Source: Candidatus Hydrogenedens sp. (GTDB lineage Bacteria; Hydrogenedentota; Hydrogenedentia; Hydrogenedentales; Hydrogenedentaceae). Taken from it: a stretch of DNA of 20,238 nt. Location: the NCBI GenBank assembly GCA_049968235.1, contig JBMFRC010000034.1:1-20238 (forward strand). Reading direction: 5' to 3'. Within the stretch, counting starts at the first letter, position 1. The number at the start of each line of letters is the position of its first letter. Positions 1 to 20,238 of the stretch are shown piece by piece. The notes under the pieces were generated by a model. That model was not told the origin of the DNA and searched no databases. It was given only the letters and a program-made list of their open reading frames with translations. The translations under genes were made by a program, and so were the position numbers.

Positions 1-899
<899 letters not shown>

Positions 900-1137
900 T
901 TATTTTTGTATCCGGATATATGCCTCACGGCTTCCGAATATAAGTATCGAAGAGTTAATATCTGACTTCCGTTGTCCTTTCGGACGATTGACCGGAGTAC
1001 TCAGTTTTTTTTGATTTCACAAGACCGTTTTCTCAACGGCGTGCATCGTATTCAATTTTCATAGAGCGTATCGTATCCATGTCGGTACGGACACGGGTAG
1101 AGAGACATCTCTTGTCTCTTACCCCGTATCATCTCTT

Positions 1138-1200
1138 AGTATAATACAATTTTTATTGCCCTGTCAAACTGACATGGATTTTGCTCTTTTTCAAGTCATT
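1138..1200 (-). promoter_or_regulatory. rRNA operon promoter (P1-like): -35 TTGACA, ~18-nt spacer, -10 TATACT, with an A-rich UP-like tract upstream
   Basis: Minus strand reads AAAAATGACTTGAAAAAGAGCAAAATCCATGTCAG TTGACA GGGCAATAAAAATTGTAT TATACT. The -35 is the rc of plus 1163-1168 and the -10 is the rc of plus 1138-1143. It lies ~235 nt upstream of the 16S 5' end on the same strand. The leader contains a GGGTAgAGAGACA/TGTCTCTtACCC hairpin at plus 1094-1125. Confidence 0.6.
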
Positions 1201-1540
1201 TTTACCATGACACCTGTTTAGACAGAGCCAATTTTTATTATAGCATATTTATAACGTTTTTTCAACTTTCAGATAACAACCCCTGAAATTTTTTAACTCG
1301 GATTTTTCTTCAGGGACTTGCCACTTTTGCTTTGCGTTATGCATTATCAAAAGCGGAGCATTATTATAACATAAATAAAATGAAAAGTCAAATTGTTTGT
1401 TCATGCTGATAAACAGAGGGGATTCTTGAGAATGATGCAATTAGAAGTTTTGAATAAATTTACAAAAGGATTTAAGGCTTAATTGAATTTTATGGTAAAT
1501 AAAAATTAAGGGTGATGATATGTTCTTGTTTGTGTATTTG

Positions 1541-1564
1541 CAAATAAAATGAGAACCTTTCTCA
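1541..1564 (-). terminator. Weak intrinsic terminator candidate downstream of the proximal GT-C paralog
   Basis: A 6-bp stem TGAGAA/TTCTCA (1550-1555 and 1559-1564) with a 3-nt loop. On the minus-strand transcript it is followed by TTTTATTTG. The stem is AT-rich, so the call is weak. Confidence 0.3.
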
Positions 1565-1598
1565 TCAAAAAGTTGAATGAAGAACTGATTCTTTTTGA

Positions 1599-3530
1599 CT
1601 AATCAAATTGAATATCACGCATGGCGGAATCTGCATCACCCGGATAAGTAAATATACGTATTGCTGTATAGCCTTTTCTGCGTGCAGAGAAAGGCACCTG
1701 TATCTTATGTTTCGTATAAGGTTCTACATTTCCTCTATCCGGTTCAACCCATGTTTTTTCAATCCTCTTTCTTGCAATCCAATTTTTGTTATTGAAGAAA
1801 AGGATAATAAAAGTATCGAATGAATCTAAATCTATTGTTAGGGATTTATCTTTTTTCATTTCATCAAGTTGAATCTCTATTCCATATTTCGGAACAATAA
1901 TTTTTGCAGATTCGTTTGATGCTATTCTTGCTTTTAATTCCCGATATGTTATCTTTTTGAGATTAGGAAATTGATAACGGTCTTTATCTATGAGGTAGTC
2001 ATACATACCTAAATTCATTTTGATGATGTCCCGCCAGCGTTCTATTGTAAATAAAGGACCGCGTGTGATAACTTTCAAATGGTCAAAAAATTGTGCTAAA
2101 TTTTTATCCTGGATTTTGTTTTCATCTCCCCCTGCGGAATCAATATAACCTTCGGGGATATATCGCCAGAAATGACCGATACGCCAACTTGGTCGGCAAA
2201 CAGCAGGCATTCGTGCTAATAAGGGGTCGGATAGTGCGTTATAATCAATAATATGAGCAACAGGACCTGCTAAGAAACCTCTATAGCCAACACTACCATG
2301 GGATTTGGTTATTCTTTTATTTGCCTGCCGATATTGTCTTCCTTGATTAGCAAAAGCATTACAAGGCATGGGTTTTCCTTTTTCCCAATGAGCCAGACTC
2401 GCCACTTGAAAATAGAACATTCGTTCATCACCTATACCATGTTCATCTTTAAATCCGGACAAATCTTTTCCAAAGGAGTTGTCCGTCAATATTGGGACAT
2501 TAGGCTGTATAAAACCTGTCATGAGAAATATACATATTGCGGGGATACCATGTTTCAATTGCTCCAATTTTGAATACCGAATAATAAGGATGGTAGCAAA
2601 GAGTAAAGGTACACTAAAAAATCTGCCTCCCATAAAATCGCCCCCTATCCAAATAATGTAAAGGCAATACAGAATAATACCTATCACACATGCCCAAATT
2701 TCTTTTTGCCTCTGATAAAATGGGATGAATAAACTTAAAAATAAAACCAGTAAGGTGATGAAATCTCTTTTCCACGAAAAAGCGTAATACCACAAGCCTT
2801 GCTTTATCAAATCCATTTTCCACAGTCCTGTACCTAATTTTGCGTAAGCAGTATTTGGAAATGGAAAGCCATAGTAAACAACTGAAAATACTTCCCACAA
2901 AGCCAGCGGGATAAAGCCTAAACAGAGTAGAATAAATCCTTGTTTCTTGTGTTCTGTCTGCCACCATGCATAAGCCAGTGGAGGGAAATAAAGTAAAATG
3001 CAATCCTGACGATTAAGAGTAGCCAGAGATGCTATCAGAGAGAGAAGAAATAAATTCTTCAAGGTAAATTTTTGTGGAAGGAATACAATCATAAATATCA
3101 CAAGTAATAAATGGCTCATAGGATTTTCCAGACCGGAAGAAGAAAAATCTACAAAAGCCCTTGAAAAACCTAGTATACTCCCTGCTATCAATACTTGCGA
3201 TAAGTTCTGTGCAATACCAAGATTTAAAGAAATTATTGTTAACATAGATATGGCAAATGAAATGAATATGGCAGTGAGAAACATTTCTCTTGTTATGGCA
3301 TAAAAAGGAATGTGCAGGAACATCCATAAAGGATGTGTATATGCCTGAACGCGTTCATTTACATTCCAGCGAAGTCCATAACCATTTACTGCATTATCCA
3401 CAGTACGAAATGATATATATGCATCATCGCATAACCATGCAGTACGAAGGAAAAGAATTGCAAAAAATATCCAGATACATAAAAGGGTAACACTTGTTAA
3501 AAACCACAATTTCTTTTTGCTATTTTCCAT
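1599..3530 (-). CDS. Polytopic membrane GT-C glycosyltransferase, AftB/Emb-like arabinofuranosyltransferase family (paralog 1, 643 aa)
   Basis: A 643-aa ORF. The N-terminal ~330 aa are highly hydrophobic (multiple TM helices) and the C-terminal ~300 aa are soluble. Motifs: WLCDDAYISFRTVDNAVNGYGLRWNVNERVQAYTHPLW (DD catalytic motif in the first loop), DFSSSGLENPMSH, YYGFPFPNTAYAKLG, WIGGDFMGGRFFSVPLL, IGDERMFY and RIGHFWRYIPEGY. From recollection these match mycobacterial AftB blocks (WIADDGLIVLRTVRN..GERVEA..TS.W; DFATSGLEN; YYGLLVPGTALAKD; GGDFMHGRVLLAPL; IVDERRFY; RIGHDKN). It is ~65% identical to the upstream paralog. Confidence 0.7.
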   Translation of the reverse strand: MENSKKKLWFLTSVTLLCIWIFFAILFLRTAWLCDDAYISFRTVDNAVNGYGLRWNVNERVQAYTHPLWMFLHIPFYAITREMFLTAIFISFAISMLTIISLNLGIAQNLSQVLIAGSILGFSRAFVDFSSSGLENPMSHLLLVIFMIVFLPQKFTLKNLFLLSLIASLATLNRQDCILLYFPPLAYAWWQTEHKKQGFILLCLGFIPLALWEVFSVVYYGFPFPNTAYAKLGTGLWKMDLIKQGLWYYAFSWKRDFITLLVLFLSLFIPFYQRQKEIWACVIGIILYCLYIIWIGGDFMGGRFFSVPLLFATILIIRYSKLEQLKHGIPAICIFLMTGFIQPNVPILTDNSFGKDLSGFKDEHGIGDERMFYFQVASLAHWEKGKPMPCNAFANQGRQYRQANKRITKSHGSVGYRGFLAGPVAHIIDYNALSDPLLARMPAVCRPSWRIGHFWRYIPEGYIDSAGGDENKIQDKNLAQFFDHLKVITRGPLFTIERWRDIIKMNLGMYDYLIDKDRYQFPNLKKITYRELKARIASNESAKIIVPKYGIEIQLDEMKKDKSLTIDLDSFDTFIILFFNNKNWIARKRIEKTWVEPDRGNVEPYTKHKIQVPFSARRKGYTAIRIFTYPGDADSAMRDIQFD

Positions 3531-3601
3531 AATAATTTTCTAATACCTTTTTATTTGTTTAAAAGCACATTACGAAATTATACAAAATTACACTTTACAA
3601 A

Positions 3602-5542
3602 TTATTTTGACAACAAGCGGAAATTTTTTATCTCGGAGTAAACATGTCTTTGATTGAGTTCCTTAGGGCAGACAAAAATACGAACTGTATCATATCCTTG
3701 CCTGATAACAAATTGTGGAAGTTTTATAGAATAAGTAGCAAATAACGACATATCGTCAGAAGTAGGACCTAATTTTATTCGTGTTAGGTATTCTTTATTG
3801 TTGAATAATAAAATATGGAATTGGTTCCATTTTCTTAATTCGAACTCCATATAGGGATTGTGTCTTACTTCTCCCAGTTGTATTTCTAATCCTCTTTCCT
3901 TAATTTTGAAACCTCGATTTTTTTCCAAATTTTGTAATTCTTCATCCCATTCTTTGTAATATTTTCTTTCTGTATCCGCAAATTGATATTTATCTTTATC
4001 TATTAGATGGTTGTAATATCCAAGATTCATTTTCAAAATCACTTCAAACCGTTCCCATGACCATATAGGACTACGGGTAATAATGCGGACATAATTATAG
4101 AATTGAGCGAGGTCAGGGTCTTCTATTTTATTTTCATTGCTACCCGCAGATTCCATATATCCTTCAGGGATATAGCGTATAAAATGACCTATAGCGATTT
4201 TGGGGTGATAAAGACTGGGCAAATGCGATAGTAATGGGTCTGCAAGGGCATGGAAATCAACAATATGAACAAGGGGACCTGAAAAAAAACCATAAAATCC
4301 GATACAACCGCGAAGTTTAGTTATTTGTATGTTTTTTCTTCTGTTTTCTCTTCCGTGCTCTGCCCAACTGAACGAGGGCATGGGTTTCCCTTTTTTCCAA
4401 TTTAATAGACTTGACCATTCATAATAATACTTGCGTTCTGTGGTAATCCCGTCCTTTGTAAAAAATCCTCCTTTACTATAATCTGCACCTGTAAAAATTG
4501 GAACATTAGGCTGTAATACACTTGAAAAGACGAAAAAAAACGCAATCGGGATGCCATATTTTATTTGGTTTACATTCAAATAACGAATAATCATGATTGT
4601 TGATAAGAGAAGAGGAACTGTGAAAAAACGACCACCCATAAAATCACCGCCTATCCATAAGATATATGCATAATAAAAGGTTAAACCCATCATCCAGATT
4701 ATTATTTCCTTTTGCCTTTGTAAAAAAGGAATGATGAATCCAATAAGAAGGACAAAACAAGTAATGCGGTCTTGATGATAAATCCATGTATAATATCGTA
4801 ATCCCTGAGAAATTAGGTCAAATCGAGATATTCCTGCTCCCAGTTTTGCGTAGGCTGTGTTGGGGAAAGGGTAACCATAATAAATAATCGAAAATACTTC
4901 CCAGAGAAATAAAGGCACAAAACCTGCACAGAGAAAAAGGAACCCTTTTGTCTTCTTTTCAGTATGCCACCATGCATAAATTAAAGCAGGTAGATAGATA
5001 AGAAGACAATCCTGACGGTTTAATGTAGCAAAACAGGATACGAGGGATAAAAGAAAAAGATTAGGTAATGTAAATTTTTTTAATAAAAATACAGAAAGAA
5101 AAAGCACTAATAGAAAATGACTCATCGGATTTTCTAAACCAGAAGAAGAAAAATCTATAAAGGCTCTTGAGAATCCTAATATACTGGCTACGATTAAAAC
5201 CTGTGCATTATTTTGAGCAATAAAAAGGGTAAGAAAAATAATAGTCAACATCGAAACAGTAAAAGAAATAAAGATAGGCGTCAGAAACATTTCTTTTGTA
5301 AGAAAATAAAAGGGTATATGTAAAAATAACCATAAGGGATGTGTGTATACCTGAACCCTTTCATTTATATTCCAGCGTAATCCATAGCCATTTACTGCAT
5401 TATCGACTGTACGGAAACTAATATATGCATCATCACAAAGCCATGCTGTCCGTAAAAACAGAATTGCAAAAAAGGTCCAGACACCCAGTAAAACAAGAAA
5501 ATTGTTTCTTCTATTTTTTAACATATCATCGAAATATGCCAC
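3602..5542 (-). CDS. Polytopic membrane GT-C glycosyltransferase, AftB/Emb-like arabinofuranosyltransferase family (paralog 2, 646 aa)
   Basis: A 646-aa ORF with the same architecture and the same motif set as paralog 1 (WLCDDAYISFRTVDNAVNGYGLRWNINERVQVYTHPLW; SSGLENPMSH; YYGYPFPNTAYAKLG; WIGGDFMGGRFFTVPLL; ITTERKYY; AIGHFIRYIPEGY). It is co-directional with paralog 1 with a 71-bp gap. DNA identity is only ~75-80% in the conserved blocks, so this is an old duplication and not an assembly artefact. Confidence 0.7.
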   Translation of the reverse strand: MAYFDDMLKNRRNNFLVLLGVWTFFAILFLRTAWLCDDAYISFRTVDNAVNGYGLRWNINERVQVYTHPLWLFLHIPFYFLTKEMFLTPIFISFTVSMLTIIFLTLFIAQNNAQVLIVASILGFSRAFIDFSSSGLENPMSHFLLVLFLSVFLLKKFTLPNLFLLSLVSCFATLNRQDCLLIYLPALIYAWWHTEKKTKGFLFLCAGFVPLFLWEVFSIIYYGYPFPNTAYAKLGAGISRFDLISQGLRYYTWIYHQDRITCFVLLIGFIIPFLQRQKEIIIWMMGLTFYYAYILWIGGDFMGGRFFTVPLLLSTIMIIRYLNVNQIKYGIPIAFFFVFSSVLQPNVPIFTGADYSKGGFFTKDGITTERKYYYEWSSLLNWKKGKPMPSFSWAEHGRENRRKNIQITKLRGCIGFYGFFSGPLVHIVDFHALADPLLSHLPSLYHPKIAIGHFIRYIPEGYMESAGSNENKIEDPDLAQFYNYVRIITRSPIWSWERFEVILKMNLGYYNHLIDKDKYQFADTERKYYKEWDEELQNLEKNRGFKIKERGLEIQLGEVRHNPYMEFELRKWNQFHILLFNNKEYLTRIKLGPTSDDMSLFATYSIKLPQFVIRQGYDTVRIFVCPKELNQRHVYSEIKNFRLLSK

Positions 5543-5640
5543 ACGATGCTTATGTGTTTTATTTACTCATAATAAAATAATAGAAAGAGTAAATACCATT
5601 CCACTTTTTTAGACAGAGGTAATACAGAATAAAATTGTTT

Positions 5641-5690
5641 TTTCAAGGGGTTTCAAGTTAAAATTATCCCTTAATTAATTTTAGTATAAT
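5641..5690 (+). promoter_or_regulatory. Putative clpP promoter region: direct heptad repeat TTTCAAG-ggg-TTTCAAG upstream of a TATAAT -10
   Basis: TTTCAAG at 5641-5647 and 5651-5657, exactly 10 bp apart. A perfect TATAAT lies at 5685-5690, 24 nt before the AAAGGAG RBS of clpP. The -35 is weak. On the opposite strand the same repeats read CTTGAAA x2, giving TTGAAA -35-like hexamers for the divergent GT-C paralog 2. Confidence 0.3.
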
Positions 5691-5714
5691 CTCGTGAAAG
5701 AAAGGAGCAAAGTA

Positions 5715-6302
5715 ATGGCTTTTTGTGAAGAACCGGAAATTCGTGAAGAGGAGAAACCAGCCCCGCAGGAAGGTCTATCTCTCCGATTGTTAAAAAATCG
5801 TGTAGTTATCGTATCTGGTGAAGTAACTCAGGAATTGGCGGAGAAAATCATAACACAATTATTGTTATTAGATTATGAATCTCAAGAACCCATTACTGTC
5901 TATGTATGTTCTCCTGGAGGACATGTCGATTCAGGTTTCGCCATTTATGACATAATGAAGTTTGTTCAGTCGCCAATAACGACAATTGGTGTAGGTTGGG
6001 TTGCCAGTATTGCTGTACCCATTCTAATGGGGGCTCCCAAAGAAAGACGGTTCGCATTACCCAACACACGATTTCTAATACATCAACCTTCAGGGGGAGC
6101 AGGAGGACAGGCGGCAGATATTCGAATAGAAGCACAGGAAATTTTAAAGATTCGTGAACGGATTAATCATCTTTTATCCGTGGAAACAGGACATCCCATA
6201 GAGAAAATAGCCAAAGATAGTGACCGCAATTTTTGGATGTCCGCAGAAGAGGCACTGGAATATGGTTTAATCGGAGAGATTATTGCTAAAAGAAAGATGT
6301 AA
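5715..6302 (+). CDS. clpP: ATP-dependent Clp protease proteolytic subunit (ClpP family, atypical N-terminus)
   Basis: Aligns to ClpP throughout the protease core. The catalytic Ser is in GWVASIA, the His in LIHQPSGG and the Asp in DSDRNFW. The ATG at 5715 is preferred because an AAAGGAG RBS sits 7 nt upstream; the ORF track starts at a GTG at 5694. The N-terminal ~25 aa (MAFCEEPEIREEEKPAPQEGL) are acidic and lack the canonical ClpP axial-loop motif. No clpX follows. Confidence 0.85.
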   Translation: MAFCEEPEIREEEKPAPQEGLSLRLLKNRVVIVSGEVTQELAEKIITQLLLLDYESQEPITVYVCSPGGHVDSGFAIYDIMKFVQSPITTIGVGWVASIAVPILMGAPKERRFALPNTRFLIHQPSGGAGGQAADIRIEAQEILKIRERINHLLSVETGHPIEKIAKDSDRNFWMSAEEALEYGLIGEIIAKRKM

Positions 6303-6314
6303 AAAAGGCAATAA

Positions 6315-7586
6315 ATGAATGAAAATGTATCTGAACAAATTACCCATCCCCCCAAAAAGTCCGTATTTAAGAAAATAATTTTTAGTATATTTTTAGTCAT
6401 TTCTGCAATCGTTATTAGTTTGATAATTTTCGTAGTGGGGGTTCTTATATTCTCTGTCTTATATTCTGAACCTATGCAAATGTATCCAGAACGAATAAAA
6501 GGAATACAAATTTCTTCACCCATACCTGTAGTCCCTGGGAAAGGAATGCCTGAAGATTTTTCTCCTATGCGTTCAACAAATAATGTTGACCTTATTCGCA
6601 TAGGTGCAAGTATATTTATGAGTTTACGCACAGCACCCAGTCATTTTGCATCAACCAATACAAAGTTGTATGTAATGCGTTCTGATGATGAAGGCAAATC
6701 ATGGAAGAAAGAACTATGTATAAGGATGGGACATGACCTCCGCGAACCTCGTTTCTTACATTTTAAGAACAGATTATTTTTATATTTCTACACAGGAGGT
6801 ACTGACCCTCTACGATTTGAACCGGGGTACATTCATTATAGTGAAAGACTGGAGGATAATTATTGGACAGAACCACAACAAATCTTTCAACCCGGTTATG
6901 TGGTCTGGCGTGTTCGCACCCTAGGAGAATATGCCTACATGTCGGTATATTATGGTTTAGATATATATGGGAAAGGAGACCGTGGCGATGTTCGTCTTTT
7001 AATTTCCTCCGATGGCGTTTTGTGGCAACCCATTTCTAATGAGCCACAAATTGACCGTGTTGGAGCAGAGGAGGCAGAATTTGTATTTGATGATAAAGGA
7101 GGAATTGTATCGCTGGTTCGTCTTGAAGTAGGAGGAGGTGCGTTAGTTTGTCGTGCCCCTGCGGATAAAATTGATTGCTGGGAGTGTAAATTTACACCTT
7201 ATAAAGTTGACTCCTCACTTATGTTTACCCACAAAGGGCGATTTTTTATTGTGGGTAGAAGAAACATAGCCGGACGTTCAGCAAGAACTGTAGGATTTTT
7301 ACCTGAAAGCGTCCAGAATGCATGGAGCATGGTATTTTATTCTATTACGCGAAAACGCACCTGCATATATGAAATAAATCCCAATACTCTGGAGTTATAC
7401 CCTCTTATTGATTTGCCATCTAAAGGAGATACCGCTTTTGCTGGAATTGTACCGTTTTCTGAGGAAAAATATTATCTGGTAAATTACAGCAGTCCCTTAG
7501 AAGGATTTGATTTGCCGTGGATTGGCGGACAATTATTAGAAAGCCGATTGTATGGGTTCATTCTCGATTTTTCTGATGTCAAATAA
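6315..7586 (+). CDS. Membrane-anchored BNR/Asp-box repeat protein (sialidase-like beta-propeller; possible glycoside hydrolase)
   Basis: 423 aa. There is an N-terminal hydrophobic anchor (IIFSIFLVISAIVISLIIFVVGVLIFSVL). Two clear Asp-box (S-x-D-x-G-x-x-W) motifs are present: RSDDEGKSW and SSDGVLW. The start is 12 bp after the clpP stop, which suggests co-transcription. Confidence 0.75.
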   Translation: MNENVSEQITHPPKKSVFKKIIFSIFLVISAIVISLIIFVVGVLIFSVLYSEPMQMYPERIKGIQISSPIPVVPGKGMPEDFSPMRSTNNVDLIRIGASIFMSLRTAPSHFASTNTKLYVMRSDDEGKSWKKELCIRMGHDLREPRFLHFKNRLFLYFYTGGTDPLRFEPGYIHYSERLEDNYWTEPQQIFQPGYVVWRVRTLGEYAYMSVYYGLDIYGKGDRGDVRLLISSDGVLWQPISNEPQIDRVGAEEAEFVFDDKGGIVSLVRLEVGGGALVCRAPADKIDCWECKFTPYKVDSSLMFTHKGRFFIVGRRNIAGRSARTVGFLPESVQNAWSMVFYSITRKRTCIYEINPNTLELYPLIDLPSKGDTAFAGIVPFSEEKYYLVNYSSPLEGFDLPWIGGQLLESRLYGFILDFSDVK

Positions 7587-7590
7587 AAAA

Positions 7591-7612
7591 GAGATAACCT
7601 CAATATTATCTC
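7591..7612 (-). terminator. Intrinsic terminator hairpin shared by convergent glnE and the BNR gene
   Basis: GAGATAA (7591-7597), loop CCTCAATA, TTATCTC (7606-7612). On the minus-strand transcript it is followed by TTTTTTATTTG. It overlaps the glnE stop codon (7611-7613) and lies 5 bp after the BNR gene stop. Confidence 0.5.
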
Positions 7613-10600
7613 ATTCAATCCATTGTTGAACAGTTTCCAATGTTTCTAAATAGAACTGGTGGACTTTTCTCTTTAAGTTTTTCAAGTATTCCGAAGGTGT
7701 CGGTGTAAATTGGATTTCAGGTAATAATTGTGGGAGCATGGCAAGTGTTTGTTCAGAGAGTGTAGAACTGCGAACTCCTGTAAATAATCGGTAGCGATTT
7801 AATATTTGCAAATAAATTCCAAAAGTCTTTTTCAAAAATTGCCATTTCTCTGTATGTTCAGGTGCAATATTTAATAGAATATTTAATGCATTAACAACTG
7901 AAGGAGTTGCTAACTCAGGACACTGTTCTATCTTTAATCTCTGCCACCAACGAACAATATATTCTAATTCGGCTGTTCCTCCTTCGGATTTTTTTAAGTT
8001 ATCAGGATTTGTTTGTTGAAGCATTTTTTGTCGTATGCTCTCACTTTTTTGGACATCTTCTCGGGATACAGGGAAATGAAAAGCCAGTTCAGTAAGTATC
8101 TGCGGAATGTTCACTGTCATTTCACCTTGTTCCACTATAACTCGGGCTTTCATCAATGCCATTTTTTCCCAGATATCTGCTTCACACTTATAATATTCCT
8201 TTAATTGGTTCAAACTAATTGCTAAGACTCCTTTTGAGCCGTACGGGCGTAACCGTGCATCAATATCATATAGAATTCCAAAACGGGTAGGTTCTTTAAG
8301 TTTTTTAATAATTCGTGATGATACATCCGCAAAATATTCAGAAGGACTAATGGGAATAGCATCCAATTCATCAACAGAATTTACATGTCCATCATAAACA
8401 AATATTAAATCAAGGTCACTACCAAAGGTCATTTCACCTCCACCAATCTTACCCAATCCTATTACTGCAAAGGGTAATGGACATGCTCCATATTTCTGTT
8501 TAGTTTCTTCCAAAGATATAATTGCTATATCCTGAAGTATTACTTCCGCTAATAGGGTAAGTTGTTCACATACCTCTTCAATAGTAAATGTTCTTACCAA
8601 ATCACCTAATGCAATTCGTAGCCACTCGGAATCCTTTAGACGATAATGAGAAGACTCCGGGAATACAGACCTTTTTAATTCCTGTAAGGAAAAATTTAAA
8701 TATTCAGGGTTAACTTTTTGTCCAATAAGTTCTCCCTGTAGAAACACTTCTATAATTCCGGGTTCTTTTATCCATATATCGGATAAAGCAGGGGCATGAG
8801 TTGCCAGTGTTACAAAAAAAGAACAAAGATTATAATTTTCTTTGAGGAGAGAGTAGATAACGCCCGGAATTTTTAGTCGTGATAATTGGGAAAAGAATTG
8901 TCTTAGAGACTCATCTGGGGAACAGGTATTACGGAACTCTTCACATAAATAAGGAACAATTTCTATAAAATTTTCACGAACATGTAAAGAATGAGGTGCG
9001 TCTTCTGGACCGTTTGCCAATAAGCGAAAAGTATCTCTCGCCGAGGTTACATCATTAAAACCAAACTCTTTTAATTTGTTTAAACCATCTTTCCCATCAG
9101 ATTGGGAACTTACTAAATCATAAACCCACAGATTACCGGATGCTTTAACTGCAACAAATTGTTCTAATATACTTCGGACTTCTTGTGTTTTATCTTTATA
9201 CACGCACCAGAAAGATTCCCCCGAGACATAACCCAATCGTTGGGCAAACTCATCTAAATCTTTTGGGTCCTGTGGTAAAGCATGTTTTTGTGTTCCGTAT
9301 TCAATTTGAAGACGGTGTTCTACCTCTCTCAAAAAACAGTAATTTTGTATCAGGGTTTCTGCGTCAAAAGGTTTTAAATAATTATTTTCCATCAATTTGT
9401 AAATAGCATCAATGGTATTGGTTATCCTTAGTTCGGGTTTTCTACCACCATTCAATAATTGGAGCAATTGTACGGTAAATTCAATATCCCGAATCCCTCC
9501 TCTACCCAATTTAACTTCATAACTTGTTTGTCCTTGTTCCGCTACCTGTTTTTCTACCATCAGTTTTGTCTGGTGTATATCATCCAATGTCTTATCATCA
9601 AAAAATTTTGGGAAAATAAAAGATCGCATCATCTCTAAAAATTCATTCCCGAGATTTATATCACCGGCACAAGGTCTACATTTCACCAACGCCTGTCGCT
9701 CCCATGCACGTCCATACTGGTAATAGTACTCTACAGAATTAGTAAGACTTTCTGCTAAAGCACCAACTTTTCCATAAGGTCGCAAACGCATATCAACACG
9801 GTAAATCTGACCTTCTTCGGTATGTTCTGATAAGAATTTAATAATTTGTTCCCCTAATTTACAGAAATATTCACGATTGGTAATTTGCCCTTTGTCCCCT
9901 CCACTTGTTTCCCCATCTCCATCGTAAATAAACAACAAATCAATATCGGAACTAAAATTAAGTTCTCTGCCCCCTAATTTTCCCAGTGCAAATATGACAA
10001 AATTTGACGATGAATTTTCTCCTTTTTGCGTATCATGTCTTATTGGAACACCGTATCGTTGTTTTAAGTAGGTTGAGAGTAAATGAAAACATAATTCGAG
10101 ATGAGCGTCCGCAAGATTAGAAAGGTCCTCTACAATGGACTTGACTTCCTGATGTTCTACTATATCACGAGTAGTAATTCGAAGAAGTGCTTTTTTATGA
10201 AGTCGGCGGAAATATATCATTATTTTTTTCAAATCCCAATCATTACCCTCAAGAAGGTGCTTATCCCGGAGAACACTTATTATTTCAGAGGATGAATTCA
10301 TCAAAGCGGAATCCCAACCTAAGTAAAACATCCATTCTTCTTTTGTTAAAGCACGGGAAAGGGTTGGCGACAATAATATTTCATCTGCAAATTCGGGATG
10401 CTTAATGAGGCTATCCGTTATGAATGGACTTTGTGAAAATATTCTTTCAAAAAATCGCAAATATTTGGGAGTTTGAAGATATTTATATATATGAATTTCC
10501 ACAGGGGATGTTAGACTTTTTAGGTATTGTGCAAAAGCAACAATTACACGCTCAGGATTAGAGGTTTCATTAAGAAGCAATTCCAGCCGGGTTTGCCATT

Positions 10601-10682
10601 CCTGAATAGGGATGGATATTAAATAATTCCAATCTTCTCTGACACTTTCGGATAATCGATCGAATATATTTCTTTTTTCCAT
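7611..10682 (-). CDS. glnE: Bifunctional glutamine synthetase adenylyltransferase / adenylyl-removing enzyme
   Basis: A 1023-aa ORF with two nucleotidyltransferase signatures: LGKLGGRELNFSSDIDLLFIYDG and LGKIGGGEMTFGSDLDLIFVYDG. Further collinear blocks match E. coli GlnE (YRVDMRLRPYG, GGIRDIEFTVQLLQL). Confidence 0.9.
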   Translation of the reverse strand: MEKRNIFDRLSESVREDWNYLISIPIQEWQTRLELLLNETSNPERVIVAFAQYLKSLTSPVEIHIYKYLQTPKYLRFFERIFSQSPFITDSLIKHPEFADEILLSPTLSRALTKEEWMFYLGWDSALMNSSSEIISVLRDKHLLEGNDWDLKKIMIYFRRLHKKALLRITTRDIVEHQEVKSIVEDLSNLADAHLELCFHLLSTYLKQRYGVPIRHDTQKGENSSSNFVIFALGKLGGRELNFSSDIDLLFIYDGDGETSGGDKGQITNREYFCKLGEQIIKFLSEHTEEGQIYRVDMRLRPYGKVGALAESLTNSVEYYYQYGRAWERQALVKCRPCAGDINLGNEFLEMMRSFIFPKFFDDKTLDDIHQTKLMVEKQVAEQGQTSYEVKLGRGGIRDIEFTVQLLQLLNGGRKPELRITNTIDAIYKLMENNYLKPFDAETLIQNYCFLREVEHRLQIEYGTQKHALPQDPKDLDEFAQRLGYVSGESFWCVYKDKTQEVRSILEQFVAVKASGNLWVYDLVSSQSDGKDGLNKLKEFGFNDVTSARDTFRLLANGPEDAPHSLHVRENFIEIVPYLCEEFRNTCSPDESLRQFFSQLSRLKIPGVIYSLLKENYNLCSFFVTLATHAPALSDIWIKEPGIIEVFLQGELIGQKVNPEYLNFSLQELKRSVFPESSHYRLKDSEWLRIALGDLVRTFTIEEVCEQLTLLAEVILQDIAIISLEETKQKYGACPLPFAVIGLGKIGGGEMTFGSDLDLIFVYDGHVNSVDELDAIPISPSEYFADVSSRIIKKLKEPTRFGILYDIDARLRPYGSKGVLAISLNQLKEYYKCEADIWEKMALMKARVIVEQGEMTVNIPQILTELAFHFPVSREDVQKSESIRQKMLQQTNPDNLKKSEGGTAELEYIVRWWQRLKIEQCPELATPSVVNALNILLNIAPEHTEKWQFLKKTFGIYLQILNRYRLFTGVRSSTLSEQTLAMLPQLLPEIQFTPTPSEYLKNLKRKVHQFYLETLETVQQWIE

Positions 10683-10693
10683 ATTTTAGTGAG

Positions 10694-11851
10694 TCATCGT
10701 TTTGTTTTTATTTTACCGTAATAAAAAAGTTTCGCTATCTGTTCGCTTGTTCGTTGAATATTATTTGAAGTGTTTTTCAAAATATCTTCCTGGGATGTTT
10801 CTCCCGCAGAAATAGGAAAGACAACGACATTTCTTTTAGACTGGCATACATCCCAACCTTTTCCTAATTTCCCAACAAGGATAATTACCATTTTATTATA
10901 CATCTGGGCAAGACTTATCATTTCCCCGACAACCTTTCCAAAAAAACTCTGGTGGTCTAATTGTCCTTCGCCAGTAATAATAAGGTCAACAGAAGCAAGT
11001 TTCCGGGATAAATTACTGGCTTGGGCTATCCATTGAAAACCGGGAATAAACTTCCCGTTAGCAAATGCAAATAAAGCGCCTCCCATTCCTCCTGCGGAAC
11101 CACTGCTCGGTTGTTTCTGTATATCTATTTGCATATCTCTCTTGATTATACCAGCAAATTTTCTAAGGGCTTTATCTACAATGGGACATAACTCTTTTTT
11201 CAATCCTTTTTGAGGACCATATACAAATGTAGCCCCCTGTGGACCGTAGTAAGGATTTTTTACATCACTGGCTATGATAATATCTGTGTTTTTAATTCGT
11301 TCATAAAAACGGGTATTTTTTATACATGCAAGATTTTGTAGTTCTAAAGGTCCTTCCCCAATAGATTTTCCTTGAGAATTGAGAAGTTGATAACCTAACG
11401 CCTGAGCAATACCTGCTCCCCCATCATTAACCCCAGACCCTCCTAAACCTATGACAATCTGTCTTGCCCCTTTTTGAATTGCATGCAGAATAATCTCTCC
11501 CACTCCATAACTAGTAAAAAATTCCGGTTTTCGTACATTTTTTGGAACAAGATGAAGCCCCACAATTTTAGCCGTTTCTATAACGGCTGTCTTTTGTTTT
11601 GAAATCCAGCCATACTTAACTTTCCTTTTTTTACCTGTTAAATCTGTAACAGTCGTAGTGAGGTATTCTACATTTAAATTTACCGATACTGCATTTAAAA
11701 AACCCTCTCCACCATCTGAAAGGGGACATATAATTAACTGACTATCAGGAATTATTCGTTTCCATCCCTCGGCAATAGAGGTTGCAACTTCTGTGGTATC
11801 TAAAGACTCCTTAAAAGAATCCGGAGCAATAAGAACTTTTAATTTTGCCAT
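10694..11851 (-). CDS. glxK: Glycerate kinase (GarK/GlxK family)
   Basis: 385 aa, beginning MAKLKVLIAPDSFKESL, with glycine-rich loops (VIGLGGSGVNDGGAG) typical of the glycerate kinase family. It lies 11 bp upstream of glnE on the same strand. Choosing the symbol glxK over garK is arbitrary. Confidence 0.8.
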   Translation of the reverse strand: MAKLKVLIAPDSFKESLDTTEVATSIAEGWKRIIPDSQLIICPLSDGGEGFLNAVSVNLNVEYLTTTVTDLTGKKRKVKYGWISKQKTAVIETAKIVGLHLVPKNVRKPEFFTSYGVGEIILHAIQKGARQIVIGLGGSGVNDGGAGIAQALGYQLLNSQGKSIGEGPLELQNLACIKNTRFYERIKNTDIIIASDVKNPYYGPQGATFVYGPQKGLKKELCPIVDKALRKFAGIIKRDMQIDIQKQPSSGSAGGMGGALFAFANGKFIPGFQWIAQASNLSRKLASVDLIITGEGQLDHQSFFGKVVGEMISLAQMYNKMVIILVGKLGKGWDVCQSKRNVVVFPISAGETSQEDILKNTSNNIQRTSEQIAKLFYYGKIKTKR

Positions 11852-11940
11852 TTTTTCACCTTTTATAAAAATGAATATGTATATTATTACAGACTGTTAT
11901 AGAATAGAAAATAAAATTTTTAAATTATTAATAACCAAAT

Positions 11941-11969
11941 TTCAAGAGTGCAGTAAATTGTGATATAAT
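11941..11969 (+). promoter_or_regulatory. Putative greA promoter with an extended -10 (TGaTATAAT)
   Basis: TG at 11961-11962 and TATAAT at 11964-11969. A weak -35 TTCAAG sits 17 nt upstream. It is ~75 nt before the greA ATG. Confidence 0.4.
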
Positions 11970-12044
11970 TCCTTCAATTTAAAGTGATTGAAATTTTGTT
12001 TTGGGCATAAATGTTAACCATACAAAATAAGATGGGATAAGTGT

Positions 12045-12518
12045 ATGGAACCTATATATATTACAGAAGAAGGCTTGCAAAAGTTACGAGAAGAATTGGC
12101 AGAATTAAATAAGCAGAAGATTAAATTATCAGAAGTAATAGCGTATGCACGTTCTCTGGGTGATTTGAGTGAAAATGCAGAATACCATACCGCAAAGCAT
12201 GAGCAGGGACTTTTAATGGCAAAGATAAACGATATTGAAGATAAAATTGCACGTGCAGTAGTTATTGATGCAACACAGATGGACACCTCTGAAGTTCGTT
12301 TAGGAGTAACTGTCCGTGTGCTAAATGAGAAATTAGGGAAAGAAATTACTTATACAATAGTAAGTCCCGTAGAAGCGGATTTATCATCAGGTAAATTATC
12401 AACACATTCACCTGTTGGACATGCATTGTTAGGGAAAAAAGTCGGGGATGTAGTTGAAGTAAATGTTCCTGCAGGAACATTGTGTCTTAAAATTCTTGAA
12501 ATTTCACTTTCACAATAA
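12045..12518 (+). CDS. greA: Transcription elongation factor GreA
   Basis: 157 aa. [44 protein letters not shown] matches the GreA N-terminal coiled-coil, and the protein has an FKBP-like C-terminal domain. Confidence 0.9.
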
Positions 12519-12535
12519 TTTTAAGGGATAAGTTA

Positions 12536-15500
12536 ATGCCAAAAAGAAACGATATTAAGAAGATAATGATTATAGGTTCAGGCCCTATTATCATTGGACA
12601 AGCGTGTGAGTTTGATTATTCAGGAACACAGGCATGTAAAGCACTACGGGAAGAAGGGTATGAAGTCATTTTGGTAAATAGTAATCCTGCCACAATTATG
12701 ACAGACCCGGAAATGTCTGATTGCACTTACATTGAACCATTAACAGTTCCTTTTTTGGAAAAGATTATAGAGCATGAAAAGCCTGACGCACTTTTACCTA
12801 CAGTAGGTGGACAAACGGGACTTAATTTATCGGTTGCCCTGGCAGATGCTGGTATATTGGATAAACATGGTGTAAAGATGATAGGTGCAAATGCTCAAAC
12901 AATAAAAAAAGCGGAAGACCGTGGATTGTTTAAAGAGGCAATGATTCACTGTGGATTAGAAGTTCCACGTAGTCTGGTCATCCATCATCTTGACGAGGCA
13001 ATGGAGTTCGGCGCAGAGATTAACTACTCCGCAGTAATACGTCCTGCGTTCACATTAGGAGGAACAGGGGCTGGTCTATCTTTTAACAAAGATGAATATG
13101 TATCTGCTATTCAAAAGGGATTGGAAGCAAGCCCAATACATGAAGTTTTAGTAGAAGAGTCCGTTATCGGCTGGAAAGAATATGAATTAGAAGTAATGCG
13201 AGATTTGAAAGACAATGTAGTCATTGTGTGCCCTATCGAGAATGTGGACCCGATGGGCGTTCACACAGGGGATAGTGTTACAGTAGCACCCGCACAAACC
13301 CTGACAGACAAAGAATACCAAATTATGCGGAATGCGGCAATTGCTATTATGCGTGAGATAGGAGTGGATACGGGTGGGTCCAATGTGCAGTTTGCCGTTC
13401 ACCCACAAACAGGACGAATGGTGGTAATTGAGATGAACCCGCGTGTCTCACGCAGTTCCGCACTCGCTTCTAAAGCGACCGGATTTCCCATAGCGAAAAT
13501 TGCTGCAAAATTAGCTGTGGGTTATACCCTGGACGAAATACCCAATGATATTACGAAAGAAACTCCCGCATGCTTTGAACCTACCATTGACTATGTTGTA
13601 ACAAAAATACCGCGTTGGGCTTTTGAAAAGTTTTCCGGTGCAGAACCCATATTAACCGTTCAGATGAAAAGCGTCGGCGAAACAATGAGTATTGGACGGA
13701 CATTCAAAGAATCGCTACAAAAAGCCATACGTGGATTAGAAATTGGAAGGTTTGGCTTCGGCGGAGATGGTAAAGCAAAACATCTCACAAAAGAACCCTA
13801 TTCACAAGCAGAAAAAGACGCTCTTTTGCGGGCTCTACGGACACCTTCACCCCATCGGTATCTTCATTTGGCAGAAGCTATTCGACTTGGAGCCACCGTT
13901 GAAGAATTGCATAAAATAACAAAAATCGACCCGTGGTTCATCCGTCAAATGGAAGAAATTGTAGAAGAGGAAAAAAATCTCATTGAGTTTTCAGCCGAAA
14001 TAACAAACTATATAAATAGCGGGCAAAATGAAGAAAAGAAAAAAGACTTTCTGGCAAAGAGAATTAAAAAAGCCAAACAATATGGCTTTTCAGACTATCA
14101 ATTAGCAAGATATTGGAACTTAAACGAACTTGATGTAAGAAATTTACGTAAGCAATTAGGAATTATTACAACTTATCGTCTTGTAGATACATGCGCAGGC
14201 GAGTTTGAAGCATATACTCCCTACTACTACTCGACTTATGAAGATGAGGATGAAGTGCGACTCTCAGATAAACCACGAATAATCATACTAGGAGGTGGTC
14301 CCAACCGAATTGGGCAGGGAATTGAGTTCGATTACTGCTGTGTACATGCAGTTTTTGCTCTTAGAAATGCGGGGTATGAAACTATTATGGTAAATTGCAA
14401 TCCCGAAACAGTTTCAACAGACTATGATACTTCTGACCGTTTATTTTTTGAGCCAGTTACTTTTGAAGATGTAATGAACATTATTGAAAGAATTCAACCT
14501 CAAGGAGTTATCGTCCAATTTGGCGGTCAGACCCCTCTAAATATAGCCCAGCAATTAGAAAAAGCAGGAGCTCCAATTATTGGCACTTCACCTTGGAATA
14601 TTGCCCGTGCAGAAGACCGCAAACTCTTCCGTGAAGTAGTCGCAAAATTAAATCTATTACAACCGGAAAATGATACAGCCCGCTCATTTGAAGAAGCACT
14701 ACAAATTGCAGAAAGAATTAGTTACCCCGTAGTGGTAAGACCATCTTTCGTTTTGGGGGGGCGTGCTATGGAGATTGTCTATGATTCAAATGCACTCCAA
14801 AGATACATGGAATATGCCGTTGAAGCATCTCCGGAACATCCGATATTAATCGATAAATTTTTAGAGGATGCTATTGAAATTGACGTGGACGCTATTGCTG
14901 ATGGAGAACAGGTAATAATCGGTGGTATAATGCAACATATCGAAGAGGCAGGGGTTCACTCAGGGGATAGTGCTTGTATTTTGCCCCCTTATGACTTACC
15001 TAAAGATATTATAGAAGTTATTAAGCAACAAACCCGTGACTTAGCAAGAGAATTAGAAGTGCGGGGACTTATGAATGTTCAGTATGCTGTAAAGGACGGA
15101 AAAGTATATTTATTAGAGGTAAACCCTCGTGCATCAAGGACGATACCTTTTGTGAGTAAGGCAATAGGTATTCCTCTAGCTAAACTTGCCACTCTCGTTA
15201 TGGTTGGTAAAAAACTCAGCGATATGGGTCTTAATAAAGACCCTGAACCACCCTATATTTCCGCAAAAGAAGTCGTTCTACCTTTCATAAAATTCCCCGG
15301 AGTAGATATTATTCTGGGACCTGAAATGCGTAGCACAGGAGAAGTAATGGGTATTGATAAAAACATGGGACTTGCCTATGCAAAAAGTCAGATAGCCGCA
15401 GGAAATAGTATTCCGTTGGAAGGGACGATTTTTATCAGTCTGAATGACCACGACAAAAAACATATAGGTTCTGTAGCCAGAGATTTATATGAATTGGGAT

Positions 15501-15841
15501 TTAAGTTTATTGCTACCAAAGGAACCGCATCCGTTCTCCGCAGTCAAGGTATTGATGTAGCGGAAGTATTCAAAGTTGGAGAAGGCAGACCCAATGTGTT
15601 AGATTGCATTATTAATGGCTATATAAACTGGATTATTAACACACCCAAAGGAAAATCTTCCAAAGATGATGAAGTGCTTATCCGCAGAAAGGCGTTAGAA
15701 AAAAATATCCCGACAATGACCACACTCGCAGCGGTCAAAGCGGCCGTTCAGGCACTCCGCGAAATGAAAAAGGGCTCCATGGACATCCTCTCCCTCCAAA
15801 AATATCATTCCACTACAAATATAAAACTCAAAATTAAGTAA
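12536..15841 (+). CDS. carB: Carbamoyl-phosphate synthase large subunit
   Basis: 1101 aa with duplicated ATP-grasp halves ([19 protein letters not shown] and [19 protein letters not shown]) and an MGS-like C-terminal domain. The start is 17 bp after greA, with an AAGGGA RBS. No carA lies in the window. Confidence 0.95.
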
Positions 15842-15857
15842 ATATAAATTTCAAATA

Positions 15858-16016
15858 TCACTTCGATGATGCCTTTTTGAGAATCTGGGAAACTTCTTGA
15901 AGAATTTTTTGGAGGATTTGCTTCCGATGTTCTTCGGATATTTTGTAATGCTGTTCTTGTTCTAATAGTTCCATTGTTCTCACTGCTACCTGATACGCAA
16001 AATCTTCTACTTTCAT
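15858..16016 (-). CDS. Small hypothetical protein, 52 aa, predicted helical and charged (MKVEDFAYQVAVRTMELLEQEQHYKISEEHRKQILQKILQEVSQILKKASSK)
   Basis: Found by hand translation. An AGGAG RBS (rc of 16026-16030) lies 9 nt upstream of the ATG at 16016. The composition is protein-like and amphipathic. The stop is 16 bp from the carB stop, in convergent orientation. An alternative ATG at 16020 in another frame gives the low-complexity 71-aa ORF in the track (15805-16020) and cannot be excluded. Confidence 0.35.
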   Translation of the reverse strand: MKVEDFAYQVAVRTMELLEQEQHYKISEEHRKQILQKILQEVSQILKKASSK

Positions 16017-16056
16017 ACATCCCTACTCCTTAGAAAAATAAATTTACTTACATGAA

Positions 16057-16085
16057 TATATAAGTATGTTATTTTTAACTAACAA
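16057..16085 (-). promoter_or_regulatory. Putative sigma70-type promoter for the small ORF (TTGTTA, 17-nt spacer, TATATA)
   Basis: On the minus strand, TTGTTA is the rc of plus 16080-16085 and TATATA is the rc of plus 16057-16062. This places a transcription start ~35 nt upstream of the small-ORF ATG. Confidence 0.3.
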
Positions 16086-16178
16086 GTAAAACAACCCTAT
16101 AGTATTTTTCATTTTCCGGTTGAATTTCAATTTAACTTTTAATATGTTTCTCCATTAATGAATTTTCTTTGTTAAAAC

Positions 16179-16222
16179 TTGACATGCCCCTCAAAAAAAA
16201 TGATTATCATCTGTTTTTTTTT
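16179..16222 (+). promoter_or_regulatory. Orphan promoter-like element (TTGACA, 17-nt spacer, GATTAT) with an overlapping palindrome ATGATtATCAT flanked by A8 and T9 runs
   Basis: TTGACA at 16179-16184. A8 at 16193-16200. The palindrome ATGATTATCAT at 16200-16210. T9 at 16214-16222. No ORF with a start codon follows within the next 230 bp before the antisense metK 3' end. Confidence 0.3.
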
Positions 16223-16437
16223 ATCACCTATACGAAGATGATTTTGTTATAGAGTTAAGAGAGGAGTTATAAGATAGATTTTATTCAAGGAGAGAAACAC
16301 TACAGGAACAAATTTTCCTACAATAAAATTAACTTCTTATCAGGTTCTTTCATTGGTATAGATTCAATATTGTCATTTATAGTAGCAATTAATCTTTTCC
16401 GTTGTGATAAATATCCGTTATTAATTTATTAAACTTT

Positions 16438-17640
16438 TTATATACCGACTTTTTCGCGGATGAGATTTGCAGAGTCGGTATCTTCCCAGCGGAATCCCTG
16501 GTCTTCACGACCAAAGTGTCCATAACTGGCAGTTTTTCTGTATTGTGGTTTGCGAAGGTTTAGAAATTCGATAATTGCGGAAGGTCTGCAATCGAATGTG
16601 TCCGTTAAAATTTTTGCTAATTTCGTATCATCAATTTTGCCCGTGCCATATGTGGTTACATTAATAGAAACGGGCTTTGCTACACCGATAGCATAAGCCA
16701 GTTGCACTTCACAACGGTCTGCAATGCCTGCGGATACTACATTTTTGGCAATATAACGCGACATATATGCAGCACTACGGTCAACCTTAGTGGGGTCTTT
16801 ACCGCTAAAAGCACCACCACCATGTCTGCCCATCCCCCCGTAAGTATCAACAATAATTTTTCTTCCGGTCAAACCACAATCTCCCACGGGACCACCTGTA
16901 ACAAATCTGCCCGTCGGATTTACATAATATTTTATATCTCCTTTGACCAACTCCCGGGGCAGGGTAGGTTTAATTACCTGTTCAATGATGGCTTCTTCAA
17001 TTTCATCATGTTCTTTCTTAAGTTCTTGTGGAGTAGGATTGAGACCGCCATAAAGGGGTAGGTGTTGATTTGAAATCACAACGGTATCAATTCGAACAGG
17101 TTTTCCATTAACATACTCTACTGTTACCTGTGATTTTCCATCAGGCATGAGCCAGGGGATAGTCTTATTTTTTCGCAATTCGCGAAGTTTTAATCCTAAT
17201 TTATGGGCTAATGAAATAGGAAGAGGCATAAGTTCTGGGGTTTCACGGACAGCAAATCCGAACATCATTCCCTGGTCACCAGCACCCTGTTCGTGGTCAG
17301 AGGATGCATCTACACCACGGGCAATATCAACGGATTGTTTTTCTAATGCGACAAGAATGGAGCAGGTTTCCCCATTAAAACCTGTATAGCCCGGTCCGTA
17401 GCCAATATCCACAATAGCCTGACGCACCAGCGAGGTAATATCTACTCTGGCATGTGTGGTTATTTCTCCAGCAACCACACAAAGGTTCGTTTTTACTAAA
17501 GTTTCACATGCAACTCGGCTGTACGGGTCTTGTTCTAACATAGCATCAAGAACAGTATCTGAAATAATATCTGCTACTTTATCCGGATGTCCATCGGTTA
17601 CAGATTCGGACGTAAATAAAATTCCGTTTTCTTTAATCAT
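16438..17640 (-). CDS. metK: S-adenosylmethionine synthetase
   Basis: 400 aa, beginning [24 protein letters not shown]. MetK signature blocks are present throughout ([19 protein letters not shown]). There is an AAAAAGG RBS. Confidence 0.95.
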
Positions 17641-17685
17641 AATATTAACCTTTTTCCGTTGAATTCCTATTCTTGTATAACTACA

Positions 17686-18405
17686 TTATGCTACGCCCGG
17701 ACGGTATTTTGCTGTAAGTGCTGCAGGGTCTAATTTCAAACCCGGTCCCATAGTAGAACAAATACTACATGCTTTTAAGTAGGTTCCTTTTAACGAACTG
17801 GGACGTGCTTTTACAATGGCAGAAATTATTGTTGCAGCATTTTCCTCTATTTGTTCCGGGGTAAAACTGGCTTTACCTATGGGAACATGAATATTTGCAT
17901 TTTTATCTACACGAAATTCAATTTTACCTTTCATTATTTCTGCAACTGCCGGACCGATATTGGGAGTAACAGTACCTGCTTTGGGGCTGGGCATAAGTCC
18001 GCGAGGACCTAAAATTTTCCCCAATTTTCCGACCTGCCCCATCATATCCGGAGAGGCTACTGCCGCATCAAAATCTAACCAACCGCTTTGAACCTTCTCG
18101 ACCAAATCTTCCGCACCGGCTTCAATTGCACCGGCTTCTTTCGCCGCTTTGATTTGTTCTTCTTGTTTGCAAAAAGCAATCACGCGCACTTTTTTACCCG
18201 TTCCGTGTGGAAGTGAAACTGCACCGCGTACCATTTGTTCCGCATGTCTTGGGTCAACGCCCAGAAGAAAGGCTAATTCAATGGTCTCATCAAACTTAGC
18301 AGTGGCACACTCTTTAACGATTTTTGATGCTTCGGAAAGGGAATAATAACGGGAACTATCTACTTTTTTATAAAGTTCCCTCATTCTCTTACTCGGTTTT
18401 GACAT
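17686..18405 (-). CDS. rplA: 50S ribosomal protein L1
   Basis: L1 homology from MSKPSKRMRELYKKVD onward. The ATG at 18405 is preferred because a GGAGG RBS sits 8 nt upstream. The ORF track extends to 18453 with a non-homologous 16-aa leader. Confidence 0.9.
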   Translation of the reverse strand: MSKPSKRMRELYKKVDSSRYYSLSEASKIVKECATAKFDETIELAFLLGVDPRHAEQMVRGAVSLPHGTGKKVRVIAFCKQEEQIKAAKEAGAIEAGAEDLVEKVQSGWLDFDAAVASPDMMGQVGKLGKILGPRGLMPSPKAGTVTPNIGPAVAEIMKGKIEFRVDKNANIHVPIGKASFTPEQIEENAATIISAIVKARPSSLKGTYLKACSICSTMGPGLKLDPAALTAKYRPGVA

Positions 18406-18473
18406 ATCTTCATCCTCCTGTGGTTCTGTCGGACAGATAAACTGTCCTCCCACGGTTAAAAAATTTTTATAAA

Positions 18474-18899
18474 TTATTCAACAATAATACCCATACTACG
18501 AGCAGTCCCTCGAATCATGCTTTTTGCTGTTTCAAGGGAACCTGCATTTAAATCGGGCATCTTTAATTTTGCAATTTCTTCGACTTGTGCTTCACTCACC
18601 GTACCTACTTTGTTACGATTGGGTTCACCTGAGCCTTTGGCTAACTTTGCCGCTTTCTTTAATAAAACTGCGGCAGGTGGAGTTTTGGTTATGAAGGAGA
18701 ACGAACGGTCCTCAAAAATAGAGATAACGACAGGAATTATCATCCCTTGTTGGTCTTTGGTTCTGTCGTTAAATTGGCGGACAAAGTCCATAATATTGAC
18801 CCCATGTTGACCTAATGCCGGTCCTACGGGAGGAGCAGGTGTGGCTTGTCCTGCTGGAACCTGTAATTTTACGAGTGCTTTTAATTTTTTAGGAGGCAT
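18474..18899 (-). CDS. rplK: 50S ribosomal protein L11
   Basis: 141 aa: [44 protein letters not shown] is canonical L11. Confidence 0.95.
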
Positions 18900-18927
18900 A
18901 TCTTTAACCTTTCTTTCTTAATTTCCA

Positions 18928-19578
18928 TCAAAACGCTTCAACTTGCCAGGATTCCACTTCAATAGTTGTAGTTCGATTAAAAATTTCTACAGATATCTTT
19001 AATGTTGAACGCTCGACATTTATTTCCTCAATTCGTCCTACAAAGTTTGAGAATGGTCCTTCAATAATTTTTACTCTATCACCAATAGAAAATTCTAATT
19101 TAGGCTTCGGGGCTTCTTCTTCACCTGTCATAATAGCAATAATCCCCTCTACCTCCTCATCCGGAATTGGTGTGGGGATATTCCTTCTACTACTAACAAA
19201 ACCTGTAATTCCTTGTGTCTCCCGGATTAATGCCCATAATTCAGGATAATTTTCTGGATGTTCCGGCAATTGAACAAGGATATAGCCCGGAAAACATTTA
19301 TGTTCAACAACTTTAGAAGTTCCGCCTCGCCGTTCGGTAACTCTCTCCTTCGGAACTAATGCATTAACAACCCAATCTTCAATACCTCTTTGCCTGGCTC
19401 CCCATATTAGCTTCTCACACACTTCATATTCCTTCGCAGTAAGGACATGAAGGGCATACCACCGGCGCGGAATACCATCTTGAGGAACTGGCTTTAAAAG
19501 TTTATCACGGGTAGGAATAGTATCCGCACTTGCCATTTCCTCTTTACTTGCTATTATTTCCTTTTTTTCTTCTACCAT
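18928..19578 (-). CDS. nusG: Transcription termination/antitermination factor NusG (with a ~35-aa N-terminal extension)
   Basis: An NGN domain (RRWYALHVLTAKEYEV) and a C-terminal KOW (KLEFSIGDRVKIIEGPFSNFVGRIEEI). The start is placed at the ATG at 19576-19578 (MVEEKK), which has an AAAGGAG RBS. The track's longer ORF would overlap secE. Confidence 0.85.
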   Translation of the reverse strand: MVEEKKEIIASKEEMASADTIPTRDKLLKPVPQDGIPRRWYALHVLTAKEYEVCEKLIWGARQRGIEDWVVNALVPKERVTERRGGTSKVVEHKCFPGYILVQLPEHPENYPELWALIRETQGITGFVSSRRNIPTPIPDEEVEGIIAIMTGEEEAPKPKLEFSIGDRVKIIEGPFSNFVGRIEEINVERSTLKISVEIFNRTTTIEVESWQVEAF

Positions 19579-19600
19579 CGCCGATGGACTCCTTTTAACT

Positions 19601-19849
19601 TTATGAAGCAATACCCAGAATGAACAGTATAATTTGTGCAAAAGAAACATCAAAAGCAAAGATAACTACTGCCATGATACATAACAGAATCATGGTAATC
19701 TTCGTTGAAACTTTCAAGTCATCCATTGTAGGCCAGGTAACTTTTTCCAATTCTGTTTTTACATCCAACAGAAAGTTTTTTGCCTTAATGTAGATGGCTT
19801 TTAATCCTTTTTCCTGTTGTTCTTCTGCTTTACTTACTATTTTTGACAT
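19601..19849 (-). CDS. secE: Preprotein translocase subunit SecE
   Basis: 82 aa. FLLDVKTELEKVTWPTMDDLKVSTKITMILLCIMAVVIFAFDV matches the SecE C-terminal TM segment. Its position between tRNA-Trp and nusG is conserved. Confidence 0.85.
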   Translation of the reverse strand: MSKIVSKAEEQQEKGLKAIYIKAKNFLLDVKTELEKVTWPTMDDLKVSTKITMILLCIMAVVIFAFDVSFAQIILFILGIAS

Positions 19850-19889
19850 CGGATTTGCCTTTATAATTTATTTCTTTTTTTGCAATAAC

Positions 19890-19965
19890 TGGCAGGCCTG
19901 GAGGGACTCGAACCCCCAACCTTCGGCTTTGGAGGCCGCCGCACTACCAATTGTGCTACAGGCCT
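19890..19965 (-). tRNA. trpT: tRNA-Trp (anticodon CCA), 76 nt with encoded CCA end
   Basis: The rc reads AGGCCTGTAGCACAATTGGTAGTGCGGCGGCCTCCAAAGCCGAAGGTTGGGGGTTCGAGTCCCTCCAGGCCTGCCA. The acceptor stem is 7 bp (AGGCCTG/CAGGCCT), the anticodon loop is CUCCAAA and the T-arm is GGTTCGAGTCC. Confidence 0.9.
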
Positions 19966-19986
19966 GCGAAACAACTCGTGTTCATA

Positions 19987-20136
19987 CTACTTCATCTCTC
20001 GATGAACTGTATGTTTTCGGTCATAACGGCAAAATTTTTTAATTTCCAACCTTTCGGGATGTTTTCTTTTTTCCCGTGTTGTTGTGTAGTTTTTACGCTT
20101 ACATTCTGTACACTGTAATATAACTTGTTCCCTCAT
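19987..20136 (-). CDS. rpmG: 50S ribosomal protein L33
   Basis: Translated by hand; it is not in the ORF track because it is under 60 aa. The protein is MREQVILQCTECKRKNYTTTREKRKHPERLEIKKFCRYDRKHTVHREMK (49 aa), which carries the canonical L33 zinc-ribbon C-x-x-C...C-x-x-x-x-H. A GAGGTG RBS is upstream. Confidence 0.85.
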   Translation of the reverse strand: MREQVILQCTECKRKNYTTTREKRKHPERLEIKKFCRYDRKHTVHREMK

Positions 20137-20164
20137 GGGATTAACACCTCATTATTTAACATAA

Positions 20165-20238
20165 TTACTCTATAATTTTACTGACGACACCCGCACCTAC
20201 GGTTCGTCCACCTTCTCGAATGGCAAATCGCAACTGCT
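20165..20238 (-). CDS. tuf: Elongation factor Tu, C-terminal end (partial, continues beyond the window)
   Basis: The rc of the window end translates to ...QLRFAIREGGRTVGAGVVSKIIE*, the conserved EF-Tu C-terminus. The stop is the rc of 20165-20167. Confidence 0.85.
   Translation of the reverse strand, partial: QLRFAIREGGRTVGAGVVSKIIE

What the first reader, a model, noticed from the sequence alone, without database searches (positions are those of the whole stretch)
1599..5542. Tandem, anciently duplicated AftB/Emb-like GT-C arabinofuranosyltransferase homologs in a low-GC, apparently non-actinobacterial genome
Two co-directional 643/646-aa membrane proteins are ~65% identical to each other. 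Both carry the first-loop DD motif (WLCDDAYISFRTVDN...NERVQ.YTHPLW) and five further blocks: SSGLENP, YYGxPFPNTAYAKLG, GGDFMGGRFF, GDERxFY and RIGHFxRYIPEGY. As far as I can recall, these line up with conserved blocks of mycobacterial AftB, the terminal beta-1,2-arabinofuranosyltransferase. AftB is a GT-C enzyme that uses decaprenyl-phospho-arabinose as donor.

That family belongs canonically to the arabinogalactan and lipoarabinomannan pathways of high-GC Corynebacteriales. Finding two diverged copies next to an rRNA operon in an AT-rich genome is unexpected. It implies a polyprenyl-phosphate-pentofuranose (or related) donor and an uncharacterised envelope glycan in this lineage. The duplication is old (DNA identity ~75-80%), so the two enzymes probably have distinct linkage or acceptor specificities.
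Basis: partly seen in the sequence, partly recalled or inferred. Interest (0 to 1): 0.78.

Follow-up and report, generated by a model that had tools for sequence, protein, structure and literature searches.

The report
Tandem AftB-like membrane glycosyltransferase paralogs
Two neighbouring genes in an uncultured Hydrogenedens bacterium encode membrane sugar-transferases that are real but distant relatives of the mycobacterial cell-wall enzyme AftB; they belong to a very large, untested family found in many bacterial phyla, so their presence here is not a surprise.

Summary
The two ORFs are real: 1599-3530 and 3602-5524/5542, both on the minus strand. The contig comes from a Candidatus Hydrogenedens sp. 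MAG, where both are annotated as hypothetical proteins.

The family is large and widespread: at least 591 species genomes in 15 or more phyla. Occurrence outside Actinobacteria is therefore ordinary.

A polyprenyl-phosphate-pentofuranose donor is plausible. Two relatives sit beside phosphoribosyltransferase/DprE1/DprE2-type genes. I could not test this in the Hydrogenedens genome, and the window holds no donor genes.

Verdict: new, uncharacterised members of a known kind; moderate interest.

The parts
1599..3530 (-). ORF A: AftB-like GT-C glycosyltransferase, 643 aa (NCBI locus tag ACP5UA_13810, 'hypothetical protein')
2508..3530 (-). ORF A residues 1-341: membrane domain, about 11-12 helices, with juxtamembrane helices after TM1
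   Evidence: Helices in the AF2 model. Hydropathy peaks. This stretch aligns to the AftB TM domain. It is 67% identical between A and B.
3423..3428 (-). ORF A D35-D36 (DD motif). D36 corresponds to the catalytic D62 of M. chubuense AftB.
   Evidence: Alignment to 9dlf, with residue roles from PMC12041299. D36 is kept in 351 of 358 relatives. Coordinates checked. The other donor-contact equivalents are T65 (3336-3338), E135 (3126-3128), R174 (3009-3011), T227 (2850-2852) and R303 (2622-2624).
1914..2507 (-). ORF A residues 342-539: periplasmic alpha/beta core domain (GDERxFY and RIGHFxRYIPEGY blocks)
   Evidence: AF2 secondary structure. Weak but ordered alignment to the AftB periplasmic domain. 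About 51% identical between A and B, measured over residues 341-520.
1602..1913 (-). ORF A residues 540-643: C-terminal eight-strand beta-sandwich, CBM-like. AftB has no equivalent.
3531..3601 (-). 71-bp A/T-rich spacer between ORF B and ORF A, with no terminator-like hairpin; co-transcription is likely
   Evidence: Sequence. No terminator-like site in the spacer.
3602..5542 (-). ORF B: paralogous AftB-like GT-C glycosyltransferase (ACP5UA_13815). 640 aa from ATG 5524 in public gene calls; the longest ORF starts at GTG 5542 (646 aa).
   Evidence: NCBIfam AftB model E 1.2e-12. 56% identical to ORF A. All seven checked active-site residues are present.
5429..5434 (-). ORF B DD motif (D37-D38 in 646-aa numbering)
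   Evidence: Translation check; alignment.
5543..5693 (.). Divergent intergenic region between ORF B and clpP (5694-6302, +); presumed promoter region for the GT-C pair
   Evidence: Sequence. ClpP assigned by Pfam. There are only weak sigma-70-like matches, so the promoter is inferred and not shown.

Best explanation
**What it is.** ORF A and ORF B are anciently duplicated paralogs of a very large, experimentally uncharacterised family of GT-C membrane glycosyltransferases. AftB (CAZy GT89 by my own recollection, not checked here) is the family's closest characterised and solved relative.

**Architecture.** Each protein has about 11 membrane helices. A catalytic Asp-Asp motif sits on the first periplasmic juxtamembrane loop. 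A periplasmic cap domain follows. The C-terminus is a carbohydrate-binding-module-like beta-sandwich.

**Proposed mechanism.**
1. Shown by homology and modelling: the enzyme binds a polyprenyl-phosphate-linked sugar from the outer leaflet of the cytoplasmic membrane. The two conserved arginines (R174, R303) would hold the phosphate.
2. Inferred: D36 attacks or activates C1 of the sugar.
3. Inferred: the sugar is transferred to an envelope glycan held by the periplasmic domain and the CBM-like module.
4. Inferred: the sugar is most likely a pentofuranose. D-arabinofuranose is the first candidate, with ribo- or xylofuranose as alternatives. It would be made from PRPP by a polyprenyl-phosphate phosphoribosyltransferase, a phosphatase and epimerases encoded elsewhere in the genome, and added with retention of configuration as in AftB.
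5. Inferred: the two paralogs probably act on different acceptor sites, because they differ mainly in the CBM-like module.

They are not orthologues of AftB, and there is no evidence that this organism makes arabinogalactan.
For: **Homology to AftB**
- AftB is the only NCBIfam hit and the only significant PDB sequence hit (E 6e-11 with ORF A).
- It is the only PDB hit of the 25-sequence family profile (123.7 bits, E 6e-35).
- The AF2 model is confident (pLDDT 93.1, pTM 0.91).
- Foldseek's best PDB hit is AftB: E 5e-13 over 618 alignment columns.

**Active site**
- AftB residues D62, T91, E172, R221, T274 and R372 are the catalytic and donor-contact residues (PMC12041299).
- They map to D36, T65, E135, R174, T227 and R303 of ORF A.
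- These are invariant in 25 diverse relatives and present in 341-356 of 358 relatives, including ORF B.

**Donor, from gene neighbourhoods of relatives**
- In Aneurinibacillus aneurinilyticus (L015), a 38%-identical family member lies next to an operon. The operon encodes:
  - a decaprenyl-phosphate phosphoribosyltransferase that passes the NCBIfam equivalog cut-offs (275.5 bits against 234);
  - a DprE1 homologue (E 6e-93 to M. tuberculosis DprE1);
  - a DprE2-like SDR, an SMR-type transporter and a PAP2-like phosphatase.
- A Peregrinibacteria member (L039) lies 4 bp from an SDR epimerase and close to an SMR transporter and a phosphoribosyltransferase-type UbiA.
- More distant AftB-like GT-Cs are operonic with UbiA/DprE1/DprE2 on non-actinobacterial contigs. 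One example is L148, at 31% GC and Sulfurovum-like. They keep [DE]D, T, E, R and [TS].
- Periplasmic pentofuranose addition by a phosphoribose synthase, a flippase and a GT-C with a C-terminal CBM is established in Gram-negative bacteria (PMC11127046).

**Paralogs**
- Identity is 67% in the membrane domain and 24% in the CBM-like module.
- The A and B clades each contain counterparts from other metagenomic contigs; the named ones are Hydrogenedens or Hydrogenedentes MAGs.
Against: - No donor-pathway gene (UbiA-type, DprE1/2, flippase, GtrB-like) lies in the 20-kb window.
- None lies in the Hydrogenedentota loci fetched or looked up.
- I could not show that the pathway exists in this genome. 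Two homologue searches were uninformative.
- Across 85 loci of the family there is no conserved neighbour. Only 2 show phosphoribosyltransferase genes within 10 kb.
- Among 80 metagenomic DprE1 loci, none carries a close member of this family (best 132 bits, against more than 670 for true members).
- In L015 the DPA-type operon contains its own two GT-Cs. Those might be the real consumers of the donor.
- No A. migulanus protein appears among the top DprE1 homologues, although that species has the GT-C. This suggests absence but does not prove it.
- Some relatives sit near GtrB-like GT2 or UDP-xylose-synthase-like genes.
- No member of this family has been tested experimentally, as far as my literature searches show.
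Confidence: 0.6

Rival explanations
1. Same fold and membrane topology, but a different lipid-linked donor. The enzymes would transfer a hexose or another sugar from a polyprenyl-phosphate donor made by a GtrB/ArnC-like GT2 from a nucleotide sugar, as in O-antigen glucosylation or ArnT. Examples are Und-P-Glc, -Man, -GalNAc, -Xylp and -L-Ara4N.
For: - No phosphoribosyltransferase or DprE genes lie in the window.
- 83 of 85 family loci lack such genes.
- GtrB-like GT2 genes lie within about 6 kb in L025, L027 and L053. UDP-glucuronate-decarboxylase-like SDRs lie within about 160 bp in L016, L062 and L028.
- L039 also carries Ugd plus a UXS-like gene.
- Some relatives weakly hit PMT_2 (PF13231).
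- The phosphate-binding arginines and the catalytic Asp are generic to GT-C enzymes.
Against: - The three AftB residues that touch the sugar itself are almost invariant across the family: T91, E172 on the C5 hydroxyl, and T274 at C2.
- AftB is far closer in sequence and structure than ArnT, PMT or ALG enzymes.
- The GT2 and UXS neighbours are few and 5-6 kb away in most cases.
Confidence: 0.27
2. The acceptor is a protein rather than a polysaccharide. The enzymes would be O-glycosyltransferases that decorate pilins, S-layer or other surface proteins, like P. aeruginosa TfpW (D-Araf on pilin) or PMT-type enzymes.
For: - TfpW shows that a GT-C can put D-Araf on a protein outside Actinobacteria (bioRxiv 10.1101/2020.04.19.049825).
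- In both Aneurinibacillus loci the gene lies close to a large SLH-domain protein. In L015 it lies directly beside it (82 bp); in L004 it lies about 6 kb away.
Against: - The C-terminal module resembles carbohydrate-binding modules.
- In the GT136 prototype, a comparable module binds the unmodified polysaccharide (PMC11127046).
- AftB acts on glycans.
- No pilin or S-layer gene is in the window.
Confidence: 0.1
3. These are true AftB orthologues acquired by horizontal transfer from Actinobacteria. They would build terminal beta-(1->2)-Araf caps on an arabinan like that of arabinogalactan or LAM.
For: AftB is the best database match, and the motif blocks line up.
Against: - Identity to AftB is only 19-21%.
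- The scores of 53 and 47 bits fall far below the equivalog cut-off of 1050.
- The C-terminal architecture differs.
- The GC content matches the host contig.
- The family is deep and spread over 15 or more phyla, with its own Hydrogenedentota clades.
- No Emb/AftA/AftC/AftD-type or galactan genes are nearby.
Confidence: 0.02

Closest known systems
AftB: terminal beta-(1->2)-arabinofuranosyltransferase of Mycobacteriales (Rv3805c; NCBIfam NF041481; structures 9dlf/9dlh; CAZy GT89 by my recollection)
   Same: [quoted passage not shown]
- DD motif on the first periplasmic loop.
- All five donor-contact residues are conserved.
- The six sequence blocks are collinear.
- AftB is the best sequence and structure match by a wide margin.
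   Different: - Only 19-21% identical, and far below the equivalog threshold.
- The helical second lobe of the AftB periplasmic domain is replaced or extended by a CBM-like beta-sandwich.
- The host is not an actinobacterium.
- There is no adjacent ubiA or cell-wall cluster.
- The acceptor cannot be the arabinan of arabinogalactan/LAM unless this lineage makes an unknown equivalent.
Three-component periplasmic pentofuranose glycosylation systems: PPPRS + flippase + GT-C, prototype Citrobacter youngae ORF12 (CAZy GT136; Kelly et al. 2024, PMC11127046)
   Same: - Overall logic and architecture match: a protein of about 650 aa with 11 TM helices, a small periplasmic domain after TM1 and a C-terminal beta-rich CBM.
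- The donor is a polyprenyl-phosphate pentofuranose made from PRPP.
- Optional SDR or DprE1/E2 epimerases diversify the sugar.
- Relatives of the window proteins occur in exactly such gene sets (L015, L039).
   Different: - GT136 was reported to lack sequence similarity to existing GT families, with ArnT as its nearest by sequence.
- Its key residues (D31, E34, H106, R349, Y350) form a different motif set.
- It is inverting and gives alpha-linkages, whereas an AftB-type enzyme is expected to retain.
- In the window the GT-C genes stand alone, without the synthase and the flippase.
TfpW of Pseudomonas aeruginosa group IV pilin systems
   Same: A GT-C enzyme outside Actinobacteria that uses a lipid-linked D-Araf donor made by DprE1/DprE2/UbiA homologues.
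   Different: It acts on a protein acceptor (pilin) and makes alpha-1,5-Araf oligomers. I did not examine its sequence relationship to the window proteins.
ArnT / PMT_2-type GT-C enzymes (PF13231; CAZy GT83/GT39 by my recollection)
   Different: The window proteins give no Pfam hit to PMT_2 even at E up to 10. Their motif set and periplasmic domain are of the AftB type.

Membership tests
AftB (NCBIfam NF041481 equivalog) | Whole-protein score at or above the curated equivalog cut-off (1050 bits) | tested here: not met
   52.8 bits for ORF A and 46.7 bits for ORF B. They are remote homologues, not equivalogs.
AftB (NCBIfam NF041481 equivalog) | GT-C_A fold: multi-helix membrane domain plus a C-terminal periplasmic cap, with AftB as the nearest structure | tested here: met
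AftB (NCBIfam NF041481 equivalog) | DD motif with the catalytic Asp (D62), plus donor-contact residues T91, E172, R221, T274 and R372 | tested here: met
   They map to D36, T65, E135, R174, T227 and R303 in ORF A, and the same residues are present in ORF B. They are conserved in at least 95% of 358 relatives.
AftB (NCBIfam NF041481 equivalog) | Periplasmic domain of two lobes, the second made of seven alpha-helices | tested here: not met
   The model ends in an eight-strand beta-sandwich (residues about 540-643) that matches CBMs. The AftB description comes from PMC12041299.
AftB (NCBIfam NF041481 equivalog) | Decaprenyl-phosphate-arabinose pathway (phosphoribosyltransferase, phosphatase, DprE1, DprE2) in the same genome | not testable with these tools
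   Only a 20-kb contig is available and it holds none of these genes. Homologue searches returned no Hydrogenedentes proteins among the 120 listed. The pathway does lie next to relatives in L015 and partly in L039.
AftB (NCBIfam NF041481 equivalog) | Retaining beta-(1->2) transfer of Araf onto arabinan termini of arabinogalactan/LAM | not testable with these tools
   This needs biochemistry. No arabinogalactan-type genes are seen in the window.
Emb/AftA/AftD-type arabinosyltransferases (Pfam Arabinose_trans and related) | Match to the family's sequence models or closest structural similarity | tested here: not met
Three-component pentofuranose glycosylation system (GT136 prototype, PMC11127046) | Polyprenyl-phosphate phosphoribose synthase and a flippase (MATE or SMR) encoded with the GT-C | tested here: not met
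   None is present in the window. Both are present beside relatives in L015 and L039.
Three-component pentofuranose glycosylation system (GT136 prototype, PMC11127046) | GT-C with about 11 TM helices and a C-terminal CBM | tested here: met
Three-component pentofuranose glycosylation system (GT136 prototype, PMC11127046) | Sequence membership in GT136 (ORF12-type residues D31, E34, H106, R349) | not tested
   I had no ORF12 sequence to align. The motif set reported for ORF12 differs from the AftB-type set found here.
PMT_2 / ArnT-like GT-C (PF13231) | Pfam gathering-score match | tested here: not met
   No match for either ORF at E up to 10. Relative P0027 passes at 28.3 bits against a cut-off of 26.1.

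The most novel reading that the evidence does not exclude
This family would be the non-actinobacterial counterpart of AftB: a widespread clade of retaining GT-C enzymes that add beta-linked pentofuranoses (D-Araf, Ribf or Xylf) to envelope glycans. Members span 15 or more phyla, including Hydrogenedentota, Chloroflexota, Acidobacteriota and candidate-phyla-radiation bacteria. Kelly et al. [quoted passage not shown] If true, a whole class of undescribed beta-pentofuranosylated surface glycans exists, and the Hydrogenedens pair makes two different such linkages.
Probability: 0.3. Interest if true: 0.62.

Novelty: new member of a known kind. Interest (0 to 1): 0.38.

Why it matters
**If the inference holds.** Lipid-linked pentofuranose glycosylation has been studied almost only in mycobacteria, as a drug-target pathway, and since 2024 in a few enterobacterial O antigens. 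It would then be used by many uncultured phyla through an AftB-type enzyme.

This would predict beta-linked furanosyl pentoses on unknown envelope glycans. It would also offer experimentally tractable relatives, such as Aneurinibacillus aneurinilyticus ATCC 12856, for studying the debated retaining GT-C mechanism outside a pathogen.

**For this window alone.** The practical gain is a better annotation of two 'hypothetical proteins'. It also corrects the idea that AftB-like enzymes are confined to Corynebacteriales.

Tried and rejected
1. **Pfam scan of both ORFs.** No family matched, only a sub-threshold DUF7353 hit. Pfam cannot classify them.
2. **Emb-likeness.** Rejected. EmbA/B match only at GT-C superfamily level.
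3. **Recent transfer from Actinobacteria.** Rejected on identity, score, GC content and the family's own deep clades.
4. **Conserved gene neighbourhood.**
   - I clustered 1075 ORFs from 87 loci. No neighbour is shared beyond lineage synteny. The best case is 9 of 85 loci, a sigma factor.
   - UXS-like and GtrB-like neighbours are sporadic.
5. **Donor pathway in Hydrogenedentes.**
   - I searched with the Aneurinibacillus DprE1 homologue. The 120 listed hits were dominated by Bacillota.
   - I searched with a profile of low-GC phosphoribosyltransferases. The few named hits were Sulfurovum and Sulfurimonas.
   - Neither search shows absence. Both were uninformative for this lineage.
6. **Metagenome scan anchored on DprE1.**
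   - It found no close member of the window's family next to DprE1, only more distant AftB-like GT-Cs.
   - Co-localisation is the exception, not the rule.
7. **Literature searches.** Searches for GT89/AftB homologues outside Actinobacteria, or in Hydrogenedentes, found nothing specific.
8. **The 423-aa neighbour gene (6315-7586) as part of the system.** No support. It is absent from all other family loci.

Full report
**1. Observation**

The window has two co-directional minus-strand ORFs. One runs 1599-3530 (643 aa, ATG start). The other runs 3602-5542 (646 aa from GTG). Public gene calls start the second ORF at ATG 5524, which gives 640 aa.

The exact proteins are on record in Candidatus Hydrogenedens sp. 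MAGs as ACP5UA_13810 and ACP5UA_13815. Both are named 'hypothetical protein'.

The region is AT-rich, with GC 0.32-0.38. The 5' 880 positions of a bacterial 16S rRNA gene lie at 1-896 on the same strand.

- Protein identity is 56% over the BLASTP alignment and 54% globally.
- DNA identity is 61%.
- Third codon positions are 43% identical, so synonymous sites are saturated.

The listed motif blocks are present in both. Two are exact only in ORF A: ORF B has TTERKYY where A has GDERMFY, and AIGHF where A has RIGHF.

A 71-bp spacer without a terminator-like hairpin separates the genes. Co-transcription is therefore likely but not shown.

**2. What the proteins are**

Pfam gives no match. NCBIfam gives a single hit for each protein, the AftB equivalog model NF041481. 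The E-values are 1.7e-14 and 1.2e-12. The scores are only 53 and 47 bits against a curated cut-off of 1050.

Against all PDB sequences, the only significant hit is M. chubuense AftB (9dlf/9dlh), at E 6e-11.

A profile of 25 diverse relatives hits AftB alone, at 123.7 bits and E 6e-35.

An AlphaFold2 model of ORF A built on that alignment is confident (pLDDT 93.1, pTM 0.91). Its structural matches are:

| Search | Match | Score |
|---|---|---|
| Foldseek, PDB | AftB | E 5e-13, 618 alignment columns |
| Foldseek, PDB | EmbA-EmbB complex entry | E 6e-5 |
| Foldseek, PDB | ArnT | E 1.5e-3 |

'Emb-like' is not supported beyond the shared GT-C superfamily.

**3. Active site**

The AftB structure paper (PMC12041299) identifies these residues:
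- D62, the second Asp of the DD motif, is the essential catalytic residue.
- R221 and R372 hold the donor phosphate.
- T91 forms an additional hydrogen bond to the donor phosphate.
- E172 bonds the C5 hydroxyl of arabinofuranose.
- T274 contacts the C2 position.

Counting through the HMMER alignment, these are D36, T65, E135, R174, T227 and R303 of ORF A. All six are invariant in the 25-sequence alignment. All six are present in ORF B. Each is kept in 341-356 of 358 family members.

Both paralogs therefore look catalytically competent. They keep not only the generic GT-C residues but also those that touch the sugar.

**4. Differences from AftB**

This module is the most diverged part between the paralogs:

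| Region of ORF A | Identity to ORF B |
|---|---|
| Membrane domain (1-340) | 67% |
| Periplasmic core (341-520) | 51% |
| C-terminal stretch holding the beta-sandwich (521-643) | 24% |

In many relatives the tblastn match covers only residues 1 to about 515, which suggests they lack the module. This fits an accessory acceptor-binding role. Both points are inference only.

**5. Distribution**

The family is not rare and not confined to one lineage:
- The word-indexed search found 6468 relatives among the 8000 candidates scored.
- The exhaustive profile search found 24,585 clusters at 50% identity with E up to 1e-3, and 4,863 with E up to 1e-30.

The best 80 of those loci span Hydrogenedentota, Chloroflexota (including the cultured Levilinea saccharolytica), Acidobacteriota and Zixibacteria. 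They also span Ignavibacteria, Spirochaetales, Planctomycetota and Omnitrophica, and Peregrinibacteria, Nitrospirales, Polyangiales and Parabeggiatoa. SAR324, Bacillota (Aneurinibacillus) and one Nitrososphaerales archaeon MAG complete the list.

JGI already names many members 'arabinofuranosyltransferase'. Finding an AftB-like gene outside Corynebacteriales is therefore ordinary. What is missing is any experimental characterisation.

**6. The duplication**

Tandem or multiple copies occur at 16 of the loci examined. A neighbour-joining tree, without bootstrap support, shows three Hydrogenedentota clades:
- an A clade: ORF A with P0001-P0014 and P0016;
- a sister B clade: ORF B with P0015 and P0017-P0023;
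- a third clade outside both: P0024, P0034 and P0037.

In some MAGs the tandem partner of the A-type gene belongs to the third clade. The clearest example is the adjacent pair N3G21_06075/06070. A related MAG has only one full copy at the syntenic site. The A/B split therefore predates the divergence of the several lineages that carry each type, as far as this rough tree shows.

**7. Donor: evidence from context**

The window itself holds no glycan genes. Its other contents are:
- a 16S rRNA gene;
- clpP and a 423-aa unknown protein;
- glnE and a glycerate kinase gene;
- greA, carB and metK;
- rplA, rplK, nusG and tRNA-Trp.

Clustering 1075 ORFs from 87 loci gave no conserved neighbour. Two relatives are informative.

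*Aneurinibacillus aneurinilyticus ATCC 12856 (L015).* The family gene (9767-11689, 38% identical) is divergent from an operon. That operon encodes:
- a UbiA-family protein that passes the NCBIfam equivalog cut-offs for decaprenyl-phosphate phosphoribosyltransferase (275.5 bits against 234; 238.2 against 207);
- a DprE1 homologue (38% identity and E 6e-93 to M. tuberculosis DprE1; 455.8 bits against a cut-off of 500). I wrote the M. tuberculosis query from memory and verified it against the PDB;
- a DprE2-like SDR;
- an SMR/EamA-type small transporter;
- a divergent PAP2 phosphatase;
- two further unclassified GT-C-like membrane proteins.

*A Peregrinibacteria MAG (L039).* The family gene lies 4 bp from an SDR epimerase. 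It is also near an SMR transporter and a phosphoribosyltransferase-type UbiA, which scores 208 bits against a cut-off of 234.

*DprE1-anchored metagenome loci.* UbiA and DprE2-like genes are frequent partners of DprE1, in 43 and 50 of 80 loci. None of these loci carries a close member of the window's family. Four carry more distant AftB-like GT-Cs, scoring 29-132 bits against the family profile; AftB itself scores 124. Three of these four loci have the GT-C directly operonic with DprE1/DprE2, and L148 and L145 also carry UbiA. One is L148, a 31%-GC contig whose phosphoribosyltransferase is closest to Sulfurovum and Sulfurimonas proteins. These GT-Cs keep the [DE]D, T, E, R and [TS] positions.

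So actinobacterial AftB uses DPA. These distant operonic relatives are linked to DPA-type genes. The window's family shares one donor-site signature with both. This bracketing supports a pentofuranose donor, but only moderately.

**8. Comparison with what is known**

Kelly et al. 2024 (PMC11127046) established 'three-component' periplasmic pentofuranose glycosylation in Gram-negative bacteria. The three components are:
- a polyprenyl-phosphate phosphoribose synthase;
- a MATE or SMR flippase;
- a GT-C enzyme.

The GT-C is GT136 ORF12. It has 11 TM helices and a C-terminal CBM that binds the unmodified polysaccharide. Optional SDR or DprE1/E2 epimerases give Xylf or Araf.

The L015 and L039 gene sets fit that scheme, with the window's family as the GT-C.

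The same paper notes that a beta-linked pentofuranose side chain would need a retaining GT-C. AftB is the only precedent it cites, and it found no other beta-Araf or beta-Xylf side chains. An AftB-type family outside Actinobacteria is the obvious candidate for that missing activity. This is the most novel reading that my evidence does not exclude.

ORF12's reported catalytic residues and its nearest relative, ArnT, differ from the AftB-type motif set. I therefore do not file the window proteins under GT136. I had no ORF12 sequence to align.

**9. What remains open**

I could not show that the Hydrogenedens genome has a donor pathway. Only 20 kb are available. The Hydrogenedentota loci I fetched have no such genes. 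Two database searches returned only the 120 best hits, none named as Hydrogenedentes.

Several points count against a universal pentofuranose donor:
- Co-localisation is rare.
- The DPA-type operon in L015 contains its own GT-Cs.
- Some loci carry GtrB-like GT2 or UDP-xylose-synthase-like genes.
- A. migulanus has the GT-C in an ABC-transporter-type polysaccharide cluster with an SLH protein. It shows no close DprE1 among the listed hits.

**10. Verdict**

My confidence for each claim:

| Claim | Confidence |
|---|---|
| AftB-related, catalytically intact GT-C glycosyltransferases that use a lipid-phosphate-linked sugar on the periplasmic side | about 0.9 |
| The full explanation, including a pentofuranose donor | about 0.6 |
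| Same fold, but a hexose or other donor | about 0.27 |
| True AftB orthologues building arabinan | about 0.02 |

These are new, uncharacterised members of a known kind of enzyme, with a variant C-terminal module. The finding is a sound annotation and a reasonable lead.

Noticed in passing
window 1138-1391 (- strand): Three strong sigma-70-like promoter matches in tandem, each 11 of 12 hexamer positions, two with an extended -10 TG. They lie 240-500 bp upstream of the 16S rRNA 5' end (896) and look like stacked rRNA promoters. Region-wide, the count of promoter-like sites is not above the shuffled expectation.
   Followed up: partly
window 6315-7586 (+): A 423-aa protein directly after clpP, where clpX often sits. 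It has no Pfam hit. It has an N-terminal membrane anchor and two Asp-box-like motifs (SDDEGKSW, SSDGVLW), which suggest a BNR/sialidase-like beta-propeller. Among the loci fetched it occurs only at the near-identical locus L001. Its exact-sequence cluster holds only Candidatus Hydrogenedens sp. MAG entries.
   Followed up: partly
L015 1867-9475 and 11771-14449 (Aneurinibacillus aneurinilyticus ATCC 12856): A complete DPA-type gene set in a Bacillota isolate: phosphoribosyltransferase, DprE1-like, DprE2-like, an SMR transporter and a PAP2-like phosphatase. It comes with two paralogous polytopic proteins of 441 and 461 aa that match no Pfam or NCBIfam model, next to an 892-aa SLH-domain protein. 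This suggests an arabinofuranose-containing cell-wall polymer or S-layer glycan in a culturable Gram-positive organism.
   Followed up: partly
L148 186-6694 (metagenome contig, GC 31%): An operon reading UbiA-type phosphoribosyltransferase, 148-aa ORF, DprE1, DprE2, then two GT-C genes. Its closest phosphoribosyltransferases are Sulfurovum/Sulfurimonas proteins. The first GT-C weakly hits the Leptospira LA_3751/LA_3752 putative glycosyltransferase family (NF047440); I did not scan the second. DprE1 homologues are also abundant in Bacillota, Dehalococcoidia and Terriglobia.
   Followed up: partly
L039 6529-14544 (Candidatus Peregrinibacteria MAG): A candidate-phyla-radiation genome carries a family member flanked by two gene sets. 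One is UDP-glucose dehydrogenase plus a UDP-glucuronate-decarboxylase-like SDR. The other is an SDR epimerase, an SMR transporter and a phosphoribosyltransferase-type UbiA. Together they resemble a three-component pentofuranose system with an ORF13-like epimerase.
   Followed up: partly
L044 2485-4422 (Nitrososphaerales archaeon MAG contig, 6.4 kb): A 36%-identical family member on a contig binned as a thaumarchaeon, with a GT2-like ORF 339 bp away. It could be horizontal transfer or a binning error.
   Followed up: no
P0122 (1804 aa), P0138 (1223 aa), P0173 (1152 aa): Some representatives embed the complete AftB-like module inside much longer proteins, for example at residues 915-1540 of 1804. 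This implies fusions with other domains, which I did not examine.
   Followed up: no
L005 8541-12049 and L006 123-3586 (Candidatus Hydrogenedens sp. GC168): In another Hydrogenedens MAG, a family member overlaps by 4 bp the end of an upstream sulfatase gene (PF00884 + SGSH_C). This suggests an operon linking a sulfatase and the GT-C.
   Followed up: no
L003 9413-11944 (Hydrogenedens-related MAG, 1.43-Mb contig): At the syntenic site (carB, greA, glycerate kinase, glnE, clpP) there is only one full-length family gene. A 180-aa ORF without a Pfam hit sits where the second copy lies in the window. It may be a remnant of the second copy or an unrelated gene.
   Followed up: no

What the first reader, a model, noticed from the sequence alone, without database searches (positions are those of the whole stretch)
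5641..7586. Atypical orphan clpP translationally coupled to a membrane-anchored BNR/Asp-box protein, divergent from the AftB-like pair
clpP is normally followed by clpX. Here it is followed 12 bp later by a 423-aa signal-anchored protein with two Asp-box motifs (RSDDEGKSW, SSDGVLW), i.e. a sialidase-like beta-propeller. The pair shares a ~170-bp divergent control region with the two GT-C genes. A BNR-propeller glycosidase or lectin next to furanosyltransferases is consistent with an envelope-glycan synthesis and trimming module. The clpP linkage is unexplained and could be fortuitous.
Basis: partly seen in the sequence, partly recalled or inferred. Interest (0 to 1): 0.5.

Follow-up and report, generated by a model that had tools for sequence, protein, structure and literature searches.

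The report
ClpP1-type protease beside anchored sialidase-fold propeller
A second-copy Clp protease gene and a membrane-anchored, sialidase-shaped protein of unknown function sit 12 bases apart in one bacterial genus only, so the pairing looks like an accident of gene order, although the sialidase-shaped protein belongs to a large family nobody has described.

Summary
The window is a 20-kb contig of Candidatus Hydrogenedens sp. It carries a clpP gene (5715-6302), then 12 nt later a 423-aa gene (6315-7586). The pair is divergent from two AftB-like GT-C genes across 172 bp.

The clpP is a ClpP1-type isoform. Its best solved relative is Listeria ClpP1, and its triad is Ser98-His123-Asn172, not Ser-His-Asp. 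This kind of isoform works with a separate ClpP2 ring, which explains why no clpX follows.

The neighbourhood is not conserved. Only loci with at least 72% propeller identity (one genus) have clpP and GT-C nearby. A sister genome has GT-C, clpP and glnE with no propeller between them. Elsewhere the propeller stands in unrelated contexts.

Verdict: the two genes are juxtaposed only in this genus and are probably co-transcribed there. A glycan synthesis-and-trimming module is not supported. The propeller family is a modestly interesting uncharacterised enzyme family.

The parts
5635..5664 (+). Promoter-like block upstream of clpP: -35-like TTGTTT (5635-5640), 18-nt spacer, -10-like TAAAAT (5659-5664).
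   Evidence: The block AAAATTGTTTTT..GGGTTTCAAGTTA(A/G)AATTATC is conserved upstream of clpP in the four Hydrogenedens loci (window, L010, L011/L001, L012). Assigning it as a promoter is inference. The consensus scan picked a different weak site at 5608-5635.
5715..6302 (+). clpP1-type gene (195 aa from ATG 5715; the mechanical ORF starts at GTG 5694). AAAGGAG Shine-Dalgarno at 5701-5707.
   Evidence: Pfam PF00574 E 2e-66 and NCBIfam PRK12553 at 244 bits against a cutoff of 228. Best PDB matches are Listeria monocytogenes ClpP1 (4jcq, 4ryf, 6sfx_A) at 200 bits, against about 160 bits for canonical ClpPs. NCBI calls it a 195-aa 'ClpP family protease'.
6006..6008 (+). Codon for catalytic Ser98 (WVASIAV).
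   Evidence: Aligned with E. coli Ser97 (mature numbering) and Listeria ClpP1 Ser98.
6081..6083 (+). Codon for catalytic His123 (LIHQPS).
6228..6230 (+). Codon for Asn172, which replaces the triad Asp (KDSDRNFWMS).
   Evidence: Ungapped alignment puts E. coli Asp171 and Listeria ClpP1 Asn172 (KDTDRNFWLS) on this residue. Of the 120 closest ClpP clusters, 115 have Asn here.
6303..6314 (+). 12-nt clpP-propeller spacer with an AAAGG Shine-Dalgarno-like element and no terminator.
   Evidence: The spacing is 11-16 nt in the three other Hydrogenedens loci.
6315..7586 (+). 423-aa type-II membrane-anchored six-bladed sialidase-fold beta-propeller from an uncurated family.
6375..6464 (+). Signal-anchor (transmembrane) segment, aa 21-50, preceded by basic residues (predicted N-in, C-out).
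   Evidence: AF2 helix at aa 16-49. Kyte-Doolittle maximum of 3.26. An N-terminal hydrophobic segment is present in 86 of 110 scorable homologues.
6681..6704 (+). Asp-box 1, SDDEGKSW (aa 123-130), in the C-D loop of blade 1.
   Evidence: W130 is invariant.
7005..7025 (+). Asp-box 2, SSDGVLW (aa 231-237), one residue short, in the C-D loop of blade 3.
7591..7612 (.). AT-rich inverted repeat GAGATAA / TTATCTC (8-nt loop) in the 24-nt gap between the convergent propeller and glnE stops. Possibly a weak bidirectional terminator.
   Evidence: Read directly from the sequence. The terminator scan did not call it, so confidence is low.
1599..5542 (-). Context only: two tandem paralogous AftB-like GT-C membrane glycosyltransferase genes (1599-3530 and 3602-5542), divergent from clpP.
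   Evidence: PDB AftB 9dlf E 6e-11 with the DD motif aligned. NCBIfam AftB model scores 47-53 bits, far below its 1050-bit cutoff. They are linked to clpP in L082 as well, without the propeller.

Best explanation
Two functionally unrelated genes have become neighbours, and probably one transcript, only within the genus Candidatus Hydrogenedens.

Gene 1 is a ClpP1-type isoform of the Clp protease core. It has Ser98-His123-Asn172 instead of Ser-His-Asp, and an acidic, non-canonical N-terminus in place of the axial-loop motif. By analogy with Listeria ClpP1, it is expected to be poorly active alone. It would work as one heptameric ring stacked on a canonical ClpP2 ring, with ClpX or ClpC docking on the ClpP2 side. 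That would explain why no clpX follows it. This step is inferred.

Gene 2 encodes a protein held in the cytoplasmic membrane by one N-terminal helix. Its six-bladed sialidase-fold propeller faces outside the cytoplasm. Thirty-one of its 35 invariant residues lie on the loops that form the entrance face of such propellers. This is typical of an enzyme pocket, and the pocket is rich in Arg and in Asp/Glu. It seems to keep the sialidase Glu (E253) and two of the three Arg (R269, R315/R316). The first Arg position is Asn89/90, and the nucleophile Tyr position is Phe375, next to an invariant Asp372. The most likely function is therefore a non-GH33 hydrolase acting on an anionic, membrane-proximal or extracellular glycoconjugate. 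The substrate is unknown, and this step is also inferred.

The adjacency to clpP and to the GT-C genes reflects local gene order, not a shared pathway.
For: ClpP identity:
- Pfam and NCBIfam hits.
- The top PDB hits are Listeria ClpP1 at 200 bits, against about 160 bits for canonical ClpPs. The motif KDSDRNFW aligns ungapped to the Listeria KDTDRNFW.
- E. coli Asp171 aligns to this Asn, and the canonical N-terminal motif is absent.
- 115 of the 120 nearest clusters carry Asn.
- Published behaviour of Listeria ClpP1: impaired Ser98-His123-Asn172 triad, inactive heptamer, no chaperone binding, active only in the ClpP1/2 heterocomplex (PMC9257651).

Propeller:
- Invariant columns, mapped onto the DSSP strands.
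- A hydrophobic N-terminus in 86 of 110 homologues.

No functional linkage:
- tblastn of ClpP, both GT-Cs, GlnE, GlyK and GreA against the 72 genome loci finds them only in L010, L011 and L012.
- Loci at 71%, 67%, 65%, 51% and 45% identity and below have unrelated neighbours.
- L082 has GT-C, clpP, glnE, glxK, greA and carB, with a 142-bp clpP-glnE spacer and no propeller remnant.
- ClpP in L083 stands alone.
- All-against-all clustering of neighbours finds no partner outside single-order synteny.
Against: - Within the genus, the 11-16-nt spacing, the Shine-Dalgarno-like element and the lack of a terminator are kept in four species. Co-expression is therefore likely and could have been co-opted.
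- The residue equivalences with sialidases come from a manual match of strand order and motifs to human NEU2, not from a 3D superposition.
- No ClpP2 or ClpX gene could be looked for, because only this 20-kb contig was available.
- A DPM1-like GT2 gene lies within about 3 kb of the propeller in two other Hydrogenedentota contexts and in Chitinophagales. Some link to glycoconjugate metabolism in general therefore remains possible.
Confidence: 0.7

Rival explanations
1. First reader's reading. The GT-C genes, clpP and the propeller form an envelope-glycan synthesis-and-trimming module. The AftB-like transferases build a furanoside-containing polymer and the propeller trims it, under a shared divergent control region.
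For: - Both GT-C proteins are AftB-like with the DD motif.
- A 172-bp divergent spacer separates the two gene pairs.
- The arrangement is kept in four Hydrogenedens species.
Against: - In those four species the whole region through carB is syntenic, so conservation there says nothing specific.
- No GT-C lies within 10 kb of the propeller in the other 69 genome loci. These include six other Hydrogenedentota loci (L013, L015, L016, L018, L020, L026).
- L082 keeps GT-C and clpP without the propeller.
Confidence: 0.1
2. The propeller is a true retaining exo-sialidase or ulosonic-acid hydrolase. Examples would be an inner-membrane Kdo hydrolase like KdhA/KdoH2, or a nonulosonic-acid sidase that trims LPS core or capsule at the periplasmic face.
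For: - The best characterised fold matches are GH33 sialidases, Kdnases and a pseudaminidase.
- Some members give weak hits to BNR_2 and to the BT_1020 DHA-hydrolase propeller.
- Six invariant Arg suggest an acidic substrate.
- The known Kdo hydrolase is a sialidase-like catalytic subunit held at the inner membrane (PMC3573668).
Against: - By topological mapping, the first Arg of the triad is Asn89/90 and the nucleophile Tyr position is Phe in 50 of 57 sequences.
- The window protein has no BNR_2 hit even at E<=5.
- There is no adjacent small membrane-subunit gene.
- The family also occurs in Acidimicrobiia. These are Actinobacteria and, from general knowledge, lack LPS.
Confidence: 0.15
3. 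The propeller is a non-catalytic binding or scaffold protein, such as a lectin or an assembly factor in the manner of other Asp-box propellers.
For: - The canonical sialidase nucleophile and first Arg seem to be missing.
- No catalytic family model matches.
- The gene is usually stand-alone, with no metabolic partners.
Against: - There are 35 invariant and 29 near-invariant columns at 41% mean column identity across many phyla.
- 31 of the 35 invariant residues lie on entrance-face elements, and many are charged (R105, H110, R143, E144, R199, E253, R269, E271, D299, R315, R316, D366, D372). This pattern is typical of catalysis rather than binding.
Confidence: 0.15
4. The clpP1-propeller coupling is functional. 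For example, the two genes form a stress operon, or ClpP1-containing protease controls the propeller through its short cytoplasmic tail.
For: - The tight spacing is conserved in four species, with no terminator and a conserved upstream promoter-like block.
- In Listeria, ClpP1 function is tied to elevated temperature (PMC9257651).
Against: - The linkage is absent in every relative below 72% propeller identity, and in the sister genome L082.
- ClpP1-type genes elsewhere stand alone.
- The two products are in different compartments.
- The cytoplasmic tail is about 20 residues and is not conserved (consensus).
Confidence: 0.07

Closest known systems
Listeria monocytogenes ClpP1 (PDB 4JCQ, 4RYF, 6SFX)
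   Same: It is the best solved match (E 2e-58, 200 bits). It has the same Ser98-His123-Asn172 triad with identical numbering and the same KD(S/T)DRNFW motif. Its N-terminus is non-canonical, and no clpX follows the gene.
   Different: It comes from a Gram-positive Firmicute, whereas this ClpP is from Hydrogenedentota (FCB group). The acidic N-terminal extension differs. A partner ClpP2, heptamer state and heterocomplex are all untested here.
GH33 exo-sialidases (for example human NEU2 1SNT, Salmonella NanH, C. perfringens NanH)
   Different: Sequence identity is 10-14%. There is no BNR_2 hit. Arg21 maps to Asn89/90, Tyr334 maps to Phe375 (F in 50 sequences, Y in 7) and Glu355 maps to Tyr391. 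The family has its own invariant residues (D92, R105, H110, R143, E144, R199, D299, D366, D372, Q406). It also has an N-terminal membrane anchor.
Dfer_1899 of Dyadobacter fermentans (PDB 5HX0, function unknown)
   Different: It is a different sequence family (profile E about 1). It has no known function, so it adds no mechanism. No paper on it was found.
GH58 phage endosialidases (for example phi92, K1F endoNF)
   Different: They are trimeric tailspike enzymes with extra domains. They have no membrane anchor and no detectable sequence relationship to this family.
Two-component Kdo hydrolase KdhAB/KdoH1-KdoH2 (Francisella, Helicobacter, Legionella)
   Same: A sialidase-like catalytic protein operating at the inner membrane on an envelope glycolipid (PMC3573668). 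This is an analogy for how an anchored sialidase-fold enzyme can work.
   Different: That enzyme uses a separate small membrane subunit encoded by an overlapping gene. Here the anchor is fused and no such partner gene exists. Sequence relatedness could not be tested. The family also occurs in Actinobacteria.
Mycobacterial AftB (PDB 9DLF), for the neighbouring GT-C genes only
   Same: N-terminal membrane domain similarity with the DD motif (E 6e-11).
   Different: Scores are far below the NCBIfam equivalog cutoff (47-53 bits against 1050). The similarity is therefore at family level, with an unknown sugar and acceptor.

Membership tests
ClpP protease family (Pfam PF00574) | Match to the family model above the gathering score | tested here: met
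   223.7 bits against a cutoff of 20.2. NCBIfam PRK12553 subfamily at 244.3 bits against 228.
Canonical ClpP (TIGR00493 equivalog; E. coli or B. subtilis type) | Ser-His-Asp catalytic triad | tested here: not met
   Ser98 and His123 are present. The third residue is Asn172, aligned ungapped to E. coli Asp171. TIGR00493 scores 193.6 bits, below its 308.6 cutoff.
Canonical ClpP | Conserved N-terminal axial-loop segment (E. coli ...VPMVIEQTSRGERS...) | tested here: not met
   The alignment A2 shows an unrelated, acidic, variable N-terminus in this subfamily. The Pfam match starts at profile position 12.
clpP-clpX operon | clpX immediately downstream of clpP | tested here: not met
   The downstream gene is the propeller in the window. 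It is glnE in L082 and unrelated genes in L083.
ClpP1-type isoform (Listeria ClpP1-like) | Closest to ClpP1 rather than to canonical ClpP, with Asn in the triad | tested here: met
   4jcq, 6sfx_A and 4jcr lead the PDB hits at 198-200 bits. 4jcr is the copy whose printed alignment has Asp (KDTDRDFW) where the other two have Asn (KDTDRNFW), and it scores slightly lower. 115 of the 120 nearest clusters have Asn.
ClpP1-type isoform (Listeria ClpP1-like) | A canonical ClpP2 partner in the same genome, and a heptamer that is active only in the ClpP1/2 heterocomplex | not testable with these tools
The biochemistry is untested.
Sialidase-fold six-bladed beta-propeller (structural class) | Six four-stranded blades, closest to sialidases in 3D | tested here: met
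BNR/Asp-box proteins | S-x-D-x-G-x-x-W motifs in C-D loops | tested here: met
   One canonical box (aa 123-130), one shortened (aa 231-237) and two degenerate (W184, W289). Pfam BNR (PF02012) matches only 6 of 57 members, at E>=0.1.
Pfam BNR_2 (PF13088) / GH33 sequence family | Match to the family model | tested here: not met
   The window protein has no hit even at E<=5. Eight of 57 members give sub-threshold hits (best E 8e-5). hhalign against NEU2 and against a NEU2 profile was not significant.
GH33 sialidases | Arginine triad binding the carboxylate | tested here: inconclusive
   The mapping is manual, by strand order and motif, to NEU2 (sequence verified). R237 maps to R269 and R304 maps to R315/R316, both invariant. 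R21 maps to N89/N90, also invariant. No 3D superposition was possible.
GH33 sialidases | Tyr nucleophile with its Glu partner | tested here: inconclusive
   E218 maps to the invariant E253. Y334 maps to position 375, which is Phe in 50 and Tyr in 7 of 57 sequences. D372 nearby is invariant. The same caveat applies; the result leans towards not met.
Kdo hydrolase KdhAB/KdoH1-H2 | Adjacent or overlapping gene for a small inner-membrane subunit; sequence homology to KdhA | tested here: not met
   No small membrane-protein gene flanks the propeller in the window or in the surveyed loci.
Proposed GT-C / clpP / BNR glycan module | Neighbourhood conserved in related genomes | tested here: not met
   It is present only in 3 of 72 species-level loci (all at least 72% identical, with whole-region synteny). 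It is absent at 71% identity and below. The propeller is absent from the same block in L082.

The most novel reading that the evidence does not exclude
The 423-aa protein represents an undescribed enzyme family. It has at least 294 clusters at 50% identity with E<=1e-30, spans many phyla and is so far known only from uncultured genomes. Its members are membrane-anchored sialidase-fold propellers that have replaced the GH33 Arg/Tyr machinery with their own invariant set (N89, N90, D92, R105, H110, R143, E144, R199, D299, D366, D372, Y391, Q406). The family would be a new glycoside-hydrolase family, or a non-hydrolytic enzyme, acting on an anionic cell-surface or environmental glycoconjugate.
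Probability: 0.35. Interest if true: 0.5.

Novelty: new variant of a known kind. Interest (0 to 1): 0.3.

Why it matters
The gene pair itself does not reveal a new system. The 'unexplained clpP linkage' reduces to a ClpP1-type paralogue, a known kind, that happens to precede an inserted or retained gene in one genus.

Two modest points remain of value. First, Asn-triad ClpP1-type isoforms have been studied mainly in Listeria. Here they form a coherent, highly conserved subfamily in Hydrogenedentota and Myxococcota, at 60-70% identity across those phyla. This suggests hetero-oligomeric ClpP1/P2 cores are more widespread than usually assumed.

Second, the propeller belongs to a large, phylogenetically broad family. 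It has a very confident sialidase-fold model and a strongly conserved pocket, but it has no Pfam or NCBIfam model and apparently a non-canonical catalytic set. Such families are where new carbohydrate-active enzyme activities tend to be found, and this one has a simple, expressible ectodomain.

Tried and rejected
- Sequence-profile mapping of the catalytic residues. hhalign of the family alignment against NEU2 alone, in global mode, and against a 16-sequence NEU2 profile was not significant each time, and it cross-matched different blades. The third homologue search, seeded with NEU2, returned only vertebrate NEU2 orthologues, so it did not give a diverse GH33 profile.
- A literature search for 5HX0 or Dfer_1899 found nothing relevant.
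- Domain fusions as functional hints. Only a YdjM membrane domain and a GNAT domain were found. The GNAT case may be a gene-call fusion. Both were uninformative.
- Neighbour clustering over 72 loci. Recurrent neighbours (glutathione peroxidase-like, LmbE/PIG-L-like deacetylase, a 335-aa protein, GT2) are confined to Chitinophagales synteny. Only the GT2 recurs in Hydrogenedentota, and GT2 genes are common.
- A CtsR-like operator idea. The perfect direct repeat TTTCAAG-GGG-TTTCAAG (5641-5657) is not kept as a repeat in the sister species. Only the surrounding promoter-like block is kept.
- Mobile-element or insertion scars. No flanking repeats were found around the propeller gene, and no remnant of it in the clpP-glnE spacer of L082. 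Composition is unremarkable: GC is about 0.39-0.40, against 0.33-0.44 in the neighbours.
- The NCBIfam scan of all family members found nothing.
Full report
**What is in the window**

The window is a whole 20,238-bp contig of a Candidatus Hydrogenedens sp. MAG (phylum Hydrogenedentota). The 423-aa product is 100% identical to NCBI protein ACP5KS_12845, and the ClpP cluster's longest contig is 20,238 bp. The gene order is as follows:
- 1-896 (-): the 5' part of a 16S rRNA gene
- 1599-3530 and 3602-5542 (-): two paralogous membrane proteins of about 645 aa
- 5715-6302 (+): clpP
- 6315-7586 (+): the 423-aa gene
- 7611-10682 (-): glnE
- 10694-11851 (-): glycerate kinase
- then greA, carB, metK, rplA, rplK, nusG and tRNA-Trp

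**Observation check**

- clpP matches Pfam CLP_protease at E 2e-66.
- Its likely start is ATG 5715, which lies 7 nt after AAAGGAG and is also NCBI's start. The mechanical ORF begins at GTG 5694.
- The clpP stop is followed by 12 nt containing AAAGG, then ATG 6315. No terminator-like site intervenes.
- The 423-aa protein has a canonical Asp-box (SDDEGKSW, aa 123-130) and a shortened one (SSDGVLW, aa 231-237). It also has a 30-residue hydrophobic stretch after a basic N-terminus.
- The divergent spacer to the GT-C gene is 172 bp.
- The two upstream proteins are indeed AftB-like. They match PDB AftB 9dlf at E 6e-11 with the DD motif aligned, but score far below the NCBIfam equivalog cutoff.

**The clpP**

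It is not a canonical ClpP. Against solved structures, the three best matches are Listeria monocytogenes ClpP1 chains (4jcq/4ryf, 6sfx_A, 4jcr) at 198-200 bits. Canonical ClpPs score about 160 bits.

The printed alignment is ungapped through the C-terminal half. It puts the window's KDSDRNFWMS on the Listeria KDTDRNFWLS. An alignment with E. coli ClpP puts the catalytic Asp171 on the same Asn.

Counted from ATG 5715, the triad is Ser98-His123-Asn172, the same residue numbers as in Listeria ClpP1. The N-terminus is acidic and variable and lacks the canonical axial-loop segment.

Of the 120 closest clusters, 115 have Asn at this position. These clusters come mostly from Hydrogenedentota, with some from Myxococcota, and are 60-96% identical.

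For Listeria, PMC9257651 states the following:
- ClpP1 has an impaired Ser98-His123-Asn172 triad.
- It is an inactive heptamer on its own and cannot bind AAA+ partners.
- It becomes active in a ClpP1/ClpP2 heterotetradecamer, to which ClpX docks through ClpP2.

The 'atypical orphan clpP' is therefore a new member of a known kind. That it needs a ClpP2 partner here is an inference, because the rest of the genome was not available.

**The 423-aa protein: fold**

It has no Pfam, NCBIfam or PDB sequence match. It does have 356 homologue clusters at 90% identity. In an exhaustive profile search, 294 clusters at 50% identity score E<=1e-30, 1366 score E<=1e-10 and 2448 score E<=1e-3.

A 57-sequence alignment has 35 invariant and 29 near-invariant columns. 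AlphaFold2 with this alignment gives pLDDT 94.4 and pTM 0.90. The model has one long helix (aa 16-49) followed by 24 strands forming six four-stranded blades.

An N-terminal hydrophobic segment is present in 86 of 110 scorable homologues, so an extracytoplasmic location is a family trait.

**The 423-aa protein: active site**

Model coordinates are not returned by the tools, so I mapped residues by strand order. In this fold the Asp-boxes sit in C-D loops. That fixes the blades as follows:
- Blade 1: 87-96, 99-107, 117-123, 131-136
- Blade 2: 141-150, 153-161, 173-178, 184-189
- Blade 3: 195-203, 206-213, 226-231, 238-246
- Blade 4: 251-258, 264-270, 276-281, 290-294
- Blade 5: 299-306, 309-317, 347-355, 360-367
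- Blade 6: 373-380, 385-392, 410-418, closed by the N-terminal strand 70-73

By the usual propeller topology, the entrance face is built from the D-to-A loops with the start of strand A, and from the end of strand B with the B-C loops. Thirty-one of the 35 invariant residues lie on those elements. The other four are W130, L154, G262 and W289.

I matched motifs blade by blade to human NEU2. I had recalled its sequence from memory, and one search showed it matched PDB 1SNT apart from one residue, which I corrected before using it. The mapping is:
- Glu218 to E253, invariant
- Arg237 to R269, invariant
- Arg304 to R315/R316, invariant
- Arg21 to N89/N90
- Tyr334 to position 375 (Phe in 50 sequences, Tyr in 7)
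- Glu355 to Y391

The weak HMM alignment to 5hx0 supports the register at blades 1 and 4. Profile-profile alignment to NEU2 was not significant, so this mapping remains an inference.

The picture is an enzyme-like pocket that shares part of the sialidase site but not the GH33 hallmark residues. Six invariant Arg hint at an anionic substrate. I cannot name the substrate.

**Is the neighbourhood conserved?**

No.
- A pattern scan of one genome per species returned 72 loci, all from MAGs. The phyla and groups include Hydrogenedentota, Planctomycetota, Bacteroidota, Acidimicrobiia, Myxococcota, Acidobacteria, Nitrospirales, Spirochaetales and Binatia.
- tblastn of the window's ClpP, both GT-Cs, GlnE, GlyK and GreA against these loci (up to +/-10 kb, less where the contig ends sooner) finds all of them only in L010, L011 and L012. 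Those loci have 72-83% propeller identity. This is whole-region synteny within one genus.
- The next relatives have quite different neighbours: 71% (L084), 68-71% (L020), 67% (L085), 65% (L002), 63% (L016), 57% (L013), 51% (L004), 45% (L005) and more distant ones.
- A Hydrogenedentota genome whose ClpP is 80-84% identical carries a full GT-C, a 180-aa GT-C remnant, clpP, glnE, glxK, greA and carB. Its clpP-glnE spacer is 142 bp, with no trace of the propeller.
- Another ClpP1-type gene (70-73% identical) has neither GT-C nor the propeller nearby.
- Clustering all flanking ORFs found no partner family beyond synteny within Chitinophagales. The one exception is a DPM1-like GT2, which also lies within about 3 kb in two Hydrogenedentota contexts. 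This is a weak lead, because GT2 genes are common.

The gene is often flanked by genes on the opposite strand, so it may frequently be transcribed on its own.

**Interpretation**

In Hydrogenedens the propeller gene sits between clpP1 and glnE and is probably transcribed from the clpP promoter. A block containing TTGTTT, an 18-nt spacer and TAAAAT (5635-5664) is conserved in the four species.

There is no comparative support for a functional link to ClpP or to the AftB-like transferases. ClpP acts in the cytoplasm, whereas the propeller is outside it.

**Comparison with known systems**

- ClpP: a member of the ClpP family, not a canonical Asp-triad ClpP, and it fits the Listeria ClpP1 type.
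- Propeller: a member of the sialidase-fold structural class and an Asp-box protein, but not a member of Pfam BNR_2/GH33 by sequence. The Arg triad and Tyr nucleophile are inconclusive, leaning towards not met.
- Possible working analogies are the inner-membrane Kdo hydrolase KdhAB (PMC3573668) and, in its reduced catalytic set, GH58 endosialidases. The GH58 point comes from my own knowledge and was not checked here. Membership of either family is not shown.

**Verdict**

The pairing is ordinary gene-order drift. The residual interest lies in the uncharacterised propeller family and in the spread of Asn-triad ClpP1 isoforms. Interest is 0.3.

Noticed in passing
window 1-896 (-): The 5' 880 positions of a bacterial 16S rRNA gene (885 bits), cut by the contig end. 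This explains the 53% GC at the left edge, against about 36% elsewhere.
   Followed up: partly
window 1599-3530 and 3602-5542 (-); L082 5380-7323 and 7369-7911: Tandem AftB-like GT-C paralogues, each matching PDB AftB 9dlf over the N-terminal domain including the DD motif. In the sister genome (L082) the second copy is reduced to a 180-aa remnant that joins residues about 3-137 to about 605-641. AftB-like arabinofuranosyltransferase relatives outside Actinobacteria may deserve their own look.
   Followed up: partly
L082 8001-8594 with flanks; L083 8001-8594: The ClpP1-type gene is linked to the GT-C gene and glnE in a second Hydrogenedentota lineage, but stands in a different context in a third. 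None of the contexts has clpX.
   Followed up: yes
proteins P0148, P0151, P0152, P0153, P0155: One sub-clade of the Asn-triad ClpP1-type subfamily has Asp at the triad position (KDSDRDFW). These proteins carry a poly-Asp N-terminus (MIFHDDDDDDKK...).
   Followed up: no
L028, L032-L035, L038, L039, L044, L047, L048, L053, L062, L069 (Chitinophagales and Saprospirales): In this clade the propeller gene is preceded by a glutathione-peroxidase-like gene. It is followed by an LmbE/PIG-L-like deacetylase (AHPDDVE motif), a 335-aa protein of unknown family and a DPM1-like GT2. These assignments were made by eye from the sequences, not by an HMM scan.
   Followed up: partly
L004 / L014 (Nitrospiraceae MAG), 7129-8004 and 8001-9221 in L004: A glycerophosphodiester phosphodiesterase (GDPD) gene overlaps the start of the propeller gene by 4 bp. 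This is the tightest coupling to an annotated enzyme seen anywhere in the family.
   Followed up: no
L007 (Myxococcota) and L009: The propeller gene lies among Rieske ring-hydroxylase, MMPL/RND (sterol-sensing domain), TetR, lipocalin, thiolase, ChsH2 and MaoC genes. The setting resembles lipid or steroid catabolism. It was seen in two unrelated loci only.
   Followed up: no
L002, L003, L016, L085 (other Hydrogenedentota): Here the propeller's 3' end overlaps, convergently by about 10-35 bp, a roughly 940-aa gene with no Pfam domain. HSP20, gidB and a GT2 gene lie upstream.
   Followed up: no
protein P0282 (808 aa): A family member fused to an N-terminal YdjM-type polytopic inner-membrane domain in place of the single anchor helix. 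This is consistent with function at the membrane surface.
   Followed up: partly
window 5641-5657 (+): A perfect direct repeat TTTCAAG-GGG-TTTCAAG between the putative -35 and -10 elements of clpP. Its layout resembles a CtsR box, but the first heptad is not conserved in sister species.
   Followed up: yes
L082 11886-13032 (-): The glycerate kinase gene of the sister genome is split into 320-aa and 66-aa ORFs. This may be a frameshift or an assembly error.
   Followed up: no
locus list: All 72 species-representative genomes carrying the propeller family, as detected through one peptide pattern, are metagenome-assembled. No cultured organism appeared, so no experimental host is obvious.
   Followed up: no

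What the first reader, a model, noticed from the sequence alone, without database searches (positions are those of the whole stretch)
15858..16016. Unannotated 52-aa helical small protein convergent with carB, with its own promoter and RBS
Hand translation of the minus strand gives MKVEDFAYQVAVRTMELLEQEQHYKISEEHRKQILQKILQEVSQILKKASSK. It is preceded by an AGGAG RBS at 9-nt spacing and by a TTGTTA-17-TATATA promoter. The residues are charged and amphipathic with heptad-like spacing of I/L, which suggests a coiled-coil or helical-hairpin small protein. The ORF track shows only a low-complexity 71-aa alternative frame, so this frame would be missed by standard callers.
Basis: seen in the sequence. 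Interest (0 to 1): 0.5.

Follow-up and report, generated by a model that had tools for sequence, protein, structure and literature searches.

The report
Conserved 52-aa helical-hairpin protein gene
The 52-codon reading frame is a real gene, already deposited as a hypothetical protein, for a small two-helix protein that is conserved across the candidate phylum Hydrogenedentota about as strongly as housekeeping enzymes; its function is unknown.

Summary
The ORF at 15858..16016 (-) exists exactly as described, and so does its AGGAG ribosome-binding site 9 nt upstream. It is a genuine protein-coding gene. All 77 related loci examined (68 distinct CDS) keep an intact ATG-MKV... frame of 49-58 codons. 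Variation concentrates at third codon positions (entropy 0.77/0.43/1.48). dN/dS is about 0.3. Nucleotide conservation starts at the RBS and stops at the stop codon. The competing 71-aa frame is broken in 52 of 68 relatives.

AlphaFold2 gives a confident helical hairpin (pLDDT 91; helices 3-22 and 28-51).

The "unannotated, missed by standard callers" claim is wrong. GenBank already lists the protein as a hypothetical protein (MGC8739710.1, locus tag ACP5UA_13850, Candidatus Hydrogenedens sp.).

The proposed promoter matches consensus at only 8 of 12 positions, which is chance level in this AT-rich spacer. Close relatives do keep a -10 box about 45 nt upstream.

The family has three subfamilies and no Pfam, NCBIfam, PDB, PHROG or PADLOC match.

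The gene usually sits after rplK-rplA(-metK), and in some genomes before uvrA or argH. A sister subfamily is tightly paired with an uncharacterised 165-aa protein with an N-terminal four-cysteine (zinc-ribbon-like) motif.

The function is unknown. The most likely form is a dimeric four-helix-bundle binding protein. Interest is modest.

The parts
15858..16016 (-). CDS of the 52-aa helical-hairpin protein (stop codon included)
   Evidence: ORF list. Exact protein in NCBI as a hypothetical protein. The frame is intact in all 77 related loci, 68 distinct CDS. Codon-position entropy is 0.77/0.43/1.48, and 0 of 68 have stops in this frame. AF2 pLDDT 91.
16026..16031 (-). Shine-Dalgarno sequence AAGGAG, 9 nt before the ATG
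   Evidence: Sequence. An SD-like 4-mer lies at -20..-4 in 71 of 73 homologous loci, against 8 of 73 in a control window. It is also present in subfamily C loci.
16055..16062 (-). Candidate -10 element (TATATA 16062..16057, overlapping TATATT 16060..16055)
   Evidence: Sequence. TATATT scores 5/6 at -44. Close low-GC relatives have -10-like boxes (TATAAT in three, plus TATCAT and CATAAT) at -39 to -55. Across all loci, -10-like hexamers peak at -60..-41. It is not significant on its own.
16080..16085 (-). Candidate -35 element TTGTTA (17 nt from TATATA, 19 nt from TATATT)
   Evidence: Sequence. It matches at 4/6, which is chance level in this AT-rich spacer. It was not reported by the consensus scan.
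16017..16437 (-). 421-nt AT-rich spacer between metK and the small gene (context; not conserved)
   Evidence: blastn found no match to any related locus except over the last ~15-35 nt that include the RBS. No Rfam match at E<=1.
16438..17640 (-). metK, the upstream same-strand neighbour (context)
   Evidence: Pfam S-AdoMet_synt N/M/C domains. metK lies directly upstream of the small gene in 30 of 68 loci.
12536..15841 (+). carB, the convergent neighbour (context)
   Evidence: ORF and CPSase domains in homologous loci. It is convergent in only 6 of 68 loci.

Best explanation
Shown. 15858..16016 (-) is a genuine protein-coding gene, already deposited as a hypothetical protein. It encodes a 6.2-kDa soluble protein with a near-neutral pI. 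The protein folds as an antiparallel helical hairpin: helix 1 spans residues 3-22, a conserved H-Y-K-I-S/P turn follows, and helix 2 spans residues 28-51. It is translated from a conserved Shine-Dalgarno site. It belongs to an uncharacterised family with at least three subfamilies, found in Hydrogenedentota, in a clade of MAGs labelled Abyssobacteria, Lindowbacteria or Hydrogenedentota, and in MAGs labelled Planctomycetota. The family is under purifying selection almost as strong as that on MetK and ribosomal protein L1 in the same genomes.

Inferred. In this genome the gene is transcribed from its own promoter in the non-conserved 421-nt spacer after metK, with a -10 box about 40 nt upstream of the ATG. 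In relatives with gaps of 6-36 nt it is probably co-transcribed with metK.

Inferred mechanism. Each helix carries two hydrophobic stripes, which is more hydrophobic surface than one hairpin can bury. The protein therefore most likely pairs into a homodimeric four-helix bundle. It would then act by binding a partner macromolecule through the nearly invariant helix-1/turn surface (F6, Y8, Q9, R13, E16, E19, H23, Y24, K25), rather than as an enzyme, membrane peptide or leader peptide. The partner is not identified.
For: The ORF and translation are exact. The identical protein is in NCBI.

Conservation. 23 close and about 130 wider homologues were found, and 38 clusters at 50% identity. 62 species-representative genomes were hit, nearly all labelled Hydrogenedentota, and every relative examined has an intact ATG-MKV frame.

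Selection. Entropy by codon position is 0.77/0.43/1.48. pS is 0.79 against pN 0.24. Median dN/dS is 0.29. No stops occur in this frame in 68 sequences, whereas the other five frames are broken in 23-68 of 68. Window against L016 shows 17 nucleotide differences, 15 of them at third positions, giving 14 synonymous and 2 nonsynonymous codon changes. Nucleotide similarity starts at the RBS/ATG and ends at the stop codon. An SD-like motif is present in 71 of 73 loci, against 8 of 73 in a control window. Mean identity over the same 30 genome pairs is 67% for the small protein, 73% for MetK and 75% for L1.

Structure. AF2 gives pLDDT 91.2 and pTM 0.66, with helices at 3-22 and 28-51. GRAVY is -0.69 and pI is 8.05; the family median pI is 7.0. 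A natural tandem duplication (P0034, 130 aa) is predicted as four helices, which is consistent with two hairpins packing together.

Gene order. The gene is an independent unit whose downstream neighbours vary. It follows metK in 30 of 68 loci and lies downstream of rplA in 34 of 68 (directly after it in 7). It precedes argH in 13, GHL10 in 8 and uvrA in 8.
Against: No expression data exist. No sequence or fold relative of known function was found.

The dimer is inferred only. The tandem-fusion model is a single-sequence prediction of moderate confidence (pLDDT 71), and its fold search gave no significant four-helix-bundle match (best E 0.26, TM<0.52).

The window's promoter match is at chance level. 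In some relatives a hairpin followed by a T-run lies only about 20 nt before the RBS, which would argue for read-through rather than an own promoter in those genomes.
Confidence: 0.8

Rival explanations
1. It is a lineage-specific component or accessory factor of the translation or transcription machinery. It is encoded at the tail of the secE-nusG-rplK-rplA cluster and acts by binding the ribosome or RNA polymerase.
For: It lies downstream of rplA on the same strand in 34 of 68 loci, and directly after rplA (about 140 nt) in 7 loci that lack metK at that position. Its conservation is comparable to L1 and MetK. It keeps a strong, conserved SD. Many subfamily A members have Lys-rich C-terminal tails.
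Against: Its pI is near neutral (8.05; family median 7.0; range 4.6-9.4), unlike small ribosomal proteins. Subfamily C has acidic tails. In about half of the loci, and in subfamilies B and C, the gene is nowhere near ribosomal genes. There is no match to any ribosomal or RNAP family.
Confidence: 0.1
2. It is a regulator or adaptor tied to SAM metabolism or macromolecular repair. It would bind MetK, the SAM-dependent repair methyltransferase Pcm, or UvrA.
For: metK is the immediate upstream gene in 30 of 68 loci, with gaps as short as 6-36 nt. uvrA is the immediate downstream gene in 8 Hydrogenedentota loci. The order small-pcm-uvrA holds in all three subfamily B genomes. L057 and L074 have metK-small-uvrA.
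Against: The three subfamily B genomes are one clade, with UvrA at least 82% identical. Adjacency within a phylum may be inherited gene order only. Many loci have none of these neighbours. Subfamily C shows no metK, pcm or uvrA adjacency apart from two distant uvrA hits about 3.7 kb away.
Confidence: 0.07
3. It is a nucleic-acid-binding four-helix-bundle dimer in the manner of Rop, acting on RNA or DNA rather than on a protein.
For: It matches Rop in size and hairpin architecture. Lys-rich tails occur in many subfamily A members. A re-engineered single-chain ROP appears among the weak fold matches of the tandem form (1yo7, E 1.4).
Against: That match is not significant. The net charge is neutral, and one subfamily has acidic tails. 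There is no sequence similarity to Rop or to any nucleic-acid-binding family.
Confidence: 0.08
4. It is not a gene. It is a chance ORF in conserved non-coding DNA, or the overlapping 71-aa frame (15805..16020 -) is the real gene, or it is a leader peptide whose sequence does not matter.
For: The ORF is short. The 71-aa ORF shares the region and has an ATG 5 nt after the same AGGAG. argH or uvrA follow closely downstream in some relatives.
Against: No stops occur in this frame in 68 sequences, while the 71-aa frame is broken in 52 of 68. Third-position variation and dN/dS of about 0.3 point to coding selection. The 71-aa protein is absent from 15 billion predicted proteins. Amino-acid conservation extends across three subfamilies down to about 25-40% identity. 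There is no Rfam hit. The protein has no runs of regulatory codons, and its downstream genes differ between genomes.
Confidence: 0.01

Closest known systems
Rop/ROM (ColE1 repressor of primer), 63-aa helical-hairpin homodimer forming a four-helix bundle (comparison from general knowledge)
   Same: A single helix-turn-helix hairpin of about 50-60 residues with heptad-like hydrophobic stripes. Dimerisation into a four-helix bundle is the most economical way to bury its hydrophobic surface. This is an inference, weakly echoed by the natural tandem fusion P0034.
   Different: There is no detectable sequence similarity. The only structural echo is a non-significant hit of the tandem model to a re-engineered single-chain ROP (E 1.4). 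This gene is chromosomal, phylum-wide and sits next to housekeeping genes, whereas Rop is a plasmid copy-number factor. RNA binding was not tested.
Small helical-hairpin protein-binding regulators of Firmicutes such as Sda (46 aa) and the Spo0E family (comparison from general knowledge, not tested)
   Same: Size, soluble helical-hairpin fold, stand-alone gene with its own RBS, and a likely mode of action by binding a larger protein.
   Different: There is no sequence relationship. The Spo0E SQELD motif is absent. The taxonomic range and gene neighbourhood differ. The PDB sequence and fold searches returned no Sda or Spo0E entries.
Pfam DUF2605 (PF10792), an uncharacterised family with a 96-position profile
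   Same: It is the best, sub-threshold, Pfam match: 17.4 bits, E 0.0046, residues 3-45. It was also hit weakly by 4 of 39 family members.
   Different: The score is below the curated cut-off of 25 bits. Only about half of the 96-position profile is covered. 35 of 39 members do not hit it at all.
Ribbon-helix-helix (CopG/Arc/MetJ) small DNA-binding proteins
   Same: About 45-55 residues with two helices separated by a short turn bearing Ser/Pro, encoded by a stand-alone small gene.
   Different: An RHH protein needs an N-terminal beta-strand. Here residues 3-22 are one continuous helix with pLDDT of about 89-95. No RHH Pfam family is hit even at E<=10. The G-x-S/T turn is replaced by H-Y-K-I-S/P.

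Membership tests
Unnamed 'MKxEDFAY...LLE...HYK' small-protein family (Hydrogenedentota and relatives; not in Pfam or NCBIfam) | 47-60 aa, N-terminal M-K-[VIL]-x-[DEN]-[FL], an L-L-E motif, and an [HY]-[HN]-Y-[KR] turn followed by S/P-[ED] | tested here: met
   The window protein is 100% identical to P0001 and 25-98% identical to 38 aligned members. L18 is invariant, and K2 and Y24 are conserved in at least 90%. The profile search finds it at E 5e-22.
Unnamed 'MKxEDFAY...LLE...HYK' small-protein family | Two-helix hairpin fold | tested here: met
   AF2 with a 39-sequence alignment gives pLDDT 91.2, with helices at 3-22 and 28-51.
Unnamed 'MKxEDFAY...LLE...HYK' small-protein family | Purifying selection on this reading frame | tested here: met
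   Entropy by codon position is 0.77/0.43/1.48. dN/dS is about 0.29. No stops occur in this frame in 68 sequences. Against L016 there are 14 synonymous and 2 nonsynonymous codon changes.
Rop-like four-helix-bundle dimers | Homodimerisation of two hairpins into an antiparallel four-helix bundle | not testable with these tools
   Only single-chain prediction was available. The natural tandem fusion P0034 is predicted as four helices at pLDDT 71, with no significant bundle match.
Rop-like four-helix-bundle dimers | Sequence or fold similarity to Rop | tested here: not met
   There is no PDB sequence match. Rop is absent from the hairpin fold hits. A re-engineered single-chain ROP scores E 1.4.
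Bacterial ribosomal proteins / ribosome-associated small proteins | Match to a ribosomal family profile or solved ribosome chain | tested here: not met
   There is no Pfam or NCBIfam hit. The only PDB hits are archaeal L7Ae at E 0.7-1 over 18 residues.
Bacterial ribosomal proteins / ribosome-associated small proteins | Strongly basic composition | tested here: not met
   pI is 8.05. The family median is 7.0 and the range is 4.6-9.4.
Bacterial ribosomal proteins / ribosome-associated small proteins | Encoded within ribosomal-protein gene clusters | tested here: inconclusive
   It lies downstream of rplK-rplA(-metK) in 34 of 68 subfamily A loci, but not in the other loci or in subfamilies B and C.
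Ribbon-helix-helix (CopG/Arc/MetJ) | N-terminal beta-strand preceding two helices, and a match to RHH profiles | tested here: not met
   The N-terminus is helical from residue 3. No RHH family is hit at E<=10.
Pfam DUF2605 (PF10792) | Score at or above the gathering threshold (25 bits) | tested here: not met
   The score is 17.4 bits. Only 4 of 39 members give any hit.
Type I toxins / small membrane peptides | A hydrophobic transmembrane helix | tested here: not met
Leader peptides / regulatory uORFs | Conservation of regulatory codon runs and a fixed downstream operon, rather than of the peptide sequence | tested here: not met
   The peptide sequence is itself conserved, and the downstream genes vary: carB, GHL10, argH, uvrA, pcm and others.
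Phage or defence-system proteins | Match to PHROGs or PADLOC models | tested here: not met
   The best PHROG E-value is 0.058, and PADLOC gives no hit.

The most novel reading that the evidence does not exclude
The family could be an unrecognised core small subunit or regulator in Hydrogenedentota and neighbouring candidate lineages. It is as conserved as MetK and L1 and is anchored to the end of the L11-L1(-metK) cluster. It might bind a central machine such as the ribosome or its L1/L11 region, SAM synthetase, or UvrA. In the Planctomycetota-labelled sister subfamily it forms a conserved two-gene module with a 165-aa protein carrying an N-terminal four-cysteine (zinc-ribbon-like) motif. That protein would then be its direct partner and would point to a new two-component system.
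Probability: 0.15. Interest if true: 0.6.

Novelty: new member of a known kind. Interest (0 to 1): 0.3.

Why it matters
Small proteins under 60 aa are often suspected to be artefacts. Here the comparative evidence is unusually clean, so the gene can be trusted and the alternative frame discarded.

The family is not in Pfam or NCBIfam. It is nevertheless conserved across an entire uncultivated phylum almost as strongly as MetK and ribosomal protein L1. That makes it a reasonable candidate for a new family definition, and for interaction screening if Hydrogenedentota physiology is of interest.

The result is not a surprise in kind. The gene is already called in GenBank, helical-hairpin small proteins are common, and no function can yet be assigned.

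Tried and rejected
1. Curated family libraries. Pfam, NCBIfam, PHROGs and PADLOC scans of the protein, plus a Pfam scan of all 39 aligned members, gave nothing above threshold.

2. PDB profile search gave only chance-level hits.

4. Tandem-fusion homologue P0034, used as a proxy for the dimer. The model has moderate confidence and no significant fold match.

5. Rfam, at gathering threshold on the whole window and at E<=1 on 15780..16480, found no RNA family at the locus.

6. A search for a conserved non-coding element in the 421-nt metK-small spacer found none.

7. RHH, leader-peptide, type I toxin, di-iron ExxH and phospho-His ideas were rejected on structure, composition, or lack of conservation of H23 and H30.

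8. A literature search for Hydrogenedentes plus 'small protein' returned nothing relevant.

10. I looked for the 165-aa partner of subfamily C near subfamily A and B genes and found none within about 4-6 kb. Its homologues are all unnamed proteins from Planctomycetota-labelled MAGs.

11. The search for related loci with the broad alignment failed because no stretch was conserved enough.

Full report
**Observation**

The window is a contig of a Candidatus Hydrogenedens sp. MAG (phylum Hydrogenedentota). AGGAG lies at 16030..16026 (-), followed by 9 nt and the ATG at 16016. The hexamers TTGTTA (16085..16080) and TATATA (16062..16057) are 17 nt apart.

carB (12536..15841 +) is convergent with the small gene, and the two stop codons are 16 nt apart. 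metK (16438..17640 -) lies 421 nt upstream on the same strand. It is preceded by rplA, rplK, nusG and tRNA-Trp. A 71-aa ORF in another frame (15805..16020 -) overlaps the small gene.

**Is it annotated?**

Yes. The exact 52-aa sequence is in NCBI as MGC8739710.1 / MGC8845976.1, 'MAG: hypothetical protein ACP5UA_13850 [Candidatus Hydrogenedens sp.]'. Its longest carrying contig is 20238 bases, which is the window length. Homologues were called independently in NCBI, JGI, ENA/MGnify and Logan data. The 71-aa alternative product is absent from the 15-billion-protein collection. The claim that the gene is unannotated and would be missed by standard callers is therefore wrong.

**Is it coding?**

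A single-sequence search found 23 homologues at 70-100% identity. A profile search of 1.84 billion cluster representatives found 38 clusters at E<=1e-3. A profile search of the 5.8-billion-cluster set found 130 proteins.

A scan of one genome per GTDB species returned 62 loci, nearly all labelled Hydrogenedentota. In all 77 loci then held, the frame is intact, starts with ATG-AAA/AAG-GTN (M-K-V), and runs for 49-58 codons.

Over the 68 distinct CDS:
- Column entropy by codon position is 0.77/0.43/1.48.
- Mean pS is 0.79 against pN 0.24.
- Median dN/dS is 0.29, from 246 unsaturated pairs.
- None of the 68 has a stop in this frame, whereas the other five frames are interrupted in 23-68 of 68. 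The 71-aa frame is broken in 52 of 68.

Against its closest species-level relative (L016), the window differs at 17 nucleotides. Fifteen of these are at third positions, giving 14 synonymous and 2 nonsynonymous codon changes.

Nucleotide similarity to relatives begins at the RBS/ATG and ends at the stop codon. The 421-nt spacer matches nothing. No Rfam family matches the locus.

The gene is real and under purifying selection. Over the same 30 genome pairs, mean identity is 67% for the small protein, 73% for MetK and 75% for L1.

**Translation and transcription signals**

An SD-like 4-mer lies at -20..-4 in 71 of 73 loci, against 8 of 73 in a control window. Subfamily C loci show the same pattern.

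The consensus scan did not list it. In that scan the region held 5 promoter-like sites, against 4.7 +/- 1.9 in shuffles. Shuffled 100-nt stretches of this spacer reach 8/12 or better 77% of the time. By itself it is therefore not evidence.

Comparative data give moderate support for an own promoter. The low-GC relatives carry -10-like boxes at -39 to -55: TATAAT in L016, L008 and L018, TATCAT in L015 and CATAAT in L025. L016 has TTGATT-17-TATAAT, a 10/12 match. Across all loci, -10-like hexamers peak at -60..-41. The window has TATATT at -44.

Transcription probably differs between genomes. In relatives where the gap after metK is only 6-36 nt, co-transcription is more likely. In L070, L072 and L073 a hairpin plus T-run lies about 20 nt before the RBS. 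This was not followed up.

**Structure and family**

AF2 with a 39-sequence alignment gives pLDDT 91.2 and pTM 0.66, with helices at 3-22 and 28-51 joined by the conserved H-Y-K-I-S/P turn. The protein is soluble (GRAVY -0.69) and near neutral (pI 8.05; family median 7.0).

The family consensus is MKxEDFAYxVAxxTxELLExxxHYKIxExxRKxI. L18 is invariant, and K2 and Y24 are conserved in at least 90% of members.

Three subfamilies are visible:
- **A:** Hydrogenedentota, MKV[EQH]DFAYQVA..., often with a Lys-rich tail.
- **B:** 48 aa, [MV]KLENF[CS]Y...DSLIES. Its three named genomes are labelled Abyssobacteria, Lindowbacteria and Hydrogenedentota.
- **C:** MKIEEL..R.AGEAL.LLEK[RK]YHYRI..., with an acidic tail, from MAGs labelled Planctomycetota.

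No Pfam, NCBIfam, PHROG, PADLOC or PDB sequence match reaches significance. The fold searches return only generic hairpins.

Each helix shows two hydrophobic stripes: V3/A7/V10/T14/L17 with Y8/A11/M15/L18 on helix 1, and I34/I38/V42/I45 with L35/L39/L46 on helix 2. An isolated two-helix hairpin cannot bury that much surface, so a dimeric four-helix bundle is the most likely form. This is an inference. A natural tandem duplication (P0034) is predicted as four helices, but at only moderate confidence and without a significant fold match.

**Genomic context**

In subfamily A, counting over 68 distinct loci:
- The gene follows metK on the same strand in 30.
- It lies downstream of rplA in 34. In 7 of these it follows rplA directly, at about 140 nt.
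- It precedes argH in 13, a GHL10 glycoside-hydrolase-like gene in 8, and uvrA in 8.
- It is convergent with carB in only 6, all close relatives of the window.
- Other loci have unrelated neighbours.

In subfamily B the order small-pcm-uvrA holds in all three genomes read. Their UvrA proteins are at least 82% identical, so they count as one lineage.

In subfamily C, 57 of about 70 metagenome loci place the small gene 16-213 nt downstream of a 165-aa protein with an N-terminal four-cysteine (zinc-ribbon-like) motif. That partner is itself conserved only to 35-100% identity, so the pairing is old. The partner has no Pfam, NCBIfam or PDB match. Its homologues are all unnamed and, where labelled, come from Planctomycetota MAGs. 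It is not found within about 4-6 kb of any subfamily A or B gene.

**Interpretation**

Shown: this is a genuine, already-deposited gene for a strongly constrained, soluble helical-hairpin protein of an uncharacterised family.

Inferred:
- It has its own promoter in this genome.
- It forms a homodimeric four-helix bundle.
- It acts by binding a partner through the near-invariant helix-1/turn surface.

The partner is unknown. The candidates suggested by gene order are the translation apparatus, MetK/Pcm/UvrA, or, in subfamily C, the zinc-ribbon-like protein. None could be tested here. Each gene-order link may be inherited synteny rather than a functional tie.

The following readings are rejected on the evidence above:
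- Chance ORF.
- The alternative 71-aa frame.
- Leader peptide.
- Membrane toxin.
- RHH protein.
- Phage or defence protein.

**Verdict**

The sequence observation is correct, and the coding and helical-hairpin interpretation is supported. The novelty claim of an unannotated gene is not supported, and the specific promoter is not distinguishable from chance. The result is a solid but ordinary conserved hypothetical small protein. The family-level picture is modestly interesting: phylum-wide conservation, absence from curated family databases, and a conserved partner gene in a sister subfamily.

Noticed in passing
L079:4480-4977 (+) and the equivalent position in L081-L141: In subfamily C of the small-protein family (MAGs labelled Planctomycetota), 57 of about 70 loci have an uncharacterised 165-aa protein with an N-terminal CxxC...CxxC motif immediately upstream on the same strand (16-213 nt). 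The pair is kept while the 165-aa protein diverges to 35% identity. It has no Pfam, NCBIfam or PDB match.
   Followed up: partly
L077, L078, L080 (5001-8980); L028, L029, L030, L038, L041, L052, L057, L074: uvrA lies directly downstream of the small gene in 8 Hydrogenedentota loci. It lies downstream via pcm (protein-L-isoaspartate methyltransferase) in the three subfamily B genomes. L057 and L074 have metK-small-uvrA. This could be ancestral gene order or a functional link to SAM metabolism or repair.
   Followed up: partly
window 16438-19659 (-): The nusG-rplK-rplA cluster is followed by metK (45-nt gap) and not by rplJ-rplL-rpoBC. The rplA-metK arrangement recurs in about 30 of 68 Hydrogenedentota loci.
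   Followed up: partly
window 1599-3530 (-) and 3602-5542 (-): Two tandem paralogues of 643 and 646 aa are 56% identical. They have hydrophobic N-terminal regions that look membrane-spanning, and no Pfam match even at E 0.01.
   Followed up: partly
window 6315-7586 (+): A 423-aa ORF directly after clpP (5694-6302) has no Pfam match at E 0.01. It is therefore not a recognisable ClpX, despite having the position and size expected of one.
   Followed up: partly
P0034 (130 aa, metagenomic homologue): This is a natural tandem duplication of the hairpin unit in one polypeptide. It is predicted as four helices at pLDDT 71.
   Followed up: partly
L070, L072, L073 at about -75..-20 before the ATG; L022 and L002 at about -100..-50: A GC-rich hairpin followed by a T-run (terminator-like) lies only about 20-50 nt upstream of the small gene's RBS, after metK. 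This suggests read-through transcription or an attenuator in those genomes.
   Followed up: no
L031, L035, L040, L042, L051, L053, L064, upstream 110 nt: Where the small gene follows rplA directly, a conserved hairpin (acggg...cccgt) is followed by TTT..TTTAT[CG]ATA. This looks like a terminator merged with a -10-like box.
   Followed up: no
window 15909-15938 (+): Two overlapping terminator-like hairpins on the + strand lie inside the small ORF, antisense to it. They may end carB transcripts, which would imply convergent transcript overlap. The scan found 2, against 0.6 +/- 0.8 in shuffles.
   Followed up: no
L045 (DATKVG010000158.1), and L020, L021, L025, L039, L046 and others: Contigs carrying the Hydrogenedentota-type small gene, some also with the rplA-metK context, are labelled 'Candidatus Bathyarchaeia archaeon' or 'uncultured Nitrospirales/Nitrospiraceae' in their records. 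These are probably mis-binned or mislabelled MAGs.
   Followed up: no
window 1-896 (-): A partial 16S rRNA gene (5' 880 positions of the model) runs off the window's left end.
   Followed up: no
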